Assembly: GCA_900088475.1 (NCBI GenBank)
Contig: FLMG01004723.1
Coordinates: 53,969-117,968, forward strand
DNA length: 64,000 nt
Direction of reading: 5' to 3'
Source: Hyphochytrium catenoides
Taxonomy: Eukaryota > Protista > Hyphochytriomycota
Below, one piece after another: positions 1 through 64,000 of the stretch. Below the pieces are notes generated by a model. It was not told where the DNA came from. It was given only the letters and a program-made list of their open reading frames with translations, and did not search any database. The translations under genes and the position numbers were made by a program. Within the stretch, counting starts at the first letter, position 1. The number at the start of each line of letters is the position of its first letter.

Positions 1-3000
1 CACCAGGGAACACATCCAAGGTATAGTGTAGAGGTTCCAGGGCATCTTCTGTGACGATAACTAGCCTACTACCGCGTCTCGAAGGCACGTCGGCCAGAAA
101 CTCTACGGTCCATACATAGTTATTCGATGCGTGGCTCCTGGTTACGGCCACCCCGTTTATCGTCGTTAGGGCGTTGAGACTGGATTCTACCAATTTTGCC
201 GACGCGTCAATCGGCAAGAAATCGGTAAGCTCGTCATCAAATGAGATTCTGAATGGTCCTTGGGAGTCAATTAGCGTGAGCTTCTGAATCTCATTTATAG
301 GCAGACTGGTATACCATTCTATTCGATAGCTGCTCACCCGAGATCCCATAGGGTCCGGTGCCAGCCAAGTCAGTAGCAAAGAGGTTGAACTCTTCCTGAC
401 AGACGTGTTGTCATCCGGAAGGATAATCGAGAGTTGCAGCCCGCTGCCGTAAGAGATTTGCGAGGCATAAGAGCGGGAGACCAGGGAACGGGGTAATGGG
501 AGGCCCCATGCACTCCATCCTACCAAATTCATTGCCCTCACACGGAAGAAATATCGCTGCCCAGCTACTAAGCCCTCGATTGTGAGACTAAGAGTTTTCA
601 GCTTTGTCGTATACAGAGGATGGAGAGAGAAATCAGACTCCGTTCCCTCGTACCGGCCAAGTGCAGTCCCATTATTTCCACTGTTAAAAGCTTCTTGGAC
701 ATCCCATTCGACAGCATACAAAGAGGTCTTTGCGTAATTGTCAAAGGAAGGCGGTTTCCAGGACACTTGGATTGAGGTTGCTGAGCCTGCAATCCTGCGT
801 GTTATCACATCCTGCGGTTGTAACGGAGGAGCCATCGGATTCTCCTGGACACGTCGAGCTGACCTACTGGAGCCTTTGCTATTCTTGGCACTGACTTGGA
901 CGACAAATCCGCAACTTATAGCCAGACATGCAGGGTAGGATTGAGCAGTTACAGACTCTCGGTCGGAGGACAAGTCGTGCATTTCATAGACAATCGGTTT
1001 CAGAGCAGATAAACCGGAGGCATCCAGATAGTATGAGAAAACTGAACCGGTAGATCCTTGAGCACTTTCTGAAGCGAGGCATGCCAAAGAAGATCCAGGC
1101 ACCGCAGCTGCAACCTGTCCTCCACTGCATACTCTCACCAAACCCGGCTCGTTGTGTATATCCCGTAAAGAGCTAGAGCTAATGACAACATCAACTAGGT
1201 CACCCGGGTTCTCAATGAACGAGATCACAAAAACTCGTGAGGTAGCGTCATGCGTGGCTGTTATGGCTGCTGTCCGCACAAAGCTTATGCCCTCAAGGGC
1301 CGTTCTGAGATCATTTTCGGTTAGGTCGTAGCTTAGCGGAGATGTTGCTTCTCCTGCCATCGAAAGAATGAAGGAACCCCTCGTCACTTCGTTGGATATT
1401 TTAAGAGTCTGAACTTCAATCGAACCGTATTGGCCAGCAGGCCACCACTCGATATCATACCCAGCGATGCGCTCTCCCCCGTCGTCAAGGGGTTGCTGAA
1501 AGGACAGCTTCAGGGACTTCTCACTGACAATTGACAGAGAAGGAGACGTAGGCGGTAATGGCTTCACACTGTCTATCTCCAACCTAAATGGAGAGCCTGC
1601 TATTGGCAATGTATCGTAGAATAGTCGATTTGTGGGGATGATAGCCCTTGCTTGGGACAAACTAGACCAATAGAGTTTGATACTTGCAGGACCCGTGTTT
1701 TCCCTAAACTCCAGCTTGATAGGAGCAAGGCGATCATGGCTGAGGGGCACAACCGCGGTACTTGAAGCTGTCTTTGCAGTAGTCGAGTTGGAATCTCTAT
1801 CAAAATCATCAATGAGAAGCACGTTATCCACCCAGAGCCGAGCCCCATCGTCATATTCCACTGTGAAAGTAAAATTTTCAGTGAAAGGGGGTTTGACGTA
1901 ACCTGTCCAGCGGACGCTAATAAAGTCCTTGCCTGTTTCTGTTATGTGGTCAGAGGTAGTCCAGCTGAAGTCGATTTCTGCATCCACCCTTTCCATGACA
2001 GCGTCACCATACAGCCAGCGATTATTGAAATAGAAGCCGTTCAGACCTCCACCCAAGGCTTGGGAAATTTCAATATCATATACGCCTTTCCGAGGACCCT
2101 CGTACTTTACCTCGTACTGCCCGTCTGCTATGTAGGAGATGTGGACTTGAGCACTTGGAATACCCACAATGTTTCCCACAAAGCTGGGCCCAACTTCCCC
2201 GGCAACTGTCTGTACAGGATTGCCAGCAAGACCCCCTACAGAACGTGGGCAGTAGCCTCCAACACTTACCATTGGCTGCGGGCCATTGAGCAAGTACCCT
2301 TCACCATAAATCTCTTCGGGAGTTGAGCTGGTAGATTCCAGACTGATAATCCAGCTGCCAGGACCCTTTGACCCTGTGACAACTGAAGCTCGGTGGATGT
2401 CAGGTAACGTTCGCAGAGCTGCGGCCACTTCTTCTTCCGAGCTGTCACTACGGAGGTCCGGAGTGCGTCTGCCATTGTACTCGAGAAAAAAAGAACCAGC
2501 TGCATCCGGAGCTCCCTTCGCGATGACCTCTTGCTGACGATTACGGTCGCAAGAATATATTGATAACAGCGCAGGATCACCTGCTGAGGTCCGTAACTTC
2601 TTTCCATCACCTATCAAGTTAGGAACATCACCAAGCGCAGATGCAAAGGTCACTACATACTGGTAACCCGCGCGAGAGTGCTTGAATACAGCCAGTCCAG
2701 TTCGCGAGCGATGAGGGAAGGGCGCATTGAGCCGGATAATAGTGGGATCAATGCTAACTATAGCGAAGACAGGGCCATCATGACCAATTCGAATCCAATC
2801 GTCCACTGCGAACTGATCTGTCAAATCTGAGGTCGGGCGCACAACGTCTTCCAAGTAAGAGACCGTAACACTCGTTTCCGCTACAAGTATGTTGGCAGAC
2901 GAAGTAGTGACTTTGACTGCACCGAGCCCGGGCAAAGTGCCTAGAGCGAGCTGAACTTCCTGAGGGGACGCAGCACAAGAAAGCTCTACCCAGTTTCCGT

Positions 3001-6000
3001 TATATCCAATCTCAAATGATCCAGTAAGTGTGTGCGCAGGATTGCCAACTGTTGTTTCAATGACGGCAACTTCCTGGACTGGCCCGTCGAGAATTCTATT
3101 TGAGAAGCGATCGAAGCTCTCTATAAAGAAGCTTGACGTTTGCTTGTATGCCGAGAGCGGAATATCGTTTACCTTCGATCTTTCAGCACTAAGGGGAGCG
3201 GGGCGCACGTCGACCTGAAAAGGACAGACTCCCCTTTGTGAGCCAACTCCGCTGTTGTCCCCAGTGAAGATTTCGACCTCGAGATTTTGCAGTTGTGAGG
3301 ATTGCACCCCAATGACAGGAAGTGGACCGATTTGGTAAAAGTCGAGCAAGGAGCTGGTACTTGATAAAAAGGTTACGACAAAGTCATACCCTCCGGCCGC
3401 TACTAGATTCCTGGTCACTGACACTGTTCCCACTGTCGGCAAGGCGGCCAAGCTATCTGCCAAAGTAGTTGCGGCTTCAGCATCGGTTTTGAGGGCCAAG
3501 GCTGCAGCAGATATCTCCTCAGTATGGGCATCACGAAAGGTCAGGCGGATGAATCCAGATACTATATAAGGGTCACTAAACGTCAAACGCAAGACTTGTA
3601 TCTCTGGCAGTAGGACTGATCCAACAGCGGGATCCGTCTTGATGTGGTGGCTAACACCTTCGATAAGCGTCCTGGTCATGGAACGGGTCCTCTCGCCAGC
3701 TGGAATAAGTTGATCCCGCGATGCTAGTTGAGGAACGTTCCCAGCACCTAGGAAGGTCACTTCGTAGTAAAAGCCGTTCTTCGCGTCAGCGTCCGCCTCT
3801 CGAAGCTCATGACCAAACTTACGACTGACAGCAACCTTGCCAACTCCATTCAGGGCTTCAAGCGCCTTCTGCATTTCAGTCTCGGAGCAGTCCCATCGTA
3901 AGGCCCAGGTCTCTTCCCCCTCAAATTGAAGATAAAAATAGCCCCCGCGATCATAAGCTGATGGAAACTTCGTCAAGATGACTTGGACTTCGGGCTGGGT
4001 ACCATAGGTGATAGCAATGGTATGAACACCCTGAATGGTAGGGGTAAATGTGACCTTAAACTTGCCATCACCCAGTCTGGTAATGTTACCAACTGTGGCC
4101 GACTCCGACCCAGGCCTGGCATTAGGATGAAAGATATCAACCCGGAAGTGGTCCGAAGTGTCGTTCTCCTGATCGTTCCCGCCTCCATCCTTAGCCTGAA
4201 TTGTGAAAGTGGACACCTGGCCAGCCTCGCCTTGATACAGACCCCTTCCATAAGCCGTCGTGACTCCAGCGTCAGTTTGGGCTGACGTCACATTGAACAC
4301 AATTGGGCCATTGCCAACCGCTGCCGCTTCCCATCCCTTGCGAACCTGACGTACCGTCAAAGAAGCCAAATTTCCCCTGAGCTGTGAGCCATCGGCTACC
4401 ATGGGCTCGAGATCGCCCTCACTAGGAGATCGAAGGAAGGTGATTGCCCAGGAGCATGTCCTGAGACCATTGTCTGGGCAGTTAAATCTTACCACATCAA
4501 CGGTGTTCTCAGGCACATTTGACAGTTCTTCGAGTGCGGACTTCATATGTACCGCATCAACATTCCAGTCTAGCCACGTAGTCGAACGAGTAACTTTATC
4601 GCCAGAGTCATCCATCCCTCGAAACGTTAGCCGAAACTTACCGCCATTCATGTCTGACAGGGCTGAGGTGGTCACTGCCTGGATCTCAGAGACTAATGAC
4701 GAGGAAACGTCCAACCGGTAGGTTCCCTTCACTTGCGGTGAAAAGTAAATGGAGTATGTACCCGTCCTGCTACCGCCTTTGAAAACATTTACCCCAAACA
4801 AATCTGGTCCCTTATAAATGGTTTGCAGAGGCACATTGCTTGGGTCGATCACACCAGACTCTTCGCTTACCCGAATAGGTAGGCCTCCATCCAGTAACAA
4901 GGTGTCCCCTCTTTTGAGAGTATTTGCGTGATTGGTCCAGGTCGCTGGGTAACTCGCCATTCTCAACATCGAGCTACCCTTTAGAAGTATTCCTTTACCC
5001 AAATAGATGTAGTCGTTTGCAACGACTGAGCTCAGAGAATATGCCGAGGATGAAAAGCTCTTGCATTGATGCCCCGACTTGACGTAAATGCTTGTTATAC
5101 TGTTTCTTGCGGACCATTTAGCGTCCAGAACGGTGAAGATACATTCTTGACCAAGTAAAGAGATGTCAGGGTTGAAAACTGTGATTCTCATACCAGACTT
5201 CACAACAGGGTTAGAGTGCATTTGGAGTGGTGGGCTACCAACTAGGTTGAGTGCCACTCCCAATACATTGCTCTCCAAGGATACGACGCAGTGCGTACAG
5301 ATTGAGCTGGGTTCGTAAACGACGGGGCTTAGAGATACCTCCTCGTTCTTCCGGCCAACAGCTGCCCAACCAGAGATCCCAACAAGACGAACCTGCCATT
5401 TCTCTTTCCCACTATTGAAAATCTCATTGCCTCCAGCGTCCTTCGCAAGAATTTCGGCCTCGAAGACCTCCAGAGCACGGCCACCAAGTAAGCCATCGCC
5501 AGTCACCCTCGAATTGGAAGCATTTAGACTTCCTGGATGGACCTGCACTCTAAAAGGAGAGTTATCTATGTTTCTCTCATACAGCAGGAAAGAGGCTGGA
5601 ATGGGCCGGATTGTGAAGCTGGAAGAGCTCCATTGTAGGTCCAGGTAAGCAGCGCCGCGAATGTGGACGTACTCGACAATAAAGCTGTGTGGATAGGTGC
5701 TGTTCAAAGATATTGAGCCCGATACGGCACCGCCGGTTGTGGTCCGGTTGTTCGAAGAGATGGAGTCCAGGACAATATGCCCAGCTACAGTGAGGCGGAC
5801 GTGGTCCCCGGCTGTTGCTGCAAAGGTATATAGGTCCGACCGTGGCACCCTAATCCTTCCTGTGAGCCGAAGGCTAAAATATTCTGCAGGAAAGTTCGGA
5901 AGAGGTGATCCCTCATCCCACCTGAGACTTAGCGAGGAGAACAACGCGCTCGAGTCACAAGGGGTCAACGCAGTCCCTGATAACCGCAATGAGGGAGAAG

Positions 6001-9000
6001 GACAGTGCCGAGACGAGCCAAGAACAGGTTTCGTAAAGTTAGTGTTACGAAATAGATTCCCAAGAAGACCGCCCGGACGAGTAATAGTTGCCTGCAGCTG
6101 GTGCTCTCCAGTTACCTGAGGAGTAAAGGCCAAATTGTATCTACCAAGTGCCCTTTGCTTGTGATTCGTTGTTGCTGTACTTGTGCTCATTTGACCAGTG
6201 GGATCGCTCACCTTTAGAGACAGAATGTCTTCCTCTAAAGGGCTTTCAACAGCATTCAAATAGTAGTCTCGTAACTGAACGGAGAATACGCTAGGCTCGT
6301 TTACCACACCTACCGGTTTGGCGTCGTGGGTACACATTACAGGATCTACCTCGCCAGCCCGCACACGCAGCCCTTTGGCTGTCGACGTTAGAATGTCCTC
6401 CTCATTAAAGCTAATTTGGACATCATAGTGCCCGCTGATCTCTGGCGTGTATGCTACGATTAGGGCCCCGCTGTCATCTTGAGGCAGGATGTAGTCTAGG
6501 CCTTGAACACGCTGCTTTATCTCGACTTCAGCCACAATACCCGTAAGCTGTGAGGCCGTCATAAGTGGCAGGTTTGTGTATCTCTTGAAGTTTATCAAAA
6601 TCTCCGTGCTATCATCCGGATCGCAGACTGTTCCCTTAGTGGCGGAAACTGACACAGGGAAGCCAAAAGAGTTAGCTATTTGCTCCTCGAACGCAGATAT
6701 TGTGGTTCCAGCCAAAATATTAGCAGTAAGGGTGCTATTGCCAATGCCGAGAGAGAGCAAAAAAGATCCACTACCGGCGCCAGACAATCGGCAATGTAAA
6801 GACTGTACTTCGTGGCCCTCAATCCTAACTGTCCTAGTAGAGTCTCTGGCGCCAGCATGTTCCTCTGAGATCAGGAAGTCCAAATTGGCACTGCTACTAA
6901 CTGAGGGTAGGTCAACATTGCCAGCATCGGTCGAATAAATGAGCCTAATCTCAGATGAAGTGCCCGAAGGGCATATTACTGGAAATGCAAGAGACCTGCC
7001 CAAAGGTTCAGCAGAAACGCCTAGTGTCCTGATGGCATTGTTCAAAGCTTGAACGCTGTCCCGAGCCATAAGACTCACTGAGCCAGAGTTAAATGTGAAA
7101 GATATTGCCGCCAGATCACAATTCTCCGACTCAGGGCAGCGACAAGAAAGGATCTGTGTCTCAGCTAGACCCGGCACATAAGCTTGCATCGACATACGAA
7201 TGGAGATGGTATCGAGGCTCTCCAACGGTATGTCATTGCCTACCGTCCCATTTTGCAGTTTCCTCGTCATCACTTGAGGTGGTGCCTGGTCATCCGGATG
7301 CTGTATACCATCTGAGAGGACTTGGACAGGCTCTAGGTTGCCAACCGTCCATTCTTTCTGTCCGTTAAAGACAAGAGTATAGATATTCCAGACGTATGGA
7401 CTCCGGTCCCTTAGGCGCATTGGATCGAATCCAACAGAGTCTTTGACAACCGTAACCGAGAGACCGTCTTCCAGCGCGTTGATAGCAGACTGTACAACCT
7501 CAGCATCAGCATCCCAGGGAATTCCTTCCGTCAACATGCTGCCAAATTTCAGCTGAAATGTCCCCCATATCGGATGTAGCCCTTGGACGACCGGAATCTG
7601 TCCCGAATTGTCCTCCACTTCGAAAATTTGAACCCCAACTATGGATTTGTAGGCAATCGGGGGCAGGTCCCCAAGGGCATCCTCAAAGCGAATTACAACT
7701 CTTAGAGGGTTAGAACTTGCACAGATTACTTGTGAATGGTCGGAGGGCTGAATGACAGTGACGGGCGTTATCTCCGAAAACACTGATTGGAACCGAGCGA
7801 TCGAGTCCGTCGCTTCCAGAGTCCGACTTACACCTCGGAAACTGACGCTGAAGCGTCCCGAACTGCCCGTGCACTTCAAGCTTTGGATTTCAGGGCGGAA
7901 GGAAGAAGCGGCATGAGCAACTCTTCCCTGAACTATCGTTTGTACATCATAGAGACGCTGGTCTCGACCTTGCAGCGTGAAGTTTGACAAAACTCCTGCT
8001 CTGGCCTGTTCTAGACCAAGGCCGTAGGCTATTGAGCTTGCAGCGTCAGGAGGTCCCGGGCGAACATTTATCAAAAAGGGACTGCCTATTACATCTAAAC
8101 CATCGCTGCTCCTGACACTAAGGGAATAGGAACCAGATACGAAAAGCGTGTAACCAATGTCATATACTCCAGACTGTGCAGGTGCTTTCACAGTCAATAG
8201 TCCCGCTAAGTTGTTCGACATCTCGACAATCTCCAAAGGCTTAGCACGCCATGCGTCATAGTCATGGATCCAAGTTATGACCCATTCGACCTTTGTGAGC
8301 TTGACACTCTTGGTCACCAGGACAGTGCTCAAACCGTCCGAAAGCGAATCCAAGACAACCTTCAATCCGTACCTGGAAATTGAAGGGGAGATTTCGACGG
8401 TAGTCATGTCACCATATGAGAGCTTAAAAAAGCCCTTAGTCACCGTTTTATCCTCAAGGGTTAGCGTTTGAACTGCCGATGACGATAGAAAGCGCCCTGC
8501 TTTAGAAGAGAACAGCTCCGCGATAAAGACATCTGGCTGCCCTGGGCTAGTCCTCAAGTTTGAGAACTGATCTAAGGCTGATACTCTAAAGAAGCTCTCA
8601 ACTCCTGAAACAGTTATCGAAAGGCCAGCATCAGGCGGTACACCGCCGTCAGACACAGTTGAGCTCTGAGGATGGAGATCTCCGTGATGGACTATTAACC
8701 CGCCGTACCCTACTTGCTGAGAGCCACAGTTGTTGATACCGGTGGGGCAAACTTTGATCGGGACACCATCCACTGCTACTTCAACGTCATAAGTACCAGC
8801 AATAGTGATGGTGTAACGAATCACATAACTTCCATCACCGCTGTCGCTGACCTGACCATAGAAGGAAATATGCGAGTCACTCTGTTTTCTAAAGCTGGCA
8901 GTAAAATGTGAGCCTCCCCTGTCTAGGTAATTCCCAAAGCTATCGACAGCTTGGATAGAGAAGACCCCTACCTCCCCTGCCACAGCTGCCAGTAGGCCAT

Positions 9001-12000
9001 TGGGTGAAGGAGACGACAGCGGAGCCGCGTACGAAGTAAGGTGTGAAGCTTGAGCCGGGTGGACCTTAAGGTCAAAAGGACTGCACCTTTGCTTCTCGCC
9101 CTTTCCGCAATAAATGTCAGTGTCGGCAGACCTTATGTAGAGCTTGTAGAATCCGCTCTCGTAGACGTTGTAAGTCACTCGGTACTGGCCCGCACCCAGA
9201 TAGGTAGGAACCATATCGGGCGCCACCTTTCCAACGGATGACTCGATGTATACCGAAAAGATGTCTCCGCTAGTAGTCTTATTATTTCCGAATTTGTCCT
9301 TAGCCTGGATGGTAAATGAAGCTTTTTCCCCTGCTATGGCCTCATTCAAACCGCTACCGAAAGCGGTTGTATACGGAAAGTCTGCTGAACCAGGCAATAT
9401 ACTGACAGCTGCTGGACTTCCCACAACGTGCATGGGATAGTAGAGATAACGGGTCGGTATAATCTGCCTAAGCAGGCTAGGGCTACTCCAGTATAGTTGG
9501 CATGCCGCCGGCCCTTGACTGTGAATGTACTCGATGGCCACATCATGAAAGTTGCCACTTTGCAAGGAAGCTGTAACTCTTAGTTCCCTGAAATCTGGAG
9601 TTCCCATGGGTCCCAGTAAGTCATTATCAGCATCTAAAAGTAGGTTGTGATCAATCCACAGTCGTACAGCTCCATCCGTGAGGACGTAAAGGGTATAGGT
9701 CTCAGTGGTGGGTGCCAATAGTTTGCCATCCCATCGTACACTAACAAAGTCTCCAGCATCAGGCGTGAGAAGACCATTCCCCCATTGGAAGTCAATCGAT
9801 GGGTCCACTCTTTCTTCCACCGGATCCCCTGTGAACCACTGGTTGTTGAACAAGGTAGCGGTGAGCCCACCCTCCAACAGCTGCCGTGTTACAAGCAAAT
9901 ATTCTCCTGGAACTTTGGGTTTGTAGCTTCCTCTATAATAGGGCAAACCAAGTACCTCTTTTCTCACATCAAGCGATATCGGCCCCTGAGAAGTTATCGC
10001 ATTCTGAGAACCATCGACCACCTTGATGACCCTTGTATCCGAAGAGATAGTGCCGCGCAGTCGACTTTGATCAACGACAATGAGCTCTTGGCTCCCGAGG
10101 TTGCTTAGAAAGGTGACCAGGAAATCGTACTGGCCAAAATCTCGAGAGATCCGCAATGTGCGAACAAGCCCCACAGCCGATATAGCTTGTAACGCCTGCG
10201 ACACCTGATTGGCAGTTGCATCATTAGGGAGCCATTCGGTGCTTCCTTCCTTGAAGTTAAGGCGAAAGAACCCTGTTATCGGTGTTGGGATTCCGCCCGC
10301 TATGCGGACCCTTTGCACCTCGTACCGGACAGCACGCGCTTGAAGCAAAGGCAAGTTTCCGGGTTGGCGGACAAAGGTAACCGTCCATCTTCTGCCATTT
10401 GAAAGAGGGGTCATACTCACAGCGACCGTATTCACACTAGGCAGCTTCTGCAATTGCCACTTCACTTCGGTTGCTGTGGCGTCAAATGAAATATCTGCTG
10501 TCACGTCCCCCGCAAAGCCAATAGTGAAAGTGCTTCCTTGCATTATTGGCGAAAAGCCTCTGTTTGCCTCGCTAATTGATATGGCCCTCACGCCTAGCCT
10601 TCCTTGTTTAGGAGAAGTCCACATTGCTATATCCCCGACAGGACTGTGAAACGTCAGTAGCCAGTCAACTCCACTTGGAGAAGTCGCTACAGAAGCCTGA
10701 ACGGAATAGCTCGGGAACATTGATTGCAGTGTTTCTGTCAATGATCCGCTGGTCATTGAGGTCGTCACGCTAGCAAAGTTGTCTGAACCAAAAGGGCCTA
10801 GCTGGAAGAAACCGGGTTGCCCCAAGTCATCTAGCTCAATCGAAACAAGCTGGACCTCGGGGATAAAATCATCTGACGCAGCGAGAGTAACGCTCTGAAC
10901 TTCAGCGAGGCCCGCCCGAACTTTTAGAAACAACCCATTCCGACTCAATTGAGGCATAGGGTTCACTGTGCCTGGGACGATCAGGAACTCCGGCACATTT
11001 CCGAATAGTTCCTTGAATGTCACAGAGAAGGTGAAGACTGAGCTCCCAGAACGGGAGACCTCTACCTCGCCCATCTGTAGGCCAAAGTCTGTAAGTAGAA
11101 GGTTGCGCAGGATCTCCGCGCTATCAGAACTATGCCCTTGAAGCTCTTCCGCAGTTATCTGTCGGCTTTCAATCATCGCCCCCTCTCCAAGAAAGGTTGA
11201 TGGATCCCACCGGATCGAGAATGTTCCGGTTGCACGTGCGGACAAATCAAAACTTTGGACCTCAAGAATTGAAGGTTGATAGGTGGCTAGGCCCCCGTCA
11301 GCAACCCATTCGGGCCTACCGGTTGCACTGAAAGATTTGTTCCAGAGCTCGCTAAAGAAGATATCCTGTCCTTTGAAATTGCTGGGTGCATCCGAGTCTG
11401 TAACAACATTGCCAGATGCCTTTTTGGGCTCGATGATATACTCATTCCTCCTGCCCTTCACAAATTCCTCAACAGTAACAAGATTAGATGGAGTACCCGT
11501 CACGAGAGGGACGTCACCTAGCTCCTCTAAAAACGTAATACGCCACACCACAGGCGATCCCACTACTCGATCATCCTTAGATACATGGACGTCACCGATC
11601 TTGAAGACTTTCGAAGAAAGGAAGGATGCAATATCTGCAGCCGTAGTGGTAGCCGTAAAGGTTGGAGATTGTAACCCCATGAAGCCAAGGGAAAACGTGT
11701 CAGGGTCCACTCCTTTAAAGGTCACAGTCTGAACTTCAGAAACGTAGCCGGTGAAGCCTGAGATCAATCCAGAGCCAGAGAGCGTAGTGGCAAATGGACT
11801 AGAGCCGCTTCTGGCAATGATAGTTGCAGTGGTAGGGCTCGGAAGCCCGTCTCCTATGGCGTTCAGGGCCACAACCTTAAAAGCATACGTAGTGTCTGCT
11901 TTCAGATTCTTAACAGTGTAGGAAAATACCTGCGGTGCATTTCGCCCATCATATACCATTACTGCTGCGCTGGCCTGCTGGTAAAAAGAGTCCACTCGGA

Positions 12001-15000
12001 TGCGTGCCCCCTCCCCAGTCAACAGACCGCCCTTGGCTACCAGCTGCGAGACAGGACCAACAAGGGTGGTGAAGGTCACTAGCCATTCAGCTGCGCCACA
12101 TCCAACATGCTCAAGCCGATTCTTGGACACAGTCACCAGCCCTACCCCCTCGAGAGAAGAAAGAGCAAAGGCTAGGGTTTCCGCATCAATATCCGCAGAC
12201 AGTGCGGCCGTCTCACTGTCCAAGTAGCTCAGTGTGAAAGACCCTCCTAAACACTCAGTGCCCTGTCTAACCCTAGCAAGGGATGCAGACTTCAAGGACT
12301 CTAGACCTTCTGCCAGAAACACTAGGGTGTTTACAGGCCCTAGATCGAGACTAAACGTTATGCTGAATTCAAGGCGATATCCAGAATTCGTGTCCATCAC
12401 GACACTTACGGGCTCGTTATGGAGTAAGGCGCGGAGCTCCACCTCAATTCTGTTTGTGATTTGAGAGTCCATCATAGAAATCGAAGAAGATAAACTCAAC
12501 ACCCCCGTTGCTGGAGAAGTATACTGGAACCGGAAAGTGCCACCTTCAGCTTCAATGATCAGTCTTTTGATCTCAGCCTGTTGAGGCTTAACCTCAGTAA
12601 AGATGCGCTGAATGGCAGACTTAACAGGAGCTGGTTCTGATGGGCTTTGGAGGGGAACTCCAGGAAAGGCATACAACTTGTAGCCAGTGATTGGACTCCC
12701 CCCATCAAAAGCAGGAGGCTCCCACTGCAAGGTCACAGAAGAGAACAGTACATCGGGTACGCTTAAGCTGAGGCTGGGTGAGTTTGGGGGGTATGCCAAA
12801 TTACTATTTGCAAGGTTGGACTGAAGCCGCCGATGAGCAGGAGCTTCCACATCTTTGATAATTGGTACCATTGGACTTCCTGGAAGCACACTGCAAAGAA
12901 TCGTTGTCGTTGAGCTCTTACTGCTGCGGCCCTGCGCATTGATAGCAACAAGGAAGAAGCTATACGGTACATCCTCGACAGCGCCAGGAAACTCAAATAT
13001 CCAGGGATCAGAACTGACGCTCCCGCGTAGCTGGAAGTCACCATCCCCGCCATTGTCACTATAAACCTCATACTTTAGTATGGGGCTCCCGCCGTTGTCC
13101 AGGTTTGCCTTCCAAGAGAGCCATATACTGCCGTCTCCCATGATATTGGGATCTCCGATATTGGTTCTAGATGAGCGAGAAGGTGCATTTGGTGGGGGAG
13201 GTGGCCTTGGTGGCCGCACGAAAAAGGAAGATTCCGGACTTGACTGCCCAATGCACACTGCTTCCTGTGCAAGACTATCACAGCGGTTCAAGGCACGTAC
13301 AAAAAAGCGATATTGCCTTCCTGCCTCAATGAATATTCCGTCCTGCGAAGTCCGCAAAGTGTATTCCATTATATCCGGGCGGCCAGTACCGTCGTAGACC
13401 ATCCTTGAACTTCCCCCGGTCCAATCATCTACGAACAGTTGATAACCATCAACTGCTGCACCTCCGGTGAGAGTAGGATGAAGCCATCCTACCTTGATAG
13501 ACGTTGCCGTGGACTCTATCAGATAGACAGGAGGTGGCGGTCCAGGCTCCAGGTTACTTGGAATGACGTATGCAGGATGAGAAAGCCTTCTTTTACCGTA
13601 TCCAAAAGCGTTCTTGGCGTAAGCTCGAGCGAAGTACTTTTGGCCCGTTCTTAGATTATCCATAGTGACGTCATACGGTCCTGCTCGGGACAGATCGTGG
13701 ATATCCATGGTAGTGACAGGAATTGTTCCTTCAGCGATTGAAGCCGTGTTCACGTCAATGGAGACACAACCTTGAAGGCCGTTCTTAAGGACAACCAAGC
13801 TATGCGGGCCAAGTATGTTACAGACGTCAAGATTGGGCCCTTTTCGCATGCAATCGCTGAACGTCACAAGCCATGAGATGCTCTCATCATCAATGACCTT
13901 TGTTACTTCCACACGACCCACATTGCTCAGAGCTTCAAGCGCAAATTTGACATCCTCTGACGATGAGAACCAGTTCAGCGCCGAAGAGACCTGATTGTTG
14001 AATGATAGCTGAAAAGTTCCTCTCAGGCTGGACGATCCTGGCTGGAGCATAGTTACCTTGACACGGGACGATAAGGATCCTCGAGACCCAAGCATTCCAG
14101 TGTCGTCTGCAGTGAGGGCTGCTACTAGACCGGTATTAGCTGGGAAAGCACCAGGATTAGACGTGAAAGTCACAGTCCACTTGTACTCCTGACAGGGTCC
14201 TGGTCCACTGCGGGTAACTTCGACATTGCCGATATTTGGCAGTTCCTCTAATGCGGCCTTCATTTCGGTGTCTGCAGCATTGTAGTGCAGGGGCCGTGTT
14301 TTGAACCCGCGAAGAGCTAGATTGAAGGAACCGTCTAACTGATTGCCTATCTTAGCACCAAGAGCACCACCTTCCGCGGCTCCTTTCAAAACAACTACCT
14401 CAGCTCCGTTACCCACCAGCTTGTAATCCTGGATGCTTACTGAAAGGCGATCAACATTGCCTCCTACCAAAGGTCCGAGGAAAGTCACTAGCCAGGTTTG
14501 GGAGTTATCGCTTCCTAGTGAGGCGGATACCGTGCTTACTTGCACTCCTCCAACCCCAACTGAGGACATAGAATTGAGCTTAGACGCAAAGGCATTCGCG
14601 GTAGCGTCATAGGAAATGGGTTCAGAGACTTGCCCGCGGAAGGAAAGTCTGAAGGACCCTGACAGTGGCGCTTCGCCTTTAACACTTTCAATGATATCAA
14701 TGCGCCTATTTCCTTGGAGCTGAGACACATCTGAACCCAGAGAAGGCATATCCCCGGCAAAGCCATTCACCGAGTTGAATGTCACCTGAAAACCAGTCGT
14801 ACAACCATTCGTAGGACACGGAGAGCAAGCTTGCAAAGACCCAGGCACAAATGTGACCGTGACATCAGCCAACGGCTGGATTGCCATTAGAGCTGCTCTG
14901 ATCGCCGCTGCTGTCGCGTTGTGCGCTATTGGTGGGGACCTATATCCTTCAAAAATGAGCGCAAAAGTTCCACCAGATGCATCGCATGTTAGAGTCTGCA

Positions 15001-18000
15001 TTTCGCTTCGTTGAGCTCCTGAATAAGTTGATTTTGTTTGAACAACCTGCACCTCATACTCTGTAGTTACTGTCTGGGTTTCCACAACTTGGATAGTGGA
15101 AAGTGACGTGCACAGAATGTCAATGGATAACACCTTATCCGACGGCATCGACTCAAAGAGCTCTACGCGGTAGCTGTCGATGGGTTGATTGCTATGCTCA
15201 GTACCTCCATCGATGACAGCGACCCTAACAGTAGACGCATCAATGTTTTCGATAGCGACGTTCAAAGGCGCCTGCGGGGGTTCTGTAACAGGAGAACTCA
15301 TTTAGCGAATCCTGTATGTCTGACCAAGAGCTAAGACTACGTACGTGGATATGGGATTCCATAAAGAGACTTCACCATTCTGTACTGCCCGGTCCCTACA
15401 AGGTTGGCGGCTCCCACTCGAATGAAGTATTTGATGCCTTGGTCCAATCCGGTGATGACGTAGGAGAGCTGGTTCGGGTCATCAACAAACACTGATCCAA
15501 TAGGAACTCCTGGGTTAGAGGTGCGTCAGTACTCAATATGCAAGCACCTAAACTACGTGGTGTCAAAAACTCACCAAGCGCCGGATCGAAAGTGTTAAAA
15601 GCTGGGAGGACCCCGGGCCTGACTTTCCAGGACGACGCGGTGGGTACGGTTCCGGTAAGCGACTTTGTGTCTAGGTTCAGTGGCGGCTGCTCTCCTAGAA
15701 GCGAATGAAACGTAATAAACCACGTGAATCCACCACTTGGATCGGAGATTTCCCGAGTCACGCTCACAGATCCCATGGAAGGCAAAGCCTCTAGCGCCCT
15801 TTCGAGCTCGACAGCCTCAATATCTGTAGGAAGGTACGAAGTGCGCTGCCCGCTGAATTCTACCGCAAATTCCCCACCAAGAGATATGCTGTCCCCAGAC
15901 GTTGACGTGGCAACATAAAGGGAGGTACTTTCCGATCCGCTAGTATAACTGCTGCTTGCAGAAAGGCTTCCCTTTACAGTCCCTTTCATACCCACCTTCG
16001 ATACCATTTGATCAAGCAAAATGGTAGTACCATCGCTCGCGAACTTGGTAGCAGTATCAAAGGTAACCAGCCACCGACATGTTCCAAGTACATTGTCTAA
16101 TACTTCGGTATTGACAGTCACTTTTCCCGCTATCTTCAACTTCTCAAGCTCAACCCTGATAGCGTTGACACTGCCATCTACACAGATGGCTGGATCTGGG
16201 CACACAGAGACTGTATCATAGCCAATTGTGACTGCCTGGCTGGGAGTAGTGCCTGTCGCAGAAAGAACGCGCATAGCCTCCACGTCGCCATCTAGAGCGT
16301 TGAAGGTGACCATCACTTCACACGTCATCAGAGAGTAGGGGGTATCGTGGGATACAGCGACGTCTCCGACGCCTCGCAAAGAAGAGAGGGCTGCCCCAAC
16401 CTCATTAGCCAGAGCTCCACAGTTCCCGGAAGGATTAGCAAATATACTCCCAGTCACTTGCCCAAGAAAAGCGATGCGAAAGGACGTTCCTGGGCTGATA
16501 CCGTTACTATTTACAGTACTGGTTTTGATTGTCTGCACCTCACGGGTACCGAAACAACTTCCCCCTTCGGGATTGAGCGGGATCTCTCCAGTCTCGATAC
16601 CCGAGAGAGAGAGCGTGAACACCAAGGTGTCAACAATTGGTGAGACACCAGAGATGACTTGAGATTGTATCACTTGCACCTCCTTCCTGGTTCCTGAACG
16701 ATTCTTGAGGATTGTTATGTGTGCTTGCCCATTGGCAACAGAAAGTGAGTTATGGTAGCCGATCAGTGCCAAAGGGCCACTTTCAGTCTCAGATGTAAAG
16801 TGGATATCCCATGAGAAGCCGCCTTGTAGATCTGGCCCTTGGCGGTTAACTGTCACCCGCCCTTCAATTGTTGACAGAGCTTCAAGGGCGGCTTTGAGGC
16901 CGTTCTCGCTGATATCGTAGGGCAAGGAACCGGTGGTGTCGGTCAGCGCACCCTTGGAGTAACTAAGAGCAAAAGTGCCAGAAATGGAGTTTCCATCTAC
17001 CAGCGTTCTCACTTCTATACTAGCCTTTTGGCTACCACTTGAAGTCCTAAGGACGGTAGAAGGCGCCACTGCCAACAGCGGCATGTCTCCTGCGTTTCCG
17101 GGCCCCAGGAAGGTGATGGTCCAGGCGTATCCTCTTTCGTTGTCAGGCCCTGATCTAAGCACGTCTACCCTATCAACAGTTGAGAGCTCCTCCAGCGCCC
17201 TTCTTAAGGTATCTGACGACGCATCACTGGGTAAGCTTGTAGTCGAGTGTCCCTCAAAGGTTAATGCAAAGAAGCCAGAAATAACGTTTCCATCTTGGAG
17301 AGTCGAAATCTCCACGTTGGCTCCTACGCCGAGGAGAGCACTGCTTCCCACTTCCATCTGGGGTACGTCTCCCATAGAGGAGGGAAACGTAATCGTCCAG
17401 CTATATCCTCCCTTAGCGTTGCCGGCACCCCCAGAAACAGTAATTCCAGGGTTTATATTATGCATCGCTTGAAGGATGGATGTCACTGAATCACGTTGAG
17501 CACCTGCGGCAGGCGCGTTGTAGGCAATAGTGCCTGATGTCTGTCTACTACCTCCATTTGCTGTCGTGTCCACAGTCAAAGAAAAGTATCCTCCTAGAAC
17601 TTCTCCAGGAGCGACCGCTGTTGACACGATCTGGACTTCTTGAATTTTCTCGGCTGACGTCGTGATGACTTGGACCTCACCCACAGGGTCTGCTGAAGTT
17701 GTGAGTGTTTGTATTTCGTTCGGCCCCAAATTGACAGAAGTCCTGATAGCTTGGACCTCTTGAACGCCAGGATCGGGGTCCCATTCAATCTGCGACAAAG
17801 GATGCGCTAAGCTTTATGCCATAAATTTGTCAATCATAAATCTACCTTGTATCCCCTAATACGACTGCCTCCATCACTTCGTGGAGGTGAATATTGAACT
17901 AGCAGGGAAGAATGAGATAAGGGAGTTACAGCCGCTACTACTGGGGCGTCCGGTACAGAAGGGCCTATGGCAAAATGTTGTTACTGAGAACAATGCCAGC

Positions 18001-18108
18001 AATTTACGTTATGACTGCTAACCACGCGGAGCACGTACCTGACCCTGCTACTACTGGAGCCAGCAGCAGCACTCTTGCTAGCCATACCAGGCAGAACATA
18101 GTTGTCAT
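1..18108 (-). CDS. Giant secreted multidomain protein (signal peptide, Fn3, filamin/ABP280-type Ig repeats, 3 PA14 domains, many EVQ...WxVTF repeats); >5,950 aa, 3' end outside window
   Basis: Exons 18108-18039 (MTTMFCLVWLARVLLLAPVVAGS, signal-peptide-like), 17964-17846, 17789-15575, 15509-15345, 15282-<1; GT-AG introns of 74, 56, 65, 62 nt with consistent phases. The frame at 15280 (PPQAPLNV) is the same frame that reads YVWTVEF near position 110, and the ORF track lists no terminated ORF in that frame. Fn3 motifs (PPxxDGGSxIxGY; YVITGLDQGIKYFIRVGAAN), filamin motifs (TAFGSGLNEAIAGEKASFTIQAKDKFGN), PA14 motifs (GGLNGFYFNN...FISVRWTGY...DDGARLWVD). Confidence 0.93.
1600..2055 (-). other. PA14 domain within the giant protein
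   Basis: GGLNGFYFNNRWLYGDAVMERVDAEIDFSW...DFISVRWTGYVKPPFTENFTFTVEYDDGARLWVDNVLLID; boundaries approximate. Confidence 0.85.
5570..6075 (-). other. PA14 domain (divergent) within the giant protein
   Basis: GGLLGNLFRNTNF...SLRWDEGSP...YFSLRLTGRIRVPRSDLYTF...DHVRLTVAGHIVLD; boundaries approximate. Confidence 0.75.
9430..9875 (-). other. PA14 domain within the giant protein
   Basis: GGLTATLFNNQWFTGDPVEERVDPSIDFQWGNG...DFVSVRWDGKLLAPTTETYTLYVLTDGAVRLWIDHNLLLD; boundaries approximate. Confidence 0.85.
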
Positions 18109-18199
18109 GGCTCTTTCGGGTACGTCAGCCGGACAACCATTAACAAAAGAGATTCAAAGGAAAGCTGATTGATAGACCTACCTAAAGTACCCGCTCTGA

Positions 18200-19870
18200 C
18201 TCCTGGTCTACGGAACGTAAATTGCTGTCATGGGTTTATGGCCTTTCTCTGGCTACCCTCTTGAAGAAAGAATACACCGGCTTCCACGGGGTAGACCTCA
18301 AAGCAAGAAGAGTCAGGCAGGATTAGTTTATTGCTGGTCTCAGCAGCCTAGTCTTCGGAAAGACCAAGTGCAAAGAGTGACTGCACGTCTTAGCTCACTT
18401 TGGAGATAACCCTACTTGCAGTTTCAGCCAATGCCAACTCTTCCAGTTGATGTCAGACAAATCTCAGTACCTCATAGTAACATTCGCTGTCCAGCTGAAG
18501 TTGAGCTTCCCTCCGACGAAAGATTCAAACTCATCCATGGCCCAAGGGTTGCAAACATGGCTTCGACGCTTGGGCCCCTCCGTAGTTCAAACTCTTAACA
18601 CTGTTTCCTAAGTCAAGTACCGTTTTGTGGTGGCCAATTATGATTCCATCAATTGTTCCTTGAAGATGATCTTGGAAGTCGTGTGGTGTAACCTTTCGTA
18701 AAACAGTTGTGTCAAATGAATGAATCCCGAATAAAGGATACAAAAAAAGGGTTTCCTCTGAAATGCAACTCGTCGTATTTGGGATACCTTTGATTCGCTT
18801 CCTCCACAAAGCACCAGGATGGGCCTCCCGAGACCTCACGTGTCATCCCTGAACTGTGTATCTTTAGTGTATCTTTCCTCTTCCTTTCCTTGCTTCGCAA
18901 CTAGATATTCAGAGCACAACCTTCCTCCCCACGCCCTCTCTTGCCACCTGGCGTTGAACAGTACCTAGCAGTCGACTCACCATCATCACATTACCCAGTG
19001 CCGTCGCCACTCCATAGAGAATAGCGGGGGTACTCGCAGTCAGGCTCCTTGTCGGCATTCGCCGGCTATCCGGAGGAGTACCTCTGAGGTCTCCACCAAA
19101 GGAGAAGCAAACATCATCAACAACTTACTCCAGCGCTGATGGTCAGAAACTGTAAGCCACAGACGAGAGTCCCACAACCCTATAACAGGGCGGCCAGACA
19201 GAGCGATCGAGCTAACGACGACCCGCACATCATTCTTAACATTGTCGCTCTTCTGATTTGAGTGGTAACTTAGGATCGTTAAATGTATCTCTTCGTGGCA
19301 AGGTTTCTGACGGTGTATAAAAGTCGAGTAGGAGAATATTGACTGACCCTTTTGCAGATATCAGACTACCATCGCGGAGGTTCATGACAGCCGGGAGAGT
19401 AGAGCACATATATCGTGAAGAGGCAGGAGCAAAGAGAGAGTGGTCTCACCTTTTCGTGGCAAATACTTCCAAGTGGTGCGTTGAGGTGCATAGAAATTTG
19501 TAGAGGACCTCCCGAATTGGGGTCGGACGGCATAGCTGAATGGCTGAACCCTTCTAAGTATTTATGTGGTGACGCTAGTGGAGCTACTCCGAGCTGTGAC
19601 CGCTAGAAAGAGCGATGCAAGAACCTTTTTACCAGGCGGTAGGATAAGAGATAATTCATGACCAGGGAGAACTTTATGTATGAAGCTTGCCGACTCCTGG
19701 TGAGAATTCAACCCGGACCCTTCTTGGAAAAAAGCTAGGTAGTAGAATTCTTCTTCGGTACATCTCTGCAGAATAGATAAGGAGTATATACTCCGCTTAC
19801 ACCGCCTTGCCTCCCGAACCGCTTGCTGCCAGATGTCGTTACGCCACGTGATAGCCAGCGTAGCCCGCAA
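18200..19870 (-). pseudogene. Possible decayed, unidentified gene remnant
   Basis: Protein-like minus-strand stretches broken by stops and a probable frameshift at the A7 run (~18742), plus splice-like signals (GTGAGT donor ~18980, TAG acceptor ~18901); no family recognised. Confidence 0.2.
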
Positions 19871-19902
19871 GGGGTATTTTAGTTTATGTTGTCACAGCCT
19901 CC

Positions 19903-20284
19903 TTAATCTGTCTTTTCGGGTAGCTTGCTGCGGTTATCTGACATGTTCATGGCCGAATGATTTGCCTTCGCGAGCTCATAGTAAAACCTATCGCAATATA
20001 GTTGAGCACTTGTTATGTGTATGATGGGAGTGAGATCAAGAATCAAAACGCGAAGGCGGCCACATCCTGTGTAAAGCTTACCAGTTAATACTGCCCATAA
20101 GTCCAATAGATAGAAAAAGAAATACGTAGACATGTATTGAAGTTTCTAGGTCTGCGAGGTACATGGCCACGATGGTTATTATAAGCAAGATCAGGGTGTA
20201 GTTGATGCACTTAATGAGCAACGGGCTCGTGTGGCCCGGCTGGAGAATGGCTTTGCAAAGCCGTATAGCTGCACTTTCTGCCAT
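19903..20284 (-). CDS. PKR1: Pkr1-like ER membrane protein (V-ATPase assembly factor family), 95 aa
   Basis: Exons 20284-20082 and 19987-19903 (94-nt GT-AG intron): MAESAAIRLCKAILQPGHTSPLLIKCINYTLILLIITIVAMYLADLETSIHVYVFLFLSIGLMGSINWFYYELAK... matches the recalled Pkr1 pattern (xxPG.T.P.L...TM...IH...TM...SINWF..EL). Confidence 0.75.
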
Positions 20285-21019
20285 AGTCTGGTTTCTGTAG
20301 TACCACTCTTCCAAAGCTGAAGATGTACGGCTGGAGCCTTGACGTGGCCGCCAAGAAGCTTTAAATGGCAAGGAAAGTATAGAATGCTCTCAGTAACGCT
20401 TGCTGTGCAGTAAGCAGTACAAGCTTTCAGACCTATCAAAGGCCGTCTGGGTTTCTGGATCGTCTCATCTCTCATCATCACATCAGAAGAAAGAGGCTGT
20501 CCCAACTCCCCACTGCACCAAGGAAGGGAAGTTGGCATGATCCTCATTTTCTCGTTGACATCGAACATCGGTGTTTCTGGTTACTTTCTACCACAATTCA
20601 GAGATTATCGATAGCTCGCCATCAATCACTACTCGTACAATGTTACAGCATCTGGAACCTGTTGCTAAACTAAAGGCCTAGGAAATGCAGGAACAAAGAA
20701 AGCACCAACCTTCAGAAGAGGGGCTACAGTACTCTTGATGCCCCCACAAAGTCGCTTGCTGCCCTAGCTAGAATTCTACAAGCTCCGGCAGCAGAAGACG
20801 CCCACAACGATTAGACTGAGACCTCCTGTCAGTCCTTGTGTTATGATGAGAGTATGACGCTAACGCTTCTGAGAGCTTAGATTGCTTTGCTGCCTTGTCA
20901 CTTGCCAGTGACCTGTGAACCACCATATTAGAAGAGACATACCAGTAGTGCAAATAGATCTTCCGAAGCGGACGGGGACGCTATATCGTAAGGGAGGAGC
21001 GCTTCAACATTCAAGCAAT

Positions 21020-22559
21020 ATGGCGCCAGCGAAAGGTATAGATTCAATACTATTGCCCAGGGTTGGTGGAGTCCTGGATCTGATGCTTCTCTTCTGTGCT
21101 GCTTCCAGCCGGCAGGATGATTGGCCATGGGACAGAGGTAAGTCTGCATTGTCGCCCTGCGATCTCTCTGTAGAGCTGATAATGATGTACGTGCCATTGT
21201 TTTTTGCCGTTGAAGGACTTTGGCCGCAACTTGTTAGTCTTCGGCATCCTTGCTACCGCCGCCTTTGCTGGTGTTGCCTATTTCTTCTCCGTCGCACCGC
21301 AGCCAAAGGGGTAAGCAAGTATTGCCCGAGCTTGTATATAACCACGAGCTCTCGAGCGCTTGATTCCATTGGCTGACTCCTTTCGCGAGCATGCTCTAAC
21401 CCTTCTTCCCCTCCTTCCGCTATTATCTGTCACCACAGCCAGGAATGCGATGACGTGTCCTTAGCGTTTGTGATTAGGGGGGTGCTTCCCAAGTTTATAG
21501 GTGGTCGTGATGACCGCATGGGCACAGTGAAGAGTCTGTGGACGTGCGCAACCGCATATCAGAAGGATAACTCTACGGCGGCTCTCATTGCCTACTGCTT
21601 AGTCTACATCACGCTCCAAACATTCGCGATTCCAGGCCCCATCGTTCTTAGCATTCTCTCAGGGGCGCTCTATCCCTTTGTGGGCGCTAATCTCTTAGTG
21701 GCTTTCTGTGCCACCACTGGCGCTTCGCTCTGCTTTGGTCTCTCCTACCTGTTAGGGCGGGGGATACTATATAAGCTAATGCCGGCACAGATAGAGAGGT
21801 TTAGAACGAATGTACGTCCTGACTGTTCCTTTTGCGCTCTCCCCTTAACTTGGAGTGAGCCGTCGGGCCGCGGGGCGCCAAGCGCATTGTACCCCCACTC
21901 TTTCTTTATTTGAGTTTCCCCTCTTGTGCTTCCGGGATTCCTTACCTTACTCGACATGGATAAACAACACGCGGTTTGGCTTCTGCTTTCATGTTCTTCC
22001 TTCTTCTTGGGGTTCTCTGCTACTACTCATATTCCCATTACCTCAGGTAAACCACTCTCAATTCTTGACGCATGTGGCTTCTCATGCTATTTCGCTAACT
22101 GATCGTCAAAAAGTGCGAATGCCCGCAAGATGACTAACGTCGATTCATTTCCTTTACAGATTCAAAGCAACCGCTCAAACCTCTTTTACTATATCTTATT
22201 CTTGAGGATAACTCCTTTGTTGCCCAACTGGTTCGTCAACATAGCCTCTCCGGTTGTGGGTGTGCCGTTCCATCTCTTCTTCTTGGGTACATTACTCGGT
22301 AAGTACCGAGCACATGAAATAGATGTCGTCTAGGCCTGTCTGATGCCTTCTCATCTCAGGGTTGATGCCCGCAAACTTCCTTCATATTTCAACTGGAGCG
22401 ACTCTGCATAGTGCTACGGAAACTAGCGGAACAAGCAACGCCATCAACTTTGCTATTCTCTTTGCACTACAATTTGTAGCCTTGCTTCCCACTCTATTCA
22501 AAAAGAGGTTGGCTCAACTTGAAGAACAGAAGTTTGCTGCTAAGAGCAAGAAGGAGTAG
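21020..22559 (+). CDS. TMEM41B: TMEM41B/stasimon-like VTT (DedA, SNARE-associated) domain membrane protein
   Basis: Motifs YITLQTFAIPGPIVLSILSGALYP and FLRITPLLPNWFVNIASPVVGVP, lysine-rich C-terminus (AKSKKE), spliced; 5' exons (MAPAK/AGRMIGHGTE/DFGRNLL) tentative. Confidence 0.88.
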
Positions 22560-22686
22560 CTTCTCCTTGTTGCTCAATATTTGGCCCATCGAGGCTGAGA
22601 GATGCTAGATCTCTTGACTGTAGATGAAGTCAACTGACAATATGTCGGGTTTATGTCCTCTTCCTCTAATGCAAATGGCGGTATGA

Positions 22687-25602
22687 CTACTCGTCCATAT
22701 ATCCAGAGAGCGCATCTACGAACCCTACATCATCCTCCGCTAAGAAGAATTGTTGCTGCATTTGGACAGGCAGATTGGTCACTTTGATGAAGAATTCAGA
22801 CAAACGGCGTTGCAGTTCGTCACGTTCCTGGTGGAGATGGGGAGGAGGAATTGGCACAATTAGGCTCTCCTGGTGGCTGAAGCTTGCCATCACTAGTACT
22901 TAGAGGGTTACCTCACTTAGCGTCTTCACTTGGGAGGAATACCTACTTAATTCTTTCTGTGTACGAGGTGAAGCAAAGTATAGGGGAAGTGCTGAGCGTC
23001 ACCAGATTCGTCGATGTTAAGATTATAAAAGGCCACCTGATGAACAGCCTGGAGCTCCATCGTTGATTCCTTGTAACGATGCGACTGGACCTCGAAATCA
23101 GTCTCTCTGGCTTCAAGGCGGGCGATGAGGGTAATGAGCCTTTCCTCCAATTCTTGAGATATTGCTCGTTCTCCCTGCAAAGCTTCATTGAGCGCTTGCC
23201 AACGGTCGTTCATCTCTTTAACGCGGTGCTCTGCTGCTTGACTCCTGAAGAAAAGGAGGAGATAAGTCACTTCTTCCGATCGCAATAGAACAGGACAAGG
23301 TCTCTTTGTTCGAATTGCTTGATCCTGTCGCCGTAACGCTTACCGTTCTATTAAAGTCCTTCGCTCTTGCTCGCTATGCTCTAATCGGCCTCGATAGTCC
23401 TCTATTTCCTTCCTGAGGCTTCGAATCTCCGCCGTGCTAGCCTTCATCCTGCTCTGCGCAACCTCACTAAGCCGCTTGAAGGTCAGCTTTTCATGCTCCA
23501 CCGTTTCCCTCAAGCGGCCCTGCTCTTGCTCCAATTCCTTGGCGAGGTTCTCTCTCTTCCTGTCCCATTTTTCTCTTTCCTGCAAAATTGCCTCTTCCAG
23601 CTTCTCCTCTTTCAGCCTGTCATAGCATTTCTCTTCGAAGATCTGAAAGAGCTCAAAGATTTCATTACAGAGGCATTCCAGAAGAACTTGTTCGGCTTGT
23701 GGGCCAGCAGCACGCCTCCTGTAGGCATGACAGAAGTCATCCAGATCTTGCTTGAATTCTCTGAGGCTACGAATCTGACCGTTTTGCGCCTTATGTCGAA
23801 GATCTAGTAGCAGCTCGACTCGCACCTGCATGCACCAGTCCCTCGAGCGCATTCTGCAGCCAGGCAAACAGTGCGAAGGATGACGTAGGGACGTTGATTA
23901 GATGGGAAGGCTGCGGCTGAAAGGACGACTTATAGGAGAAGCGAGTTGAAAAGGAGAGTGAACACTACGAGGATATCCTAAAAGAGGTGTCTTCGCTAAA
24001 GATGCTCATTCTGGGAATATACCTTAGTGCTTCGAAAGCTCGCTGTCTTTCCTCTGCGATCAGCTTCTTAAGCTTTCTTCGAGCTCCTTTGATAGCCTTT
24101 CCGGTATCCTTGCCATGGGCAGGACCACTGAGCATATCCAGCGCTATGTCTCTATTCTGCTTATCGTGAATCTCGAATTCGTCTATAGAAAGTGGCGGAC
24201 CTTCTTGGATCGCATCCCGTATCAAAGAGGTATACAGGGCCAGCCCTTCTCTTGACGAAGGAGCATATCGTTCTTCTTCTAGCTTCTCACAAGCACCGAA
24301 AAGATCGGGAGTGATACCCTGCGCTAGTTGGGGAAGAAGAAGAGGCAGAAGAGCGCCGAGAGAGCTGCCATCAAAGACTATCCCTTCAAAGACTTTTGGT
24401 GGCGAGTCCATTAATCTCTGCAAAAAATGAGCTCTGAATATAGAACCTTCCAGGGGCTCGTTGTCGACCGCGGCATCGTACTGAACGCTGGACAGGACTT
24501 TCTTGACAGTGTTCTTTAGTCTCAGATCAGCAACTTTAAAGTCATCTACTTCTGATACTATTGCTTCTTCCTTCAAGGCATTCTGCAAGTAGTCCTTGGC
24601 TTCATTCTGGTCACCAGAGGGCAAAAAGAGATTGTAGAAGAACCATGACATTCTAGGAAGAAGGTTGTCGAGAGCAGCCGCGGACTGAAGAGCGGTAGGA
24701 GTCGAAGATCCATCGACTGCATCAGAAGAAATGTCAGCGAAGGTTTTCGGTAGACACGTCAGTCCTAGAAAAGTGGACTGTTTCACCGCGCCATTGTGGA
24801 AGTAGAAGAAATGGGAACAGAGCAGAAAGCTCAAGACTAGCAGCTGCATGTCTTCAGGTTCCCCTACGGCGCCTTCTGGTCTATGGTGGTCGATCACTAT
24901 TGCTGAGCTTCCTAGGTGATGCGACGGTAGGAAAGCATGACAGTCAGGCAGGATGAAACATGACATTAGGGAGTGCAAGACCAAAGTAACGTTGGTAGCG
25001 CTTTTTACTAAAGGATGACACTTCTCACGATCTTGTCCTCGTTCTTCTTCTTCTACAGCTCTCGCTTCCTCGACCCTCCTTCCTCTTCTCAAAAAGGTTT
25101 GACGTCTTACCTGAGTTACCCAGGGCTGTTTCTCCCCACAGCCACAGACCCGGCTCCTGTCCGCCGGCAAGTTGCTCGTAGTACTTCTCTATACTAAAAA
25201 GTTTTTGAAGAAAAGCTGACTTCTCAAGTGACGAGCTCTTCCCACTAATGACGACAGGAATGGTGCCAGGCAGAGCTGCGAGGGCACTGAGGCGAAAGAG
25301 AAAGGTTATAAAGGGAGGACGGAGACATGGCGGGGAGTGCTTATCAAAAACTACGTAGCGGTAGAGAGAACAGAGAACGCAGAGCAAACTAAAGGCTACT
25401 ACAGCCATCCACGCAGGTAGACAGGTTATGAGGCAGGAAGAAAACAAACCCGCAGTGGCCGGCAGGCAAAGGAGCAAAGCAGGGAGACAGCGAAAGAGCT
25501 GAAGAAGGGACTTTGTGATCGGACGTACCCGAGCCCCTCCGGATGCACCTGCAGCCCTTCCCCTCTTCGTCCTGTCACAAGGGGAACTGGGAACTCGAAC
25601 AT
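22687..25602 (-). CDS. Guanylate-binding protein (GBP/atlastin-like) family protein with degenerate GTPase motifs and coiled-coil C-terminus
   Basis: MFEFPVPLVTGRRGEGLQVHPEGL...TIPVVISGKSSSLEKSAFLQKLF...PGLWLW...AIVIDHHRPEG...LLVLSFLLCSHFFYFHNGAV parallels the GBP N-domain; helical domain (FCHAYRRRAAGPQAEQVL) then long coiled coil; multi-exon. Confidence 0.72.
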
Positions 25603-26494
25603 CGTTCAGCGTGCTTTCTTATTTTATGAGAGCGCGATCATGATAACATTCTCAGAGACTTTCGTCGAAGTCCTTGTTCGTCCTCCGTCCATCCTGCCTT
25701 CTGCCTTCCCCTCTAAATTTTCTCTGACCTCATACTCCGAAGCGAAGAGGACCCACCGCGTGTCATCCACCCGAGTCGGTTTGGTCCCCTATTTCATCTC
25801 TCATCTCTCCCTCCACTGCCTCTTTTGGAGTCGCCCGGTTTTCACCTTCTCGTTTCTTACGCTCTTCTCCTTGGATGTTTTACCTCTCTCTTCATGCCCA
25901 GAGCATGGGCTCCATCGTCCTAGATGGGTGAGAACTGTGCCGATGGCGAGGCGCCAACAGAGACGTGCCTTTCCATTGAAAAATCCTAGCAAATCAATAG
26001 TAATCTCTTCCTTTCTGCTGAAAAGCAGCTCTTTCTCCTCCAATCTGTCTATTCACTTGTCACAATCTACAAAGAAGGATTGCGCCATCTAGTGTATTCT
26101 CTGTCTATTCTCTGTTTTGTCGTTTTGTGAATTGGGTGAAGTGGTGAAGTGCTGTTCTTGCTTTTGCTTGCTTCAAAAACAAACCTTCTGGCCAAAGTCA
26201 GCAAACCCATTCCTAGGAATCTTCTGAAGGGGCAGAGTAAGTAGGTCATTTGACGACCAGCCGCTGTCCTTCGAGAGCCAGTGCTACGACAAAGAGAAAG
26301 GCCGAAAAGAGGGAGAGAAAGGGAGAACTGTGGCGCAGAGCGAGAGACGCACGGATAGAGAGCAGAAGGTTTTAGGGGCAAAGGGATTGAGTCAAAAGAA
26401 GGAAAGCACGGCGGCCCTTTGACTGATATATTAAGCCACCGAACCGGGAAGCGAGAGCAAGGAAGAGGATAGGAAGCCTTGTTGTACCCTTGAG

Positions 26495-28370
26495 ATGTCT
26501 TCTCCTACACCTGAAGGCACTGAAACTCAGCATGTTCCGAAGAGGAAGAGAGGGAGGCCTCGGAAGGACACATCAACATCCAACACAGTCAAGACGACCA
26601 CCACCACTGGGTGGAGGATATCTCCGCGTTGTCGCTCCTCTCCTCCTTCCCTGGATGGCAGTAATCCTGCCTCTGTTCCATCTTCTTCCACTCCTACCTC
26701 TTCCTCGAGAAAAAGAAAGAGAGAGCACCATCGAAGCAGTAGAGGACGGAAAGGGAGCGACAATGGGAGGAAGAAGCAGCAGCGCGCTCGCCAGGATGCT
26801 GAGATGTTCATTGTCGAAGGCATTGTCAATCGGAGGCTGACAAAGGCCATGACTGGTGTGGAGTACAAGGTTTGGCGCGCATACTCTCTGCATTCAACCA
26901 GACGCAGTATATCTCCTTCTCTCTTGCTTCTTCTCGCCTCCTTTCGCGATTGATTCACCTCAGGCCATTGCTTTGGCTAAAGTTCTCCTTATTCCTTGTC
27001 CTTTTGTCAAGTTCTGAGCTCTCGTACACTGTGCTATAGCATTTTTATAGGCTAGTCCTGGATATGCCTTCGTCTGGGAATTTCCGTTCACCTCTGTTTC
27101 CCTCTTAGCAATGTTGTTGACAATGTATAGCTCCACCCTCTTTATTGTACGATCAAAGGAGGAAAGAGGTCTTACAAGCCGCTCCTCCGTTTCTCTCCTA
27201 CCTTCTTCCGGTGCATACTGCCGCGTTATTCTTCTCTGTGCTATTACCATTCAATGGCGTTCCACGGCCGCGAGTCTGACACCCTGTTCACTTCGATGCC
27301 TCGTTTCCCTGCTTGTTGACTGTTATCTCACTCTGACGCTTTCCAGGTGCGCTGGGCAGGCTATGATGCATCTGCTGACTCCTGGGAGCCCATGCCCAAC
27401 CTTTTGGCCGACAACCTAGGGGACCTAATTGGATACTATGAGGAGAGAAAGCTAGCGCAGGTATGTGTGTCTCCTCCTGCTTGCACTCCCTTCACAACCT
27501 ACTGTCTTTACTCCGTCTCCTCTGTCCGTAAATCCAAGAGGACGTTTTTTAATAGAGTTGTACTTCCTGCTCGACACCAAGCAGATTCCAGTCTCTGCCC
27601 ATTACTGAGGATTATTTCCTCTTCTGACCATCCCGTTTTATACCGTCTTTCTGTGTGGCTCACCCGAGAACCCTCTTGTTTCCTTTATGAATGGCCTCTT
27701 TTCTCCTCTCACTTGGCTTTCCTTATCAGTTATCGGAGAAGCGAGTAAAACTTCCACAGCCCCGTCCAGCAACCATGAAAAGCACCCATTTGTTGCCTTC
27801 AGATGGGGAGTCTCTCGTAGGAAAAAAGACAATGAAGTTTTTCATGGAGCATGGGCTTCAGATTGGAAGAGTGAAGAAGTACCTGAACCCTAACTGGTAG
27901 GCTTCAAAGGCTCTCTTCCTTTCTGGCCTACATACCTATCTGTTATCATTAAGTTGAGCAGAGTAGCTCCTCCTTCTGTCGTCAATCCGCTGACCAGAGT
28001 TAGCTAAAGGCAGCTCTTAGCAATATTAAGGGTTTCCTGGCTCGCACTTCAAACGTTTGTATGACTCTAGCTCTTAGGGATTCAGCTTTCAAGCTTCTTT
28101 GCCATCTCATGCATCGTGTTCGCTCCTTTATTGAGGCTGCAAATCTTTGCATTCCTTTCCTTGGTCCTACGCTTCACCTCTCTCTTGAATCCTAACACCT
28201 AACATGTTGTCTTCTTTCGCAGGCTGGTGTCGTTCCCTAGCCGCGAGGACTTGGAGGTGAAAGAGAACGAGCTATTGCAGATGATCCTTCTAGCCAATGA
28301 GGCTTATGACGACGTGAAAAGGAGGAAAAAAGCATACAAAGGTGCCACCTACAAAGGCACTAAGAAGTAG
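26495..28370 (+). CDS. Chromatin protein: AT-hook + chromodomain + PTM/DIR17-type Tudor-like domain
   Basis: RKRGRPRK AT-hook; FIVEGIVNRR...EYK|VRWAGYDASADSWEPMPNL chromodomain; LVGKKTMKFFMEHGLQIGRVKKYLNPNW|LVSFPSREDLEVKENEL Tudor-like; four exons, stop TAG 28368-28370. Confidence 0.8.
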
Positions 28371-28608
28371 GGCAAGAAGAGAACGCGATTATGCCCGTTT
28401 GGCTAGTCTTTACACAGCTTTCTAAGTATATATCTGTCCTCTAGTTCTCTGAGACTTCCTCTAAAGCTTCCTAAAGTATTTATTAGTGGGAGTTAAAGAC
28501 CAGAGCTCTTTCATCCCCCTATAAACCCCGAGTAACGGCACTCCTTATCTACAAATAAGAGTTAACGTGTGTCATAAGACGCCCAAGGGTGATTCTCCTC
28601 TCTTACTT

Positions 28609-31190
28609 TTATGAGCTTTGAGCCAGTTCCAGGTAGCCTCCAGGCGGCGGAGTCAATTCGCCGACATTGTCCTGGAGCCATTGCTAACAGGGCAAGATGT
28701 GAGCGGGGAGCGGAGGAGCCAGTTCCGTGGACTACATTCGTTGCTCCTAACCCTAACCCTCTCGCAGTACCTGGCCACCCACTTACCCGAATTCGCTTCT
28801 CTGTGTCCTCTCTGCTGTCAGTAGCATAGACGGGAATCGGGCCGATCGTGTCGTTTGGAATGCCTTGCCCTTTAAGCGTCAGGCGGATATATGACTCGGC
28901 ACCCTGCGCTGCCTTCTCCAGTTGTTTCTGCCTCTCCAAGCAGTTCTGAAGGAGGACTACGGCAGTGGGCAAGAGTTGAAACATATCAGATGTCCGTTGT
29001 TACCTGGCTCTGTGACTATCATCTCTCTTTTTGCCTCATCCTCTCCCGCTGTATGAAATCCATAAATATCAGTTCCGTCACAGGCTTTCCCCTATCAGGC
29101 GGCGATGGAAGCGCCTCCACAGCCGCCTCTCCTTTCCTTGCCTCAGGTGTATAACCTGGAGCCTTTCTGCTTGCATCAACTCTGGCCGTGTTTACTTACC
29201 ATCGACAAGCTTCCTGTAGGTGCATTTCTTCTGTACTTCCTCTTCGGCATTATTATAGATCCAGGGTAAGAAGTCTGTCTGTATAAGCCTTGTCAGCGGA
29301 TCGTAGAACACGCCTGCCTCTTCCAAGCTCCCCATAGTTGACGTTTTGGCCGCTTCCACAAGGGAAGAGGCCAAGTGGACGGCTGCGATTTTCCTTGAGA
29401 GCAGCTCTTCAGCTCTAACCCTGTCTTGTTCTTGTCGAAGCTTTTCAACTGCTGCCTTTTGTCTGTCTAACGCTTTCCGCTCCATATTCTTCACTCTTTC
29501 ACTTTCCTCCGCTTTTTCATTATAGAGGACTCTCTGTCAAGAATTTACAGTCAGACGAATGATTTAAGCGCTAAGAACGGTTTAGTGCGTCGTCTCTCTC
29601 GCTCTGTCTATATAACTCTTTAATCTTCGTCTCTCTCCTCTTTCGTGCCTCTTACACCTCTCTACTTCTCTTTATCTTCTCTGAAAATGTCCGTCTGTTG
29701 ACCCATTTATTGATTCAAACTACGATTGAGCCATTCCTAGCACGCACCTTTGCCTTGACAACCTCCACCAGCTCTTCTTCCTCTTCCACCTCCATTAACG
29801 CTTGCTCAAGCGTTTTGGAGACCAGAATCTGAACCAACGGCGCGACCTCCGCATCGAAGTCAAAGAGTTCATCTTCTGGTTCGATCTGTGGAAACAGACA
29901 AACGAGGAAAGGAGAAATAGTTACTGATGAGATTTGACTAGAGAGAACGGCGATAATGCCCACTGAAAGGAAAAAGAAGACGCAATGCTCCATATAGGCG
30001 GAGGACTTCATTGATCAAAAGCAAGATCAATAGCTCTGAGAGGCTAAACTCTTTATATCTTCTCAGATAGCGTCTTAGAGTACGCGAAGAGGAGAGAGGG
30101 AAGGAAACTAGGAGGAGAGAAGGGAAGGCAAGAGGACAGAGCGAGAAAGAGAGAAAAGGAAACTGCCTGGAGAGGAGATAGAAAGGATCTCTCTTTCAGA
30201 GAGAAAGGACAGCCAAAAAGGCAGAAAAAGAACATGAAAAGTTGATTGTGAACAGAAAAGACGAGAGTGAAAGGCTTAAGCCTACCTGGGTTTCTGCATC
30301 GATGCCTGTCTTCTTCGGTATAAAGACCGGACTCTGGGGACGTGGAGCGAAGCGCTCTGTTTGCGTAGAGATGGTCGTCTGCTCTTTTCTGACTTCCGCC
30401 TCGGTCAGGTTCTTGTCCAATGAGACAGGTACATCTAGGGCAGTAACCGACAGGCTTCTGGTCAGCACCATCACAGACGACAGAGAGCAAGCGGTAGACT
30501 GCAAAACAAGGTAAAGGCCACTCTTGGCCCCTTTGTAGAAGAAAATGGAGGGAGATATAGGCTTAGGAAGAGGAGCCAGAAAACAGAGGATTGAGAAGGA
30601 AGAAGGGTCTGCCTACAGGCTATTTCAGGCGGTTGTATGTCATAGATTGATCCTTTCCTTATCTTCTTTGTCTTGAGATTAATGGAGGGCCATTGGACAC
30701 AGACAGCGCGCCAAGAGGACAGCGTGGCAGTTTAGAAGTGAGATAAGAGGGACATTTCCTTTGCGTCCATGACAGGAGAAGGCAAAGAAGGGCAGATACG
30801 GACATCCAGAAGAGGAAAGAGAAAGAATGGCAGAAAGCAAGAGCTAGCAAATCTAGGCAAAACCCTTGGGAGGATCAGTATGCAAAGTGGTAGGGCCTCA
30901 CCGTGTTCCCAAGGCTTGCTACCCTGGGGTCCGAAGCTATGCTTCTGTGACAAATTATGATGAGCCAGCGCTTCGTCGCCCGCATCTTCTCTCCCTTGCT
31001 CGCCTCGTTCGATAACCTTTCACAATATACACTCTCTCTCTCTCTTCTAACCTAACTTTAGAATCTGTCCCTTCCTCACTCTCCCTCCTTACCGGCTTGG
31101 TTTCTCATCGTCCGACCGATATTTCCTGTGCCTGTCGTTGACAGCTCTGGGTTGTGAAGAGAAGGCATAGGGAGATGAGTGGCCTGACAT
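28609..31190 (-). CDS. RSP3: Flagellar radial spoke protein 3
   Basis: YAFSSQPRAV; SIASDPRVASLGNT (cf. NIMYDxRVxRGNT); STQTERFAPRPQSPVFIPKKTGIDAETQ|IEPEDELFDFDAEVAPLVQILVSKTLEQALMEVEEEEEL; multi-exon; last exon QWLQDNVG...AQSS* inferred. Confidence 0.9.
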
Positions 31191-31849
31191 CCTCTTCACT
31201 CTGAAAAGCTGCTGATTGACACTGCACTTGCGCGAGAGTGAACAGTCTTCCTTCTGGCGTCTTATCCTCACTGATCAGTCTAAGAGGCTTACGACGCCGG
31301 TGATCTATGTTCCCAGCATAAGTCCATCATCATCTCTTCCTGTCTCTCTCCCCCTTTTCTCCTTTTTCCTTTCACACCTTCTTTGTCTTTTCACACCTCT
31401 CTCTGTCTCTCGACTTCGTCTCTTCCCTCGTCTCTTGCTGGGCTTTCCTTTAGCAACCTTGGTCGACTGTTTTTCCTTGTGAATATCAAGATCAGAGGAA
31501 GGAGAAGTTATGGCTTCGCAGGACGGGAGAGGGAAGCCAGGCAGCTAGATGCCAATATGTCAACGTGGAGACAATGAGGAGGAGGCGATGAATAATAGTC
31601 TATGATCAAAGCAGGGAGCGGAAGGCAAGGAAGCGGTGGGAGACCGAGGGAGGAGGTGGGAGTGGGACCTAGCAGAAGCGGAGGATCAGGAGATGGGAGC
31701 TCACGAGAGTGACCGAGAGACGAGACTATCCAAGAGGGACAAAGTCGAGCGAGCCATCACACCACGAACAGAGGAAATCAATCATCAGCCACACCTCTGT
31801 GAAGAGAGCGTCTGAGGAGAGAAGGAAGAAGTGCGTGAAAGAGTATGAG

Positions 31850-31998
31850 AGACAGAGAGAGGAGAGAGAGAGAGAGAGAGAGAGAGGAAAAGCGAGTGAG
31901 TTGAGAATAAGCACAGGAGAGAGGAAGAAGTAGAAATAGAGAGAGCAAGAGTGAGCAAGAGGGACGAGAGAGAGAAAAAGAGAGAGAAAGGGAAAGAA

Positions 31999-32059
<61 letters not shown>

Positions 32060-32080
32060 AAGGGAGACAGAGAGAGAGGG
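31850..32080. repeat. (GA)n-rich microsatellite tract
   Basis: Long perfect and interrupted GA dinucleotide runs. Confidence 0.95.
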
Positions 32081-32475
32081 AAGGACAACAGAGTGGTAAA
32101 GTTAGAAGGATGAAGGGACACACAATCGTTACACAAGATGGAAAGTAAGCTGTGTGATAATCACTCAACCCTTTCTAAAGTTATCTCTTCATCCTGGAAA
32201 CGGTTACTTATCACTACAGTTTTCTTCCTTATATTATGAGAAACGGTTGTTGTCGCCTCCTTCCTCCACCACGCTTCAAGGCTCATCATCTCATCATCAT
32301 CATGCTAGGGAGACAGTCCTAGAACTGCCGGCGTTCGGCACGGGATGCTGCCCTCCTCCGGAAGAGCCTGCTTCCACCTTACGTCTGTCTGGTCATCGCC
32401 GCCTTGCTTCTCCCCTAGCAGCAGCTTTGTGGATGCTGGTATGACAGTTAATGATGATAGATGATGATGGGCTAG

Positions 32476-34859
32476 CTAAAGCCCGCTGATCTTGTTGCAA
32501 TAGCTCTCCAAGATGGGCTTCATTGACGGCCTTACGGATTCAGCTAGGCTTAGCGGATCTCTGCCGTCCTGTGAAAATTGTCATAATGTGCGTGTTCAAT
32601 GTGAGGCTCTGGCATAAGGGAAGGAGAATCGTCGTAGTGGAGAGAGTCAGAGGAGATTACCTTAGCTCGGAGGGTAGGGTTTGCTTTCAGCTCCAATAAA
32701 GCGACAGCATTTTCGTCGCAGCCACAGAAGATGGCTATGTAGAGTGGAGTACGGCCAACCTGCAACCACAACTTCATTAATAAAGAAGAGAAATTTGAAG
32801 AAGGAATCAAAGTGAGGCGAAGTGGCAGCCATTCAGCGTCCGAAACAAAAAGAAACCGAGAGAAGTGTGCCCTGACTTTGTCCTGCACGTCTACATTCCC
32901 TCCATTTGTTACTATGGCGCGAATGACAGCGGCATTCTGGAGCCTGGAGGCAGCCAAGTGCAAGGAGCTGGACCCTGTCTGTTAACATCTCCTTCAGTAA
33001 ATGATAGCCAAGCTGATTGCACATCTGTAAAAAGATTACCACTGACCTTATCTTTGACCCGAAGGTTTGCGCCCGATGCTATCAAAGTTTGAAGAGCTGA
33101 GACCTGGCCAGCTTCACAAGCGAGGTGGCAAGCTGTCCATCCTAGCTGTTTCATTTTGCATAAAGTCGGCGTAGGCCGGGGAGAAAGAAGGAGTTGCTTA
33201 GCTTTACATAGAAAAAGGAAGAAACAGTGAACAAAAGGGCGGAGGGACGAGCAATAGAACTGTTGACATAGGAAGAACTCAGGGAGAGAAGGAGATGGGC
33301 CTGTTATCTTTAGTACCTCAGTTGTGATCTCAAGGTTACAGTGTCGTGTCACCAACAACTGCAATATCCCAACCAGTCCTCGAGCGGCTGCTATATGCAC
33401 AGGTGTCTCTCCGCGCTGAGCCAACGAGCATAAGTACGATAGTTTCTCTTGGGGAAGAGGGAATAGCAAGAAGCAGCGGTATCATTCGACTCAAGGTGAG
33501 AGCTGTGACAGTTCAGTGGTGTCATTTGAATCGAGGTGAGAGTTATAAGAGTTCTAGGGTCATGAAATCTCTGACCCTATTTTGAGTGTCCACGGATGCT
33601 GAGAGACGGTCAAGCAACATCTTAGCGGCTTCCTCATGGCCCTGAGCACAGGCATGATGCAGTGGCGTGCAGCGGTCCTATTCAAGGGCGTATAGATGTA
33701 TAGAAATGGGAGTGTTAACCTTTATCCCGCAGAAATCAGAGTCAAGGCCTTGTTTTGCCGTTCCTACCTTGTCGAGAACAGTTGGCTGAGTTTGTTTCAC
33801 CAACAGAAGCTTAAGGACCTTAGTCGAGCCACGAGCAGCTGCGACATGAAGCGGCGTTTCTAGTCTCTGTATAGGCGATGAATCGTCCACAAACGGTAAG
33901 AGCTTGGAGAACAGGAGGAGATACTGAGCTTCTCACCGAGTTCTGAAGATCAGGATCATGTCCATGTCTGAGGAGAACCTCTGCAGCGTCTGAAAAGTCC
34001 CTCGAAGCAGCGACATGTAGCAAACTTTCTTGCCCTTTACCCTATAACATAAAGACAGAGCTTCAGCAGCAGTGTGGACCGCAAGGGCAAATTGTGTGGT
34101 GGCAATTTCCACCTTATAGATATAGTTACGTTGATGTGCGGGATCCTCAACTGCCGGCAGTAGCTCACTGACTGCTTCAGCATCTGTCTGCAGATGCACC
34201 GCCCTCCAGCATGCTAAGAAGTGACGAAGGCAGAGGTAAACATTAATCATGATATGAAATCCCCAATCACGGCACGCCACACAGCTTACCCTTCCTGTTG
34301 CTCTCAGCGCAATAAGCGAGATAACGCTCCGCCACCAGGAGATGGACTGGTTCTAGGTTTGCACTGAAGAGTGGCCTGTTGGGCTCCTCAACATTGTGCT
34401 GATGGATTCGTAAACTGGTTGTAAGGAGAGTCTCCTTTGGTGAAAGCTGGAAGGGTCTGAATAGTCCCTTGATCTTGCCCTGCAAGTTTGTTCGACATAC
34501 AGCAGCAGAGAGGCCAACAGACAGTGTTATCTCAACCGCTAGAACGAGCATAGACGAAAAGAAGAGAGAGGATCATTGTCTTTCAGGGCGGTACGCAACG
34601 TCCGTTCGGTGACGGTTAGAGTGAACTGTAGGGCTCATACCGTGTATGGCTCAGTGATGGAGAAATAGTTCCATATTTGCATTGCGACAGAGCCAGAGGC
34701 CGCGGTGCCTGACTCGGGAGGGATCGCTTCTGAGCTTAGCGGCCCCTTCTCTGCCTTTCGTGTTTCCTCCTCGCTAGAAACGTGTCCGGCCGAAAGTGGG
34801 CTCAGGTCATCTTCCCCAAGATGACGCTGTTCGTCTGACCCTGTGACTGCTGTCTCCAT
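32476..34859 (-). CDS. Ankyrin-repeat protein (7 full repeats plus capping exon) with unique N-terminus
   Basis: Repeats SLLHVAA, TPLHVAAARG, TPLHHACAQG, TPVHIAAARG, TACHLACEAG, SSLHLAAS, TPLYIAIFCG, each on its own phase-0 exon; N-terminal exon boundaries less certain. Confidence 0.88.
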
Positions 34860-35034
34860 GTTGTGGTGGTGGTCACTATCCTTCCTCCTCAAAGATTACT
34901 CATCACGCTAATATCACCTCCAATACGCAGATACCCGCGTGGTTACCTGCATCTTTTTCGTGTAACTGAGTGTCAGACTATTCTAGACTGCACAAAGACT
35001 GCACAAAGGAGGAGCAGAGAAGAGGAAAGGTAGT

Positions 35035-35235
35035 GATGATTCTCAAAACGAGACGTCATGGTGCATGCGCGAGCATCAGCTTCTGGTAGCACACAAATGT
35101 AAGCAGAGCACGGCGCACAGCAGAACCACATTCGTTTCGTTCCCTCTCTCTCGGGACAGTGCAACAGCGCGCTATTTGGGTTGAATATTAGAGGAAAGAA
35201 GAACTGCCGACGGCAAAGTTGACATTGCGTTGACT
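35035..35235 (-). mobile_element. Possible remnant of a piggyBac-type C-terminal cysteine-rich domain
   Basis: CQLC...KRMWFCCAPCSAYICV...TSRFENHH resembles CxxC...Y/FxCxxC..LC...CF..YH; no transposase core seen. Confidence 0.25.
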
Positions 35236-36187
35236 CCGAGACTGCTGACTGCTGACACATCGTCGCTGAGAACCTAGCGTGCTACCTGGCGCCTGCATGA
35301 TAGTACGAGTCCGCGTGCTGATCAGTCCAGACTGAAGACATTGAATAAGAGGGATGATCGTCTAGCTGTGTAGAACTACCTGTTGCTAAGGACAGACGAG
35401 CTGGTGGAAGGGCTGCTACTACTGTTTCGACAGCTTGAAGCAGACAGTGTGGTCGTTTCAGCTTCTCTTTGATAATCAATCAGCGATTATGCAGGATTAG
35501 TAACTAATCAAAACAGATCTTTCCCTCACTGAACTTCAACACGGCAATCTCCAAGCCACCTCTTCTCTTTTGTACACCGGCACAATTCTGTATCATTTAG
35601 AATCTTAACGTGATTACGTAAAACATTGAATATCTAAGGTATTACAATTCTAGATATTCACGGCTTTTGGCTGCAGCAATTTTTGGTCAGGCTGACTTCT
35701 TGAAAGGTTAGTCTTCCGTCTTCCTGTCTACGTCTCTCTCTCCTCCACTCTTTCTTTTTTCTCTCTCTCTCTCTCTCCCTCTCCCTCTCCCCTTCGTTCC
35801 TGCTCTCTACTCAGTGATACGGCCTCGCCCTCGCCCCCCTTGCTCCATCCTCTTGCTTTGCTCTGCTGTGCAGCTTGGCCTGCATTCGCTGCCATCAGAG
35901 AGAGTGCTTTAGCTTGGTTCTAGGTTATCGAGGTGATGTGGACTTCCGCCATCGTTGCCCTCTTTTGTTCTTGAAGCCGTCCCTTCGTCTCGTCCACCAT
36001 CATGCTGTTAGGGTAGCAGGAGCTGCAGGATAACAGAGGCAGGAGATATAGAGCTCAATGCGATTTGGGGACAGTGAGTTGCCTAACGGAAATGCAGAGC
36101 TGAAGTAACCATTCTGTGCACCTGCTGCGCTCATAAGGTATGTCCCTAACGCCTCTGCATCTGCAGACGGGACACGTAGTCAGAAGA

Positions 36188-36954
36188 ATGGATCAATCAC
36201 CGATGCATCAGCTCCAAGTGCCACTTCTAGCTGAGGAGAACCGCTCAAGTACTTTGGAGGTCAACAGAGGGAGCATTGCAGATGCGGAATCGCCTCCTTT
36301 GGTTGTCGACAAGTCCGTTCCTATCGACATCAATCCGCAGCCTGCTCCAGTGGAAACAGGGAAGAGTGGGACGGCAATAACCAGCTTCGAGAGACAGCTA
36401 TCAGCAGGTACCTGGTTACGTTGTTCTCATTACTTCCCAGGACATTGCTGATGTACACTTCTATAGCCGTACAGATTGTCGGTTACATCGATGTGATAGG
36501 TGGAGTTCTGGCCATCGTTCTGTTCTCGTATGTTCTTTCAGTCGCGGACCCAGGACAGATTCTTGGCAGTACCTTAAAATGGGGCAGCACGGTGACCCTC
36601 TGCTCCATCCTTATCGTCCTTAGTTGTGCCAATGGCATTATGGGTGCTGTGGGTGTCTACAGCTCAGGTACCTGGCTGACTACCACCTAGCATCACCTGG
36701 CGATCCCAGTGTTAATACTATTTTTTTTGTCTTCTTTAGAGCGCGCAGGATATAACTATGCCGTAGCCTACTCGGCATGGTCATTTATCAAGATAATCCT
36801 TGCACTGCTGGGGGCTATATTTTTGAATCTTTGGTGTCTGATTATAGTTGTTGTGGAGATCTTCTTCACATACTGCGTAGTATCCTTCACGTTAGCTCTT
36901 TCGCTGGGGAAATTCGGAGCTTATCCTGCGGCGGTCCAGACAGTGCTCCATTAG
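36188..36954 (+). CDS. Small four-transmembrane protein of unknown function with N-terminal dileucine-like motif (QLQVPLL)
   Basis: Three exons joined in phase; four hydrophobic segments; stop TAG 36952-36954. Confidence 0.75.
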
Positions 36955-37072
36955 TAGACTATACCAAGGGGACTACTAGCCTCTCACACTACAACTTGTG
37001 TGAATACAAGAGGCAATCTTTCTCCTAGCAGCAGGGAATGCAATTCATGGTGGTTAGTGTAAGCCATGCCTT

Positions 37073-38733
37073 CTACTCCTCCTCTGTTTTCTTTGTAACA
37101 TAACCTATGCGTAAGAGAAAATCGTCCAGAGCTTCGCAATCGTTCACAGTCCAATCATCGTAGATTGGCTTGAAGTTTATCAGCGTTCTTATCAGCCATT
37201 CAGAGCTCTCACTATTATCCTTTCGAGGCCTTTGGAGCAGCTCCAAGGTGAGGATGGAGGCGTAAGGAGGCCACCAGTCTCCCCCTGCTCTCGTCAAGGA
37301 AGAGTTCAGAGCGCTGAGGAGGGCGAAGAGGGTAACGTCATGGCCGCTGTACACGACAAGTGAGAGTCCCTTCTTTGGCGTGCCTTCTTCCGTCTCGGAA
37401 ATCTTCTCAATGACCTACAGAGGTTCCAAAGTAGTCATTAGGCAGTCGGAGTGATTGATGATATGAAAGATCGCTTGAGCCAACCTCTGTGCCAAGCTGT
37501 TGGAAGATAGGTCCGGCCGCTAATTGTCGCAAGTAGTCGTCCGCATAGAACTGTGCTCACGAATCGTCATCAGTGTATCTAGCCAAGCGTACTACTTCAT
37601 GGTAATGTTGACCTGATGAAAGCGCCAGATGAAGTGGCGGATAGTTTCAGCTTTTAGACTCTCTGTAGCCGGTAAGAATGGTAACTGGTGCTCTTCGCGG
37701 CAAGTAAAGTAGTCGGCCCCATGAATCCAACGGAACTTCTCGGGCTGCTCTCTGTACATTGGCAGCAGTGACGTTAACTTGCGTTTTAGAGGCTCTGCCT
37801 CCTCTTCCCCTCTCAAGAAGTCTGGATGTTCCGCCTCCAGTTGCCTCGCCCTTCGACCTACTTCTGGCTTTGAGTCGTATGCTACAAACAATAGCAGCAT
37901 TAGTTTAGACGTGACCGTGCCAAACCTCCACTAGTCATTAACAGCGTAGATAATCGACAATGGGCCTACGGTTCAGGATATTCTCCAGAAGCGGCGGCAC
38001 GATGACAGGTACTGATATTTCTGACTGTGAGAAGAGTCCTAAGAGCAGTGACTGGGCACTCAATTGCGTTCTTCTGTACCCTGTCGACAGCACTCTTACG
38101 TGCTCTGTGTCAGCCGCCTCCAGCCCTGCAGCATCTAGGTAAGCTCTCTGCAATCAAATCATCGTGTTAGCTCATCGCCCACGCTGCATGCAATATATAC
38201 CTTACCAGCTGCTCTCCAACAATCTGCATCTGCTCCACGCCTAATTCTGTACAATGACCGAAGGGATACTCAGTTATATCCTTGTTTTGCTCCTCATGCC
38301 CGTCAAAATGAACAGGGAATCTCCGTTCTAAATAGTGCATTCGGTCGGCCTTAGGTAGGAGATCTGCCCAAATACTTCTTTCTTTCTCTTCCAAGACAGA
38401 ATCTGTGGCACAGACATTAAATTGAGGGGCCCGATCTCCATGCCTGTGAAGTACCTGATAGGTGGAGACACATTATGACTCGTATGCTTGTGATACACGA
38501 GATTGTCTTACCTGCATCAGCCGCAACGTAGCGCCTTCTCCCACTGGTATCTTTTGAGGTTCGCTTGCCCTCAAGTCCTCGGAGGACGCAGATATTGGCT
38601 TGAGCGGACCCTTATGTCCATTAGAGAAGTGTGAGACATGGTGCCAAATCCTGGTAGTACCCCTGGACAAGGAGGATCTTCTTTGCATGGCTCCCAATGA
38701 AGGAAAGCAGCTAGTGATTAGGCCCCTCGCCAT
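37073..38733 (-). CDS. Histidine acid phosphatase (branch 2; ACP6/lysophosphatidic acid phosphatase-like), putative mitochondrial presequence
   Basis: Catalytic motifs VLHRHGDRAP, YRRTQLSA and YSGHDVTL, WPPYAS; Arg/Ser-rich, acid-poor N-terminus; multi-exon. Confidence 0.9.
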
Positions 38734-39519
38734 AGTGGATGGTTGCGGCGGTGAATAATGAGGTCTGCCGCGCGTATAACGCCAGATATGCCGAGAAAGG
38801 CTCGGACACTGCAGTGCAGGTTCCTTCTTCCTCCGTGCCCGCCGCCAGGTCAGAGTTCAAACCCTAGCGCTTCCTCTCAAAGTGACTAGCCCTACCAGGG
38901 GTCGCGAGCCTGGGCTCCTGCCACATTGAGTAGGCAGCCGTCCAAGAGCTTTGAAGCAGCAGCTTCAGAAGCAGCAGCATCACTGATGATGGCCTGTAAA
39001 GGCCGAGGAGCTGATGATGAGCTGATGAGTTGCAGAGATGCGAACATCAAGAACGCATCCCATCCCAGACTTTCCGCATGGACGATAACTACCTCCATAA
39101 GCGCCTATTGATTCTTACCATAATGATTCTCTTAGCTCCTGGGGTAGCTCTCGGTAGTTGATATGCAAAAATGCACGATGACACCAGAACTTGACCAGAG
39201 CTCGGGAGCTCAGGAGCTGCATGGAGCTCCGTGTCTGACTTGAGCGAGCTTGCCCGATGCAGCAGCAGAAAGGTGTCACTTCTTCAGGTGCATCTGCTGC
39301 CATTAGAACATTAGCCAGGACTTCTCCCAGCCTTGCTCGGCAGCTCAAGCGATACCTATACGGCCTAAGACGGAAGAGACCAACAGTGATTACTTGTTAC
39401 TACCTCGCGAGTTGTGACTTCCGGTCAAATCGCCCACGGTCAGGTTGGAGAGGAGACGACCGCAGCTGCATTACCTTCCCGGCGGGTGTGAGCACCATCA
39501 GGGTGGTTCGTGAGACAAG

Positions 39520-50428: not shown

Positions 50429-53400
50429 ATGGAGGAGGAGATCAAGGCTAAAGTAAAGAGTGAGCAGCTAGGTGTGGATGTCAGTCAGCCCCTTCCTGAG
50501 CCAGAGCTTGAAGAGCAACATCCCGATGAGGTGCCACATGATTCCATTGAAAGCGCCGCAAAGATGGAGGTGAGTTAACCTTACGCTTTGCCGCTGTCAT
50601 ATCTCTACTCTACCCTAAGTGAACCACCTTGACAATGATGAACAGGACACCACAGCATTGAAAACGACGCCTGAGGTCCTATCTTCGCCCTCTCCTGTCT
50701 CGCACATAGAAAGCTCTTTGAAGCTTCGTTTATCTCAGACCGAATCTTCAAAAGCCCTACTGAAGACTCGTTACTGCCTTCTGCTGGGAACACGCTTTCA
50801 GTGGTTCAAGAATGCCTCCGACGCAGCACATTCTCAGAAGATTCAAGGGGAGGTCCGGGTGATAGGTGTCGAGCCATGGGACGGAAAAGGGCTGTTTGGA
50901 CATTATCAAAATGGCTTTCTCATCCGGGGGTCGTCGGTGAAGGTTAGTCTGCCGCCTTGTCAGCTCGTTATGGCGCGTTAGTTAGGCAGCTCTTTGGTTA
51001 AGAGCGTGGTGGCTAAAAAGGCACTGCCTGTGATGTACACAGCATATGCATTATATTCACTGCTCAGCTCCTACTCCTGAAAGTAAGGAGTCATGGATGG
51101 CGGCAGTACAAGCAGCTATTCAGGAAGAGCAAGCACGCTCACTTAAGTCAGGGTCAGGCTTGCACTCCGGCAGAGATTGGGCCGAGGTCGAAGCCCAGAG
51201 TGAGTTGCAAAAGCGAAAGACGATGAAGGTACTCATTTCTCTTACTCGGCCCTATATGCTACTACTCTTTGCCCTATTGCGTGGAACTTGAGATAATGAT
51301 TGCGCTTGTTCTTTCTGGTTCTAGGTTGGAGGAGCCACGACAGCTGCTACGGTAGCTGGCGCATTTGTTGGCTCTTTAATCTTGCCTGGAGTGGGAACCG
51401 CCGCCGGAGCGATGATAGCTGGGTATTGGACCAACAAAAAGACCAAGGCAAAGCGAGACCGCCAGAGTAGAGGTGAGCTAGACGTTGCAGAGCTTACGTG
51501 ATGTTGTGCCAGCAAGGAGACTAAAGCTGCTGTTCTGTTAGCTGCTGCTGTGAGAGAGGAGGACTACAGGCATCTTGCGGACCTGGACACTCAGTGCTTC
51601 AAGTGTCACGTCAACTTTAGGGTAAGGTTATTGACGCACTGCTTGTTAGATCGTGGTGATGGAGGTCCTAAAGCCCAATCCATGCAGGTCCTGAAGTCCC
51701 GCGAATACTGCGTGAGCTGCTGTTTGCCGTTCTGTCAGCCTCATTGCTCCAAAAAGATGGCCCTGCCGCAGCTAGATGAGTTCCAGCCGGTGCCCGTGTG
51801 TGACCTCTGTGCTCAGAGACAGGACTTTCTGAGCTTCATCTTCGTAATCACGAACTTCGTACGCAAGATGGACAGCTATGACGGAGATGTCGAGCGCATC
51901 GTGGCTGCCGGTGAGTTGATCAAGCGAGCTCTTTCGCCATTCATCTTGACTCGGTCTCAATAAAATGCATCAAAATCTCAATGTACTAGACGTCAAGTCT
52001 CCGCTGATAACTATTCAAAGAGACGAGCTAAGAAGAGTCTTTGAAAACGAGAGCTTTGACGTTTTGAAGTGTCTCTCCATGCTTCATCAGTTCACCGAGG
52101 AGCCAGAGGCCTTTGCGATCACTATTGCCCAGATGGCTAGGTAAGCACTCTCAAATATGGACTTCAGTGTCTCTTAAGGCCATTCATCCTCCCCTCAACA
52201 AGCTGCATTCTTCTTGAGAACGGAGCTTCTATCCGAAGACGATGAGGTCTCACTTCGCTCCCTCTTCTCTTTCTTCTTCTTCGTCCCTATGATAGGTTTA
52301 TCGAGTGCCGTCCCGGAAACGTGGAATTCTATTGGAGTCAAATGATAGGATTAGTCCGTACTCTGATGCAGACCTACGGGAAAGACTTCAGCAAGATTCA
52401 GGTCGTTGTTACTCTTACTTTCTTCATCAGAGCAGCTTCTCACCCTCCTTTACTTGAACAGTTGGTCCTCTATGCCTACATCATGCGAGCCATCGTCTGG
52501 AGGAACGTCCATCTGAGGCTGAAAGCTCTCTGGGAGTTTCTTGCGATCTATGATGACGCCATTCAGAGCGACGACATTCTCCTAGCCCATATGGCGCTCT
52601 TTATGGTGCTGACCATGGTGCCCATAAAGGAGTTCAAGAAGATCAGCGTTGTTTCTGCTCTGTGGTTGAGAGATGTGCCAGACCACCAGATGGAGCATAT
52701 GGCAGGTGTTTTTGCAGATATGGAGGTGGTCCTACGCTCATTTGAGGCCCGCATGCCTTCCATTCTGTTCTGGAATTGGCTCTACGCCAACACTAAGGAG
52801 GTACGCACTCAAATGCCAGTCCTCTTTCTCACTAGACCCTAAACCGATGCTTCTCGACCGCGGTGTAGACTATACAGAGCTGTCGAAGTGAGATGTTGGA
52901 GCTTGAAGGGAATAAGAAGCTCATATCGGCTTTGACAATCTTTCCAGACCATAAGGAGGGTGTTCTCCAAAGAGGCTCCACCTCGACCGCAGGGTACGAA
53001 GATCTTACATGCTGCTTTATATAACGCAGCATAGATTGTCATCGCTAATCCTAACTTACGTTCCAGCGAGGGCACGACAGCGCGGCTGAATTATAAACTA
53101 GGAGCCCTGGCTCAAAGAGGAATGCCTGCGGCGCACGAAGCGGCAGCATCTACCACTGAGGAAGAACAGGAGGTATACCTCGATCTTCAATTCGAAGGTG
53201 AATGAAGCCAGAATGCTGTTGCTGTCGTCCTCTGTCGTTTGGATGTGGTACTAACGTCTGGCTGGAACTGCTTTCCCCTTTCGCGTCAGGAATGGCGCAC
53301 TTCGTGAAGCTTCTAACGGATATCCCAGAAAAGCTTCGCCACTTGGACAGGAAGAGGCGCAGAGATACGTTGCCTGTTGAGCTAGATGAGCTGCAGGCAC

Positions 53401-55376
53401 ATCTCGATGGAACGCTTTATCTGCCAATCTGCCGTGGAGGGGACCCAGTGAAGAAGGTAGCCCCTTTGTACTTTGAATAGGTCTTTTAAGGAAGAAGAGA
53501 GAAGTAGGCGCATGCATTGAAAGTGTTCTCTGACTTTTGCCACCTCACGGGTAGATCCTATGCGTGATCAAGAGTGAAAGTAGAGTCTTCTCCACCAAGA
53601 GCCGTGCGCCAACTCTGATCGCGTTCGAGGTCCAATGCCTTGACGTTCCAGTTTGCAGGACCTTGTACACCCAGCCCACACAGGAGGAAGCCCTGACATC
53701 TCCTGTTGCGGTGAGCCCATGTCACGCTTAATTCTTCTGCTGCCCTCTAGTATCAGTTGACACATCTTTTCTTTTTTCCTGGTCTCGTTGATCTGTCTCT
53801 AGGCTGATAGACCTAGTTCTTTGACCGAAGGGACGGCAGAAGGTGTGGAAGACCCATGTGAGTGGTCGCTTGATCGACGCCTAACTCTAAGGAAGTCATC
53901 TTTGAATAGCTAACAACGTTTGGTCTAATTAGTTCACTCGGACTTACTATTGAGCACAATGAGCGAGAGTACTAGTGGTGAAGAGCAAGAGGAGTCCTTA
54001 GATCTTGAGGAGTTTGAGGACCCGACGACGGAGTCTGGCAAGGCTCACGCGCTAAAGGGCCTTGAAGCTGATGAGCGGTAAGACTCGAGATCTTATTACT
54101 TTGGTCAGGGCCGGTTCTAGATATTTATAATTCGTCGTCAGTCTCCGCCGTAGGTCATCCTCTATGAGGGCTGAGGAGGAGGAGGAGCAAGTATACCCCG
54201 AAGGTTCTTGGGAAGAGAAGGTAAACACTGTGATTCGAGCCTCATCTGAGCCTCATTCTTGACCTTCCACGCGCTCCCGCACTGCGTCTTCTGTTTCGTA
54301 CCATAGGTCGATAAATGCAGAGCCCAGTCGTCCTATAGTCAACTTCCAGGTTGGGGCGTGCAGACAGTGATTTCCAAGAGCTTTGATGATATGCGGCAGG
54401 AAGCCTTCGTTCTCCAGATGCTTGAGCTCCTGCATGCGATCTTCTTGAAGAGTCGATCAAACCTATGGTTGAGACCCTACAAGTACGTCCTCTAGCACTA
54501 GATTGTGTAGACCACTGCCATAGTGAGTGCAGAGCCTAACAGCGTGGCTACTGATTCTAGAATTGTATGCACGGGCCCAGGGACTGGATTCATTGAGACC
54601 CTCCTGGACGCAGAATCTTTGGACTCACTGAAGCATCATGAGAAGTGCTTGACTCTGAAGGCATTGTTCGAGAAGCGCTATGGACCTGAAGGCTCAGCTT
54701 CCTTTGAGAGGGCGAGAGAGAACTTCATTAGCAGCATGGCCGGCTACAGCGTAGTCTGCTATCTTCTCCAGATGAAGGACAGGCACAACGGAAACATTAT
54801 GCTCGACAAAGAGGGTCACATTATACACATTGACTTTGGCTTCGTTCTGGGCATGGCACCAGGTAACAGAGAGTCCACTTGTCTTCCCAAGAGTGTCTCT
54901 AACCTGAGATTTTTCACCACGGTAGGTGGCCAAGTCAGCGTGGAGACCGCGCCTTTCAAGCTCACCGTAGAGATGGTGGAGCTGATGGGTGGCCTTAACT
55001 CACAGGGCTACCAATCCTTCAAAACACTCTTCGTAAAGGGCTTCCTTGCAGCCAGGGGTTACGTTGGCAAGCTGCTAGCTCTCGTGGCGTTGACTTCTTT
55101 GGAGAACTCCCCGTATCCTTGCTTTCGCGCATCGTCGCCCTCTAAAGTGCTGAAAAAGCTTCGATCTCGCTTTCGGCTGAAACTTTCTGGAGAAGCTCTC
55201 TTACAAGCGGTCGCCAAGCTAGCGGACAAGAGCTACGATCACTGGGGCACTCGACAGTAAGTGGCTGACAATGGTGCTATCACAGATGCACCCGCTAAAC
55301 CATGGGCTGTTTGTGTGCTTGTTCTCTCCGTAGGTATGACAGCTTCCAGCAGCGCTCGAACAACATATTGCCTTAG
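50429..55376 (+). CDS. Phosphatidylinositol 4-kinase with N-terminal PH and atypical FYVE domains
   Basis: PH (KTRYCLLLGTRFQWFKN...SAPTPESKESWMAAVQ), FYVE-like Cys array, kinase motifs KSFDDMRQE, FISSMAGYSVVCYLLQMKDRHNGNIMLD...HIDFGF, C-terminal YDSFQQRSNNILP*; many short introns. Confidence 0.93.
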
Positions 55377-56094
55377 GTAACAGTGTCTTAAGGCTTCCAT
55401 CGGGTTTCTTAGCTCCCTCCAAGAGCTCTATCAGAAGCACCACGCAGTCAGCCGTCCAGCCGAGTAGAAGAATAAGAATATGCAGATTTATGAAGTTTAT
55501 ACCGAGTCTACAAGCGCCTTGCTGTTAGCGCTTTAACTAGTCCTCAGCCAAGTTGCCCCTCCTCCACATACTTGAGTTGCATCACTCTTAGGGAAGAAAG
55601 AACTCTTGCATCTGCCCTACAGCCGTAGCTCTTGCTTATTGAACTACCGCGTGACGAACCGACCTCCCGCTTGACGAGCTGAGCTTGGGAATAGACTGCG
55701 ATGTTATCATGAGTCCCGACCATCTAAAGGCATGCGCAGTTTCATCTTGAGGGGCAAGTTTCCATATTTATGAGAATATCGTGTTGCTTAAGCGACGTTC
55801 TTCTTACTCCACGGGCCTGTCATATCAAGTCTATCGTCCAGTTATAGAGTGTGAGCACACCAAGCAGGCCATGATGTTAATATGGTCGTACGCTGGCACG
55901 CCTTTCATAGCACGGAAGTCTTATGAAAACAAAGAATCTGAGCTGTAGGCCCTTCACACAGTACGTGGAGGCCGCCTGGTGGTTAATTTCCCTTCCTAGA
56001 ATATATCAAAGAATTTCTGCAGCAGCATGTATCAATCATCATCATCGGGGTCAGATTGCGACTCTCTTCATCATCCATTGGTGCCAGCAATGTC

Positions 56095-56646
56095 AAAGGG
56101 ATGAGCAATTGCTGCTGCGGTTACGGCGCGCTAATCTGTACTCTCCACGTCAGAGTTCTCTGACGACGGGGTTAATGTGTCTTTTCCCAGGCATCCTCAG
56201 CGGCTATCACTAGCGTCAACCCGCTGACTCTCTAACCTTCGTATAGAAACGCCCCTGATCCTTCTGATGTTGTAGGATGCTGATGGCTTGACTAGTCGAA
56301 TTCGTCGTACTTTTCTTTCCGCGGGGGAGGCAAGTGCTTGAGTATCGAAGCATGCAACCTTTCCATCTTTTCATTGACGCGTCGGAAATGTTTCCATCAA
56401 AGCCCAAGGGTCATGTCCGTTATTGAGTGGATGGTCCACACTCGACACTCTTGATTGACACTCGCTTTTGCATGTTTATCTATAGCAGTAGGGCTAGCTC
56501 TTGCACGTTCTGCAGAACAAAGGGATGAGCAATTGCCGCGGCCCCACTAATCTCTAATCTCACTTCATATTTCCAGACGATCTGTACTCAGCAGACGACT
56601 TTAGTGTGCTCCTTTCCTAGGCTTTGTCTGTGCCAACCATCAGTGT
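56095..56646. repeat. Diverged direct duplication (~120 bp copies ~425 bp apart)
   Basis: AAAGGGATGAGCAATTGC...CTAATCT...GACGAC...GTGT...TTTCCYAGGC at ~56095 and ~56519. Confidence 0.55.
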
Positions 56647-58038
56647 AAGGAGAGGGAGAACGGTGCCAGGAAGTTATTTCGCCAGGCTCCAAACGCTACA
56701 ATCTAGCTCTTCTAACTGCGGGACCTCATTCCTTCAAAGTTCTCTATGGGGCTAAGGTGACCAAGGTCTCTCTTGTTAGGCTGCTGGCCGACAACCACTG
56801 CACATCCCGATCAGCGCCATGGTATAATAGGAGCAGTCCCCATAGAAACGTAACTGAGGCTATCAGGTCGTGCTGATGGTTAGAATAATAGCCAGCAGCA
56901 GAAAATAAGAATCTCTGCCGCTTTGAATACTCTCTCTTCCTCAGTAGAGCCCCCGGGGTAGCCGGAAGCGGTTGGAGACTTCACCATGAACAAAACGATG
57001 ACAATGCGTCTTCTTCTCTTCTGTTTGTACACGCAAAGCTGGCAGAATTCTTCGACAACAAGCCAGCAGCAGGACCAACCTCGTCGATCAGAGTGGCATT
57101 AGAGGGGCCATTCAAAAGATTCATCTGTTAAGCATCCGCCATAATCACGGAGGAGACTCTTCCCTCTTAGCTGAGGACATTGTTGAATTGCACAGTCAAA
57201 TAAATCAGTATGGCACCCTATAAGAGGACGGATGTGGAAGCTTCAAGGTCATGTGCCCTGAAGCGTCATCAACTCCGCTGCCACAAGATAAAAAAGAGAA
57301 GATGGAGGTAGTTGGGTCATCTCAAGCTAAAAAGAGTCAAGATCACGAAGAGGCGGAGAATGTGCGGTGGTAGCAGCGCGTATTTTCCGTCTTCTCATCT
57401 TGATGAGTCCCTGATATGCATCCAAGGCCTAGCACCAACTCTAACATAGCAATTAGAAGCTGGCATTCGAAGTTGAGAGCAAAAGTGAAGAGGAGCAAGT
57501 CGGCCAAGAGCTCATCCTCCCTAGCTCTGTGAACACTCTCTCGTCGTGATCCGATTCCTCAAGAGGAGAAAATAAGGAGTAGGTGATGAGGAGAAGAGCT
57601 GACTTACAAGCATATTGGCGACGCCGCTCCCTTCTCTGCACCCGCCAGGATGGTAGGCCTTGACCGCATTAGCTAGTAATAAGAAGTCCTCTAGTCATCC
57701 TATGGGAATGACTGCGACGATTAGAAGTACGCTACGTCTTCATCTCAACATTATGAGGTGGTACGCTCGCTTGCTCTTCTTGATGACGGAAGCAAGCGTT
57801 TATATCACTACGACGTCCCGCAAAGCTCTACAGCCGATGCAGCACGTAGTTTAAACTCAGGGAACAAAGTAGCACAATGGTATTAGTTCGTAAAACACGG
57901 TTTCGATGAAGAAGACTCATCTCCTCCTACGACCCTCTTCTTTCCCTTCTATACGTTCTGACTTGGCAGAAGAAACACCTATGACGCCCTCCATTCGGCT
58001 CCGGGCACTGGTTGAACAGCAATCTCGGGTGTGCAAGC

Positions 58039-58310
58039 ATCCTGCCATCCTGCCATCCTGCCTTCTTCCTGCCAACACCTCCCATCCTGCCAACACCTGC
58101 CATCCTGCCAACACCTGCCATCCTGCCTTCTTCCTGCCAACACCTGCCATCCTGCCATCCTGCCTTCCTGCCAACACCTGCCTTCCTGCCAACACCTGCC
58201 TTCCTGCCAACGCCTGCCATCCTGCCATCCTGCCAACACCTGCCATCCTGCCAACACCTGCCATCCTGCCATCCTGCCTTCCTGCCAACGCCTGCCATCC
58301 TGCCATCCTG
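58039..58310. repeat. Compound minisatellite: ~30 CCTGCC cores with variable AT/TT/AACA/AACG/TTCTT spacers
   Basis: Direct parsing of the array. Confidence 0.95.
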
Positions 58311-60615
58311 TAAGTCCAGCTGTGCCGCTTCTCAGCTTGGCGGCCCTGCTGACTGCTGACGATTCTGCGTCGGATGATGAGAAGACACTGAAGACGCCAA
58401 TGTCACACAGCCCCAGCAAGTACAAGTACAGGTTTTGTAGAGGAGGAACTCTCGGTAGATAAGTTCTGTAACCTCCTTGTAACCTTTCTGCCTCCAGGGA
58501 CTTGTCAGCGACGAGCTACTGTACTTATAAGTAGAGGTTGCTTACACTTTCTTGCTTGCAAGGAAAAGTTGTAGATTACCACTAAAAACCCACCAGCTGT
58601 AGAAAGGAGAAATTTCACAGGAACAAAAGTGGGGGTTTTATTGTCAAGCCTAAATGCTTTTATAATAAAAAAAGGGAAAGCAGTGCTAAAACTGGAGCTA
58701 GGTGAGCACCGCCGCGACCAAGGACCGAAGGATGGGGTTGGAGGCTGGGTTAGTGAATCTATACATCTCAGCTTTTAGACACTCCCATTCCTCACCCTCG
58801 GTAGTGGCTCCACCTACTATCCGCTTCATCCTTCATCCACTCACCTACGACATCAGAGCTTCAGTTACTACTAGTCCAGTCTGTATCTTTCACTCTGATT
58901 TTGCTATTTCCCATTTCGAGATCGTAATAACAGCTCTCATACTATAATGAAAATGACGAATCTGAACATAATTCAAACATCTGATACGTTGGGTGGGAGA
59001 CAGGGTACAGACAGCAAGTGGTGTTTTATACATCGGAGGGCGGATGGGTCTTTTGAGAGCTCGAAGCACTTGATAGAGATCAAGCGAAACCCTGCCGTTA
59101 TGATTTTATCCCTATCCAAATAAGCAAAACACGGAGTGCAATTACATATTCCTTGTAATACTCAAGGTAATAGTGGCCCTGTACTCCGCTATTCAGCCAC
59201 TGTGCAAGTATACAAAATGCAAGTATAACGAGAAATCACAGCTTCCAGTCTTTCATTGGTTCGACGGCGCTGATAACTCAATTTCTGGAGCTGCTCCATT
59301 TGAATCGAATCTCCGTGAAGAATCACCCGCAGACGCCAGTCTTCGATCCTGCAGATCAGCAGACCCCGATCATCAGTCAACCACGGAGGAGGAAAGAGAT
59401 CTCGCTCTCTCTCTCTCTCTCTTTGTCTGTCTCTCTCTCTCTCTCTCTCTCTCCCTCTGAGTGCTTGCCCTTTCAAATTTTTGAAAAACCTTTTTCTCAT
59501 TTTGCACTTCTTTTCTCTACTCTGTGAGAAGTTAGCGCGGGTGAGCACGTCCACTTTTGAAGCTTGAAGCTTGGCCGGAAAGTGCAGCTTTGTGCAGATA
59601 ACGGAACGCCTTTGAAGCTTGAGAGGAGTTCTAGCATCCAGCAGGTGAGCTCGTAACCCTTGTGAGTGGTATTGATCAACTAATTCCTTTCGCTTGTTTG
59701 CCAGCAGAACAATCAAGAATGGCAACCTTGAAAAGGAAGCGCCAACCCTCGAAGGTCTGGCAGTACTTTACGCGGGGCAAGCTCGCTGAAGATAAGAGCG
59801 TCATTCTTAACGACGACGATGGTCCTGGCGCGACCTGCAACATGTGTGGCGCATTTGTTAAGGGACTTTCCCCGACCAATCTCCTCAACCATCTGGAGGT
59901 AAACAAGGGGATTAGGTTTAGCTGTTGCGCAGGGAGTATGGCAGAGAGCTTAAGCAAGGACTTTATCAGCACCTAGCTGTGGACTAACAGGCGTCTTGAC
60001 TCATCCTCCAAGCGTGCAACCAATAATCGGAAGCTCACCGAAGAAGACCGCAAGCGGCATGGCGAGGCTGCCGCCGCGTGCCGTGAGAGCATCTCCGTGA
60101 AGAAGAGAAAGCTTGAAGAGCTCTATCTCTCTGGGGAGTATCCTGAGAAAAAGACTCCTAAGAAAGAAACCAATGAAGATTCGGGTCGACAGTCAATTCT
60201 TAGAAAGAAGCAACCTGACCGAGCTCTCGGTAGGTTTCTCCATTCCTCTTCCTTTGGCATAGTGGCTTGCCCTTTCTTCATGGACCACCGACGCTAGCCT
60301 TGCTCTCTCTTATCTCTCTCGGGGTCTGTCCGTCAATCGTCTACGTGGGCTCACATCTTCTTCCCACGCAGCTCTGTATGTCCTATTGGGCATGTTCCCG
60401 GTCTCAAGCATTGAACAGAACGACGGTCTTCGCGCTCTCATTGCCCTAAGCATTGAAGGCAAGTATACCTTCCCAACTTCATCCACCATCCGGAAAGAAC
60501 TGGACGATCTGGCGGAGAAGACCTCAGGAGCTATTCAGCAGATCTTGACGGCGCCCAAGACGGTGAGTCCCTACTGATTGGGGCCAAAGTCAGGAGCAAG
60601 GGAGGTTCGCATCGG

Positions 60616-60688
60616 NNNNNNNNNNNNNNNNNNNNNNNNNNNNNNNNNNNNNNNNNNNNNNNNNNNNNNNNNNNNNNNNNNNNNNNNN
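60616..60688. other. Assembly gap (73 N) covering the expected first catalytic Asp of the hAT gene
   Basis: N run immediately before the WVD codons. Confidence 0.95.
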
Positions 60689-62630
60689 TGGGTCGATAAG
60701 TACGGACGCGGCTATTCCTCGATTGTGGCACATTTCTCAAAGAATCGAGAGCCACAGAACTTAGTGGTGACGCTGGTGCCCCATGAGGGCAAGGATGAGG
60801 AAGACATTCTTGAGATTATCCGGGAGACGATCGAGGTACTTGGAGCTTCTTTCTGCTTTTGAAGGATGTCCCTGTCTCGCATCGAGGAGGGATGTTTCCC
60901 TAAACTTTAACTATTACTACTCTCAGTATTGGCGGTGTCCTTCACCCGGAGACCATCTCTTTTCCTCTTTCCGTTCATTCCTCCCCTGGAGCTCCCATTG
61001 CCGCTGCTCTCTCTGACTGCAGTGTGCTCTCACTTGTTGCTTAGCAATGGGATCTAAAGAAGAAGGTCATCGCCGTTATCAGTGACACCGGGAAGATAAC
61101 CTTCAATGACGTACTGGCTCGCTCTCCATCTGTTTTCTGCGACGAAGATGTCGACCCTCTGACCTGGAAAGAGACAATTGGCCTCAACACCGTCTTTGCA
61201 GAGGCGGTGTCTCTGACCTGCTATGCCCAGGAGCTTCAGGATGCCCTGAACGCTGTAACAAAGCAGACCCACGTGGCCTCAACCCTAAAAGAGTTCCGTG
61301 AGCTCGCCACAAAGTTCAAGAAGAGCCCCGCAGCGATTGAGCACGTGCAGGACTCCGATGGTAGGGCCAAAGGGCTTTGTCCCTGCCACTTTAACTCTCT
61401 ATCGGCCCTGGCCTACTTATTTAGAAGAAAGAGAGAAACCCTTGCCGGGCTTCCCATCTTCTTTCTAGTTTGTCTTGAGAGCGTCGCTAATATGTTACTA
61501 CTTGTGGTCCTGTGACGGGTCCTTGCTATCCTCTAACATCCATCGACACTCGCTTCTGACGAGGCCTGTGCGTCGCTCTGGAAGACGTGTCTCTTCGGGT
61601 TCCACATTTGGTCTCTCGATAGCTGGTTCTTCCAATACTTTTCCGTGTGACAATGACTTTACCATCTTCTCTGTCGTCTCCATTTCCTCATCCTCCCGCA
61701 GCTTTCAAGGAGGATGTCCAGCATGTCACACCTGGCGTGCTATTCAAGTGGAACCGCCCATACGACTTCCTTCGCCGCATGGCTGTGCTCAAGGATGCCA
61801 TCCAGAAGGCAGGCAAGGCTGTCGGCATCGAGACTTTGGCGCCTGCCAAGTGGGAGAAGTTGGCAGCGGTAGTGGAGCTACTGCAGCCTATCGCTAGTGG
61901 GATTGCGGCACTGACAGGCTTGGACCCGCTCAACCCCTTCCATACCTCCATCTCATCTGTCATCCCAACCATCTCAAAGGTAGCAAGCGACAGGACGTTC
62001 TTGACTCCTTTTGGCGTTCAAAGCTGTTGCTTTTCTCTCTTCTATTCCGTCCTGACCCTGTGCAGACTCGCCTCTGTCTTCGCAGTCTTTCTTCCCTGGC
62101 TAACATTAGCTTATCAGTAGACTTATGCCTGTCCGCGCTGTCTTCATTATGTAGGTGAAGAAGTCCTACGAGAAGGACCTCAGTAATTATGAGAGCAGCA
62201 CCTACAAGGACCTTTTCAAGTTCATCAGAGAAGACTTGGACAAGAGATTCCAGGCCTTTGAACCTCTCCTGCTCGCTGCCACGCTCCTTGACCCACGCTT
62301 CAGGCACCGCAAGATGTCCAACGAGGACATCGAGAGTGCCAAAGAGGTGCTGAAGCATCTCTATGACTCCTACAAGCTCGCCCCACAGACTGAGGAGACA
62401 CCTGCAGAGAACGCTGCGGGTGGGAAAGGAGAGGGACAAGAGGCTAGTGATTCTGACAGTGATGAAGAACAAGACACCGCGAAGCTGGATCTCGTTCCTC
62501 TCTGGTCTGTCGAGCTTTCGCGCTATCTCTCTAACAAGAGGATCAACAAGGGCAGTGACCCTCTCACCTGGTGGAGAGAGCAGGCTTCAAGCTATCCATC
62601 TCTCGTAGCACTGGCGGAGTGCTTGCTCAC

Positions 62631-62707
62631 NNNNNNNNNNNNNNNNNNNNNNNNNNNNNNNNNNNNNNNNNNNNNNNNNNNNNNNNNNNNNNNNNNNNNN
62701 NNNNNNN
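62631..62707. other. Assembly gap (77 N) covering the expected catalytic Glu (SERxFS) of the hAT gene
   Basis: N run immediately after LAECLL. Confidence 0.95.

Positions 62708-64000: not shown

What the first reader, a model, noticed from the sequence alone, without database searches (positions are those of the whole stretch)
9900..17964. 'Matryoshka' protein: recursively nested domains balanced like parentheses inside split Fn3/filamin folds
Seen: the recurring ~110-aa unit has a first strand (EVQxIxT-like) and a body (GxFxLxFxG..T..I.YNA...+..AL..L..+..V.V....WxVTF...GD+P.L). Strands are often stacked first and bodies follow later. Module 1 (17960-15385): Fn3 N-half (PPRSDGGSRIRGYKIEWD), 4 stacked strands (EVQAIRT, EIQTLTT, EVQVITT, EVQIVST), 3 bodies, a unit containing another unit (2 strands, 2 bodies), a last body, then the Fn3 C-half (YVITGLDQGIKYFIRV): 6 strands, 6 bodies. 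Module 2 (15280-13590): 4 strands (KVLSIDI, IQVVET, EVQVVQT, EMQTLTC) and 4 bodies inside one Fn3. Module 3 (~12740-11840): 2 and 2 inside one Fn3. The filamin-like region at ~11280-9950 has 4 and 4. In module 2 the outermost strand carries a lone Cys (DILCT) and the last body a spare Cys (LQGCV), as expected if they pair. Inference: each domain is inserted after the first strand of the previous one, so the chain runs out and back. That would build double-linked, force-resistant side branches on an Fn3/filamin backbone, i.e. a branched extracellular scaffold from one polypeptide. I know of no description of this recursive architecture, but cannot exclude one.
Basis: partly seen in the sequence, partly recalled or inferred. 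Interest (0 to 1): 0.88.

Follow-up and report, generated by a model that had tools for sequence, protein, structure and literature searches.

The report
Nested phage-like domains in split Fn3
The start of a giant secreted protein of a probable stramenopile carries small phage-like domains inserted one inside the next, four deep, within single fibronectin-type domains; this is a rare recursive protein architecture not described for this family in the literature I could search.

Summary
Window 18108..2 (minus strand) is the 5' part of one giant gene: a signal-peptide-like start, four short GT-AG introns and at least 5950 codons.

- **The unit.** It holds about 29 copies of a ~105-aa unit: an EVQxIxT first strand plus a body. 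The unit has no Pfam family. It is homologous to the "CTE-like" domains of mycobacteriophage Bxb1 (gp23, profile E 1.3e-28).
- **Counts.** Strands and bodies balance in each module: 6/6, 4/4, 2/2 and 4/4.
- **Models.** AlphaFold2 gave pLDDT 91 for module 2 and 79.5 for the module-1 insert. Solved Fn3 domains superpose on module 2 across residues 1..575, so the split Fn3 closes. Solved phage CTE domains superpose on outermost strand plus last body (module 1, 8..726, about 610 aa apart) and on strand 2 plus body 3 (module 2, 59..416). Pairing is therefore last-in-first-out.
- **Supporting evidence.** A cysteine in the outermost strand co-occurs with one in the last body in orthologues. The architecture is collinear in Ectocarpus and oomycete proteins.

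Recursive insertion is already known in cyanobacterial RNA polymerase (six levels). The mechanical "branch" function is only inferred. The filamin host at 11280-9950 is weakly supported. This scan had already noted deeper nests in other DNA of the same genome.

The parts
18039..18108 (-). Exon 1: ATG plus a hydrophobic signal-peptide-like segment (MTTMFCLVWLARVLLLAPVVAGSG), followed by a GT-AG intron (18038-17965)
   Evidence: Sequence read. Collinear with the hydrophobic N-termini of orthologues P0003 and P0036.
17846..17964 (-). Exon 2: N-terminal half of the module-1 Fn3 (strands A-C)
   Evidence: Pfam fn3 positions 6-33 of 84, E 0.02. Orthologue alignment runs across the junction.
17616..17759 (-). 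Module 1: four stacked EVQ first strands (EVQAIRT, EIQTLTT, EVQVITT, EVQIVST)
   Evidence: Strand matrix scores 15.6-21 bits. Predicted strands E12-19, E26-33, E39-45 and E52-58 at pLDDT 82-92.
16689..17615 (-). Module 1: bodies 1-3, which close strands 4, 3 and 2 in that order
   Evidence: HMM hits. Superposition ranges 49..165, 37..264 and 22..364.
15933..16682 (-). Module 1: a unit split after its second strand (16682-16569 and 16202-15933), with a complete unit inserted in it (16547-16203)
   Evidence: HMM hits 3-36, 2-100 and 31-101. Superposition range 415..531 for the inner unit. pLDDT is only 45-75 here.
15609..15932 (-). Module 1: last body, which closes the outermost strand about 610 residues upstream
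   Evidence: 9d9x_Ha, 9d9w_Aa and 8giu_1 superpose over model ranges 8..726, 10..727 and 9..724.
15346..15507 (-). Exon 4: C-terminal half of the module-1 Fn3 (YVITGLDQGIKYFIRV)
   Evidence: Pfam fn3 positions 47-77, E 0.016. Introns 15574-15510 and 15344-15283.
15146..15280 (-). Module 2: Fn3 N-terminal half
   Evidence: The AlphaFold2 model superposes on solved Fn3 domains over 1..575.
14981..15136 (-). Module 2: four stacked first strands (VLSIDILCT, TIQVVETQT, EVQVVQT, EMQTLTC)
   Evidence: Predicted strands E50-58, E62-70, E77-83 and E94-100 at pLDDT 88-96. The orthologue consensus has four EVQ strands.
13727..14980 (-). Module 2: four bodies, closing strands 4, 3, 2 and 1 in that order
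   Evidence: HMM hits. 9d93_Md superposes over 59..416 and 9d9x_Ha over 91..202. Cys57/Cys505 co-occur in orthologues.
13550..13726 (-). Module 2: Fn3 C-terminal half
   Evidence: Pfam fn3 positions 50-78. Solved Fn3 domains superpose with Z 9-12.8.
11813..12784 (-). Module 3: Fn3 N-half (12784-12662), two strands (12616-12587 and 12574-12545), two bodies (12544-11972), Fn3 C-half (11965-11813)
   Evidence: HMM and strand matrix. Pfam fn3 3-35 (E 1.9e-5) and 48-82 (E 5.7e-7). 31 collinear orthologues. Not modelled.
11450..11743 (-). A simple contiguous unit (strand plus body)
   Evidence: HMM 2-106, iE 2.4e-22.
10007..11269 (-). Four units arranged [S B][S [S B] B][S B], with one two-level nest (outer strand 10903-10874, outer body 10552-10322)
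   Evidence: The filamin host on its flanks (11470-11336 and 9961-9893) is supported only weakly and not by Pfam.
2..9880 (-). Rest of the same open frame: PA14 domains, filamin repeats, Fn3 domains, further units and split filamin repeats that host units. It runs off the window.

Best explanation
Window 18108..2 (minus strand) encodes the N-terminal ~5950 residues of a giant secreted multidomain protein of a probable stramenopile.

Its backbone is made of Fn3, filamin-type Ig and PA14 domains. Into the C-C' region of single Fn3 domains are inserted 2 to 6 copies of a ~105-residue alpha/beta domain, the 'EVQ unit', which is homologous to the CTE-like domains of mycobacteriophage Bxb1. Some filamin repeats further downstream appear to host units in the same way.

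The unit's first and last strands lie at its two chain ends. A whole unit can therefore sit in the turn after the first strand of another unit. Repeating this gives runs of first strands followed by the same number of strand-less bodies, paired last-in-first-out. The chain goes out through the strands and comes back through the bodies, and the host Fn3 closes around the whole insert.

Shown here: the counts, the homology, the conservation, and the predicted topology. Inferred: because both ends of each insert leave from one point of its host, the inserts hang as side branches that carry no load along the backbone while the host is folded. They would display clusters of possibly glycan-binding domains on an extracellular fibre or adhesin.
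For: **Gene model.** Open frames and introns. The spliced product is collinear with orthologues across all junctions.

**Unit and counts.** 29 unit copies. 26 strands against 0.1 expected by chance. Balanced counts per module.

**Homology.** The unit profile matches Bxb1 gp23 at E 1.3e-28. A single unit matches at 2.1e-8. Superpositions reach Z 14.5 at 31% identity.

**Topology in the models.**
- Module 2, pLDDT 91.1: solved Fn3 domains span 1..575, and one CTE-like domain spans 59..416.
- Module-1 insert, pLDDT 79.5: CTE domains span 8..726, 10..727 and 9..724. The other last-in-first-out pairs appear at 49..165, 37..264, 22..364 and 415..531.

**Cysteine pair.** Outermost strand and last body co-occur in orthologues: 20 both, 3 and 0 single, 11 neither; Fisher 1.3e-6.

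**Conservation.** 33, 31 and 19 full-length orthologues of modules 2, 3 and 1 at 30-40% identity, including Ectocarpus, Saprolegnia and Aphanomyces.

**Balance in homologues.** Across 122 homologous proteins, strand-run length correlates with the following body-run length: r 0.63, against 0.15 +/- 0.04 in shuffles.

**Phage relative.** Solved Bxb1 gp23 shows three unit N-halves followed by three C-halves.

**Fn3 halves.** Complementary half matches in Pfam.
Against: - The topology rests on AlphaFold2 models made from shallow alignments (34 and 20 sequences). I could read them only through the first and last aligned residue of superpositions. No coordinates or contact maps were available.
- pLDDT is only 45-75 in the unit-in-unit part of module 1.
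- The module-1 Fn3 closure and all of module 3 were not modelled.
- The outermost strand of module 2 is degenerate in this genome.
- The strand detector misses about 11% of strands in homologues (1509 strands against 1700 bodies).
- The cysteine and run-length statistics are not corrected for shared ancestry.
- No RNA run was listed, so splicing rests on orthologue collinearity.
- Secretion, glycan binding and the mechanical role are inferences.
- No membrane anchor or C-terminus is visible in the window.
Confidence: 0.82

Rival explanations
1. Strand complementation between molecules. The stacked first strands complete the strand-less bodies of neighbouring molecules, as in donor-strand exchange or 3D domain swapping, and so weld the giant proteins into a network instead of closing within one chain.
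For: Strand and body counts balance under this reading too. Monomer AlphaFold2 models cannot tell cis from trans pairing. The outer strands must wait unpaired for up to about 610 residues of synthesis.
Against: The models close every pair within one chain at high confidence. The host Fn3 also closes in cis around the insert, which brings partners together. The innermost units are contiguous and need no partner.
Confidence: 0.06
2. The stacked strands are a separate small beta-meander or a linker. The bodies are complete domains that simply lack the optional first strand, so this is an ordinary tandem array behind a strand-rich spacer.
For: Each body carries its own C-terminal strand, which resembles the EVQ strand and can be aligned to it by the HMM (hits 302-412 and 1243-1358).
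Against: A spacer has no reason to hold exactly as many strands as there are strand-less bodies. Solved single CTE domains superpose with their first strand on a stacked strand and the rest on a distant body. The cysteine in the outermost strand co-varies with one in the last body.
Confidence: 0.05
3. First-in-first-out pairing: strand 1 pairs with body 1, strand 2 with body 2, and so on. This would give a crossed, interlaced topology instead of a nest.
For: The counts alone do not distinguish it.
Against: The superposition ranges fit only last-in-first-out pairing: 59..416 in module 2; 8..726, 22..364, 37..264 and 49..165 in module 1. The innermost strand with a cysteine at position 9 has its partner cysteine in the adjacent body: 87 of 102 adjacent pairs. 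The outermost-strand cysteine pairs with the last body.
Confidence: 0.02
4. Artefact: a mis-assembled or non-coding repeat region that only looks like a nested protein.
For: No RNA run was listed.
Against: The frame stays open for 5100 codons. The introns are canonical. The product aligns collinearly at 30-40% identity with proteins from many other genomes. DNA runs hold the stretch.
Confidence: 0.01

Closest known systems
CTE and CTE-like domains of mycobacteriophage Bxb1: C-terminal extension of the major capsid protein gp14 and tail tube gp19, and three copies in the tail-tip cage/Dit gp23 (PDB 9d93, 9d9x, 9d9w, 9d94). Similar domain in phage Patience (8giu).
   Same: The fold and sequence family are the same. 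Profile E is 1.3e-28 to gp23. Superpositions reach Z 10-14.5, rmsd 1.8-2.3 A and 22-32% identity. The EVQ first strand and the GGxFxL...YNA...AL motifs are shared. By sequence, gp23 also looks nested: three N-halves in a row, then three C-halves.
   Different: The phage copies are terminal decorations or a three-copy block in virion proteins. In gp23 the break is after the third strand (HMM position ~58), not after the first strand. Here the units sit in a eukaryotic secreted giant protein, inside Fn3 (and probably filamin) hosts, four deep in this window. I did not check the nesting of gp23 on its coordinates.
SI3 insertion of cyanobacterial RNA polymerase beta' (sandwich-barrel hybrid motifs, HABAS). 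PMC13114784 reports it as a six-level recursive insertion, the deepest example it describes among 2.7 million classified domains.
   Same: One small domain family inserted recursively into itself (A1-B1-C-B2-A2 repeated), giving several nested levels in one polypeptide.
   Different: The fold is unrelated, the setting is cytoplasmic and bacterial, and there is one such block per protein. Here the units are a different family, extracellular and eukaryotic, with many nests per protein and Fn3 or filamin hosts. The depth in this window (four units plus the host) does not exceed SI3. Stacks of up to 12 strands occur in public homologues.
Giant Fn3/filamin/PA14 proteins of stramenopiles, such as the Ectocarpus unnamed product P0001, Saprolegnia parasitica SPRG_04153 (labelled 'Titin' in UniRef) and Aphanomyces hypothetical proteins
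   Same: These are orthologues. The three modules are collinear at 31-40% identity, with the same strand and body counts.
   Different: They are annotated only as hypothetical or titin-like. I found no description of the unit or of the nesting.

Membership tests
Bxb1-type CTE-like domain family (no Pfam entry) | Significant sequence similarity to the solved phage domains | tested here: met
   Unit profile against PDB: gp23 E 1.3e-28 and capsid protein E 0.0019. Single unit: gp23 E 2.1e-8. Unit HMM on gp23 halves: iE 5e-12 to 2e-11.
Bxb1-type CTE-like domain family (no Pfam entry) | Same three-dimensional fold, including the first strand | tested here: met
   Predicted models superpose on 9d93_Md (Z 14.5, 103 residues, 1.9 A), 9d9x_Ha (Z 12.4 and 10.9) and 8giu_1 (Z 10.3 and 9.2). 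The query side is a prediction.
Bxb1-type CTE-like domain family (no Pfam entry) | Glycan or cell-surface binding function | not testable with these tools
   PMC13252515 says only that baseplate accessory proteins of Bxb1 and Douge interact with cell-wall glycans. I could not read the Bxb1 paper.
Fibronectin type III domain (host) | Match to the Pfam fn3 profile | tested here: met
   Complementary half matches: module 1, positions 6-33 and 47-77; module 3, 3-35 (E 1.9e-5) and 48-82 (E 5.7e-7); module 2, C-half only. fn3 is above the gathering score for the whole frame.
Fibronectin type III domain (host) | The two halves form one seven-strand sandwich | tested here: met
   Module 2 model: about 45 solved Fn3 domains superpose with 92-99 residues at 2.0-2.6 A and Z up to 12.8 over 1..575. 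Not modelled for modules 1 and 3.
Recursive (nested) domain insertion, A1-B1-C-B2-A2 as defined in PMC13114784 | Each inserted domain lies wholly within a sequence gap of its host domain, over several levels | tested here: met
   Superposition ranges show the pairs 8..726 > 22..364 > 37..264 > 49..165 in module 1, and 1..575 > 59..416 > 91..202 in module 2. This rests on predicted models.
Filamin/ABP280 repeat as host of the units at 11280-9950 | Match to a filamin profile on both flanks | tested here: inconclusive
   Pfam finds nothing at E up to 10. A filamin HMM built from this protein matches 13-49 at iE 0.23 and 59-81 at iE 0.42. Further downstream, split filamin halves around units are significant, iE 2.7e-6 to 4.8e-8.

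The most novel reading that the evidence does not exclude
The EVQ/CTE-like domain may be a dedicated self-nesting module shared by actinophage virion proteins and stramenopile or alveolate giant surface proteins. On this reading it grows by repeated self-insertion at the turn after its first strand, reaching 9-12 levels in relatives, which is deeper than the six levels reported for RNA polymerase SI3. The result would be load-shielded side branches on an Fn3/filamin fibre. The outer strands must stay unpaired during hundreds of residues of synthesis, which would make this a natural system for studying deferred, hierarchical folding.
Probability: 0.4. Interest if true: 0.8.

Novelty: new variant of a known kind. 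Interest (0 to 1): 0.7.

Why it matters
Domain insertion is usually one level deep. Here one small domain family is inserted into itself again and again at one fixed site, inside Fn3 hosts. The architecture is kept from brown algae to oomycetes.

- **For structure prediction and domain classification:** it is a stress case, because partner segments lie up to about 610 residues apart.
- **For folding studies:** it gives a natural example in which an N-terminal strand must wait for a body made much later.
- **For protein mechanics:** it suggests a way to hang many binding domains on a fibre without putting them in the line of force.
- **For evolution:** the clear homology with a mycobacteriophage virion domain links a eukaryotic surface-protein module to phage decoration domains. 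That phage protein has a solved structure and appears nested at a different site.

Tried and rejected
- **Pfam, PHROGs:** Pfam does not know the unit. PHROGs gives only two sporadic matches, to a major tail protein and a tail sheath.
- **tblastn of one unit against the phage collection:** no match at E 1e-3. I fetched Bxb1 by accession instead.
- **A general cysteine test of last-in versus first-in pairing across 122 proteins:** only 9 non-adjacent stacked strands carry the position-9 cysteine, so it was uninformative. Only the module-2 outer pair gave a signal, and this repeats.
- **Model coordinates:** none are given to the sandbox. Pairing had to be read from superposition ranges.
- **RNA evidence for the introns:** none was listed. 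Only DNA runs of the same organism hold the stretch, so I did not use read laying.
- **The Bxb1 structure paper (PMC12124961):** not held.
- **Literature searches for this architecture:** nothing found for stramenopile giant proteins or under 'matryoshka' or 'Russian doll'.
- **Transmembrane segments in database homologues:** none found, but most of those proteins are fragments.
- **Similarity among nest-mates:** they are not closer to each other than to other units, so there is no sign of recent in-place duplication.
- **Weak hit to OCM5 (9ufe), E 0.67:** rejected as evidence for a mastigoneme link.

Full report
**What is there**

The finding lies on the minus strand in one very long gene.
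- Stop-to-stop frames show an 805-codon frame (17813-15399), a short exon in another frame, and a 5100-codon frame (15301-2) that runs off the window start.
- The frames are joined by canonical GT-AG introns at 17845-17790, 15574-15510 and 15344-15283.
- Upstream, an ATG at 18108 opens a 23-codon hydrophobic, signal-peptide-like exon (MTTMFCLVWLARVLLLAPVVAGSG).
- The spliced product has 5950 residues within the window and no stop. It aligns without breaks across all four junctions with three orthologues, including their hydrophobic N-termini.
- No RNA run was listed, so the splicing rests on that collinearity.
- Pfam recognises Fn3, PA14, filamin and a GEX2-type Ig domain, but nothing in the repeated unit.

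Residue numbers below are the 'old numbering', which starts at window position 17980. Numbering from the ATG at 18108 is 18 higher.

**The unit and the counts**

An HMM grown from one clean copy finds 29 significant copies of a ~105-residue unit. Its consensus is SSEVQVLTLSAS...GGSFRLSFRG...AEELKSALEALSNVG.V.VSR...Y.WLVTF...GDLPLL.

Copies that begin at HMM position 11-14 lack the EVQ strand. A 12-residue matrix built from 149 contiguous strand-plus-body units gives 26 hits of at least 11 bits in this protein. Shuffles give 0.1, and no hit falls between 6 and 11 bits.

| Region | Strands | Bodies | Notes |
|---|---|---|---|
| Module 1 | 6 (aa 54, 68, 81, 94, 413, 460) | 6 | One body is split after its second strand (HMM 3-36, then 31-101) by a complete inserted unit |
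| Module 2 | 3 strong + KVLSIDILCT | 4 | In 33 orthologues the fourth strand is a canonical EVQ strand |
| Module 3 | 2 | 2 | |
| 11269-10007 | 4 | 4 | Arranged [S B][S [S B] B][S B] |

The Fn3 halves give complementary partial Pfam matches:
- Module 1: positions 6-33 and 47-77.
- Module 3: positions 3-35 and 48-82.
- Module 2: C-half only, positions 50-78.

The one exception is the label 'filamin-like' for 11280-9950. Pfam finds nothing there. A filamin HMM built from this protein gives only weak complementary halves on its flanks, iE 0.23 and 0.42.

**Relatives**

Searches found giant proteins from Ectocarpus, Saprolegnia, Aphanomyces, diatoms, a dinoflagellate and many metagenomes.
- Modules 1, 2 and 3 are each collinear over their full length at 30-40% identity, in 19, 33 and 31 proteins respectively. 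The architecture therefore predates the split of brown algae and oomycetes.
- Units within this protein share only 23% identity on average. Nest-mates are not closer to each other than to other units.
- Token strings of strands (S) and bodies (B) in 122 homologues repeat SSSSBBBSSBBB, SSSSBBBB and SSBB.
- Strand-run length correlates with the following body-run length: r 0.63, against 0.15 +/- 0.04 in shuffles. This is not corrected for shared ancestry.
- Other family members hold stacks of up to 12 consecutive EVQ strands.

**The topology test**

I could not obtain model coordinates. I therefore used the first and last aligned residues of superpositions on solved structures.

*Module 2.* AlphaFold2 with 34 sequences gave mean pLDDT 91.1. 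The four stacked segments are predicted as beta strands at pLDDT 88-96.
- About 45 solved Fn3 domains superpose with 92-99 residues at 2.0-2.6 A over model range 1..575. The N-half is residues 1-45 and the C-half about 520-577, so the split Fn3 closes around a ~480-residue insert.
- The top hit is a single domain of Bxb1 gp23 (9d93_Md, Z 14.5, 103 residues, 1.9 A, 31% identity). It spans 59..416, which is strand 2 plus body 3.
- The capsid and tail-tube CTE domains span 91..202, which is the innermost contiguous unit.

*Module-1 insert.* This is the contiguous exon 17789-15576, modelled with 20 sequences. Mean pLDDT was 79.5, and lower (45-75) in the unit-in-unit part.
- The 93-residue Bxb1 capsid CTE superposes with 90 residues at 2.3 A over 8..726. 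Two more entries span 10..727 and 9..724. The outermost strand therefore completes the last body, about 610 residues away.
- Weaker rows give 49..165, 37..264, 22..364 and 415..531. Every last-in-first-out pair appears, and no first-in-first-out pair does.

*Independent support.* The cysteine of the outermost strand of module 2 co-occurs with a cysteine at the end of body 4 in orthologues: 20 with both, 3 and 0 with one, 11 with neither; Fisher 1.3e-6, not corrected for ancestry. The cysteine at strand position 9 of innermost strands has its partner in the adjacent body in 87 of 102 cases.

**What the unit is**

The unit profile matches the tail-tip cage protein gp23 of mycobacteriophage Bxb1 at E 1.3e-28, and the capsid protein's C-terminal extension at E 0.0019 (single unit). 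[quoted passage not shown] The fold is a small alpha/beta sandwich, with distant RRM-like and flagellar-cap-like matches.

Read with my HMM, gp23 has three unit N-halves in a row, with EVQ strands at residues 268, 329 and 389. Three C-halves follow. The solved domain that superposes on my model is 388..524, which is the innermost contiguous copy. The solved phage protein therefore looks nested as well, with the break after the third strand. I did not check this on its coordinates.

**How it most likely works**

Shown here:
- A secreted-type N-terminus.
- A backbone of Fn3, filamin and PA14 domains.
- Units inserted in the C-C' region of Fn3.
- Predicted last-in-first-out nesting.
- A conserved cysteine pair across the longest-range contact of module 2.

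Inferred:
- Each insert enters and leaves its host at one point. The inserts would therefore be side branches that carry no load along the backbone while the host holds.
- A module presents a compact cluster of up to six units.
- During synthesis the innermost unit can fold first and the others close outward, while the outer strands wait unpaired.
- A binding role for glycans is a guess. It rests on the PA14 domains and on the phage relatives' place on virion surfaces.

**Rivals**

- Pairing between molecules cannot be excluded by monomer models (about 6%).
- A strand-only mini-domain (about 5%) and first-in-first-out pairing (about 2%) are contradicted by the superposition ranges, the counts and the cysteines.
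- An assembly artefact is excluded by the open frame and the orthologues.

**Novelty**

- Recursive self-insertion is known. PMC13114784 reports six levels in cyanobacterial RNA polymerase SI3, among 2.7 million classified domains.
- I found no description of this family or of these giant proteins as nested.
- Earlier notes of this scan report deeper nests, including nine levels. They lie in DNA of the same genome before this window's start, and the gene appears to continue there. I could not read that DNA.
- This window adds the gene's start, three Fn3-hosted nests, a second insertion site, the phage homology with sequence statistics, and the test on this window's own sequence.
- I rate it a new variant of a known kind, with interest 0.7.

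Noticed in passing
window 8629-8102, 8047-6374 and 3148-2063 (minus strand): Further downstream in the same protein, filamin repeats are split into N- and C-halves around EVQ units. Matches to a filamin HMM built from this protein: 3057-3128 / 3205-3232, 3251-3284 / 3771-3808 and 4884-4933 / 5215-5245 (old aa numbering), with iE from 2.3e-4 to 4.8e-8. Filamin-type Ig domains therefore appear to act as hosts too, once for about four units.
   Followed up: partly
window 5518-4697 (minus strand); insert about 5353-4769: Another split filamin repeat (HMM 3-56 at aa 4094-4148 and 63-86 at aa 4344-4367) encloses about 195 residues that are not an EVQ unit and match no Pfam family. This is an unidentified inserted domain.
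   Followed up: no
L001 13928-15985 (Bxb1 gp23, AF271693 18927-20984): The solved phage protein gp23 has three unit N-halves (aa 269-324, 330-383, 390-444, each with an EVQ strand) followed by three C-halves (about 444-524, 525-566, 566-608). By sequence it is nested after the third strand, a different site from the eukaryotic nests.
   Followed up: partly
window 16682-15933 (minus strand): A second insertion site within the unit: one unit is split after its second strand (HMM ~36), before the helix, by a complete unit. The model confidence is low here.
   Followed up: partly
P0034 aa 245-414; P0053 aa 2814-2931; P0021 aa 2190-2308: Public homologues carry stacks of 12, 9 and 8 consecutive EVQ strands. 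Nests there may be much deeper than in this window.
   Followed up: partly
PDB 9ufe chain EA (OCM5), residues 205-293: The unit profile gives a non-significant hit (E 0.67) to a chain named OCM5. The name recalls Ochromonas mastigoneme proteins, but I found no paper. This is a lead only.
   Followed up: partly
AlphaFold DB clusters matched by the module-2 model: The matches include EGF-like or tenascin-like proteins (the organism column was blank). The Atlas search names Oomycota as the commonest phylum for its EGF-like clusters. Also matched are proteins named Fibrocystin-L and PKHD1L1, bacterial 'MBG domain-containing' proteins and a phage minor tail protein. TM-scores are low because only single units align. 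The unit's wider spread was not mapped.
   Followed up: no
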